A stretch of DNA of 32,000 nt from Patescibacteria group bacterium. Its GTDB lineage: Bacteria > Patescibacteriota > Patescibacteriia > 2-01-FULL-39-33. Under the pieces are notes generated by a model, which was not told the origin of the DNA, searched no databases, and saw nothing but the letters and a program-made list of their open reading frames with translations. The DNA lies in assembly GCA_041662745.1 (NCBI GenBank), contig JBAZRV010000003.1:30001-62000 (forward strand). Direction: 5' to 3'. Below are positions 1 through 32,000 of the stretch, piece by piece. Each line of letters begins with the position of its first letter. Positions within the stretch are counted from its first letter, which is position 1. The translations under genes were made by a program, and so were the position numbers.

Positions 1-2025
1 GATTACGCTAAAGATCTTAACGAGGAACAATACAAGGTCGTAACCGATGGCTACGGGCCTTGTTTAGTTTTGGCCGGCGCCGGTTCAGGCAAAACTCGGA
101 CTTTGGTTTATCGCGTAGTTTATTTGTTGGAACAGGGCGTGCCCGCGTCCAATATCATGCTGGTAACCTTCACCAACAAGGCGGCCAAGGAAATGCTGGA
201 ACGAATTGAGGTGCTATTGCACGGCGAAGCCAAGGGCTTGTGGGGCGGCACTTTTCATCATTTGGGCAACCGGTTGTTGCGGCTGTACGGCGAGCGCATT
301 AATATCGCTAATAATTTTACGATTTTAGACGAAGAGGATTCTTTGACCTTGCTTAAGAATTGTTTGAGCCGCAGTAATCCTCCGGAAGACAAATATTTTC
401 CCAAGGCCAAGATTATCCGCTCCATAATCTCTTTGTCGCAGAACTTGTGCCAGCCCATCCGCCAGGTCATTGCCGAGCGCTATGATTATTTTAAGGATAA
501 TTATTTGCCGTGCATTTTGGAGACGGCTGATTTATATAGGGAGCGCAAAGCTCAGATTAATGCGTTGGATTTTGACGACCTCCTGATCAAATGGAACGAA
601 CTGCTGGAACAAGCGCCGGAAATAAAAAAGCGTTTGGGCGAAAAGTTCGTCTACATCCTGATTGACGAATTCCAGGACACTAACGCTTTGCAATCCAAGA
701 TTATCGCTAATCTGGCCCAGCCCCAGCGCAATATTTTGGCGGTCGGCGATGATGCCCAAAGCATCTATGGTTTTCGGGGCGCCGATGTCAATCATATTTT
801 GGATTTTCCTCGGCAATTTCTTGACGCTAAGATCTTAAGATTGGAAACCAACTATCGCTCCACGCCGGAAATTCTGGCGCTCGCCGATACTTCCATTAAC
901 CGCAATGAAGCCAAGTTTGAAAAGCATCTTAAAGCGATCAGGGGCAAGGGCGCCAAACCGGCCGTGGCGGCCTTGACTGACAATTATCAGCAGGCCGAGT
1001 TTGTTTGCCAGAGGCTTTTGGATTTGCAGCGCGAAGATGGCTTGGCGCTGAATGAAATCGCCGTGCTGTTCCGATCGCACTTCCAGTGTTTGGAATTGGA
1101 AATGGAGTTAAACAAGCGGAATATTCCTTATCAGATGCGCGGAGGTTTGCGGTTTTTTGAACAGGCGCATTTAAAAGATATTCTGGCTTATTTGAAAATC
1201 CTGGCCAATTTTCGCGATGAGGTTTCCTGGTTGCGATTGCTTGGCATGCAAAGCGGCATCGGCGAGATGACCGCAGAAAAGATTTGGCGCCAGGCCGCGA
1301 TGTTGGGCGATGTGGGCAAGTTATTGGATTATAGGTTGGAGCTCGGTTCCAAAGCTGCGGCCGGCTGGTCCGCCTTGAAACGCATCTTGGAAAAAATCGC
1401 GAAGATAGACAAAAACGATTTATCCGCGCTGGTAACGGCGATTATTGATTTCGGTTATGAAAAATATTTGCAGGCCAATTATGAAAACTTTCAGGATCGT
1501 TTGGATGATTTAACCCAATTAGTGGAGTTTGTTAAATCTTACGACAGTCTGGAAAGATTTTTGGCGGATACGGCGCTGTCGGAAAATTTTCAGGGCGGAT
1601 CGCGTACCGAGGAGAGGGGAGCGAATGGTGAGCAATTAATTTTGTCTACTATCCATCAGGCCAAGGGCCTGGAGTGGCGGGCAGTGTTTGTAATCGGCTT
1701 GGCGGAGGGCATGTTTCCGCACGCCAAAGTTTATGACAAGCCGGAGGAATTGGAGGAGGAACGGCGATTATTTTATGTGGCTTGCACTCGCGCCAAGGAC
1801 CAGTTGTATTTGAGTTATCCGCTATTCGGCCGCGACAGCATGTTGCATCCGTCGCAGTTTATTAGGGAATTGCCGAGCAAATTATATGATCGCTGGGATG
1901 TGGAAGCGGGCGAGGACGAGGTGATTTATGTGGACGAAGAAGGGGAGCGCGCCCCCGATTCCGGCAAACGGAAGGGTATTTTGGATTTTGATCCGGAATT
2001 GGAGATTGAGGAGTCGGATTATTAA
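1..2025 (+). CDS. UvrD/PcrA-family SF1 ATP-dependent DNA helicase, with the 5' end outside the window
   Basis: Frame 1 is open from base 1 (DYAKDLNEEQ...). It carries Walker A GAGSGKT plus the SF1 motifs LIDEFQDTN, ETNYRST, TIHQAKGLEW and FYVACTRAK. The stop is at 2025. Confidence 0.92.
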   Translation, partial: DYAKDLNEEQYKVVTDGYGPCLVLAGAGSGKTRTLVYRVVYLLEQGVPASNIMLVTFTNKAAKEMLERIEVLLHGEAKGLWGGTFHHLGNRLLRLYGERINIANNFTILDEEDSLTLLKNCLSRSNPPEDKYFPKAKIIRSIISLSQNLCQPIRQVIAERYDYFKDNYLPCILETADLYRERKAQINALDFDDLLIKWNELLEQAPEIKKRLGEKFVYILIDEFQDTNALQSKIIANLAQPQRNILAVGDDAQSIYGFRGADVNHILDFPRQFLDAKILRLETNYRSTPEILALADTSINRNEAKFEKHLKAIRGKGAKPAVAALTDNYQQAEFVCQRLLDLQREDGLALNEIAVLFRSHFQCLELEMELNKRNIPYQMRGGLRFFEQAHLKDILAYLKILANFRDEVSWLRLLGMQSGIGEMTAEKIWRQAAMLGDVGKLLDYRLELGSKAAAGWSALKRILEKIAKIDKNDLSALVTAIIDFGYEKYLQANYENFQDRLDDLTQLVEFVKSYDSLERFLADTALSENFQGGSRTEERGANGEQLILSTIHQAKGLEWRAVFVIGLAEGMFPHAKVYDKPEELEEERRLFYVACTRAKDQLYLSYPLFGRDSMLHPSQFIRELPSKLYDRWDVEAGEDEVIYVDEEGERAPDSGKRKGILDFDPELEIEESDY

Positions 2026-2037
2026 TTTCGTCGGCTA

Positions 2038-2066
2038 TTGACAAAATACATCATGTTTCTTATTAT
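2038..2066 (+). promoter_or_regulatory. sigma70-like promoter for the 2134 ORF
   Basis: TTGACA (2038-2043), a 17-nt spacer, then TATTAT (2061-2066). Confidence 0.55.
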
Positions 2067-2133
2067 ATTTGCATAATGCGAATCGTATTATGTAATCTTG
2101 AAAGGCTGGTAACCGAAATGAAAGGAGGCCGTG

Positions 2134-2520
2134 ATGCCCGCTTCTAAGAGCCCTGATCATAGTAAAAGCAGTCAGAAAACACTCAAACCCATTGAGGTGA
2201 GTTTTTCCACCGGTCGAGAGATGAGTGATTCAAAATATGCGATGCGCATTTATGCGGAAAGAGGCACAAAAGACGTTCCTTTTTTAAATTTAATCAAACG
2301 CGCCGTTGAAAATTTTTATTATGGCCGTTTCTATCAAGGCTTTAATAATAATCCGATACAGATTGATGCTTCAAAAGCCGAAGTAATCAAAAATATACGC
2401 GTTACTCTTTATACCCGTAATCCGTATGATGGTGGTTGCGATTTTTATCACTTGGTTCCTTGCCTTGATCCCGTAGACGGACATAGCGATAAAGTCATGC
2501 TTTGTTATCGTCGGAGATAA
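2134..2520 (+). CDS. Hypothetical protein of 128 aa with no recognisable family
   Basis: An ATG lies 5 nt after the SD AAGGAGG (2122-2128); the track's GTG at 2131 is too close to the SD. The gene has its own promoter and terminator. Confidence 0.6.
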   Translation: MPASKSPDHSKSSQKTLKPIEVSFSTGREMSDSKYAMRIYAERGTKDVPFLNLIKRAVENFYYGRFYQGFNNNPIQIDASKAEVIKNIRVTLYTRNPYDGGCDFYHLVPCLDPVDGHSDKVMLCYRRR

Positions 2521-2569
2521 CATCGGATAGATTATCTGTCGTCAATTCATCATTTTTATTCGTTCCAAT

Positions 2570-2599
2570 CCCGCAATACAATAAGTTGCGGTTTTTTTC
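2570..2599 (+). terminator. Rho-independent terminator
   Basis: Stem cccgcaa (2570-2576) pairs with ttgcgg (2586-2591), followed by a run of seven T. Confidence 0.7.
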
Positions 2600-2610
2600 T
2601 TGGCAATAAT

Positions 2611-2636
2611 AAAAGCCACGGCTTATAGTCGTGGCT
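2611..2636 (-). terminator. Terminator hairpin for the convergent minus-strand gene
   Basis: Stem agccacg (2614-2620) pairs with cgtggct (2630-2636). The plus-strand AAAA at 2611-2614 gives a U-tract on the minus strand. Confidence 0.55.
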
Positions 2637-2644
2637 GATTTTGT

Positions 2645-3499
2645 TCAGGCGCTTATGGCATAAAAATCTTCTCGCGCCTTGAAATATTCTTCTCTCTCTT
2701 TGGGATTAGCAAACCACTGATCGGAGGGGTGGGGACTGAAAAAAGGCGCTTGCATTATACTTTGAGTCGGGTCCAGCAGATCTTCGTAAGGTAAAGAACG
2801 ATTACGCAAATCCTTGATCGCTCCCAGCAACTTTTTTATAATGGCCGCAATCTTTAATTTTTTGCCTTTAGCGTCGTAGATTCTTATTTCTTGCATCGCC
2901 TGGAGTTCATCCATTATCTCTCCAGAATCAAGTCCGTCCAGATGAGTGAGTCCCAACAGTCTTTTGGCCTGCGGCAGATTGTGGCCTCTAATAACCATAA
3001 ACTGCATAAAAATAGAAAACATCACTTCCTTTGCTCCGCCGATACTATATTCCCAGCCATCCATCAAGAAATGGGATCCGGCCATTTCCGCCATGACATG
3101 ATACCACAAAGACATATAAGCGTCTTGGCTCCAGCGCCATTTTTTGGCTTCAAAAACCGACGGCGCGATAAACAGCAAATTGCGTTTAGCGCCTAAGTGA
3201 TCGGCCAGGGCCACGCCCTCAGCAATATTTGGTTGGATGATCAATTGCCAGACGCTGTCGGGGCCGCATTTGGCTATTAATTCTTTGTTTGTTTTTACTC
3301 CTTGTTCCTCCAGAACATCAAAGCATCTTTTGCCGGAGGTGATAGGCATACTGACGTAAGAAATCATTTTTCGGCGATTACCGCGAAAAGATCGATACGC
3401 GCCCATGACGGTTTGGAAGTTGGCTCTCTCTTCATCATTCATTCGTTCAAAAGACGGTTCCACCAAAGAAAAAATACTCTGTTCATCGCGCTGAGCCAT
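2645..3499 (-). CDS. Hypothetical protein of 284 aa, tentatively with a nucleoside 2-deoxyribosyltransferase-like / DUF4406-like fold
   Basis: I place the start at MAQRDEQ because GGGAGG lies 7 nt upstream on the minus strand; the track's 3589 start has no SD. The pattern YVSMPITSG ... LFIAPSVFE ... LMDGWEYSIGGAKEV resembles the GWxxSxGaxxE signature of that fold. That signature is recalled from memory and was not searched. Confidence 0.65.
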   Translation of the reverse strand: MAQRDEQSIFSLVEPSFERMNDEERANFQTVMGAYRSFRGNRRKMISYVSMPITSGKRCFDVLEEQGVKTNKELIAKCGPDSVWQLIIQPNIAEGVALADHLGAKRNLLFIAPSVFEAKKWRWSQDAYMSLWYHVMAEMAGSHFLMDGWEYSIGGAKEVMFSIFMQFMVIRGHNLPQAKRLLGLTHLDGLDSGEIMDELQAMQEIRIYDAKGKKLKIAAIIKKLLGAIKDLRNRSLPYEDLLDPTQSIMQAPFFSPHPSDQWFANPKEREEYFKAREDFYAISA

Positions 3500-3610
3500 A
3501 ACTGTTCCTCCCAAGGGTTGAGTGATATTTTTTATTTCAAGGTGCTTTTTTAATACGCCAAGCTTACCAATTGCGGGTATCTTTGTCAAATAACCAGGAC
3601 TTATCTTGAG

Positions 3611-3639
3611 TTGCTCAAAAATAAATAAAATGGTAAAAT
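3611..3639 (+). promoter_or_regulatory. Putative promoter of carS with an extended -10
   Basis: TTGCTC (3611-3616), a 17-nt spacer, then TGgTAAAAT (3631-3639). The ATG at 3648 is only 8 nt after the -10, which implies a leaderless or near-leaderless mRNA. Confidence 0.4.
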
Positions 3640-3647
3640 GCAGGCGT

Positions 3648-4196
3648 ATGTTAATGCTGATTGCCGTAACATTTTATCTGTTGCTACCCGCTTACCTGGC
3701 CAATATGGCTCCGCCGATATTCGGCCGTTTGGGGTTGCTTAAGCCGTTGGCCAAACCCATTGACGGCGGCCGCAAGTGGCGCGGGGAGTATATTTTCGGG
3801 TCGGGCAAAACTTGGCGCGGGGTTGTCGCTGCCGTGATTTTTGGCATTCTTACCGCCGGTTTGCAGGCCTGGCTTTTCAATTACCCCTCATTTGAGGGGA
3901 TTTCTCTGGTTGATTATCCGAGCGTCTGGCCGGTTTTTGGTTTTCTGGCCGGCTTGGGCGCAATCATGGGTGATTTGGCTAAGAGCTTTTTCAAGCGACG
4001 CATCGGCATCGCTTCCGGCGGCAGTTGGCCGGTGTTTGATCAGTTGGATTTTATCGCGGGATTTTTCTTGTTTACCTGGGGATACGCGGCGTTATTCTGG
4101 CAGGTTGCCGTGGCCGCTTGTTTGCTTACTTTGATACTTCATCCTTTAACCAACATCGCCGCTTACTTGTTAAAATTAAAAAAGGTTTGGTGGTAG
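3648..4196 (+). CDS. carS: CDP-archaeol synthase family protein (CarS / DUF46-like integral membrane CTP-transferase)
   Basis: LLPAYLANMAPP, PIDGG...GSGKTWRG, GDLAKSFFKRRIG...FDQLDF and a C-terminal NIAAYLLKLKKVWW align motif-for-motif with archaeal CarS as I recall it. The protein has multiple TM helices. The start at 3648 gives an N-terminus the same length as archaeal CarS. Confidence 0.85.
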   Translation: MLMLIAVTFYLLLPAYLANMAPPIFGRLGLLKPLAKPIDGGRKWRGEYIFGSGKTWRGVVAAVIFGILTAGLQAWLFNYPSFEGISLVDYPSVWPVFGFLAGLGAIMGDLAKSFFKRRIGIASGGSWPVFDQLDFIAGFFLFTWGYAALFWQVAVAACLLTLILHPLTNIAAYLLKLKKVWW

Positions 4197-4200
4197 CAAA

Positions 4201-4290
4201 TGTCATTCTGAACGAAGTGAAGAATCTAAAGTTTAAACTTGAGATCCTTCGCTTCACTCCCGCTACGCTTACGTTTCACTTAGGATGACA
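4201..4290. repeat. Palindromic MITE/REP-like repeat element (family GTCATYCT...AGGATGACA)
   Basis: tgtcattctgaacgaagtgaagaatc (4201-4226) faces gatccttcgcttcactcccgctacgcttacgtttcacttaggatgaca (4242-4290). The termini are inverted, and the right half is related to 30244-30278. Confidence 0.75.
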
Positions 4291-4321
4291 AAAAGGAAAC
4301 TGAATCTAAATTATAATTTCT

Positions 4322-5407
4322 ATGTCTATAACTCTAGTCTTACTCGCCTTGATAGTTATTTTGATCGCTGTGGTGATCGGCTTGTTTTTATTTTTTAACA
4401 GCAAATTGTCGCAATTGGCCGCGCCTCAGGACGACAAGACGGCGCTTTTGCTGTTTGAACGGCTTAAGGAATTGAATCAGACCATGGATTCCAGCATCAG
4501 GGGTTTGAATCAGACGGTGGATACCAAATTGGCGGAGTCGTCAAGGCAGATGCAGACGCAATTCGGCCAGAGCATCAGCATTATCAGGGGAGTGACCGAA
4601 AAAGTCACTGAACTGCAAGCTACCAATAAGCAAGTCATGGGTTTTTCAGAACAACTGAAGAATTTGGAAAAAGTCTTGACCAGCCAGAAACAGCGCGGCA
4701 ATTTGGGCGAAGCCGGCTTGCATTTGGTGTTGGACAATATCCTGCCGCCGACCGCCTTCAAAATCCAGTACCAGTTTGACGACGGCGACATCGTAGACGC
4801 CGCCATTTTTACCAAAGACGGCATTATTCCCGTGGATGCCAAGTTTTCCCTGGATAATTACAATCGCGTAATTAACGAAGACAACGAAGAAAAGCGCGCG
4901 GTCTATGAAAAAGAATTCAAGAACGATTTGAAGAAGCGCATTGATGAAACCAGCAAATATATCAAACCGGATAAGGGAACTTTGGATTTTGCCTTTATGT
5001 TTATTCCCGCCGAGGCTATTTATTATGATCTGCTGGTCAATGAAGTCGGCGCCATTAAAATCAATACCCGCTCGTTGATTGATTACGCTTTCAAAGAGAA
5101 AAAGGTGATCATCGTTTCACCCACGACTTTCGCCGCCTACTTGCAGACGGTTCTGCAAGGCTTGCGCGCCTTGAAAATAGAAGAAAAAACCAAGGATATC
5201 ATCAGGCGGGTGGAAATGCTGCAGAATCATGTGGCGGCTTATGACGAATATTTCAAGAAAGTCGGAAACAATCTGGCCACGACGGTTAATGCCTATAACG
5301 CGGCGGACAAGGAATTCAAAAAAATTGATAAGGATGTGGTGAAGATTACCGGCGCCGAAAGCGGTATAGATCTCTTGCAGTTGGAGGGGCCGAAGAAAGT
5401 CGATTAA
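4322..5407 (+). CDS. rmuC: DNA recombination protein RmuC
   Basis: It has an N-terminal TM helix, a coiled-coil region and then the RmuC core (GEAGLHLVLDNILP, DAAIF..IPVDAKFSLDNY, FAFMFIPAEAIY). Confidence 0.88.
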   Translation: MSITLVLLALIVILIAVVIGLFLFFNSKLSQLAAPQDDKTALLLFERLKELNQTMDSSIRGLNQTVDTKLAESSRQMQTQFGQSISIIRGVTEKVTELQATNKQVMGFSEQLKNLEKVLTSQKQRGNLGEAGLHLVLDNILPPTAFKIQYQFDDGDIVDAAIFTKDGIIPVDAKFSLDNYNRVINEDNEEKRAVYEKEFKNDLKKRIDETSKYIKPDKGTLDFAFMFIPAEAIYYDLLVNEVGAIKINTRSLIDYAFKEKKVIIVSPTTFAAYLQTVLQGLRALKIEEKTKDIIRRVEMLQNHVAAYDEYFKKVGNNLATTVNAYNAADKEFKKIDKDVVKITGAESGIDLLQLEGPKKVD

Positions 5408-5408
5408 T

Positions 5409-5894
5409 ATGAGATACCTGGAAGGAGAAGAAAAAACCACGGCCGAGAAATATATTTCCGCGGCTGCCGAAGTAGCCAAGCAAGCCACTTGTGAACGATC
5501 CAAATGCGGCACGGTAATAGTTAATAATGGGCAAATCATCGGCTCCGGTTTCAATTCACCGGCCGGAAATCTGGAGAGTCAGCGACGTTGTCAAGCGCTC
5601 AAAAGAGATTTGCATTCCAAGGTGACGGATAAAACCTGCTGCGTGCACGCCGAACAGCGGGCGATCATGGACGCCTTACGCCGCCAGCCCGACCGATTAA
5701 GCGGTGCGGTTCTGTACTTTACTCGCTTGAGCGATAACGGCGAAGCGACAGAATCGGGTCAGCCATATTGCACTCATTGCAGCAAGTTGGCTCTTGATGT
5801 CGGTATCAGCAAGTTTATCTTATGGCACAAAGAGGGAATTGGCGCTTATCCGACAGACGAATATAATTTATTGTCTTATCAATATCAAGAATAA
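5409..5894 (+). CDS. CMP/dCMP-type zinc deaminase (deoxycytidylate deaminase-like)
   Basis: The zinc-binding signature is present: CVHAEQRAI followed by PYCTHC (HAE ... PCxxC). Confidence 0.85.
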   Translation: MRYLEGEEKTTAEKYISAAAEVAKQATCERSKCGTVIVNNGQIIGSGFNSPAGNLESQRRCQALKRDLHSKVTDKTCCVHAEQRAIMDALRRQPDRLSGAVLYFTRLSDNGEATESGQPYCTHCSKLALDVGISKFILWHKEGIGAYPTDEYNLLSYQYQE

Positions 5895-5898
5895 TTTT

Positions 5899-6636
5899 AT
5901 GCCTAAAATCGCTATTATCGGCGGGTCGGGGTTGGATGATCCGCAGATCCTGTCAAACGTCACGGAAAAGATAATTGAAAATAAATACGGCCGGCTGGCC
6001 TCGCCCTTGACTGTCGGGCAAATCGCCGGCGTGGAGGTGGTGATTCTGGCTCGCCACGGCAAGGCGCACAATGTCATGCCGACCAGGATTAATTTTATGG
6101 CCAATATCCAAGCGCTGAAGGATGAAGGTTGTACGCATATTTTGGCCACAACCGCCGTCGGATCGTTGAGGGAAGAAATCAAGCCGGGTAATCTGGTTTT
6201 TCCCAATCAGTTTATTGATTTTACCCGCCATCGCAATCTGACTTATTTTACGGATCAAGTGGAGCATAAGCCCATGGCCGATCCTTATGATCCGTTGTTA
6301 CGTAGCATGCTACGTAACACTTGCGATGATTTAAGTTTTGAATATAATTACGACAAGACGGTGATTACGATTGAAGGACCCAGATTTTCCACCCGCGCCG
6401 AAAGTCACATGTTTCGCCAATGGGGAGCGGATATCATTAATATGTCCACTTGCCCGGAAGTGATTCTGGCCAACGAATTGGGCTTGCCTTACCAGACCAT
6501 CGCCATGTCCACGGATTATGATTGCTGGAAAACCGATGAAGCGCCGGTAACTTTTGAAATGGTGATGCAACGCATGGCCGAGAACGCGGAAAAGGTAAAA
6601 CAACTATTAATCAAAGTTATACCAAAAATAAAATAA
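5899..6636 (+). CDS. mtnP: S-methyl-5'-thioadenosine phosphorylase / purine nucleoside phosphorylase (MTAP family)
   Basis: The protein begins MPKIAIIGGSGL, and carries ARHGKAH, TTAVGSL and NMSTCPEV...STDYDCW. The ATG at 5899 is chosen because the track's 5794 start overlaps the deaminase gene. Confidence 0.88.
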   Translation: MPKIAIIGGSGLDDPQILSNVTEKIIENKYGRLASPLTVGQIAGVEVVILARHGKAHNVMPTRINFMANIQALKDEGCTHILATTAVGSLREEIKPGNLVFPNQFIDFTRHRNLTYFTDQVEHKPMADPYDPLLRSMLRNTCDDLSFEYNYDKTVITIEGPRFSTRAESHMFRQWGADIINMSTCPEVILANELGLPYQTIAMSTDYDCWKTDEAPVTFEMVMQRMAENAEKVKQLLIKVIPKIK

Positions 6637-6685
6637 TTACACCATTGTCAAAGTTATACCAAAAATAAAATAATTACACCATTGT
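6612..6685. repeat. Perfect 37-bp tandem duplication (2 copies)
   Basis: caaagttataccaaaaataaaataattacaccattgt occurs at 6612-6648 and again at 6649-6685. Copy 1 contains the last 8 codons and the stop of mtnP. Confidence 0.95.
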
Positions 6686-6769
6686 CATTCCTGCGAAAGC
6701 AGGAATCCAGGTTAGAAATTAAAATTTGTTAATACTTAACCTGGTTTCTTGGTCAAGCCAGGAATGACA
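6683..6769. repeat. Palindromic MITE/REP-like repeat element (GTCATTCC...GGAATGACA)
   Basis: tgtcattcctgcgaaagcaggaatccagg is followed by a ccaggtta/taacctgg hairpin and then cctggtttcttggtcaagccaggaatgaca. The right half is the reverse complement of the unit at 30074-30103. Confidence 0.8.
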
Positions 6770-6789
6770 TCTAGTTAGATTATAAATCT

Positions 6790-7317
6790 ATGCCTATTAA
6801 ATCGCGTATTCGCACGGTGGCGGACTGGCCCAAGAAAGGCGTCATGTTCCGCGACATTACTACTTTAATAAAAGACCCGGTCGGGTTGAAATTGTGTTTG
6901 GACGATTTTGCGGAAAGATACAAAGATAAGGAGGTTGATGTGATTGTCGGCATTGACAGCCGCGGCTTTATCTTGGGCGGCGCTTTGGCTTACTTGTTGG
7001 GCAAGGGGTTCGTGCCGGTGCGCAAGAAAGGCAAATTGCCGGCGGCAACGGAAAGCGAATCGTATGATCTGGAATACGGCATGGACACGATAGAAATCCA
7101 TAAAGACGCCATTGCGTCCGGCCAGAAAGTAGTGATTATTGATGATCTGATCGCCACCGGCGGCACGGCTCTGGCCGCTTCCAAATTAGTAAAAAAGTTA
7201 GGCGGAGAAATAAATGAGTTGGCATTTATTGTGGATTTGCCGGATTTGGGCGGTGGCAAGAAACTGACCGGTGCCGGGCTTAAATATTACGCTCAGACCG
7301 AGTTTGCCGGGGAGTAG
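6790..7317 (+). CDS. apt: Adenine phosphoribosyltransferase
   Basis: The PRPP-binding motif VVIIDDLIATGGT is present, and the overall APRT length and pattern fit. Confidence 0.93.
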   Translation: MPIKSRIRTVADWPKKGVMFRDITTLIKDPVGLKLCLDDFAERYKDKEVDVIVGIDSRGFILGGALAYLLGKGFVPVRKKGKLPAATESESYDLEYGMDTIEIHKDAIASGQKVVIIDDLIATGGTALAASKLVKKLGGEINELAFIVDLPDLGGGKKLTGAGLKYYAQTEFAGE

Positions 7318-7318
7318 C

Positions 7319-7347
7319 TTGATTTTTTTCTAGTTTTACGATATTAT
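7319..7347 (+). promoter_or_regulatory. sigma70-like promoter
   Basis: TTGATT (7319-7324), a 17-nt spacer, then TATTAT (7342-7347). Confidence 0.5.
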
Positions 7348-7444
7348 GATATGAACTTTAACTTATTAACAATAGTTAATCAAAGTTAGGATATAGGATA
7401 GTAAAACATAACAACAGACGAAAACAGAAAGAGAGGATAAAGCC

Positions 7445-7636
7445 ATGGCCCTGTGTATTACTTGTAGCGGAGACATCCGCGGATCAAAACGCGCGAAAGG
7501 CGGATGTACTGCGCCGAGTTGCAATAACGTGACTGCTTATGCCGATTATCGTTATTGCCCGCACTGCGCCGAGGAATTGGGCCGTTGCGAATGTTGCGGG
7601 AAAAGGCAAGAAAAACAGCACCAGATTGAAGATTAG
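7445..7636 (+). CDS. Cys-rich miniprotein of 63 aa with 9 Cys (zinc-ribbon-like)
   Basis: The SD-like AGAGAGGA lies upstream. The sequence includes CITC ... C..PSC ... YRYCPHCAEE ... CECC. The gene has its own terminator. Confidence 0.65.
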   Translation: MALCITCSGDIRGSKRAKGGCTAPSCNNVTAYADYRYCPHCAEELGRCECCGKRQEKQHQIED

Positions 7637-7642
7637 AACGCC

Positions 7643-7680
7643 AAAGGCGGACACGAGTTGTCCGCTTTTATTTTTGTTTT
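7643..7680 (+). terminator. Rho-independent terminator
   Basis: Stem gcggaca (7647-7653) pairs with tgtccgc (7659-7665) across a 5-nt loop, followed by TTTTATTTTTGTTTT. Confidence 0.8.
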
Positions 7681-7686
7681 GGTTTG

Positions 7687-7695
7687 TGTTATAAT
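7687..7695 (+). promoter_or_regulatory. Extended -10 element TGTTATAAT upstream of hydB
   Basis: This is an exact TGnTATAAT. The same 9-mer recurs at 20861 and 29589. The hydB ATG lies only 10 nt downstream. Confidence 0.45.
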
Positions 7696-7705
7696 ATTAT
7701 TAATT

Positions 7706-8686
7706 ATGCCAAAGGAAGATGACAAATTGAGTCGGTTGATCACCGGCGTTTTCCGCGATTATTTCGTTTACGCTCCGGTTAAGCGAGCCGGACGTCTCTT
7801 AGTGCAAGAAGCCAAGACGCCGGAAGAGGTAAATTGGTCGGGCCAGCTAACGGAGAACTCTTGGAAAGAGCTGTTTTTGCCTCATCGGGAAAAACTGTTT
7901 GAAAGCCGGCAGGGGTTGCTGGAAACTAAAGGCGAACAGCCGCCGGTAGCCTGTCTGGGCATGAATATTCTTGATTTGAAAGCATTGATGCTGTTTGATT
8001 TGGTTTTCGGCAATGATGTTTATTATCAAAATCGCCGCCAAAAGACATTAGTCATCGGTTATGGCGTTGATTGGCCTAACGGCTACAAGCAAAGCAAGAT
8101 TTTTTCCCATAATTTTAAGGAAGACGTTTTAGAGCATGTGTCGTTTGATATTTTTATCGCCGGCCGCAAAGCCGGAGAGCCGACTTTTTATTCCGGCTCC
8201 CCCCTTGGCCGGAAATTATTGGAGGGTTGCGGGATTAAGGATTTTGAGAATATCAAGTTTGCCGGCGCTGTGGCCGAGAGCGGACCGGACAAGCGCATGT
8301 TGGAAATCAAAGGCAAACTGGAACGCTCCGCCGATCATTATTTATGGAATAATTTGGATCAGATCTGCCTGGCTTGCGGCAAATGCACCATTGCCTGCCC
8401 GACTTGCTTTTGTTTTGATCTGGAAGACAAGGCCAACCCCGATGATCCGCGGCGCGACCGCAAATGGGGAAGTTGCTTTTATAATGATTTTTCCTTGGTC
8501 GCTGGCGGACACAAAGAGCTGGATACGGTCAAGAAAAAAATATTTTTCTGGTATTACCATAAGTTCGCGCGCATCCCCCAAGAGTATTCTTATGTCGGTT
8601 GCGTGTCTTGCGGCCGTTGCACGCGCACTTGCCCGGTCGGCATTGATATCGCCAAAAATATTGCCAAAATATCCAAAATTGTTTAA
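7706..8686 (+). CDS. hydB: [NiFe] hydrogenase group-3b-type beta subunit (4Fe-4S dicluster protein, sulfhydrogenase HydB-like)
   Basis: Two ferredoxin-type cluster motifs are present: CLACGKCTIACPTCFC and CVSCGRCTRTCPVG. The N-terminal FVYAPVK matches Pyrococcus HydB as recalled. The track's 7658 start lies inside the upstream terminator, so I use the ATG at 7706. Confidence 0.85.
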   Translation: MPKEDDKLSRLITGVFRDYFVYAPVKRAGRLLVQEAKTPEEVNWSGQLTENSWKELFLPHREKLFESRQGLLETKGEQPPVACLGMNILDLKALMLFDLVFGNDVYYQNRRQKTLVIGYGVDWPNGYKQSKIFSHNFKEDVLEHVSFDIFIAGRKAGEPTFYSGSPLGRKLLEGCGIKDFENIKFAGAVAESGPDKRMLEIKGKLERSADHYLWNNLDQICLACGKCTIACPTCFCFDLEDKANPDDPRRDRKWGSCFYNDFSLVAGGHKELDTVKKKIFFWYYHKFARIPQEYSYVGCVSCGRCTRTCPVGIDIAKNIAKISKIV

Positions 8687-8712
8687 TTATTTATTTACTT
8701 ACTAAGTAGATT

Positions 8713-9861
8713 ATGAGTCTTATTTATAAAAAGTTATTAAAATCAAAGATCTATAAACTAATGTCAGACTCAGGAAAAAAAATGCCTAAACCGCCATACG
8801 AAAACAGGATAGAGGGCTGGTGGTTTAAGGATGAGGAAATAAGATCAGCCAATAAAGTTGGAAAAATGTTAACTCTAGATTTAGATATAGGTAAGGCCTG
8901 CGACTTGCATTGCAGTTTTTGTTTTGCCAGTACGCATTCAAAGGATAACAAAGATTATATTAATAAAAATACTATAAGAATTAAACAAATTCTTAAGGAG
9001 GCTGCGGAGTTAGGCTGTAAAAGCATTAAGATAGTTGGCGCCGGAGAACCATTATTATTTCCTAATCTAATTGAAATTCTAGAATATTGTAAAAAATTGA
9101 AAATAATCCCGATTATTTTTACTGGCGGACATGTATTTGGGGATGATAATCGAGCAAAAAATGTTTTTAAGAAATATGGTATTAATTCTGCTAAAGAATT
9201 AGTGGATAAGCTATATCGGCTTGATTGTTGCTTTATTGTAAAGTTTATGAGTTTGAATCCAAAATTGCATGCCAAATTAGTTGGTGCAAATTTTGATTAT
9301 ATTAAATACCGCGATCAGGGTCTCTTAAATTTAATTGAAAGAGGATTTAATTATACAAAGCCGACTAGGTTGGGTGTTGATTGTTTGCTGTTAAAAGATA
9401 ATTATAGGGAAGCCGTCAGTCTGTTTTCTTTTTTTAATCAGTTTAATATTTTTTGCGTTTTAAATACGTCAATGGATTGTGGCAAGACCGAATACAAATT
9501 AGCTAATCCACAAGTAATCAGTAAAGATAAAGCATTAAAAGTTTCAATTGATTTGTATCGTTACTGCCTTAAAAATAAGATTCCATTTGATAAAAGGATT
9601 TCCCCGTATTTTTGCAGTCCAGTTTGTTCCCAGCTTAACCACGGTCTTTTTATAGGAGATGACAATATTGTCAAGGCTTGCCCTGGCGGACCAGACATCG
9701 CTCAGTATTCAAAGGGCAAATTAAAGGAAATTTGGAAGAATAATCCATTTAGAAAAAAATATAATGAAATCTTGGGTCATGAATGTATTTCACGAGTTGG
9801 CCGTACTTATCATGAAGATTTTGAATATCGAGTAAGAAAAGCGATAAAATTTATAAAATGA
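8713..9861 (+). CDS. Radical SAM protein with a Cys-containing C-terminal (SPASM/twitch-like) region
   Basis: CDLHCSFC is a CxxxCxxC motif, and GAGEPLL is present. The C-terminal region includes CSPVC...C. The gene is visibly more AT-rich than its neighbours. Alternative starts exist at 8761 and 8782. Its stop overlaps the hydG ATG (ATGA). Confidence 0.85.
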   Translation: MSLIYKKLLKSKIYKLMSDSGKKMPKPPYENRIEGWWFKDEEIRSANKVGKMLTLDLDIGKACDLHCSFCFASTHSKDNKDYINKNTIRIKQILKEAAELGCKSIKIVGAGEPLLFPNLIEILEYCKKLKIIPIIFTGGHVFGDDNRAKNVFKKYGINSAKELVDKLYRLDCCFIVKFMSLNPKLHAKLVGANFDYIKYRDQGLLNLIERGFNYTKPTRLGVDCLLLKDNYREAVSLFSFFNQFNIFCVLNTSMDCGKTEYKLANPQVISKDKALKVSIDLYRYCLKNKIPFDKRISPYFCSPVCSQLNHGLFIGDDNIVKACPGGPDIAQYSKGKLKEIWKNNPFRKKYNEILGHECISRVGRTYHEDFEYRVRKAIKFIK

Positions 9862-10679
9862 ATAATACCTACCAGCCGCAGAAAGTCAAAGCAATTTCCG
9901 TCAGCCGCCAGTCAATTGATACGGTAATGTTTAGATTTCAGTTTGTTGATAAATCCTTACAGAGAACTTTCGCGTATCTTCCCGGGCAATTTATGCAAAT
10001 CGGTTTTCCGGGTTGGGGCGAATGCCCCATCAGCCTTTGTTCCTCGCCGGCCGAGAGCAAAAAATATTTTGAGCTGGCGATCCGCGACGCGGGGCAATTG
10101 ACGCGCAAAATTAATGAATTAAAAAGCGGAGACGAGGCTTGGGTCAGGGGACCGTTCGGCAATGGCTTTGATGCGGATATTTATAAAGGCAAAGAGTTGA
10201 TTTTAATCGGCGGCGGCTGCGGTTTTGTGCCGCTTCGTCCGATAATCATGGAAGTTCTTGCCGGTCGCATTAAAACCAAATCGTTAAAGATTTTTTACGG
10301 TTGCCTTAATGAGGATACGTTGCTGTTTAAGAAACAATATCCCGAGTGGAATCGCGGAGCGGAATTAGGCGTTATTCTGGATAAACCCTCGGCTCAATGG
10401 CATGGCGAGAAGGGATTGATTACCGACTTGATTAAAAAACGCCAAATCAGCCCTCAGTCCGTGGTTGTAATGGTTGGTCCGCCCGTAATGTATCGTTTTG
10501 CCATTAAGGAATTAGAAGCCAAGAAAGTCAAAGCGCAGAATATCTGGCTGTCGTTGGAACGGCGGATGTATTGCGGTGTCGGCGTTTGCCAGCATTGCGC
10601 TGTCGGGCCGTATTACGTCTGCAAAGACGGGCCGGTGTTCAGTTACGCCCAGCTTAAAGATATCCCTAATGCCTTATGA
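9858..10679 (+). CDS. hydG: [NiFe] hydrogenase group-3b-type gamma subunit (FAD/NAD-binding, 2Fe-2S; PyrK-like)
   Basis: It has a ferredoxin-reductase-like fold with GGGCGFVP and a C-terminal CGVGVCQHCAVGPYYVCKDGPVF cluster motif. Confidence 0.88.
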   Translation: MNNTYQPQKVKAISVSRQSIDTVMFRFQFVDKSLQRTFAYLPGQFMQIGFPGWGECPISLCSSPAESKKYFELAIRDAGQLTRKINELKSGDEAWVRGPFGNGFDADIYKGKELILIGGGCGFVPLRPIIMEVLAGRIKTKSLKIFYGCLNEDTLLFKKQYPEWNRGAELGVILDKPSAQWHGEKGLITDLIKKRQISPQSVVVMVGPPVMYRFAIKELEAKKVKAQNIWLSLERRMYCGVGVCQHCAVGPYYVCKDGPVFSYAQLKDIPNAL

Positions 10680-11188
10680 CTTTAAATGCCTTGATTTATC
10701 TTTTGATTTTTTTGGTGTTGCTTACCGCGGCTTACGGCGCTTATTCGGCCGCGCCCTGGTTGCCGACCAGGCGGCGGGATGTTAAACGCCTGGCGGATTT
10801 GGCCGGAATCAAAGAGGGGGATAAAATTTATGATTTAGGTTGCGGTGACGGCCGGTTGGTTTTTGAAGCGGCCCGGCGCGGCGCTACGGCCAGCGGAGTG
10901 GAAATATTTTTTCTGCCCTGGCTCTACGCCAGAATTAAAAGCTTATTCATTCCGCGGACCAGAATTTTATTCGGCGATTTGTTTTTTCAGGATATTTCCG
11001 ACGCCGATGCGATTTTTATTTTTTTGTTGGATAAAAGCTATAAAAAACTGGTGGAAAAGTTCAATCGGGAGCTCAAGCCGGGAACGCAAGTGGTTGTGGC
11101 CTGCTGGCCGATCGTCGAGTGGCGGGACAAGCTTGTTTCTTCCAGTCAGCCGGCGGACGATCTGCCGATGTTCGTCTATAAGGTATAA
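10676..11188 (+). CDS. Class I SAM-dependent methyltransferase with an N-terminal TM anchor
   Basis: Motif I is YDLGCGDGRL, and the N-terminal helix is LIYLLIFLVLLTAAYGAY. The start forms an ATGA overlap with hydG. Confidence 0.8.
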   Translation: MTLNALIYLLIFLVLLTAAYGAYSAAPWLPTRRRDVKRLADLAGIKEGDKIYDLGCGDGRLVFEAARRGATASGVEIFFLPWLYARIKSLFIPRTRILFGDLFFQDISDADAIFIFLLDKSYKKLVEKFNRELKPGTQVVVACWPIVEWRDKLVSSSQPADDLPMFVYKV

Positions 11189-11253
11189 GCCGAATCCCAT
11201 GCCTTATCTGTCGGAAATAATAAAAATATTTATTAACCCTTAACCATAAAACC

Positions 11254-11397
11254 ATGCTTGCTATCGCACTCATCATCATCGGAGCAATTTTCCTGCTCAA
11301 AAATCTCGGCTTGCTGACTGTCATCAATTGGGATGTCGTTTGGCCGATCGTTTTGATCGGTGTCGGCGTCTTGATGCTGTTTAAGAAAAAAATGTAA
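11254..11397 (+). CDS. 47-aa two-helix micro membrane protein (DUF5668/LiaF-N-like pattern)
   Basis: It is absent from the ORF track because it is under 60 aa. My translation is MLAIALIIIGAIFLLKNLGLLTVINWDVVWPIVLIGVGVLMLFKKKM. It ends 2 nt before hypC, and no SD is visible. Confidence 0.5.
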   Translation: MLAIALIIIGAIFLLKNLGLLTVINWDVVWPIVLIGVGVLMLFKKKM

Positions 11398-11399
11398 TT

Positions 11400-11615
11400 A
11401 TGTGCCTGACCGTGCCGGCGCAAGTGATTTCCGCCGCTGATAATTATTTGGAGGTGGAAACCGCCGGCACCAGGCGCCAGGTTAAGCGCGCCTTTTCTCG
11501 GGTGCCGCAATCGGGCGAATGGGTGCTGATTAACGCTGACCTGGCCGTGGTTGCGGTAACAGAACAGGAAGCCCGGGAGATTTCTGATTATTTGATGCCG
11601 AAGAAAAAGCTATGA
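11400..11615 (+). CDS. hypC: Hydrogenase maturation chaperone HypC/HupF family
   Basis: The N-terminal MCLTVPAQV carries the essential Cys2, and the size is right at 71 aa. GEWVLIN fills the position of the usual GDWVLVH. Confidence 0.88.
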   Translation: MCLTVPAQVISAADNYLEVETAGTRRQVKRAFSRVPQSGEWVLINADLAVVAVTEQEAREISDYLMPKKKL

Positions 11616-12370
11616 TTGAGACTAAGCCGAGTGGCATGACTTTGGCGGCGCGTTACGCTTTCATGCCCAATAAATTGCGCTATTGCGGCGGCGATAGGAA
11701 TGCCCAATTGTTTTCTTATGTGTCCGCCGGGGTTAGCGACGGGGGATTGGCTGAATTGCTGGAAGAATTTGACACCATGTTCCCCTATATCAGCTTTATC
11801 GCCCACGCCAATAAGATCGCCGATCCGTTTGATTATCGCGTGGTGGAAGCGTATTGGATCGGCAATGATCTGCTTAAGCAGATTGATTTCAATTCTTTTT
11901 ATCGTTACCTGGCGGATATCCAGCGCCTGCCCAAATCCTATAAGCCGGCCGTGGCGGAAAAGATTTACGGCAAGATTACTTGGGGCGCCAAACCGCATCA
12001 TTCCTGGCACGTATTCAATATCCCCAAGCGCATGGGGCCGAACGCCTTGGAATACACCATTGCCACCATGAATGATTGCCGCATCAGTTGGGCTAAGGTG
12101 CTTGAATCGGATCCGATTGCTGACGGCCTGCTGAAGAAGATAAAAGTTGAATGCCGGCCCTTGCAATATATTAACAATCAATTGGTGTTGGGCGAACCGC
12201 AAGAGAAAGAAGCCTGGTTTGAATATGAGAATAAGAGCTTTACCGGGCCACTTCGCGCCGGCGATCTGGTAACCTTGCATTGGAATTGGGCGTGTGATCG
12301 CATTTCCCTGGAACAAAAGAGCAATTTGGAAAAATGGACGCAACATAATTTAAAACTGGCCAACTTATGA
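11612..12370 (+). CDS. Conserved-looking hypothetical protein of 252 aa with a HypC-like C-terminal segment
   Basis: It has ATGA overlaps on both sides (hypC upstream, hydD downstream). The C-terminal GDLVTLHWNWACDRISLEQKSNLEKW parallels the HypC GDWVLVHVGFA..I...EA motif. The mirror ORF on the minus strand is rejected. Confidence 0.7.
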   Translation: MIETKPSGMTLAARYAFMPNKLRYCGGDRNAQLFSYVSAGVSDGGLAELLEEFDTMFPYISFIAHANKIADPFDYRVVEAYWIGNDLLKQIDFNSFYRYLADIQRLPKSYKPAVAEKIYGKITWGAKPHHSWHVFNIPKRMGPNALEYTIATMNDCRISWAKVLESDPIADGLLKKIKVECRPLQYINNQLVLGEPQEKEAWFEYENKSFTGPLRAGDLVTLHWNWACDRISLEQKSNLEKWTQHNLKLANL

Positions 12371-13167
12371 AAATAAAAAAACCGAAACTTGCCATTATCA
12401 GCCTGACTTCCTGCGAGGGCTGTCAATTCGTTTTGCTGGATCAGGGCAAGAAATTTTTGGAATTGCTGAAAAAATTCCAAGTTGAGGAATTTAGATTAAT
12501 GGAGGACGATCCAATGCCGGCGGAACGTTATGACGTCTGCCTGGTTGAGGGTAATCCGGTGACCACGGATAATATCAAATTGCTTAAAGCCATGCGCGAG
12601 CGCTCTAAGTTTTTGGTTGTTTTGGGCAATTGCGCCGCACTCGGCGGCGTTTGGGAAATTAAGAATTACCAAGATAAGAAAAAAACCATCAGGTATGTTT
12701 ATCGGAACTCCGCCAAGGTGGAGAATCCCGATATTAAGGAAGTGGATAATTTCGTCAAAGTGGATTTGACTATTCCCGGCTGCCCCATAACCGGCGGCGA
12801 AATGCTGGAAATTATTTATCAGCTTTTGTCCGGCAAAATGCCGCGGATTCCGCAAAGTCCGGTGTGTTGGGAATGCCAGACTAGGGGTTATGAATGTTTA
12901 TTACAAAAAGGCATGATTTGTCTGGGGCCGATTACTTTGGGCGGCTGCCAAGCGGTTTGTCTGAAAAGCAAACAGCCGTGCTGGGGTTGCCGCGGCCTGT
13001 TTGAGGGAGCGCAAATCAAGAATCATCTTAATCATTTGACGGCTAATTTCCCCCGCCAGCAAGTTTACCGCATCATGGAAGTCTTTGGCGCTCGCGATTC
13101 AATTTTAAAATCATTGGTTAAAAATAAAACTAAAAAGATTAACAAGAAAATTAAGAAAAAATTATGA
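12367..13167 (+). CDS. hydD: [NiFe] hydrogenase group-3b-type delta (small) subunit
   Basis: The N-terminal LAIISLTSCEGCQ fits the NuoB/20-kDa-like fold. Distal Cys clusters CWECQTRGYECL and CWGCRG are present. Confidence 0.88.
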   Translation: MKIKKPKLAIISLTSCEGCQFVLLDQGKKFLELLKKFQVEEFRLMEDDPMPAERYDVCLVEGNPVTTDNIKLLKAMRERSKFLVVLGNCAALGGVWEIKNYQDKKKTIRYVYRNSAKVENPDIKEVDNFVKVDLTIPGCPITGGEMLEIIYQLLSGKMPRIPQSPVCWECQTRGYECLLQKGMICLGPITLGGCQAVCLKSKQPCWGCRGLFEGAQIKNHLNHLTANFPRQQVYRIMEVFGARDSILKSLVKNKTKKINKKIKKKL

Positions 13168-13418
13168 CAGTAGAAATCAGGGATAGGACGGAGGGGGAAC
13201 TATCGGCTCGCAATCAAGTGCAGAGGGAGTTATTGGGCAAGTATTTGGAGGAGGGCAAATTGAGCGCCACCGATCCCGAAGCCATGAGCAAAATTTTCAG
13301 GCAGATAAGCGATATTTTGGATGGCGACGATCCGGTTTACGACAGTATTCGCGCTGCTTTTAAGTCAGGTGATCACCAAGCTACGGTTGATATGCTAAAA
13401 ACCGTAGTCAAAGTGTAA
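13164..13418 (+). CDS. Hypothetical 84-aa acidic helical protein
   Basis: It forms an ATGA overlap with hydD and ends 12 nt before hydA. I recognise no motif in it. Confidence 0.55.
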   Translation: MTVEIRDRTEGELSARNQVQRELLGKYLEEGKLSATDPEAMSKIFRQISDILDGDDPVYDSIRAAFKSGDHQATVDMLKTVVKV

Positions 13419-13430
13419 ATATTTTTATCT

Positions 13431-14729
13431 ATGCAAATAAAAGTCAACCATATCGGTAAAATGGAAGGGCACTCCGATTTTGTGGCTGAAATCATCAAGG
13501 GCAAAGTGTCTTCGGCCAAAGTGATGACTACCGAAGGCGCGCGTTTGATTGAAGGCATTTTGGTCGGTCGGAATTTTGACGAAGCGCCGATTATTACCGC
13601 CCGCATCTGCGGCATTTGTCCGGTGGTGCATAAGGTCTCCTCGGTTAAATCATTGGAGAATGCCTTGAGAATTGAGCCGAGCCGGCAGACAATCAAATTA
13701 AGAAAGGCCATGCTTGCAGCCCAGATAATCCATAGCCACGCTCTGCATTTGTTTTTTTTGTCTTTGCCTGATTTTTTTGATATCACTAATGATTTGCAGT
13801 TTATTGGCAAGTACAAAAAAGAGACGGAAAGCGCCATCAGGGTGCGTGATTGGGCGTTGAAGACGATTGAAGTTATCGGCGGCAGAGCGGTGCACCCCAT
13901 TGCTTGCGAAGTCGGCGGATTCAAGGTGTTGCCGGAAAAATCCGAATTGGCTGAGTTGGCCGGCCGTTATCAAGCAGTTTTAAAAGACGCTTTGGTTTTG
14001 GTTAATATGGTGTTAAAAATCAATCTGCCCAGATTCAGCCGTCCCACAACTTTTGTCGCCTTGGCTCACGGTGATGAATACGCCTATTACGGCGGTGATC
14101 TCAAGGTGTTGTCTCCCGGAGGAAAAACCAAAGTAATCAAAGCCAAGGATTTCACCAAGAATATCAAAGAGATTGAGGAACCTTACCGCGCAGCTAAGTC
14201 GGCGAAATTGGACGGTAAGCCGTTTATGGTCGGCGCTCTGGCGCGTCTTAATATCAACCATAACCAATTGAATCCTTTGGCGGCCGGGATATTCAAAAGT
14301 CTAAAGTGGCGTTTGCCTCAATACAACACTTTTAACAATATTGTCTGTCAGGCGGTGGAGATAATACATTTTACCGAAGAGCTAAATCGTTTGCTCGGGG
14401 AATTGTCGGTTGAATTGAAGCCGGAAACAAGCCGCGGCCAAGAGCTTGATCTTATCGCTCGCGCCAATCCGCTGGGCCGGGTTGCGGTCGGCGTTGATGC
14501 TTGCGAAGCGCCGCGCGGCACACTGTATCATGCTTATAAGCTGGACAGAAACGGGCTGATTACCGATTGCCAAATCATCACGCCAACCGTGTCTTTTTTG
14601 AAGAATTTAGAAGCGGACATCAAGCAGTACCTGCCGGGCATTAAGAATCTGCCGGAGAAGAAGCGCGCTATCAGGATCCGCGCCTTGATCCGCGCCTATG
14701 ATCCGTGCATTGCTTGCGCCACGCATTAA
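13431..14729 (+). CDS. hydA: [NiFe] hydrogenase large (alpha) subunit, group-3b-type
   Basis: The N-terminal Ni-binding motif is RICGICPVVH (RxCGxCxxxH). The C-terminal motif is DPCIACATH (DPCxxCxxH), followed immediately by the stop codon. Confidence 0.93.
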   Translation: MQIKVNHIGKMEGHSDFVAEIIKGKVSSAKVMTTEGARLIEGILVGRNFDEAPIITARICGICPVVHKVSSVKSLENALRIEPSRQTIKLRKAMLAAQIIHSHALHLFFLSLPDFFDITNDLQFIGKYKKETESAIRVRDWALKTIEVIGGRAVHPIACEVGGFKVLPEKSELAELAGRYQAVLKDALVLVNMVLKINLPRFSRPTTFVALAHGDEYAYYGGDLKVLSPGGKTKVIKAKDFTKNIKEIEEPYRAAKSAKLDGKPFMVGALARLNINHNQLNPLAAGIFKSLKWRLPQYNTFNNIVCQAVEIIHFTEELNRLLGELSVELKPETSRGQELDLIARANPLGRVAVGVDACEAPRGTLYHAYKLDRNGLITDCQIITPTVSFLKNLEADIKQYLPGIKNLPEKKRAIRIRALIRAYDPCIACATH

Positions 14730-14730
14730 C

Positions 14731-14765
14731 ATGGCAAATGGCTTATGGCATATGGCATATAGTAA
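14731..14765. repeat. Heptamer tandem array, (ATGGCAT)-like, 5 units
   Basis: The units read atggcaa|atggctt|atggcat|atggcat|atagtaa. The array starts 2 nt after the hydA stop. Confidence 0.8.
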
Positions 14766-14777
14766 ATGCAATTATTT

Positions 14778-15131
14778 ATGAGTTTTAGATTTGAAAACCT
14801 GGATATCTGGAAAGAATCAATTGATTATTGCAACTCGATTTATAATATTACAGAGAAATTTCCCAAAGATGAATCATTCGGTTTAAAAAGTCAGCTTAAT
14901 CGCGCTGCCGTTTCTATTTCAGCTAATATAGCAGAAGGATCAGCGAGTTGTTCTGATAAAGAATTAAAGATGTTTATTGGTTTTTCTATCAGGTCATTAG
15001 CAGAGGTGATTTCTGAGTTGGTGATCGCAAGAAATAGGAGATATATTACTGATGATCAATTCAAAGGTTTATACGATAAAGGGGAAATATTAATCAAGAG
15101 AATAACTTCATTCAAAAATAATTTGGTTTAA
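14778..15131 (+). CDS. Four-helix-bundle protein (23S rRNA intervening-sequence protein family, TIGR02436/PF05635-like)
   Basis: SFRFENLDIWKESIDYCNSIY...FGLKSQLNRAAVSISANIAEGSA is the family signature. The gene is AT-rich. The track's ATG at 14766 lies inside the heptamer array, so 14778 is preferred. Confidence 0.85.
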   Translation: MSFRFENLDIWKESIDYCNSIYNITEKFPKDESFGLKSQLNRAAVSISANIAEGSASCSDKELKMFIGFSIRSLAEVISELVIARNRRYITDDQFKGLYDKGEILIKRITSFKNNLV

Positions 15132-15147
15132 TTTTGTTGTATTTATT

Positions 15148-15189
15148 AACCATAAGCTATAAGCCATAAGCTATTAGCTATATGCCATC
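15148..15189. repeat. Heptamer tandem array, 6 units, in the reverse-complement orientation to the 14731 array
   Basis: The units read aaccata|agctata|agccata|agctatt|agctata|tgccatc. The segment 15178-15188 is exactly complementary to 14752-14762. Confidence 0.8.
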
Positions 15190-15192
15190 TCT

Positions 15193-15447
15193 ATGCATGA
15201 TTTTCATTTGTCTGATACGATCTACAAAGCGATCATCGAGGAAGCCGAAAAAAACAAGTTAAAAAAAATCACCAAAGCGGTGATTGAGCTGGGGAGCATC
15301 GTAGAGCATGGCGAAGAAGTTTTGCCGGCTAATTTGGATTTTAATATTAAGCTGTTAGCTAAAGGCGGCCCGGCCGAAGGATTAGAGCTTGCGATTACTA
15401 AGGCGGTCGGCGGGAATTGGATATTGAAAGAAATTGCCGGGGAATAA
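15193..15447 (+). CDS. hypA: HypA-like nickel metallochaperone lacking the zinc-ribbon domain
   Basis: The N-terminal MHDFHL corresponds to the MHE Ni-binding motif. (I)ELGSI and AEGLEL align with E. coli HypA as recalled. The protein is only 84 aa and contains no Cys at all. Confidence 0.65.
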   Translation: MHDFHLSDTIYKAIIEEAEKNKLKKITKAVIELGSIVEHGEEVLPANLDFNIKLLAKGGPAEGLELAITKAVGGNWILKEIAGE

Positions 15448-15494
15448 AAAACGGCCGGCGGTAAACCGCGGGCCGGTCAAGGTTCATTGAAATT

Positions 15495-15833
15495 TTAAGT
15501 TTTGGATTTCAGAACAACGAAATAGCCGATAGTTGCTCCGTAGATACCGCTATTATCAGCTGCCACGGATACAAGTTCCAGTTCCGGGTGCGTCTTGATA
15601 AACATTGATAGGGTATTGCCAAAGTTTGCTCTGTTATGACTAAAATAATAAACTCCGTTGCCGTAATCAATAATATCGGGAAAATTAGGTACAGCCAAAG
15701 AGTCCGCCGGCATTTCCATATTCGCTGTAGGAACTGATTTCACATTTGCCGGATCGGCCGGATCATTACCGCAACCGCTGGTAATGATAATCAAAACAAG
15801 AATAGCAACCGTTGCCATGATTTTGCGCATCAC
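15495..15833 (-). CDS. Hypothetical lipoprotein
   Basis: The signal peptide has a lipobox (LIIITSGC), and the SD AAGGAGA lies upstream on the minus strand. Confidence 0.75.
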   Translation of the reverse strand: MMRKIMATVAILVLIIITSGCGNDPADPANVKSVPTANMEMPADSLAVPNFPDIIDYGNGVYYFSHNRANFGNTLSMFIKTHPELELVSVAADNSGIYGATIGYFVVLKSKT

Positions 15834-15856
15834 TGTTCTCCTTTTCGTTTGTGGCT

Positions 15857-16525
15857 TTACTTAATAAATCTCTGATTTCTGATTTCTGTCCCAGTAATCG
15901 GCAAAGTGTCAGTCTTGATTTGCAAACTGAAATTGACTCGCATCCTGCTCATTCCTCGTTCTTCCCACCATTCCCACAAATCTTGATACTGTCGGTTTTC
16001 GGCCGCGCAGACGATCGGCAGAAATATTTTTTTGTTGCGGATCATGTGAGCGATGCCGTAATCGGGCCAACTCAGCCACCAAGCGTCTTCAGCGTCAATT
16101 TCCGTGCCACAGAAATAATCGGCTAATATTTGCGCTTGTTGCTTGATGATTTCTTCTTGCTGCAGTTTGGCTTCCCACTGTTGGAGCAGGTAACGCTCAC
16201 CGCCCGGAGAAAAGGCAATCACCAGCAGTAGCAACGGTACCATTATGGCCATTATTACAAATCTGCCTTTTTCTCCGCAGGCCAAGCCGGTTACTACCAA
16301 AACAAATCCAGTTATAGCTAGATATATAAAACTGGCATGAGAATTTTCAAAAGCAGTGGTTGCAAACATCATAGAAGTAAGAAATACTGCAAAGACAAGA
16401 AGAAACAGCCAGAGCAGTTTACCTCTTCTGGTTCCAAACTTTCTTGTTGCGATTGATGAACTAACCAAAAGCGCTACCATGGCGATATTAAAAAATAACC
16501 AATCAGTTCCGGTTTCCGGAGTCAT
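15857..16525 (-). CDS. Hypothetical integral membrane protein of 222 aa
   Basis: It has 5-6 TM helices followed by a soluble Trp-rich C-terminal domain. I place the start at MTPETG because AAGGAGA lies 5 nt upstream; the track's 16615 start has no SD. Confidence 0.65.
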   Translation of the reverse strand: MTPETGTDWLFFNIAMVALLVSSSIATRKFGTRRGKLLWLFLLVFAVFLTSMMFATTAFENSHASFIYLAITGFVLVVTGLACGEKGRFVIMAIMVPLLLLVIAFSPGGERYLLQQWEAKLQQEEIIKQQAQILADYFCGTEIDAEDAWWLSWPDYGIAHMIRNKKIFLPIVCAAENRQYQDLWEWWEERGMSRMRVNFSLQIKTDTLPITGTEIRNQRFIK

Positions 16526-16699
16526 CGCATTCTCCTTTTGGCTTACAGCCTCTTGTTGCTTGGTGAATCCTTTGTGAAAATGTAAAAGTGCTTGAAATAC
16601 CCTTAACCATATCATACATTTTTACTTTTGTCAAGTAAATTATCTACAAACATAAAAGTACCTAAAATAATATAAAATTAAGCATAAATAGTTCTTATT

Positions 16700-17920
16700 A
16701 TGAAAATAAAATCCATCCGGCAAGTAAAGAATCTAAAAGGCAAGAAAGCGCTGATGCGCGTTGATTTTAATGTGCCGTTGGTTAGCGGACGGGTTGGTAA
16801 AAGCGAAGATTTTCGCTTGGTTCGTACGGCGCCGACTATCCGATACCTGATTAAAAAAGGCGCTAAGGTAATTATTATGGCGCATTTGGGTCGGCCGGAT
16901 GGCAAGGTTAATCCTGAATTCAGTTTAAAACCGGTGGCCAAAAGATTGTCGCAAATAATCGAGCAGCCGGTCAAGCTGTCGCCGCAAATTATCGGCGCCC
17001 AAACCGATAAATTAATCGGTCAAATGAAAAACGGCGAGGTGTTGCTGTTGGAGAATGTCAGGTTTGATGCGCGAGAGGAATTAGCGGATAAGAACTTTGC
17101 CAGAGAATTGGCCAAGCTCGGTGACCTGTATGTCAACGATGGTTTTGCGGTGTCGCATCGCGATCAGGCCTCAGTCTCAACGATTCAGCAGTTTTTGCCG
17201 TCTTACGCCGGCTTACTGATGGAAGAGGAAATAAAATATCTGTCGCGGGCGCTTGAAAATCCCCGACAGCCGTTAGTGGTGATTATCGGCGGCGCCAAGA
17301 TTTCTACCAAGATCAAGGTGATCAGGAATTTCGCCAAGTTGGCGAAACGGATTTTGCTGGGAGGAGCCTTGGCTAACACGGTATTGAAAGTCATGGGCGT
17401 TTCCGTCGGCCGATCAGCGATTGAGCCGGTAATGTTTCCCGAGGTTAAGAAATTTAAGCTGACCGATAATTTGATCGCCGTGCCGGTTGACGGCGTGATG
17501 GCGTTAAAGACCGATGCTAAAAAAGGCAGAATTGACGCTTTGGCTGATATCAAGCCGAATGAGTTAATTTTGGATATCGGGCCGGATACGGTAAGACTGT
17601 ATGAAAATATTTTAAAATCAGCTAAAATGGTTATGTGGAACGGGCCGATGGGTTTGATAGAAAATCCGACCTTTGCTCAAGGCACTAAAAAACTGGTAAA
17701 GATTTTAGCCGACTCCAAGGCCGAAACGATCGTCGGCGGGGGAGAAACCGTGCAGCTGATCAGAAAGATGAAATTAGAAAATAAATTCAGCTTCATCTCT
17801 ACCGGCGGGGGAGCGATGTTGGAGTTTTTGGAAGGCAAGAAGCTGCCGGGGCTGAAGAAAATAATAAAAAGATTGCCGCGGTCGGATGATTACAGCCTCC
17901 CTCGCAATGACGAATTATAA
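16700..17920 (+). CDS. pgk: Phosphoglycerate kinase
   Basis: The motifs RVDFNVPL, HLGRP, GGAKISTKI and STGGGA are present. There is a C-terminal tail of about 18 aa beyond LPGL. Confidence 0.95.
   Translation: MKIKSIRQVKNLKGKKALMRVDFNVPLVSGRVGKSEDFRLVRTAPTIRYLIKKGAKVIIMAHLGRPDGKVNPEFSLKPVAKRLSQIIEQPVKLSPQIIGAQTDKLIGQMKNGEVLLLENVRFDAREELADKNFARELAKLGDLYVNDGFAVSHRDQASVSTIQQFLPSYAGLLMEEEIKYLSRALENPRQPLVVIIGGAKISTKIKVIRNFAKLAKRILLGGALANTVLKVMGVSVGRSAIEPVMFPEVKKFKLTDNLIAVPVDGVMALKTDAKKGRIDALADIKPNELILDIGPDTVRLYENILKSAKMVMWNGPMGLIENPTFAQGTKKLVKILADSKAETIVGGGETVQLIRKMKLENKFSFISTGGGAMLEFLEGKKLPGLKKIIKRLPRSDDYSLPRNDEL
17901..17914. repeat. Orphan half-unit of the palindromic repeat family inside the pgk 3' end
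   Basis: ctcgcaatgacgaa is identical to 30267-30280. It encodes the final residues, ..PRNDE, of the pgk tail. Confidence 0.6.
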
Positions 17921-17922
17921 AT

Positions 17923-17964
17923 ATTGCATATTACTTATTACGTATTACTTATTACTTATTATTA
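17923..17964. repeat. Heptamer tandem array, (ATTACTT)-like, 6 units
   Basis: The units read attgcat|attactt|attacgt|attactt|attactt|attatta. Confidence 0.8.
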
Positions 17965-17974
17965 ACTTAAAAAT

Positions 17975-18778
17975 ATGGAAGAACAAAAACCTCGTTTTAG
18001 CCATGATGGTATGGGCGGATGCAAATACCATTATGTAAAACACATTATTTTCGGCATTTTGGCCCTAGTTTTGATCGTTTATGTCGGCGTCTTGACGCGC
18101 AATGCTTGGCGCACTTACGATTATATCGGCAAATCGCCGGATATGATCAATCAAATCACAGTAACCGGCACAGCCAAGGTTAGCGTTACGCCCGATGTCG
18201 CCGTGCTTTATCTGGGCATTATCAATGAGGGCGCAACAGTCAATTTGGCGCAAAAAGGCATGACCGAAAAAATGAACGCGATTGTTGATTCGCTCAAGAA
18301 AGAATTCAAAATTGACGCCAAAGATATCAAGACCGAAAATTACAGCGTTAATCCCAAATATGATTGGACTGACGGCAGACAGCGAATAATCGGTTATATG
18401 GCAAACCAGAGCGTTACCGTTAAAGTCAGGGATTTTGACAAAACCGGCGATATTCTGGCCAAGGCCACGGAACTCGGCGCCAACACTGTTTCCGGACCGA
18501 CTTTTTCCATTGATGATCCGGAAAAAGCCAAAGCCGAAGCGCGGGAGAAGGCTATCGCTCAGGCCAAAGAAAAGGCGAAAGTATTGGCAGATCAGGTTGG
18601 CATTAAATTGGGACGGATTGTGAATTTTTATGAGGGTGGCAACGAAATGCCTAATGTAGCTTATGGTATGGGCGGAGCCATGGATTCAGCTTTGTCGGTT
18701 AAAGCGGTGGCGCCAACCATTGAACCGGGTACTCAAGATGTGCAATTAACTGTCAGTATTAGTTACGAAATAAAATAG
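17975..18778 (+). CDS. SIMPL-domain (DUF541) membrane-anchored protein
   Basis: It has an N-terminal TM helix and the SIMPL pattern (NYSVNPKYDW...GYMANQSVTVKV...AKAEAREKAIAQAKEKA). Confidence 0.85.
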   Translation: MEEQKPRFSHDGMGGCKYHYVKHIIFGILALVLIVYVGVLTRNAWRTYDYIGKSPDMINQITVTGTAKVSVTPDVAVLYLGIINEGATVNLAQKGMTEKMNAIVDSLKKEFKIDAKDIKTENYSVNPKYDWTDGRQRIIGYMANQSVTVKVRDFDKTGDILAKATELGANTVSGPTFSIDDPEKAKAEAREKAIAQAKEKAKVLADQVGIKLGRIVNFYEGGNEMPNVAYGMGGAMDSALSVKAVAPTIEPGTQDVQLTVSISYEIK

Positions 18779-18807
18779 TTGTTATTGATTATTCCTTATG
18801 TTAAAAT

Positions 18808-18837
18808 AGAGGCGGCGTTAAACCGCCTCTTTAAATT
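18808..18837 (+). terminator. Terminator hairpin
   Basis: Stem agaggcgg (18808-18815) pairs with ccgcctct (18823-18830), followed by TTAAATT, which is a weak U-tract. Confidence 0.6.
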
Positions 18838-18847
18838 AAAATCAATT

Positions 18848-19489
18848 ATGGAAAATTTAGCTGATAAAGTCCGTGATATTATGATCGAAAAGCTGTCTAT
18901 TAATAAAGGCAGTCATGATTTTGATCATACCGAAAGAGTTCATAATTTAGCTGTTCACTTGGCTAAAGCTGAGGGCGCTGATTTGGAAATTATTGAGTTG
19001 GCCGCTTGGTTGCATGATATTGCCAGAAAAGAAGAAGACGACAGCAATGGCGCGATTAATCATGCCTTAAAAGGCGCCGAGATTGCCCGAGAGGTTCTGC
19101 TGGATTTGGAAGTATCGGAAGATAAAATTAATCGCGTTTGCGAATGTATTGCTCGGCATCGGTTTCGAGACAATAATACCCCGGAAACGTTAGAAGAAAA
19201 AATTATTTTTGATGCTGACAAGCTGGATTCGATTGGCGCAGTCGGGCTAGGGCGGGCTTATTTGTTTGCTGGCGAAGTCGGCGCTCGCATGCATGATCCC
19301 AATGTGGATATTGAAAAGACCGCTGAATACACCAAAGAAGACACTGCTTATCGCGAATTTTTGGTTAAGTTATCTAAAATCAAGGATAAGATTCAAACCG
19401 ATGAAGGCAAGAGGCTGGCCGAGCATCGCCATAAATTTATGGCTGAATTTTTTGAAGAAATGAACGCCGAAGTTGCCGGTGAGCGGTAG
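18848..19489 (+). CDS. HD-domain phosphohydrolase
   Basis: HDFDHTERV...WLHDIAR supplies the H...HD...D residues. I start the gene at MENLADK, downstream of the terminator; the track's 18779 start spans that terminator. Confidence 0.85.
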   Translation: MENLADKVRDIMIEKLSINKGSHDFDHTERVHNLAVHLAKAEGADLEIIELAAWLHDIARKEEDDSNGAINHALKGAEIAREVLLDLEVSEDKINRVCECIARHRFRDNNTPETLEEKIIFDADKLDSIGAVGLGRAYLFAGEVGARMHDPNVDIEKTAEYTKEDTAYREFLVKLSKIKDKIQTDEGKRLAEHRHKFMAEFFEEMNAEVAGER

Positions 19490-19531
19490 TTGCGGTATAA
19501 TTTAAGTATAAAAAATAATAAAAATATAATT

Positions 19532-20791
19532 ATGGCAAAAATAAAATCGATCAAAGCGCGAGAGATTTTGGATTCCCGCGGCAATCCGACCGTGGAAGTG
19601 GAAGCGCTTCTTGATAACGGCAAAAAGGCCTGGGCCGGAGTACCCTCCGGAGCCTCTACGGGCTCGCGTGAGGCCTTGGAACTTCGGGATGGCGATAAAC
19701 GGCGGTATGGCGGATTGGGCGTGCTGAAGGCCGTAAAAAACGTCAACACTATTATCGCGCCGAGATTAATAAGTTTGGATCCGACTAAACAGCAAGAAAT
19801 TGACGAATTAATGCTTAAACTTGACGGCACGGAGAATAAATCCAAACTCGGCGCTAACGCCATCTTGGGCGTTTCTATGGCCGTGGCTCGCGTGGCCGCT
19901 TTTTCTCAGAGTCAGCCGCTTTACGCTTATCTTCATAAAAAATATTGGAACGGCGGTAAAATGTCTTTCCCCGTACCGATGATGAATATTATGAATGGCG
20001 GGGCGCACGCCGGCTGGTCAATTGATATTCAGGAGTTCATGGTGATGCCGCAACAAAAAAACATCAAAGAGGCAATCCGTTGCGGCGCCGAGATTTTTCA
20101 TGCGCTTAAGAAACTTTTAGCCAAAGCCGGTTATCCGGTTACGGTCGGCGATGAAGGCGGTTACGCTCCCCAACTGAACGGCAACGAAAAGGCCCTGGGG
20201 CTGATTGTCTCAGCCATCGGTGAAGCCGGTTATAAGCCGGGCAAAGACGTAAGATTGGCCATTGATTCTGCCGCCTCGGAATTTTTTGATGAGAAGAATA
20301 AATATTATGACATGAAGGCGGACAAGAGGGTTAGGACTGCAAAGGACATGATTAAGATGTATGGCGAATGGGTTAAAAAATATCCGATTGAATTATTGGA
20401 AGACGGTTTGGCTGAGGGAGACTGGTCGGGTTGGGCGGATTTAACCAAGGCGCTGGGCAAAAAAATTGCGCTGGTCGGCGATGATTTGTTTGTGACCAAT
20501 CCTAAAATCATCAAAGAGGGGATTGAGAAAAAAGTCGCTAACGCCATCCTGATCAAATTGAATCAGATCGGCACCTTAACGGAAACAGTGGAAGCGATGA
20601 AGTTGGCGCAGAAAAATAACTACCAATTGGCGGTCAGCCATCGTAGCGGAGAAACTCCCGATGATTTTATTGCCGATCTGGCCGTCGCTTCCGGCGCTGA
20701 ATATATCAAAACCGGCTCGTTAAGCCGAGGCGAAAGAGTCGCCAAGTATAATCGTTTAATGGAGATTTGGGAAGAGTTGGGTAAGAAATAA
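19532..20791 (+). CDS. eno: Enolase
   Basis: The protein begins MAKIKSIKAREILDSRGNPTVEVE and carries SHRSGETPD and IKTGSLSRGERVAKYN. Confidence 0.96.
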   Translation: MAKIKSIKAREILDSRGNPTVEVEALLDNGKKAWAGVPSGASTGSREALELRDGDKRRYGGLGVLKAVKNVNTIIAPRLISLDPTKQQEIDELMLKLDGTENKSKLGANAILGVSMAVARVAAFSQSQPLYAYLHKKYWNGGKMSFPVPMMNIMNGGAHAGWSIDIQEFMVMPQQKNIKEAIRCGAEIFHALKKLLAKAGYPVTVGDEGGYAPQLNGNEKALGLIVSAIGEAGYKPGKDVRLAIDSAASEFFDEKNKYYDMKADKRVRTAKDMIKMYGEWVKKYPIELLEDGLAEGDWSGWADLTKALGKKIALVGDDLFVTNPKIIKEGIEKKVANAILIKLNQIGTLTETVEAMKLAQKNNYQLAVSHRSGETPDDFIADLAVASGAEYIKTGSLSRGERVAKYNRLMEIWEELGKK

Positions 20792-20816
20792 TAGGAATAA
20801 GCGGCAAGAAATAAGC

Positions 20817-20850
20817 AAAAGGAAAGGCGGTCATACCCCTTTCCTTTTTT
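20817..20850 (+). terminator. Rho-independent terminator
   Basis: Stem ggaaagg (20821-20827) pairs with cctttcc (20838-20844), followed by TTTTTT. Confidence 0.8.
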
Positions 20851-20860
20851 AGAATAATTA

Positions 20861-20869
20861 TGTTATAAT
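20861..20869 (+). promoter_or_regulatory. Extended -10 element TGTTATAAT
   Basis: This is an exact TGnTATAAT, 76 nt upstream of the gpmI-1 ATG. Confidence 0.5.
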
Positions 20870-20945
20870 ATAGGAGTAATTGCTTACTTCGTTAATTATC
20901 GCTGATTGCTCGCCGTATTTTATTTATTATCATTATCGCCGTAAA

Positions 20946-22535
20946 ATGCCAGCAAAATCTAAGAAAAAAATTAAGAAATCCCCCAAAACAAAACTTGCCG
21001 GAAAAGTCGTCTTGCTTATATTGGACGGTTGGGGGATCGGGAGGGAAGACGGTTCTAATCCGATTTTTTTGGCTAAGCCGAAGTTTATTAATTCTTTGTA
21101 CAAGAAATATCCTTGGACGAAATTATGCGCCTCCGGGCCTTGCGCCGGATTGCCGCCGGATCAGGTGGGCAACTCTGAAGCCGGACATATTAATTTGGGC
21201 GCCGGACGGATTGTTGATCAAGACGTAGTCAAGATTTCCAAATGCATCACCACCGGCGAATTTTTTAAAAATCCGGCCTTTTTGGCGGCCGTAAATCACG
21301 CCAAAAGTAATAAAAGCGCTTTGCATTTGATGGGTCTGCTGTCTAACGGCCAGAGTCCGCACAGCGATCCCGATCATCTCCTGGCTCTTTTGACTTTAGC
21401 GCGCCAATGCGGATTGAAAAAAATTTACCTGCATTTGTTTACCGACGGCCGCGATTCACCGCCGATGTCAGCCCTAAAATCCATTATGGCCTTGGAGCGT
21501 TCGCTTAAGCCCAATGAGATTATCGCCACGGTTATCGGCCGATTTTATGCCATGGATCGCAAGAAAGTTTGGACCAGAACCATTGCGGCTTATAATGCCA
21601 TGACCGATGGCCATGGCGCTCATTTTGCCGACAGTCCCCAGGCCGGCATCAACCGCGCTTACAATGCCAGCATATCCGATGAATTTATTGAGCCTATTGT
21701 CATACGGCAAAAGGGTAAGATGTTGCCGCGCATCAGCGACGATGACGCCATTATTTTCTTTAATTTGCGCAGTGATCGCGCCAGGCAAATGGCTAAGCCG
21801 TTCGTCCAGCATGAGTTTGAGGAGAAGAATCCCGGTTTTGTTAAACGCAAGCGGGTGCTTCATAATGTTTCTTTTGTGGCCATGACCGATTTCGGACCGG
21901 ATTTAGACAGTATCCTTACCGCTTATCCCTCGGAAGATTTGAAAAACACTCTGCCTATGGTGTTAAAGGGCAAAAATCAGATTTATATTGCCGAGAGCGA
22001 GAAATATGCCCATGTAACTTTCTTTTTTAACGGCGGTTATGCCGATCCGGTCGGCGGTGAAAAAAGAATCAATGTCCCTTCGCCTCATGTGGACAGGTAC
22101 GACAAAACGCCGGCCATGTCCACCAAGGAAATAACCAAGAAAATTATTGCTTCATTAAAAAAATACGATTTTATCTGCGCCAACATCGCTTGTCCGGATA
22201 TGATCGGCCACACCGGCAATATGGAGGCGGCGCAAGAAACAGTTAAGGCCGTAAATAAATACGTCAAACAAATCATCACTGCCGTATTAAAAAACCATGC
22301 CGTACTGCTTATTACCGCCGATCACGGCAATATAGAATATAAGTTAAATTTGGAAACGGGGGAAAGATTGACCGAACATACCACCAACCCCGTGCCGTTC
22401 ATTGTCATCGGCGGTGATTTCGGCAAATCGCTAAAACTGAAATGCGATGGCGTTCTGGGCAATGTTGCTCCGACCGTGATTAAACTGTTCGGTTTGAATA
22501 AACCCAAAGAAATGAGTAAGAATAGCTTGATTTAA
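20946..22535 (+). CDS. gpmI: 2,3-bisphosphoglycerate-independent phosphoglycerate mutase, copy 1
   Basis: The motifs LDGWG, GNSEAGH (catalytic Ser), FTDGRD, PDMIGHTG and TADHGN are present. There is a Lys-rich N-terminal extension, MPAKSKKKIKKSPKTK. Confidence 0.9.
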   Translation: MPAKSKKKIKKSPKTKLAGKVVLLILDGWGIGREDGSNPIFLAKPKFINSLYKKYPWTKLCASGPCAGLPPDQVGNSEAGHINLGAGRIVDQDVVKISKCITTGEFFKNPAFLAAVNHAKSNKSALHLMGLLSNGQSPHSDPDHLLALLTLARQCGLKKIYLHLFTDGRDSPPMSALKSIMALERSLKPNEIIATVIGRFYAMDRKKVWTRTIAAYNAMTDGHGAHFADSPQAGINRAYNASISDEFIEPIVIRQKGKMLPRISDDDAIIFFNLRSDRARQMAKPFVQHEFEEKNPGFVKRKRVLHNVSFVAMTDFGPDLDSILTAYPSEDLKNTLPMVLKGKNQIYIAESEKYAHVTFFFNGGYADPVGGEKRINVPSPHVDRYDKTPAMSTKEITKKIIASLKKYDFICANIACPDMIGHTGNMEAAQETVKAVNKYVKQIITAVLKNHAVLLITADHGNIEYKLNLETGERLTEHTTNPVPFIVIGGDFGKSLKLKCDGVLGNVAPTVIKLFGLNKPKEMSKNSLI

Positions 22536-22538
22536 ATT

Positions 22539-24131
22539 ATGACTGCCAATAAAAACAACCAGCTTAGACCGGTAGTATTGATGATTTTGGACGGTTGGGG
22601 AGCGGCGCCGCCGTCAAGATCCAATGCCATTACCCTGGCTAAAACTCCGGGAATAACGGGGCTGATAAAGACTTATCCGGCTTTGACTCTGCAGGCCTCG
22701 GGCGAAGCCGTGGGCTTGTCTTGGGGAGAAATCGGCAATTCCGAAGTCGGCCATCTTAATTTGGGTTCGGGCAAACTGGTTTATCAGAATTTGCCGCGCA
22801 TTAACAAATCAATTTCTGACGGTTCATTCTTTGAAAATGAGAAGTTTGTCAATGCCATCAAGCATGCTAAGAAGAATAAGGGCAAGATCCATTTATTGGG
22901 GCTTATTTCTTCGGGCGGCGTGCATAGCCACATTGATCATTTGTTCGCCTTACTGGAGCTGTGCCAAAAGGAGAAATTTCGCGAGGTATATATCCATGGT
23001 ATTTTAGACGGCCGCGATATGCCGTATAACTCGGGCATTGATTTTGTGGAAAAAATAAAAAGCAAGTCCGAGGAACTGTGCACGGGCCGCATCGCCTCCT
23101 TGTCCGGCCGGTTTTACGCCATGGATCGCGACAATCATTGGGAGCGTATCGTCTTGGCCTATAACGCCATGGTCAAGGGCGAAGCCGTGGAAAGGTTCAG
23201 TGATCCGAGCGAGGCGGTCAGCGCTTCTTACGACAAAAAGATTTATGACGAAGAATTCGTGCCGGTCGTGATTGAAGACGGCGGCAAACCGGTAGCTACG
23301 ATCGCCGCCGGTGACGCCGTGATATTTTTTAATTTCCGCGCCGATCGCGCCAGGGAAATTTCCAAGGCGTTCGTTTTGCCCGGCTTTGAAAAGTTTGAAC
23401 GGCAATATTTGAAAGATCTGTATTTCGTGGCCCTGACCGAGTATGAGAAAGATGTTCCGATGGAAATCGCTTTTCCTCCCGAGGCCATTGAAAACCCTCT
23501 GGCCAAGGTCATCGCCGATGCCGGCTTGACTCAATTGCATCTTGCAGAAACAGAAAAATACGCCCACGTCACTTTTTTCTTTAATGGCGGCACCGAGCAG
23601 GAATTTCCCGGCGAAGACAGGGTGTTAGTGCCGTCTCCTCGCGTGTCTTCCTATGCGGAAAAGCCGGAGATGTCGGCCAAAGAGGTGGCGCAAAAAACGA
23701 TTGACGCCATTATGGCTGATAAATATGATTTTATCGTGCTGAACTTCGCCAATTGCGACATGGTTGGCCATACCGGAGATTTGAAGGCTACGATTAAAGC
23801 CGTAGAGGTGGTGGACAGTTGTGTCAAAAAAATCACGGAAGTGATTTTGGCCAAGGGCGGAGCAGCCTTGATTACCGCCGATCATGGCAATGCCGAAGAG
23901 TTGATTAATTTGCAGTCAGGCGAGATTGATAAGGAGCATAGCACTTATCCGGTACCGCTTATTATCGTGGGCAAGGAGTGGGAAGGGAAGAATGCCGGTT
24001 TCCCGGAGGTGCCGGGCGGGGATTTGTCCTTAGTTCAGCCGGCCGGCTTGTTATCCGATGTGGCGCCGACAATCATTAAGATTATGGGGCTTAAACAGCC
24101 GGCGGAAATGACCGGCAAGTCGCTGATTTAA
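22539..24131 (+). CDS. gpmI: 2,3-bisphosphoglycerate-independent phosphoglycerate mutase, copy 2
   Basis: The motifs LDGWG, GNSEVGH, LDGRD, CDMVGHTG and TADHGN are present. Confidence 0.93.
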   Translation: MTANKNNQLRPVVLMILDGWGAAPPSRSNAITLAKTPGITGLIKTYPALTLQASGEAVGLSWGEIGNSEVGHLNLGSGKLVYQNLPRINKSISDGSFFENEKFVNAIKHAKKNKGKIHLLGLISSGGVHSHIDHLFALLELCQKEKFREVYIHGILDGRDMPYNSGIDFVEKIKSKSEELCTGRIASLSGRFYAMDRDNHWERIVLAYNAMVKGEAVERFSDPSEAVSASYDKKIYDEEFVPVVIEDGGKPVATIAAGDAVIFFNFRADRAREISKAFVLPGFEKFERQYLKDLYFVALTEYEKDVPMEIAFPPEAIENPLAKVIADAGLTQLHLAETEKYAHVTFFFNGGTEQEFPGEDRVLVPSPRVSSYAEKPEMSAKEVAQKTIDAIMADKYDFIVLNFANCDMVGHTGDLKATIKAVEVVDSCVKKITEVILAKGGAALITADHGNAEELINLQSGEIDKEHSTYPVPLIIVGKEWEGKNAGFPEVPGGDLSLVQPAGLLSDVAPTIIKIMGLKQPAEMTGKSLI

Positions 24132-24167
24132 TTTATATTTAATTTATAATTTTTAGTTAATCATATT

Positions 24168-25823
24168 ATGTTAAAAATTTTCAAGAAAAAACGCTTTTGG
24201 GTAATTCTGGTAATTATCCTGGCAGTGGTCGGGTTCGGAATTTACAAATTATTAACGCCTAAATCAGCGGTGGAATATACCACCGAAGCGGTTAAGCGCG
24301 GCCGATTGACTCAGACAGTTTCCGCTACCGGCCAAGTTGAATCGGCGCATGAAATCACTTTGAATTTCAAGACGCCGGGCAAAATAACCTATCTAGGGGT
24401 CAAAGAAGGCGATGACGTCAAGGCCGGGCAGGATTTGGCGCGGATTGATTCCGGTTCTATCGCCGCTTTAATCAAGCAATATCAAGCTAACTTGGCTTCG
24501 GCTCAAGCCAATTTGGATAAAGTCAAGGCCGGCGCTTCCGCGGAAGATATTAACTTGACTCAGGAGCAGCTAATTAAAGCGCAAAATGATTACAGCAATC
24601 TGGTCCGTGAATCGGAAACGCAAATAGGGATATTGAAGGATAAAACCATTGATAATTTGAATAATGCCATTTTTACTTCGCAAACGGCTTTAAATACCGT
24701 TTTCAGTAATTTAATCAGTACCGAAACCACCGTTAATATGCTGGTAATGGATACCAATCTGCAGAATCAGGTCAAGAATGATTATGTTGTTTTATTGAAC
24801 GGACTCTCGGTTTTGCGCGATGAAGTGGCGGCGGCGCAGAAGTCCGGCGACCAACAGTTCATCATCAGAGCCAGCGACGATGTGAAGAATTTTCTGAGCC
24901 AGCTTAACGGCTATCTGGACTCCAGTTTCAATTTAGCGGATAAGATTATTATCAACACTACCTATACGCAAACCAAGAAAGATACGATCAAATCGGATAT
25001 TTCTACGCAACAGACTTCCAACAATACGTCGTTGACGGCCGTGCAAACCGCTCGTTCCAATATCATTAATACGGCTGATTCATATCAATCGCAGATTTTG
25101 GCGGCCGCCAACGCCGTTTCCATTGCGCAAGCGTCTTTGGATCTGAAGAAGGCCGGACCGCGTAGTTTTGAGTTGGCTTCGGCTCAAGCCGCCGTGGCCC
25201 AAGCCCAAGCCTCGTTGGATAAGACCAGGGCCGATGCCGAGGATTATGTCATCCGCGCGCCGATTGACGGCAAGATCACCCAGGTCAATTATTCCATGGG
25301 CGAGACTACAACGGTAAGCGAAGCGGCGATTGCCATGCTGTCCAACGAGCGTTACGAAATCAAAGTTGACATTCCGGAATCGGATATTATCAAGTTGGCT
25401 GTGGGGGAAAAGGTGGCGATTGATTTGGACGCTTTCGGGAGCGATCATCCGTTTTCCGGCGCCGTGACTTTTATTGATCCGGCGCAGACGATCATCAAAG
25501 ACGTGACTTATTACAGAACCACGGTTACTTTCAATCAGGATTCTTGGAGCGATCAAATTAAGCCGGGCATGACTGCCAACATCACCATTATCGCGGCCGA
25601 AAAAGATGGCGCCCTGTATATTCCGCAACGCGCCGTCAAAATCAGGGAGACGACTTTGGGCGAAGTGCCCAATAAATATGTGGAGATTTTAGTTAACGGC
25701 CAGCCGCAAGAGCGCGATGTGGAAATCGGTTTGCGCGGCGATAACGGCTTGGTAGAAATAATTTCCGGCTTAAACGAAGGCGAGCAGGTGGTGACTTATA
25801 AGAAAGACAATACCAAACAGTAG
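24168..25823 (+). CDS. HlyD/MacA-family periplasmic adaptor (membrane fusion protein) with a long coiled-coil hairpin
   Basis: It has an N-terminal TM helix, a lipoyl-like segment (GDDVKAGQDLARID ... IRAPIDGKIT) and a beta-barrel C-terminus. The helical insert is roughly 250 aa. Confidence 0.85.
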   Translation: MLKIFKKKRFWVILVIILAVVGFGIYKLLTPKSAVEYTTEAVKRGRLTQTVSATGQVESAHEITLNFKTPGKITYLGVKEGDDVKAGQDLARIDSGSIAALIKQYQANLASAQANLDKVKAGASAEDINLTQEQLIKAQNDYSNLVRESETQIGILKDKTIDNLNNAIFTSQTALNTVFSNLISTETTVNMLVMDTNLQNQVKNDYVVLLNGLSVLRDEVAAAQKSGDQQFIIRASDDVKNFLSQLNGYLDSSFNLADKIIINTTYTQTKKDTIKSDISTQQTSNNTSLTAVQTARSNIINTADSYQSQILAAANAVSIAQASLDLKKAGPRSFELASAQAAVAQAQASLDKTRADAEDYVIRAPIDGKITQVNYSMGETTTVSEAAIAMLSNERYEIKVDIPESDIIKLAVGEKVAIDLDAFGSDHPFSGAVTFIDPAQTIIKDVTYYRTTVTFNQDSWSDQIKPGMTANITIIAAEKDGALYIPQRAVKIRETTLGEVPNKYVEILVNGQPQERDVEIGLRGDNGLVEIISGLNEGEQVVTYKKDNTKQ

Positions 25824-25862
25824 CGCACGACAGGCGATGGATCTGAAGATAAATATAAAATT

Positions 25863-26585
25863 ATGACTGATAAATTGATAGAAGTCAAAGATTTAAAAAA
25901 AGATTACGTCAATGACGAGGTGGTAACGCCCGTGTTGCATGGCGTCAGTTTTGATATTCACCAAGGAGAATTCGTGGCGATTATGGGTCCGTCCGGTTCG
26001 GGCAAGTCCACCTTGATGCATATTTTAGGATTTTTGGATAATTTAACTTCCGGCCAATTTTTTTTTAAGGGGCGCGATGTCAGCAATTTGGATGAAGATG
26101 AGCTGGCGCGCATCAGGAATGAAGAAGTCGGCTTTGTTTTTCAAGCCTTCCATCTATTGCCCAAGACTTCGGTCTATAACAATGTCAAGTTGCCTTTGCT
26201 TTACAGCACGGCCAAAGATGCCGACCAAAAGGTCAGGACGGCGATTAAGGCCGTGGGGCTGGAACATCGCACCAATAATTTTTCCAATCAACTCTCCGGT
26301 GGCGAGAAACAGAGAGTCGCCATTGCCCGCGCCTTGGTCAATAATCCGTCAATTATTTTTGCCGATGAGCCGACCGGCAATTTGGACAGCAAGTCAGGCA
26401 ATGCCATCATGGAAATCTTGGAAGATTTAAACGACGCCGGCCATACGATTATCCTGGTTACTCACGAAACCGACACGGCTAAGCACGCCAAACGCATCAT
26501 TAAGATTGTTGACGGTTTAATTGCTGAGGATTATAATGTCGCCGATCGTCGCAGCGCTAAGAACGGCGGGCAATTAATGAAATAA
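25863..26585 (+). CDS. ABC transporter ATP-binding protein (MacB/LolD-type)
   Basis: Walker A is GPSGSGKST, the signature is LSGGEKQR, and Walker B is [12 protein letters not shown]. Confidence 0.93.
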
Positions 26586-26586
26586 C

Positions 26587-27822
26587 ATGCGATTTACCGA
26601 AACCGTCAAACTGTCTTTTTCTGTTTTGCGCACCAACCGAACGCGCAGTTTTTTGACTTCTTTGGGAATTATTATCGGTATTGCCGCCGTTATTGTGATT
26701 ATTTCCGCCGGCGCCGGAGCACAATCGCTTATCGTTAACCAATTCAACGCTATCGGCACTAATTTAATAGGTGTTCTTCCCGGCGCCAGCGATGAGAACG
26801 GTCCGCCCGCTTCCGCTTTCGGCATTATTTTGCAGACGCTCAAATACGAGGATGCTCAAGCAATTGCGCAAACAATACCGCACGCCAGCGCCGTCTCTTC
26901 CTATAATACCGGGGTGGCCACGGCATCTTATCAGGGCGCTAAAGTGGATACCACTTATTACGGCGTTATGCCCGATTACGTGTTGGTTGAGGATACGGGA
27001 GTGGAGACAGGGAGATTTTTCGGGGATGACGAGGACCGGGGCAGTTCAAAAGTTGCCGTATTGGGCTGGCAGGTGGCGCAGGATTTGTTTGGCGGTCAGG
27101 ATGCCGTGGGTCGCAAGATAAAAATCGGCAAGGAATTTTTTGAAGTGATCGGGGTAATGCGCAAGCGCGGCGTTTCCGGCTTCCAAAACAATGATAATAT
27201 TATTCTAATACCGGCGCAGACCGCGCAAAAAATAATGCTGGGCGTGCGTCATGTAAATTTCATCCGCGTTAAGGTTGATCAGCAGGAAAATCTGCCGCAA
27301 ACCGTAGAAGACATCCGTTTTTTGTTGCGCGATCGCCATAACTTACTGGAATCAAAGGTTGATGATTTTAATATCCGCAACACAGCCGATGCTATCAAAA
27401 CCTTAACCTCCATTACCGACGTGTTGAAGTTTTTCCTGGCCGCCATCGCCAGCATCTCTTTGCTGGTCGGCGGCGTGGGCGTAATGAATATCATGTTAGC
27501 TTCGGTCAATGAGCGCGTTCGTGAAATCGGTTTGCGCAAGGCCGTGGGCGCCAAGCCCGGTGATATTATGGTGCAGTTTTTGGCTGAATCGGTTACCGTC
27601 ACGTTGGCCGGAGGGGTTATCGGCATTATTATCGGTTCACTGATTTCGGCGTTGGTTGCCGTAGTCGCCAAATACCTGGGCTATGATTGGGATTTGGTGG
27701 TCTCGCCGCTGTCAATATTTATGGGTTTTGGCGTGGCTTTTGTCGTGGGTTTGATTTTTGGCATTTATCCGGCCACTCGCGCGGCCAAACTTAACTCCAT
27801 TGAGGCGCTAAGGTGGGAATAG
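26587..27822 (+). CDS. ABC transporter permease (MacB_PCD plus FtsX-like domain)
   Basis: A TM helix is followed by a large extracytoplasmic domain and then three C-terminal TM helices. The FtsX-type motif GLRKAVGAKPGDI is present. Confidence 0.9.
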   Translation: MRFTETVKLSFSVLRTNRTRSFLTSLGIIIGIAAVIVIISAGAGAQSLIVNQFNAIGTNLIGVLPGASDENGPPASAFGIILQTLKYEDAQAIAQTIPHASAVSSYNTGVATASYQGAKVDTTYYGVMPDYVLVEDTGVETGRFFGDDEDRGSSKVAVLGWQVAQDLFGGQDAVGRKIKIGKEFFEVIGVMRKRGVSGFQNNDNIILIPAQTAQKIMLGVRHVNFIRVKVDQQENLPQTVEDIRFLLRDRHNLLESKVDDFNIRNTADAIKTLTSITDVLKFFLAAIASISLLVGGVGVMNIMLASVNERVREIGLRKAVGAKPGDIMVQFLAESVTVTLAGGVIGIIIGSLISALVAVVAKYLGYDWDLVVSPLSIFMGFGVAFVVGLIFGIYPATRAAKLNSIEALRWE

Positions 27823-27866
27823 GGGAGTTAATGTTCAGTTGCTAACGGATCGGCTTTTAGTTAATA

Positions 27867-27893
27867 GATCGCTTATTTTTAGGCGATTTTTTT
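27867..27893 (+). terminator. Rho-independent terminator of the ABC operon
   Basis: Stem atcgc (27868-27872) pairs with gcgat (27883-27887), followed by TTTTTTT. Confidence 0.65.
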
Positions 27894-27943
27894 AATTTAA
27901 TTTTGTCTAATTTTACGTATTTATTGATAATTAAATTAGAAAA

Positions 27944-27952
27944 AGTGGATAA
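27944..27952 (-). promoter_or_regulatory. DnaA-box-like 9-mer matching 8 of 9 positions
   Basis: agtggataa is the reverse complement of TTATCCACT. It lies 5 nt upstream of the -35 hexamer. Confidence 0.3.
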
Positions 27953-27957
27953 AACAC

Positions 27958-27986
27958 TTGACAAAATATTTAAGGTGTGATATAAT
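27958..27986 (+). promoter_or_regulatory. Consensus sigma70 promoter with an extended -10
   Basis: TTGACA (27958-27963), exactly 17 nt of spacer, then TGaTATAAT (27978-27986). This is the best promoter match in the window. Confidence 0.7.
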
Positions 27987-27992
27987 AGTTTA

Positions 27993-28940
27993 TTCAAGAT
28001 GATGGTTGTGGATAACTGAACAAAATTCAATTATTGACAATATCATCTTGTGGCAGTTTAAAAGCTGTTTTAAAAGAGTTCTTCGGAGCTCTTTGTCAGG
28101 GCGGCATACGGCTTATGTCGTGTGTCGCCCTTGACAAAGGTTTCTGAAAAGCGATGGCTAATTCTTGTTGATGGCTGTTTTTTTGAGTGGACATAGTCCG
28201 AACAGTATCGGCGAGAACGGTTGCAACGCAGAAATCCAGGGTTCTTGGGTGGTATCGGCTGAAGGTGCCAATCCGACTTCGGGTCGGTCGCAGCTAATGC
28301 TTAAATAAAAAAATCGACCGAAGGCCGATGCCCCCAAGAATCCGACCTAAGAATCAGAAATGCACTTTAACGGCTGACTTAATTACGGTCAGCCCTCCAC
28401 TTAAGCTCAGGATAAATCATGATCTTAACGGGAGCTTGAACATTACTAAGCATTCATCTGCGGCAGTTTGTCGCCGCATCGATATGATTAAGGCGTATGC
28501 TTGTCCGCCTGATCAAGTCCAAAGCCAAAAGCCGAGGATTTTGGGAGGAGATTGAGCTGAAGAGGGGGCATGGTTTGAAATTATATATTTACCAATCGCC
28601 TTAATTCACTTCTTCAAGTCTTGATTATATCGATGCGGTAGCAATGTTTGGCCGTCAAGCAGGCGGGCAAACGCGCGCCGCAAGCACTTTCTTTGAAAGA
28701 AGAATTTCCCCACCGTCGGGCCATTATCCCGCCGGATCGGTAGACTTCCTCCTTTCTCTGGGGAGGCGTCATGTAACCGCATGCGCCTCCCCCACACGCC
28801 TCAGACAGTATGGTTCGAGGGCGCATAATCAAATCCTCACAAGGGAAGCTTGGTTTTACGCTTACGGCTTAAGTACTGTTTGAGGCGTGTGTTTTAAAAC
28901 GGCATTTCATTCTACGAGCAATCTCGTGAAGGAGGGTCTG
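27993..28940 (+). ncRNA. Candidate large structured RNA or long structured leader of unknown family
   Basis: The region has no credible ORF and is richer in GC than its flanks. Strong helices include 27995-28003/28042-28050, a C(UUCG)G hairpin at 28074-28093 and a ~20-bp hairpin at 28091-28139. Further helices are a 20-bp long-range pairing 28239-28259/28324-28343, 28372-28378/28388-28394, 28394-28408/28554-28568 and a 13-bp hairpin at 28760-28792. G.U pairs favour the plus strand. The ends are estimates. Confidence 0.5.
28004..28015. repeat. Left copy of an inverted 12-mer that contains a perfect DnaA-box 9-mer
   Basis: ggttgtggataa; within it, TGTGGATAA (28007-28015) is the reverse complement of TTATCCACA. 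Confidence 0.5.
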
Positions 28941-28943
28941 TCT

Positions 28944-29126
28944 ATGGTAATTCAATGTTGCGTTTGCTCCAAGGTGCGTTCGGCCGGTACTTGGGAAGTC
29001 CGGAGCATCCCTCCCGGGGAGCAGGTTTCCCACGGCTATTGCCCAGAATGCGCCGAAAAAGTGTTTCAGGGCATAGAGCGGGAGTTGGCCGCGCGACAAA
29101 AGAAGGAGGAGACCGTCAATGGCTAA
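28944..29126 (+). CDS. Zinc-ribbon miniprotein of 60 aa (CxxC ... SHGYCPEC)
   Basis: The SD GAAGGAGGG lies 7-8 nt upstream of the ATG. The sequence reads MVIQCCVCSKVRSAGTWEV...VSHGYCPECAEKVF. The track's GTG at 28887 has no SD. Confidence 0.7.
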   Translation: MVIQCCVCSKVRSAGTWEVRSIPPGEQVSHGYCPECAEKVFQGIERELAARQKKEETVNG

Positions 29127-29319
29127 AGGTAAGTGTCCGGCTTGCTTCAAAGTTGAAGTAGCGCCGGGACAATGGAAGAATGTCGCCTTGCCGGTCGGCG
29201 AGGAAACATTTCCCCAATATTGTCCAAAGTGTGCCGAACACAACGCTTATGTTCGGGGGAGCATCCTGGCATCCAAGAGGTTGGCGGATGCGGCCCTGGC
29301 CTCGGCGTCGGGCAAATAG
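29119..29319 (+). CDS. Zinc-ribbon miniprotein of 66 aa, a paralogue of the preceding gene
   Basis: The SD GAAGGAGGAG sits at 29102-29111. The gene overlaps the upstream ORF by 8 nt. The sequence reads CPACFKVEVAPGQW...FPQYCPKCAEH. Confidence 0.7.
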   Translation: MAKGKCPACFKVEVAPGQWKNVALPVGEETFPQYCPKCAEHNAYVRGSILASKRLADAALASASGK

Positions 29320-29326
29320 TTCAATG

Positions 29327-29353
29327 AAGGAGGAGGCTGCGCGCTTCCTCCTT
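29327..29353 (+). terminator. Terminator-like 11-bp hairpin
   Basis: aaggaggaggc (29327-29337) pairs with gcttcctcctt (29343-29353), including one G.U pair. The U-tract (TAAAATT) is weak. Confidence 0.5.
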
Positions 29354-29369
29354 TAAAATTAATTTTGAT

Positions 29370-29381
29370 TTATCCACAGCC
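29370..29381. repeat. Right copy of the inverted 12-mer that contains a perfect DnaA-box 9-mer
   Basis: ttatccacagcc; TTATCCACA sits at 29370-29378. The reverse complement matches 28004-28015 at 11 of 12 positions. A TTGACA hexamer lies 9 nt downstream of the 9-mer (29388-29393). Confidence 0.5.
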
Positions 29382-29475
29382 AGACTCTTGACACTATATT
29401 GTTTTTATAAAAATTTAAGATATAATTTTATATTAAGGGATGACACTAAGCGTCAGGCATTTTCAATCGCACTTT

Positions 29476-29511
29476 CCTAAAAACATTTTTAGGATCACAC
29501 TTAAGTGTGAT
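29476..29511. promoter_or_regulatory. Two abutting 18-bp palindromes (operator-like, or paired RNA hairpins)
   Basis: cctaaaaa-ca-tttttagg occupies 29476-29493. atcacacttaagtgtgat, a perfect 18-bp palindrome, occupies 29494-29511. Confidence 0.6.
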
Positions 29512-29539
29512 TTCGAAAATTCTCGTCGCGTCTTCTCCA

Positions 29540-29566
29540 AGTCCCGCCCATGTGGCGGGACTTTTA
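29540..29566 (+). terminator. Rho-independent terminator
   Basis: Stem agtcccgcc (29540-29548) pairs with ggcgggact (29554-29562) across a 5-nt loop, followed by TTTAATT. Confidence 0.65.
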
Positions 29567-29588
29567 ATTGGCTGATTTTTTTGATTAG

Positions 29589-29597
29589 TGTTATAAT
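29589..29597 (+). promoter_or_regulatory. Extended -10 element TGTTATAAT
   Basis: This is an exact TGnTATAAT, 21 nt upstream of the ATG at 29619. Confidence 0.45.
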
Positions 29598-29618
29598 TTA
29601 ATCAAGCAATCAAATCCT

Positions 29619-29996
29619 ATGTCGCTTAAGCAATTAATCATCATCGTTGCCATTGCCACATTATTATGCTGGGCCAGCTGGTTGCTGGTCATTTTTGAGG
29701 TGGATCCGACGACTGCCGGCTTTTACGGCTTGCTGATTTTTTATGCCAGCATGTTTTTTTCTTTGCTCGGCTTATTTTTTTTGATCAGTTTCGGTTTCAG
29801 GAAGATTTTCAACAAGCTGGAAATGGAATACAGGCTGGTGGGCATGTCTTTCCGCCAATCGTTTTTCTTTGCCCTGGCAGTCGTCGGTTTCTTTTTTTTG
29901 CAAAGCAAGGATTTGCTGACTTGGTGGAATAGCATTATGTTGCTGGCGGCTCTGGTGATTTTGGAATTTTTCTTTTTGAGTTATCGGAAAAAGTAA
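29619..29996 (+). CDS. Hypothetical 4-TM membrane protein
   Basis: Four hydrophobic helices are present. The gene has its own promoter-like element and a strong terminator. Confidence 0.7.
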   Translation: MSLKQLIIIVAIATLLCWASWLLVIFEVDPTTAGFYGLLIFYASMFFSLLGLFFLISFGFRKIFNKLEMEYRLVGMSFRQSFFFALAVVGFFFLQSKDLLTWWNSIMLLAALVILEFFFLSYRKK

Positions 29997-30008
29997 GGCA
30001 ACAGAAGG

Positions 30009-30033
30009 CGTCCCTTGTCGGGACGTTTTTTTT
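30009..30033 (+). terminator. Rho-independent terminator
   Basis: Stem cgtccc (30009-30014) pairs with gggacg (30020-30025), followed by TTTTTTTT. Confidence 0.85.
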
Positions 30034-30073
30034 ATTTGGCATTATAATGTTTCTTGTTATTTTTACTCTCTCA

Positions 30074-30280
30074 TGTCATTCCTGGCTTGACCAGGAATCC
30101 AGGTTTTCCTGTCATCCTGAGGCGCACCTGCCTGCCGGTAGGCAGGGACGGGAATCCAGGTTATTTTTATCCGTCATTGCGAGCGAAGCCGTAATCGGCG
30201 AAGAGCGGCAATCTTTCAGTGAACATAAATGTGGCCTTCAATATTGCTTCGTTCCGCTACGCTACACTCGCAATGACGAA
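30074..30280. repeat. Cluster of three palindromic repeat units of the GTCATYSC family
   Basis: The first unit is tgtcattcctggcttgaccaggaatccagg (30074-30103). The second is tgtcatcctgagg...gggaatccagg (30110-30160). The third is gtcattgcgagcgaagc...gcaatc (30173-30213) with its partner attgcttcgttccgctacgctacactcgcaatgacg (30244-30278). The track ORF at 30047-30295 is built from these units. Confidence 0.8.
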
Positions 30281-30287
30281 AAGCAAT

Positions 30288-30317
30288 TTGACTAAGTTAA
30301 GATAAAATAGCTATAAT
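30288..30317 (+). promoter_or_regulatory. sigma70-like promoter of pheS
   Basis: TTGACT (30288-30293), an 18-nt spacer, then TATAAT (30312-30317). Confidence 0.55.
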
Positions 30318-30338
30318 ATATTCATATTAAGCTATTTT

Positions 30339-30361
30339 TCTCCCCCTTACGAAGGGGGAGA
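30339..30361 (+). other. 10-bp G/C-core hairpin in the pheS leader
   Basis: tctccccctt pairs with aagggggaga around the loop acg. It lies 25 nt upstream of the pheS ATG and has no U-tract. Confidence 0.5.
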
Positions 30362-30385
30362 TTAAGAGGGAGTTATAGAGAAACT

Positions 30386-31444
30386 ATGAAAGAAAAACTT
30401 AGCCAATTAAAGGCGCAATTCACCGAAGAATCGGCAAAGGTCAAATCAGCCAAAGAGCTGGAGGAGCTGGAGAGTAGATTTTTGAGTCGTAAAAGCGGAC
30501 TGCTGACCGGTATCATGAAGGAGATCAAGGATGTGGCCAAGGAAGAGGTGGCGGAAATCGGCGCTTTGGCTAACGAAACCAAGGAATATATCGTTGAGGG
30601 ACTGGCAGCGCTTAAGGGCAATTTGGCCGGCGCCGGCTCTTTTAATTTTGATTTTACCGTGCCCGGCCATAAGCCGCCGGTCGGACATTTGCATTTATCA
30701 ACCATTGCCATCCGCGAAATTGAAAGCATTTTAGAGCCGTTGGGGTTCAAGCGTGTTAGGCATCCTGATATTGAATGGGATTATTATGCTTTTGAAACCC
30801 TGAATATGCCCGGAGATCATCCGGCGCGCGATGATTGGGAAACTTTTTTTATTGATGAAGCGCCGATTAAGATGAATTTGCCGGCTAATTCCAAAAAACT
30901 GGTCAAAGAGGGGAGACGGCTGCTCACTCCGCACACTTCCAGCATTCAGGTGCGTGAAATGGAAAAAGGCGAACTGCCGATTCGGATGATGAATATTTCC
31001 AAATGCTATCGCCGGCAGATTGATGTTTCCCATGTGCCGATGTTCCATCAGTTTGAAGGACTGGTGATTGACAAGGGGATTAACATCACCCATTTGAAAG
31101 GCACGATTGATTATTTTGTTAAGAAATTTTTCGGCGAAGATCGGGTTATTCGTTTGCGTCCGCATCATTTCCAGTTTACCGAACCGAGTTTTGAGGTGGA
31201 TATTTCCTGCGGTTTGTGCAATGGCGCGGGTTGCAAGATGTGCAAAGAGGGCTGGCTGGAACTGGCTGGCGCCGGCATGGTGCACCCCAATGTCCTAAAA
31301 GCCGGAGGAATTGATCCGGAGAAGTATTCCGGGTTTGCTTTCGGTTGGGGTGTGGAGCGATGTTTCTCAATGAAATCGGGACTTAATATTGATGATTTGC
31401 GGTTGATGTATAAGAATGATTTGAGGTTTAATGAACAGTTTTAA
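30386..31444 (+). CDS. pheS: Phenylalanine--tRNA ligase alpha subunit
   Basis: The motifs GDHPARDDWETFF, RPHHFQFTEPSFEVD, GAGMVHPNVL and GFAFGWGVERC are present. Confidence 0.95.
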   Translation: MKEKLSQLKAQFTEESAKVKSAKELEELESRFLSRKSGLLTGIMKEIKDVAKEEVAEIGALANETKEYIVEGLAALKGNLAGAGSFNFDFTVPGHKPPVGHLHLSTIAIREIESILEPLGFKRVRHPDIEWDYYAFETLNMPGDHPARDDWETFFIDEAPIKMNLPANSKKLVKEGRRLLTPHTSSIQVREMEKGELPIRMMNISKCYRRQIDVSHVPMFHQFEGLVIDKGINITHLKGTIDYFVKKFFGEDRVIRLRPHHFQFTEPSFEVDISCGLCNGAGCKMCKEGWLELAGAGMVHPNVLKAGGIDPEKYSGFAFGWGVERCFSMKSGLNIDDLRLMYKNDLRFNEQF

Positions 31445-31468
31445 GATTAATATCATAATTAGTATTAT

Positions 31469-32000
31469 ATGGGTAACCAAATTAAAAACAACAAATTAAA
31501 ATATCTATTTTGGCTATCAAGTATAGCCATAATATTTTGGATAATTTTTGGTCTCGGCTTGCAAAGGGATTATAAGAACTGCGGTAGTGCAATCTCTAAA
31601 ATTTCCTTTTTTGGAATAGTTTTGTATGAGTACGATAATCCGTGTCCTGTTACAAATACAAAAACACCAGAATTAAGTGACTTAGATATATTTTCGATAG
31701 AAATTAATAGGCATCCAAATTTGAGAGGATTTCCATTTTCTGAAGTTGTAGATTTTTCTCGTTTTGATAAAAGTAATTTGAAAGCTATTTGGATGATTAT
31801 ATCATTTGTTTCATTATTGAATTTGATTTTTTATTTTGTTTTTTTTCAAATACTATTTAAAATTTTAGATAAGGTTAGTAACAATTATAGAAAAATAGTT
31901 TTTATAATTTTGATGATTACGATTTCTCTTATATTTTTAATTATATCATCTATAAATGCCAAATATTCTTTAAGTTATTTAACTTTCTATTCAATTTTAA
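31469..32000 (+). CDS. Hypothetical membrane protein, very AT-rich, with the 3' end outside the window
   Basis: I translated an open frame from the ATG at 31469 to the window end (MGNQIKNNKLKYLFWLSSIAIIFWIIFGLGL...). It has several hydrophobic helices. It is absent from the track because no stop is reached. Confidence 0.5.
   Translation, partial: MGNQIKNNKLKYLFWLSSIAIIFWIIFGLGLQRDYKNCGSAISKISFFGIVLYEYDNPCPVTNTKTPELSDLDIFSIEINRHPNLRGFPFSEVVDFSRFDKSNLKAIWMIISFVSLLNLIFYFVFFQILFKILDKVSNNYRKIVFIILMITISLIFLIISSINAKYSLSYLTFYSIL

Follow-up and report, generated by a model that had tools for sequence, protein, structure and literature searches.

A lineage-restricted candidate for a new class of large structured RNA, with facultative Zn-ribbon miniprotein genes and DnaA-box motifs, in Candidatus Buchananbacteria and related Patescibacteria

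The locus, its promoter and its homologues

Comparison across related genomes identified a real structured RNA without coding capacity on the plus strand of the 32-kb window (the whole stretch of DNA that was analysed, 32,000 nucleotides), between 27993 and 28899. We consider it moderately probable that the locus as a whole is the gene for an undescribed, lineage-restricted large structured RNA, which would be an autonomous, DnaA-gated RNA or RNP of Candidatus Buchananbacteria and related Patescibacteria. A first-pass annotation had proposed a candidate novel large RNA at this place, a reading now supported by covariation, by the fold and by the absence of an Rfam match. The predicted transcription unit was delimited as follows.

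27993..28899, plus strand: structured non-coding RNA (fold z-score, about 23 homologous loci, no Rfam family, no conserved ORF)
27958..27986, plus strand: predicted sigma-70 promoter, TTGACA, 17 nt, TG-n-TATAAT (12/12 match plus the extended -10 TG)

The predicted promoter was the top-scoring site in a promoter scan of 27000-30500, within which the earlier claim of a best, consensus promoter at this position held. Its -35 and -10 hexamers lie within the 16-18 nt spacing required, and in the alignment TTGACAAAAT...TATAAT is kept in nearly all homologues. From the -10 hexamer we infer a 5′ end near 27993; the 3′ end is placed at the U-rich tract 3′ of the terminal hairpin C2, with probable read-through into the ORFs beyond. 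The region had been described as about 0.95 kb free of ORFs, and its longest ORFs are indeed only 75-79 aa. A Pfam search of the two longest ORFs in the window found no match, and stops occur in every frame of every homologue (5-34 per frame). G+C is 44-55% inside the region and 27-29% in the flanks; an earlier count of 34 G+C among the 60 positions 28081-28140 proved exact. The minimum free energy (MFE) of 27993-28940 was -397 kcal/mol vs -284 +/- 8 in shuffles (z -13.4), and that of the minus strand was -323 kcal/mol, so that the plus strand is favoured by about 75 kcal/mol.

We found about 23 homologous loci in MAGs of Candidatus Buchananbacteria and related Patescibacteria. Every one of them is syntenic, lying upstream of pheS and of a gene for a 125-aa membrane protein, which also occurs in two relatives lacking the RNA (L019, L075). 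A covariance model of the most conserved domain, Block B (model R1), recovers 8 further distant loci. Identity to the closest relative, L002, is 87-92% in the RNA blocks and 98% in the promoter, compared with about 84% in the housekeeping neighbours, 70-73% in the miniprotein genes and 36-65% in ordinary spacers.

Fold and covariation

The RNA is modular, consisting of Block A (P1-P4), Block B, the C2 hairpin and two expansion sites.

27995..28050, plus strand: P1 hairpin, 27995-28003/28042-28050, 9/9 pairs, covarying; its loop carries a perfect DnaA box (28007-28015, minus strand)
28053..28068, plus strand: P2, small hairpin, then the near-invariant single-stranded linker CUGUUUUAAAAG (alignment read by eye)
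28074..28093, plus strand: P3, UUCG-capped hairpin, 8/8 pairs, with compensatory variants
28083..28147, plus strand: P4, long hairpin of 29 pairs (covariation, 14 sequences)
28148..28462, plus strand: expansion site 1 (var1), lineage-variable, holding the helices 28239-28343 and 28372-28394 (homologue comparison)
28463..28648, plus strand: Block B, the most conserved domain, a three-helix junction (covariation, 15 sequences)
28470-28494/28618-28642, plus strand: B1, closing helix of 25 bp within Block B
28499-28501/28555-28557 plus extension, plus strand: B2, helix within Block B
28559-28565/28609-28615, plus strand: B3, helix within Block B
28649..28792, plus strand: expansion site 2 (var2), with the hairpin 28760-28792 and an anti-SD-like CTTCCTCCTTT at 28745-28755 (homologue comparison)
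28793..28895, plus strand: C2, terminal hairpin of about 37 bp, 28793-28837/28844-28891, followed by UUUU (covariation, 12 sequences)

Helices kept by compensatory substitution among homologues are what a structured RNA would be expected to show, and four elements (Block B, C2, P4 and P1) show them, with 87-96% of alignment cells paired vs 33-59% when the partner strand was slid, and in 5-18 pairs both partners had changed. Specifically, 92.6% of cells were paired in Block B (15 sequences; slid controls 33-45%), 95.5% in C2 (12 sequences; 33-41%), 93.8% in P4 (14 sequences; 42-51%) and 86.9% in P1 (40-59%), the arms of P1 having been picked by hand; the pairs changed on both sides number 18, 17, 15 and 5, respectively. 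None of 500 shuffles reached the covariation score of these elements, a statistic inflated by the relatedness of the sequences in so small a family (about 23 loci); the slid-partner controls address this kinship. Substitutions that break the helices had been named beforehand as evidence against an RNA; in P1, P4, Block B and C2 the observed substitutions compensate instead. Smaller elements behave alike: P3 has compensatory variants in L002, L005, L082, L098 and L100, and in P2 CAGU/ACUG is replaced by CAGG/CCUG in L005 (by eye). Block B further contains the invariant sequences GGCGUAUGCUUGUC and CUUGAUUnUAUC and, in six close homologues, GGAGG as well. A small conserved ORF after this GGAGG was considered and rejected, the start codon being variable.

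The plus-strand polarity of the RNA, previously argued from G.U pairs, is supported by the 3-7 G.U pairs that Block B carries in each sequence and by covariance-model scores far higher on the plus than on the minus strand (171 bits against 30, 107 against 45 and 100 against 36).

The helices listed by the first-pass annotation fared differently in the alignment. Its 9-bp stem (P1) and its UUCG hairpin (P3) pair throughout and change in a compensatory manner, and its hairpin at 28091-28139 is real and longer than claimed, with double changes at 15 pairs of P4. The helices 28239-28259/28324-28343 and 28372-28394 do pair in the window but sit in an insert of about 300 nt missing from the closest relative; likewise the hairpin 28760-28792 pairs, although it lies in a variable insert common to the closest relatives only. 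A proposed closing helix 28394-28408/28554-28568 has to be abandoned: in the window 13 of its 15 positions do pair, yet B2 and B3, both conserved, occupy part of it (28555-28565), and L002 is unable to form it. B1 and C2, the largest two of the conserved helices, were absent from that list. A global closing helix present in the MFE structure (28060-28075/28892-28907) was rejected too, its 3′ partner not being kept in homologues. We found no conserved long-range closing helix, and the domains resemble a string of hairpins, not a compact tertiary fold.

The minimal form of the RNA, in L005, measures about 450 nt from promoter to terminator and closes with a predicted terminator of canonical form; the compact versions in L007 and L100 are about 490 nt long. 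Length variation is concentrated in the two expansion sites, which span 0-920 nt overall and take up lineage-specific domains or small ORFs. Within var1 the part 28148-28425 is missing from L002 (a 278-nt indel), and the site measures 4-316 nt in the close clade; L006 has an insert of comparable size, which may be homologous to that of the window (two sequences compared). The length of var2 is 0-921 nt across homologues, and the site contains ORFs in L006 and L101. C2 is probably either a leaky terminator or the 3′ end of the RNA. In the window the hairpin is followed by UUUU, and in L005, which has no miniprotein ORF, by U7; the U tract is weaker where ORFs follow.

Zn-ribbon miniproteins and the end of the operon

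The RNA is followed in the window by two short genes and a hairpin.

28944..29126, plus strand: miniprotein 1, 60 aa, predicted Zn ribbon (CCxC...W...SHGxCPxC) and a helix at the C-terminus; SD GAAGGAGG, 28929-28936
29119..29319, plus strand: miniprotein 2, 66 aa, paralogous to miniprotein 1 (its start and the gene 1 stop overlap in ATGGCTAA)
29325..29355, plus strand: terminal hairpin, likely operon terminator (13 pairs, 5-nt loop, interrupted A/T-rich tail; kept in L002)

The earlier description of two coupled miniprotein genes equipped with SD sequences agrees with these coordinates: the genes overlap by 8 nt, which predicts translational coupling, and their products are paralogues (44% identity, E 3e-8). 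Miniprotein 2 keeps the Cys residues and lacks SHG; its orthologue P0002 is 78% identical. The terminal hairpin was likewise recovered, by a terminator scan. More than 217 homologues make up the miniprotein family, in which four Cys in two knuckles are invariant and W and S-H-G are conserved. The predicted Zn-ribbon signature CCxCxK...W...SHGxCPxC defines a family of its own. An AF2 model of miniprotein 1 consists of a ribbon and a helix (pLDDT 90), and neither it nor the model of P0122, which carries the FENG..LLAAPP domain, had a significant neighbour in the PDB. No Pfam or NCBIfam family was found for the two miniproteins, the 125-aa membrane protein or the FENG..LLAAPP domain, and a literature search for the miniprotein motif gave no match.

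Miniprotein genes are present at 16 of the 22 scorable loci and absent from 6, and are thus facultative within the RNA family. The view of RNA and miniproteins as one self-contained unit, taken by the first-pass annotation, is therefore true of the window but does not extend to these six loci. All miniprotein genes found within the clade lie downstream of the RNA (16 loci), and a scan of the stretch between C2 and the ORFs revealed no convincing separate promoter. The family occurs in other phyla as well, where the large RNA is lacking and the leaders of the miniprotein genes showed neither conserved structure nor a match to Block B. One homologue, in a proteobacterial MAG, is encoded directly 3′ of dnaA.

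DnaA-box motifs and a second, small RNA

Besides the box in the loop of P1, three further features were found around the unit.

27944..27952, minus strand: DnaA-box-like 9-mer TTATCCACt, matching at 8/9, close to the -35 hexamer on its 5′ side (read from the sequence)
29370..29378, plus strand: perfect DnaA box TTATCCACA, 5′ of the small RNA D promoter (motif scan)
29421..29568, plus strand: small RNA D, separately promoted, -10 at 29421-29426, rod-like body, terminator 29539-29563 (homologue alignment)

Perfect DnaA boxes (9-mer TTATNCACA) occur only twice in the 32-kb window, at 28007-28015 and 29370-29378. Most loci have boxes at the two homologous positions, +15 of the large RNA and before small RNA D, and boxes are rare elsewhere. 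The imperfect box at 27944-27952 retains its G-GGAT core in close homologues and is perfect in L003. Small RNA D lies outside the large RNA, yet it is part of the conserved locus: in 15 sequences, 15 of its 24 predicted pairs show double changes. Its ends are complementary (5′ GGGAAGG, 3′ CCUUCUC), and it had no match in Rfam.

Autonomous RNA or leader of the miniprotein genes

Transcription would start near 27993, and most transcripts would stop at the U-rich tract 3′ of C2. A fraction might read through, so that the two coupled Zn-ribbon miniproteins are translated, and stop at 29325-29355. The RNA would have its own role, the likeliest being that of an abundant scaffold to which proteins bind (RNP), and the miniproteins, together with a fused domain of about 100 aa in some lineages, may be its facultative partners. 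DnaA at the boxes around -45 and +15 and at the promoter of the small RNA would tie expression to the state of replication initiation. Against this reading speak the short U tract after C2 in the window (UUUU only), the arrangement of the domains as hairpins in series and, in distant relatives, the position of Block B beside the miniprotein SD, which fits a cis-regulatory role equally.

The main rival, which we consider possible though rather unlikely, casts the RNA chiefly as a cis-acting 5′ leader, and a very long one, for the miniprotein operon. Block B and/or C2 would then control translation or read-through, for instance through Zn-ribbon autoregulation, a ligand, or C2 serving as an attenuator. 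Such a leader would fit the miniprotein gene directly downstream at 16 of 22 scorable loci, the SD AAGGAG, which in L109 and L014 adjoins helix B1 at its 3′ strand, the attenuator-like C2 with its weaker U tract ahead of ORFs, the lack of a convincing promoter between C2 and the ORFs, and the anti-SD-like CTTCCTCCTTT motifs. It would also fit P3 and outer P4, which exclude each other although both covary, a switch-like arrangement. However, a leader should always lie upstream of the gene it regulates, and 6 of the 22 scorable loci have no miniprotein ORF. Six lineages (L005, L006, L009/L094, L013, L079, L098) hold blocks A and B without a Zn-ribbon ORF, with the promoter kept where it can be aligned, and in four of these (L005, L006, L009, L098) Block B still forms 29-35 of its 35 pairs. 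Furthermore, L005 reads as a separate gene of about 450 nt between promoter and terminator, the ORFs of L006 lie upstream of C2 and not downstream, and no conserved structured leader precedes the miniprotein genes in other phyla. A length of 450-950 nt with a 25-bp closing helix is atypical of riboswitches and protein-binding leaders.

Known classes of RNA and DNA-level signals

Covariance models of Rfam 15, run over the whole window at gathering thresholds, gave 0 matches (OLE, GOLLD, ROOL, HEARO, raiA, RNase P, tmRNA, SRP, 6S, group I/II introns and T-box included), and in E-value mode 27800-29650 gave only chance-level matches well below gathering (E 0.045 or worse). Permissive searches with the compact homologues L005, L007, L013 and L109 found nothing on the element, ARAGORN reported no tRNA or tmRNA in the window, and a full-text literature search turned up no described large RNA from CPR and no relevant paper. 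The RNA class thus appears novel and previously undescribed, in agreement with the first reading, which had placed it in no known class. CPR RNAs can diverge, and a strong promoter, a conserved position and variable expansion sites are reminiscent of stable RNAs; a divergent RNase P, tmRNA, 6S, SRP, OLE, GOLLD, ROOL or group I/II intron missed by Rfam might therefore be imagined. We consider this very improbable in view of the permissive searches of window and compact homologues and the ARAGORN result. No known conserved motif of RNase P, tmRNA or SRP was seen by eye, and the family is limited to one clade, whereas housekeeping RNAs are universal.

A signal at the level of DNA, that is an origin-like region of DnaA boxes or a mobile element with imperfect inverted repeats, might be suggested by the 27-nt repeats (27994-28020 and 29365-29391) that bracket the unit with 78% complementarity, by the perfect DnaA boxes inverted relative to each other and by the AT-rich flanks. 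We regard this as still less probable than a divergent known RNA, since DNA palindromes cannot explain strand-specific G.U covariation. An oriC was rejected on grounds of positive GC skew, plus-strand genes on both sides, only 2-3 boxes and the lack of dnaA in the window. The unit is single-copy, and because the locus is syntenic in all relatives it is not mobile, so an IS or MITE was rejected as well. The inverted-repeat element and a 5′-3′ panhandle of the RNA through 27994-28020/29365-29391 were both discarded because in other species the arms share only the DnaA 9-mer. A phage, plasmid-type or viral origin was rejected: blastn against phages matched just 54 nt, in the promoter, and a scan of viral contigs gave 0 matches. 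Least of all do we credit a decayed protein-coding gene that folds well by chance. In its favour are ORFs of 75-110 aa that extend over var2 and C2 (window, L002, L091), but the stops in all frames of all homologues, the missing Pfam matches of the two longest ORFs in the window, indels that are not multiples of three (278 nt), and substitutions that are pairwise compensatory and not codon-patterned led us to reject it.

Comparison with known systems

OLE RNA (RF01071) is a multi-domain, highly conserved and lineage-restricted RNA of about 600 nt, with genes of small partner proteins (OapA/B/C), among them a membrane protein, located adjacent to it (PMC12265935, PMC7936274). The RNA described here is likewise large, conserved, multi-domain and lineage-restricted; small protein genes follow it, and the gene for the 125-aa hydrophobic protein is always downstream. 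Unlike OLE, it has a consensus promoter of its own and DnaA boxes, its candidate partner genes are facultative, and its membrane-protein gene is present, too, in L019 and L075, which lack the RNA. It does not match OLE in sequence or structure by cmscan, its hosts belong to another phylum, and its RNP is a putative one. GOLLD and ROOL, of 0.5-0.8 kb, have many covarying helices and variable peripheral domains (PMC12286853), features that the present RNA shares along with the size class. However, they are typically associated with phages or prophages and form cages, whereas the present RNA is chromosomal, syntenic and absent from viral contigs, has no Rfam match and looks like a series of hairpin domains.

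In most loci the RNA lies upstream of small Zn-ribbon genes, as do autoregulatory leaders of ribosomal proteins and riboswitch leaders. The SD beside B1 in distant members, the conserved junction and the alternative pairings recall protein-binding leaders. Unlike typical leaders, it is 5-10 times longer, has a 25-bp closing helix and persists without the ORFs in six lineages. DnaA boxes regulate promoters of the dnaA, nrdAB and sda type. Here, too, consensus TTATCCACA boxes keep conserved positions beside the promoter and shortly 3′ of it, but the regulated products would be RNAs, one large and non-coding and one small, in place of a protein. Two homologues of the miniproteins are labelled COG4896/YlaI-like by JGI. 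With these Zn ribbons the miniproteins have in common a length of about 60 aa, two CxxC knuckles, a beta-hairpin ribbon and a helix; they differ in that no Pfam or NCBIfam model matches, in their own signature and in the lack of a significant PDB neighbour.

Implications for Patescibacteria

Structured bacterial RNAs of more than 400 nt are rare besides rRNA, RNase P, tmRNA and introns, and OLE, GOLLD, ROOL and HEARO each opened new biology. In the literature searched, we found none of such large RNAs described from the Candidate Phyla Radiation, whose members are tiny, mostly uncultured and poorly understood symbionts with few recognisable regulators. The RNA class supported here by covariation now has defined domains, sites that tolerate insertions, candidate protein partners and, in DnaA, a candidate regulator; the RNA, its partners and the DnaA link can be tested directly in vitro without culturing the host. 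If the link to DnaA were true, non-coding RNAs would here be controlled by the replication initiator, which is unusual. A more speculative idea, to which we assign little probability, is that the large RNA, the Zn-ribbon and FENG..LLAAPP proteins and small RNA D form a DnaA-gated RNP module that would couple replication initiation to another process or feed back on DnaA. Hints in this direction are that boxes are kept at both RNA promoters and that the proteobacterial miniprotein homologue follows dnaA. Such a module, if true, would be an RNA-based cell-cycle device without known counterpart, in genome-reduced CPR bacteria.

Locus, promoter and fold of the large RNA

In this Patescibacteria (CPR) MAG the RNA unit lies among genes that are encoded on the plus strand throughout, and the closest relatives of the PheS in the window belong to Candidatus Buchananbacteria MAGs.

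Features of the locus (window coordinates and strand)
26587-27822, plus: MacB/FtsX-type ABC permease gene, left neighbour of the RNA unit
27944-27952, minus: DnaA box with 8/9 match, just upstream of the -35 hexamer
27993-28147, plus: Block A, with P1, P2, linker, P3 and P4
27995-28003/28042-28050, plus: P1 hairpin in Block A
28007-28015, minus: perfect DnaA box in the P1 loop, about +15
Block A, plus: P2, a small hairpin, then the near-invariant linker CUGUUUUAAAAG
28074-28093, plus: P3, UUCG-capped hairpin in Block A
28083-28147, plus: P4, long hairpin in Block A
~315 nt: expansion site 1 (4-316 nt across the close clade, a range exceeded by some distant loci)
28463-28648, plus: Block B, with B1 and inner helices B2 and B3
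28470-28494/28618-28642, plus: B1, 25-bp closing helix of Block B
144 nt: expansion site 2 (0-921 nt across homologues)
28793-28891, plus: C2 hairpin, ~37 bp, then a U-rich tract
28944-29126 and 29119-29319, plus: miniprotein ORFs 1 and 2
29370-29378, plus: perfect DnaA box upstream of D
29421-29568, plus: small RNA gene D, ~135 nt, downstream of the second perfect DnaA box and including its own conserved TATAAT (RNA ~29433-29568)
29619-29996, plus: gene for a 125-aa hydrophobic (membrane) protein, right neighbour of the RNA unit
from 30386, plus: pheS, next after the 125-aa protein gene

The first-pass annotation had described a promoter firing into a GC-rich stretch free of long ORFs, followed by two miniprotein genes and a terminal hairpin, and this outline held. 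The promoter (TTGACA-17-TATAAT with upstream TG, 27958-27986) scored 12/12 and was the top site in the scanned region 27000-30500, ORFs in 27990-28940 reached at most 79 aa and had no Pfam match, and GC content was 44-55% inside versus 27-29% in the flanks, the count of 34/60 G+C for 28081-28140 being exact. Both miniprotein ORFs have strong Shine-Dalgarno sequences and overlap by 8 nt, and the hairpin is present at 29325-29355. The minimum free energy of the plus strand was -397 kcal/mol versus -284 +/- 8 in dinucleotide shuffles (z -13.4), and folding of the minus strand was weaker (-323 kcal/mol). The proposed Rfam search, run on release 15, returned zero families at gathering thresholds and chance-level matches only in E-value mode, ARAGORN found nothing in the window, and the large RNA was not described in the literature searched.

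Homologues and modular architecture

A protein database yielded one orthologue of miniprotein 2, on the contig of the closest relative (L002), which is syntenic with the window. Nucleotide identity between the two was 98% for the promoter, 87-92% for the RNA segments, 93% for the downstream non-coding stretch, ~84% for housekeeping neighbours, 70-73% for the miniprotein genes and 36-65% for ordinary spacers; window 28148-28425 is wholly missing from L002. Further loci (L numbers) were collected by a PheS-anchored scan of GTDB genomes (79 loci) and by a metagenome DNA-pattern scan with the invariant core GATNNNANNNRGGYGTAWGCTTGTC, and were searched by nhmmer and three covariance models. All searches combined gave ~23 distinct homologous loci; wherever flanks were available, the RNA is followed by the gene for the 125-aa membrane protein and by pheS, and none of the homologues has a stop-free reading frame.

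The large RNA is modular, with two insertion-tolerant sites. Blocks A and B were found family-wide, C2 is restricted to the closer clade (12 loci), and conservation over the whole RNA peaks in the Block B nucleotides GGCGUAUGCUUGUC, GGAGG and CUUGAUUnUAUC. Compact versions (L007, L100, L089) measure ~490 nt, and L005 holds a discrete ~450-nt gene running from a consensus promoter to C2 and UUUUAUUUUUUU.

In distant relatives (L010, L013-L018, L109) the RNA is immediately preceded by a UvrD-like helicase gene, which in the window lies at 70-2022; in the window's lineage an apparent insertion of ~25 kb, with genes for RmuC, a NiFe-hydrogenase cluster, glycolysis and MacAB, separates the two. Within this helicase gene of L013 (3487-3588) a sub-threshold Rfam match to n00280 ('C. 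difficile sRNA included into helicase gene'; 60.3 bits, gathering threshold 65.2) probably reflects conserved coding sequence. After pheS, window 31400-32000 is very AT-rich (15-35% GC).

Covariation and strand

None of 500 shuffles reached the covariation score of any of four elements, a count that overstates significance because the sequences are related; the slid-partner controls retain this kinship yet separate cleanly.

Pairing in homologues
Block B: 15 sequences; 92.6% of cells paired versus 33-45% in slid controls; 18 pairs changed on both sides
C2: 12 sequences; 95.5% versus 33-41%; 17 pairs
P4: 14 sequences; 93.8% versus 42-51%; 15 pairs
P1 (hand-picked arms): 11 sequences; 86.9% versus 40-59%; 5 pairs

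The large RNA has plus polarity. Covariance-model scores on the plus versus minus strand were 171 versus 30 bits (Block B), 107 versus 45 (C2) and 100 versus 36 (Block A), and each Block B sequence contains 3-7 G.U pairs. Among the helices drawn in the first-pass annotation, P1, P3 and P4 were confirmed and covary. Those at 28239-28343 and 28372-28394 and the hairpin at 28760-28792 can form in the window yet are confined to particular lineages, lying within expansion sites 1 and 2, respectively. The helix 28394-28408/28554-28568 is unsupported because it shares nucleotides with the conserved strands of B2 and B3 and is impossible in L002, and the two longest conserved helices, B1 and C2, had been missed.

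The six outermost pairs of P4 (28083-28088/28142-28147) draw on nucleotides that also form P3, and compensatory changes occur in both elements, e.g. UUCGG/UCUGA in the window, UUAGGG/CCCUAA in L082 and UUUGAGG/CCUUAA in L098. This overlap may represent a switch between two conformations, or an intermediate of co-transcriptional folding.

Associated Zn-ribbon proteins

Miniproteins 1 and 2, named 'MAG: hypothetical protein WC668_02745' and 'WC668_02750 [Patescibacteria group bacterium]' in the database, are paralogues (44% identity). A profile built on 15 locus-derived sequences retrieved >217 stand-alone proteins of ~60 aa with the signature CCxCxK...W...SHGxCPxC from Patescibacteria, Hydrogenedentes, Nitrospirae and Proteobacteria. 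They matched zero families in Pfam and NCBIfam; the AF2 model (pLDDT 90) predicts a four-stranded Zn ribbon with a long helix, for which no significant structural neighbour was found in the PDB. A clade-restricted domain of ~100 aa (..GFxLKFENG..YVP..IYxxIVDxLLAAPP; AF2 pLDDT 77, no PDB neighbour), present in only 7 proteins in a database of 5.8 billion, occurs as a fusion with the Zn ribbon in L007 (3975-4424), L089 (1205-1654, minus strand, reversed coordinates) and L101, and on its own within expansion site 2 of L006 (3157-3516).

The 11-mer CTTCCTCCTTT occurs twice in the window, once in expansion site 2 (28745-28755) and once as the 3' strand of the terminal hairpin (29344-29354); it is complementary to GAAGGAGG, the Shine-Dalgarno sequence of both miniprotein genes, which these copies may therefore sequester. 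In a proteobacterial MAG (L107 4001-4222, L108 2352-2573) a miniprotein homologue lies directly downstream of dnaA, which may be coincidence since a single lineage is concerned. In several other non-Patescibacteria loci (L105, L111-L113, one a Nitrospiraceae MAG) the miniprotein gene is divergent from an ABC-transporter operon.

DnaA boxes and the small RNA D

Only two perfect TTATNCACA sites occur in the 32-kb window, and most loci (L002, L003, L006, L007, L024, L079, L089 and L101, among others) carry perfect boxes at the two homologous positions and rarely elsewhere. Within each ~13-kb locus, consensus boxes are nearly confined to the large-RNA and D promoters, which suggests that both belong to a DnaA regulon. 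Across species the 9-mer alone is common to the two sites, a pattern that speaks for a site of DNA binding and against RNA pairing. A replication origin was ruled out because GC skew keeps its sign, the genes keep their orientation and the window is without dnaA.

D has a rod-like body with covarying pairs, an intrinsic terminator and its own predicted promoter; its 5' GGGAAGG pairs with 3' CCUUCUC, and an inner hairpin (29465-29481/29488-29512) covaries. It had no Rfam match, is kept in at least 15 loci (L003 4810-5027, L005 5269-5453, L010 4988-5262, L013 5352-5504, L017 5084-5282 and others) and is more widespread than the large RNA. Directly 3' of its terminator, before the 125-aa protein gene, is a conserved TG-extended motif, TTGGCT-18-TATAAT (29568-29597), making three strong promoter motifs in succession within 1.7 kb.

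Possible role of the large RNA

The tie to Zn-ribbon protein genes is facultative, yet exclusive within the clade: all miniprotein genes found in the RNA-bearing clade lie downstream of the RNA (16 loci), and L005, L006, L009/L094, L013, L079 and L098 have the RNA without the ORF. The main rival explanation is that the large RNA is a long cis-acting leader. It is favoured by distant family members, in which the miniprotein Shine-Dalgarno sequence directly adjoins Block B, and by the alternative P3/outer-P4 pairing. However, the RNA persists without the ORFs, 29-35 of 35 Block B positions still pair in L005, L006, L009 and L098, and L005 is a promoter-to-terminator gene. In other phyla neither Block B nor a conserved structured leader was found at the miniprotein genes.

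We infer an autonomous, probably protein-binding role, in which transcription would start near 27993 under the control of DnaA and would partially terminate at C2, with read-through into the miniprotein ORFs. The plus-strand structured non-coding RNA with its conserved strong promoter motif forms a genuine new RNA family of narrow phylogenetic range, for which no relation to known classes could be detected.
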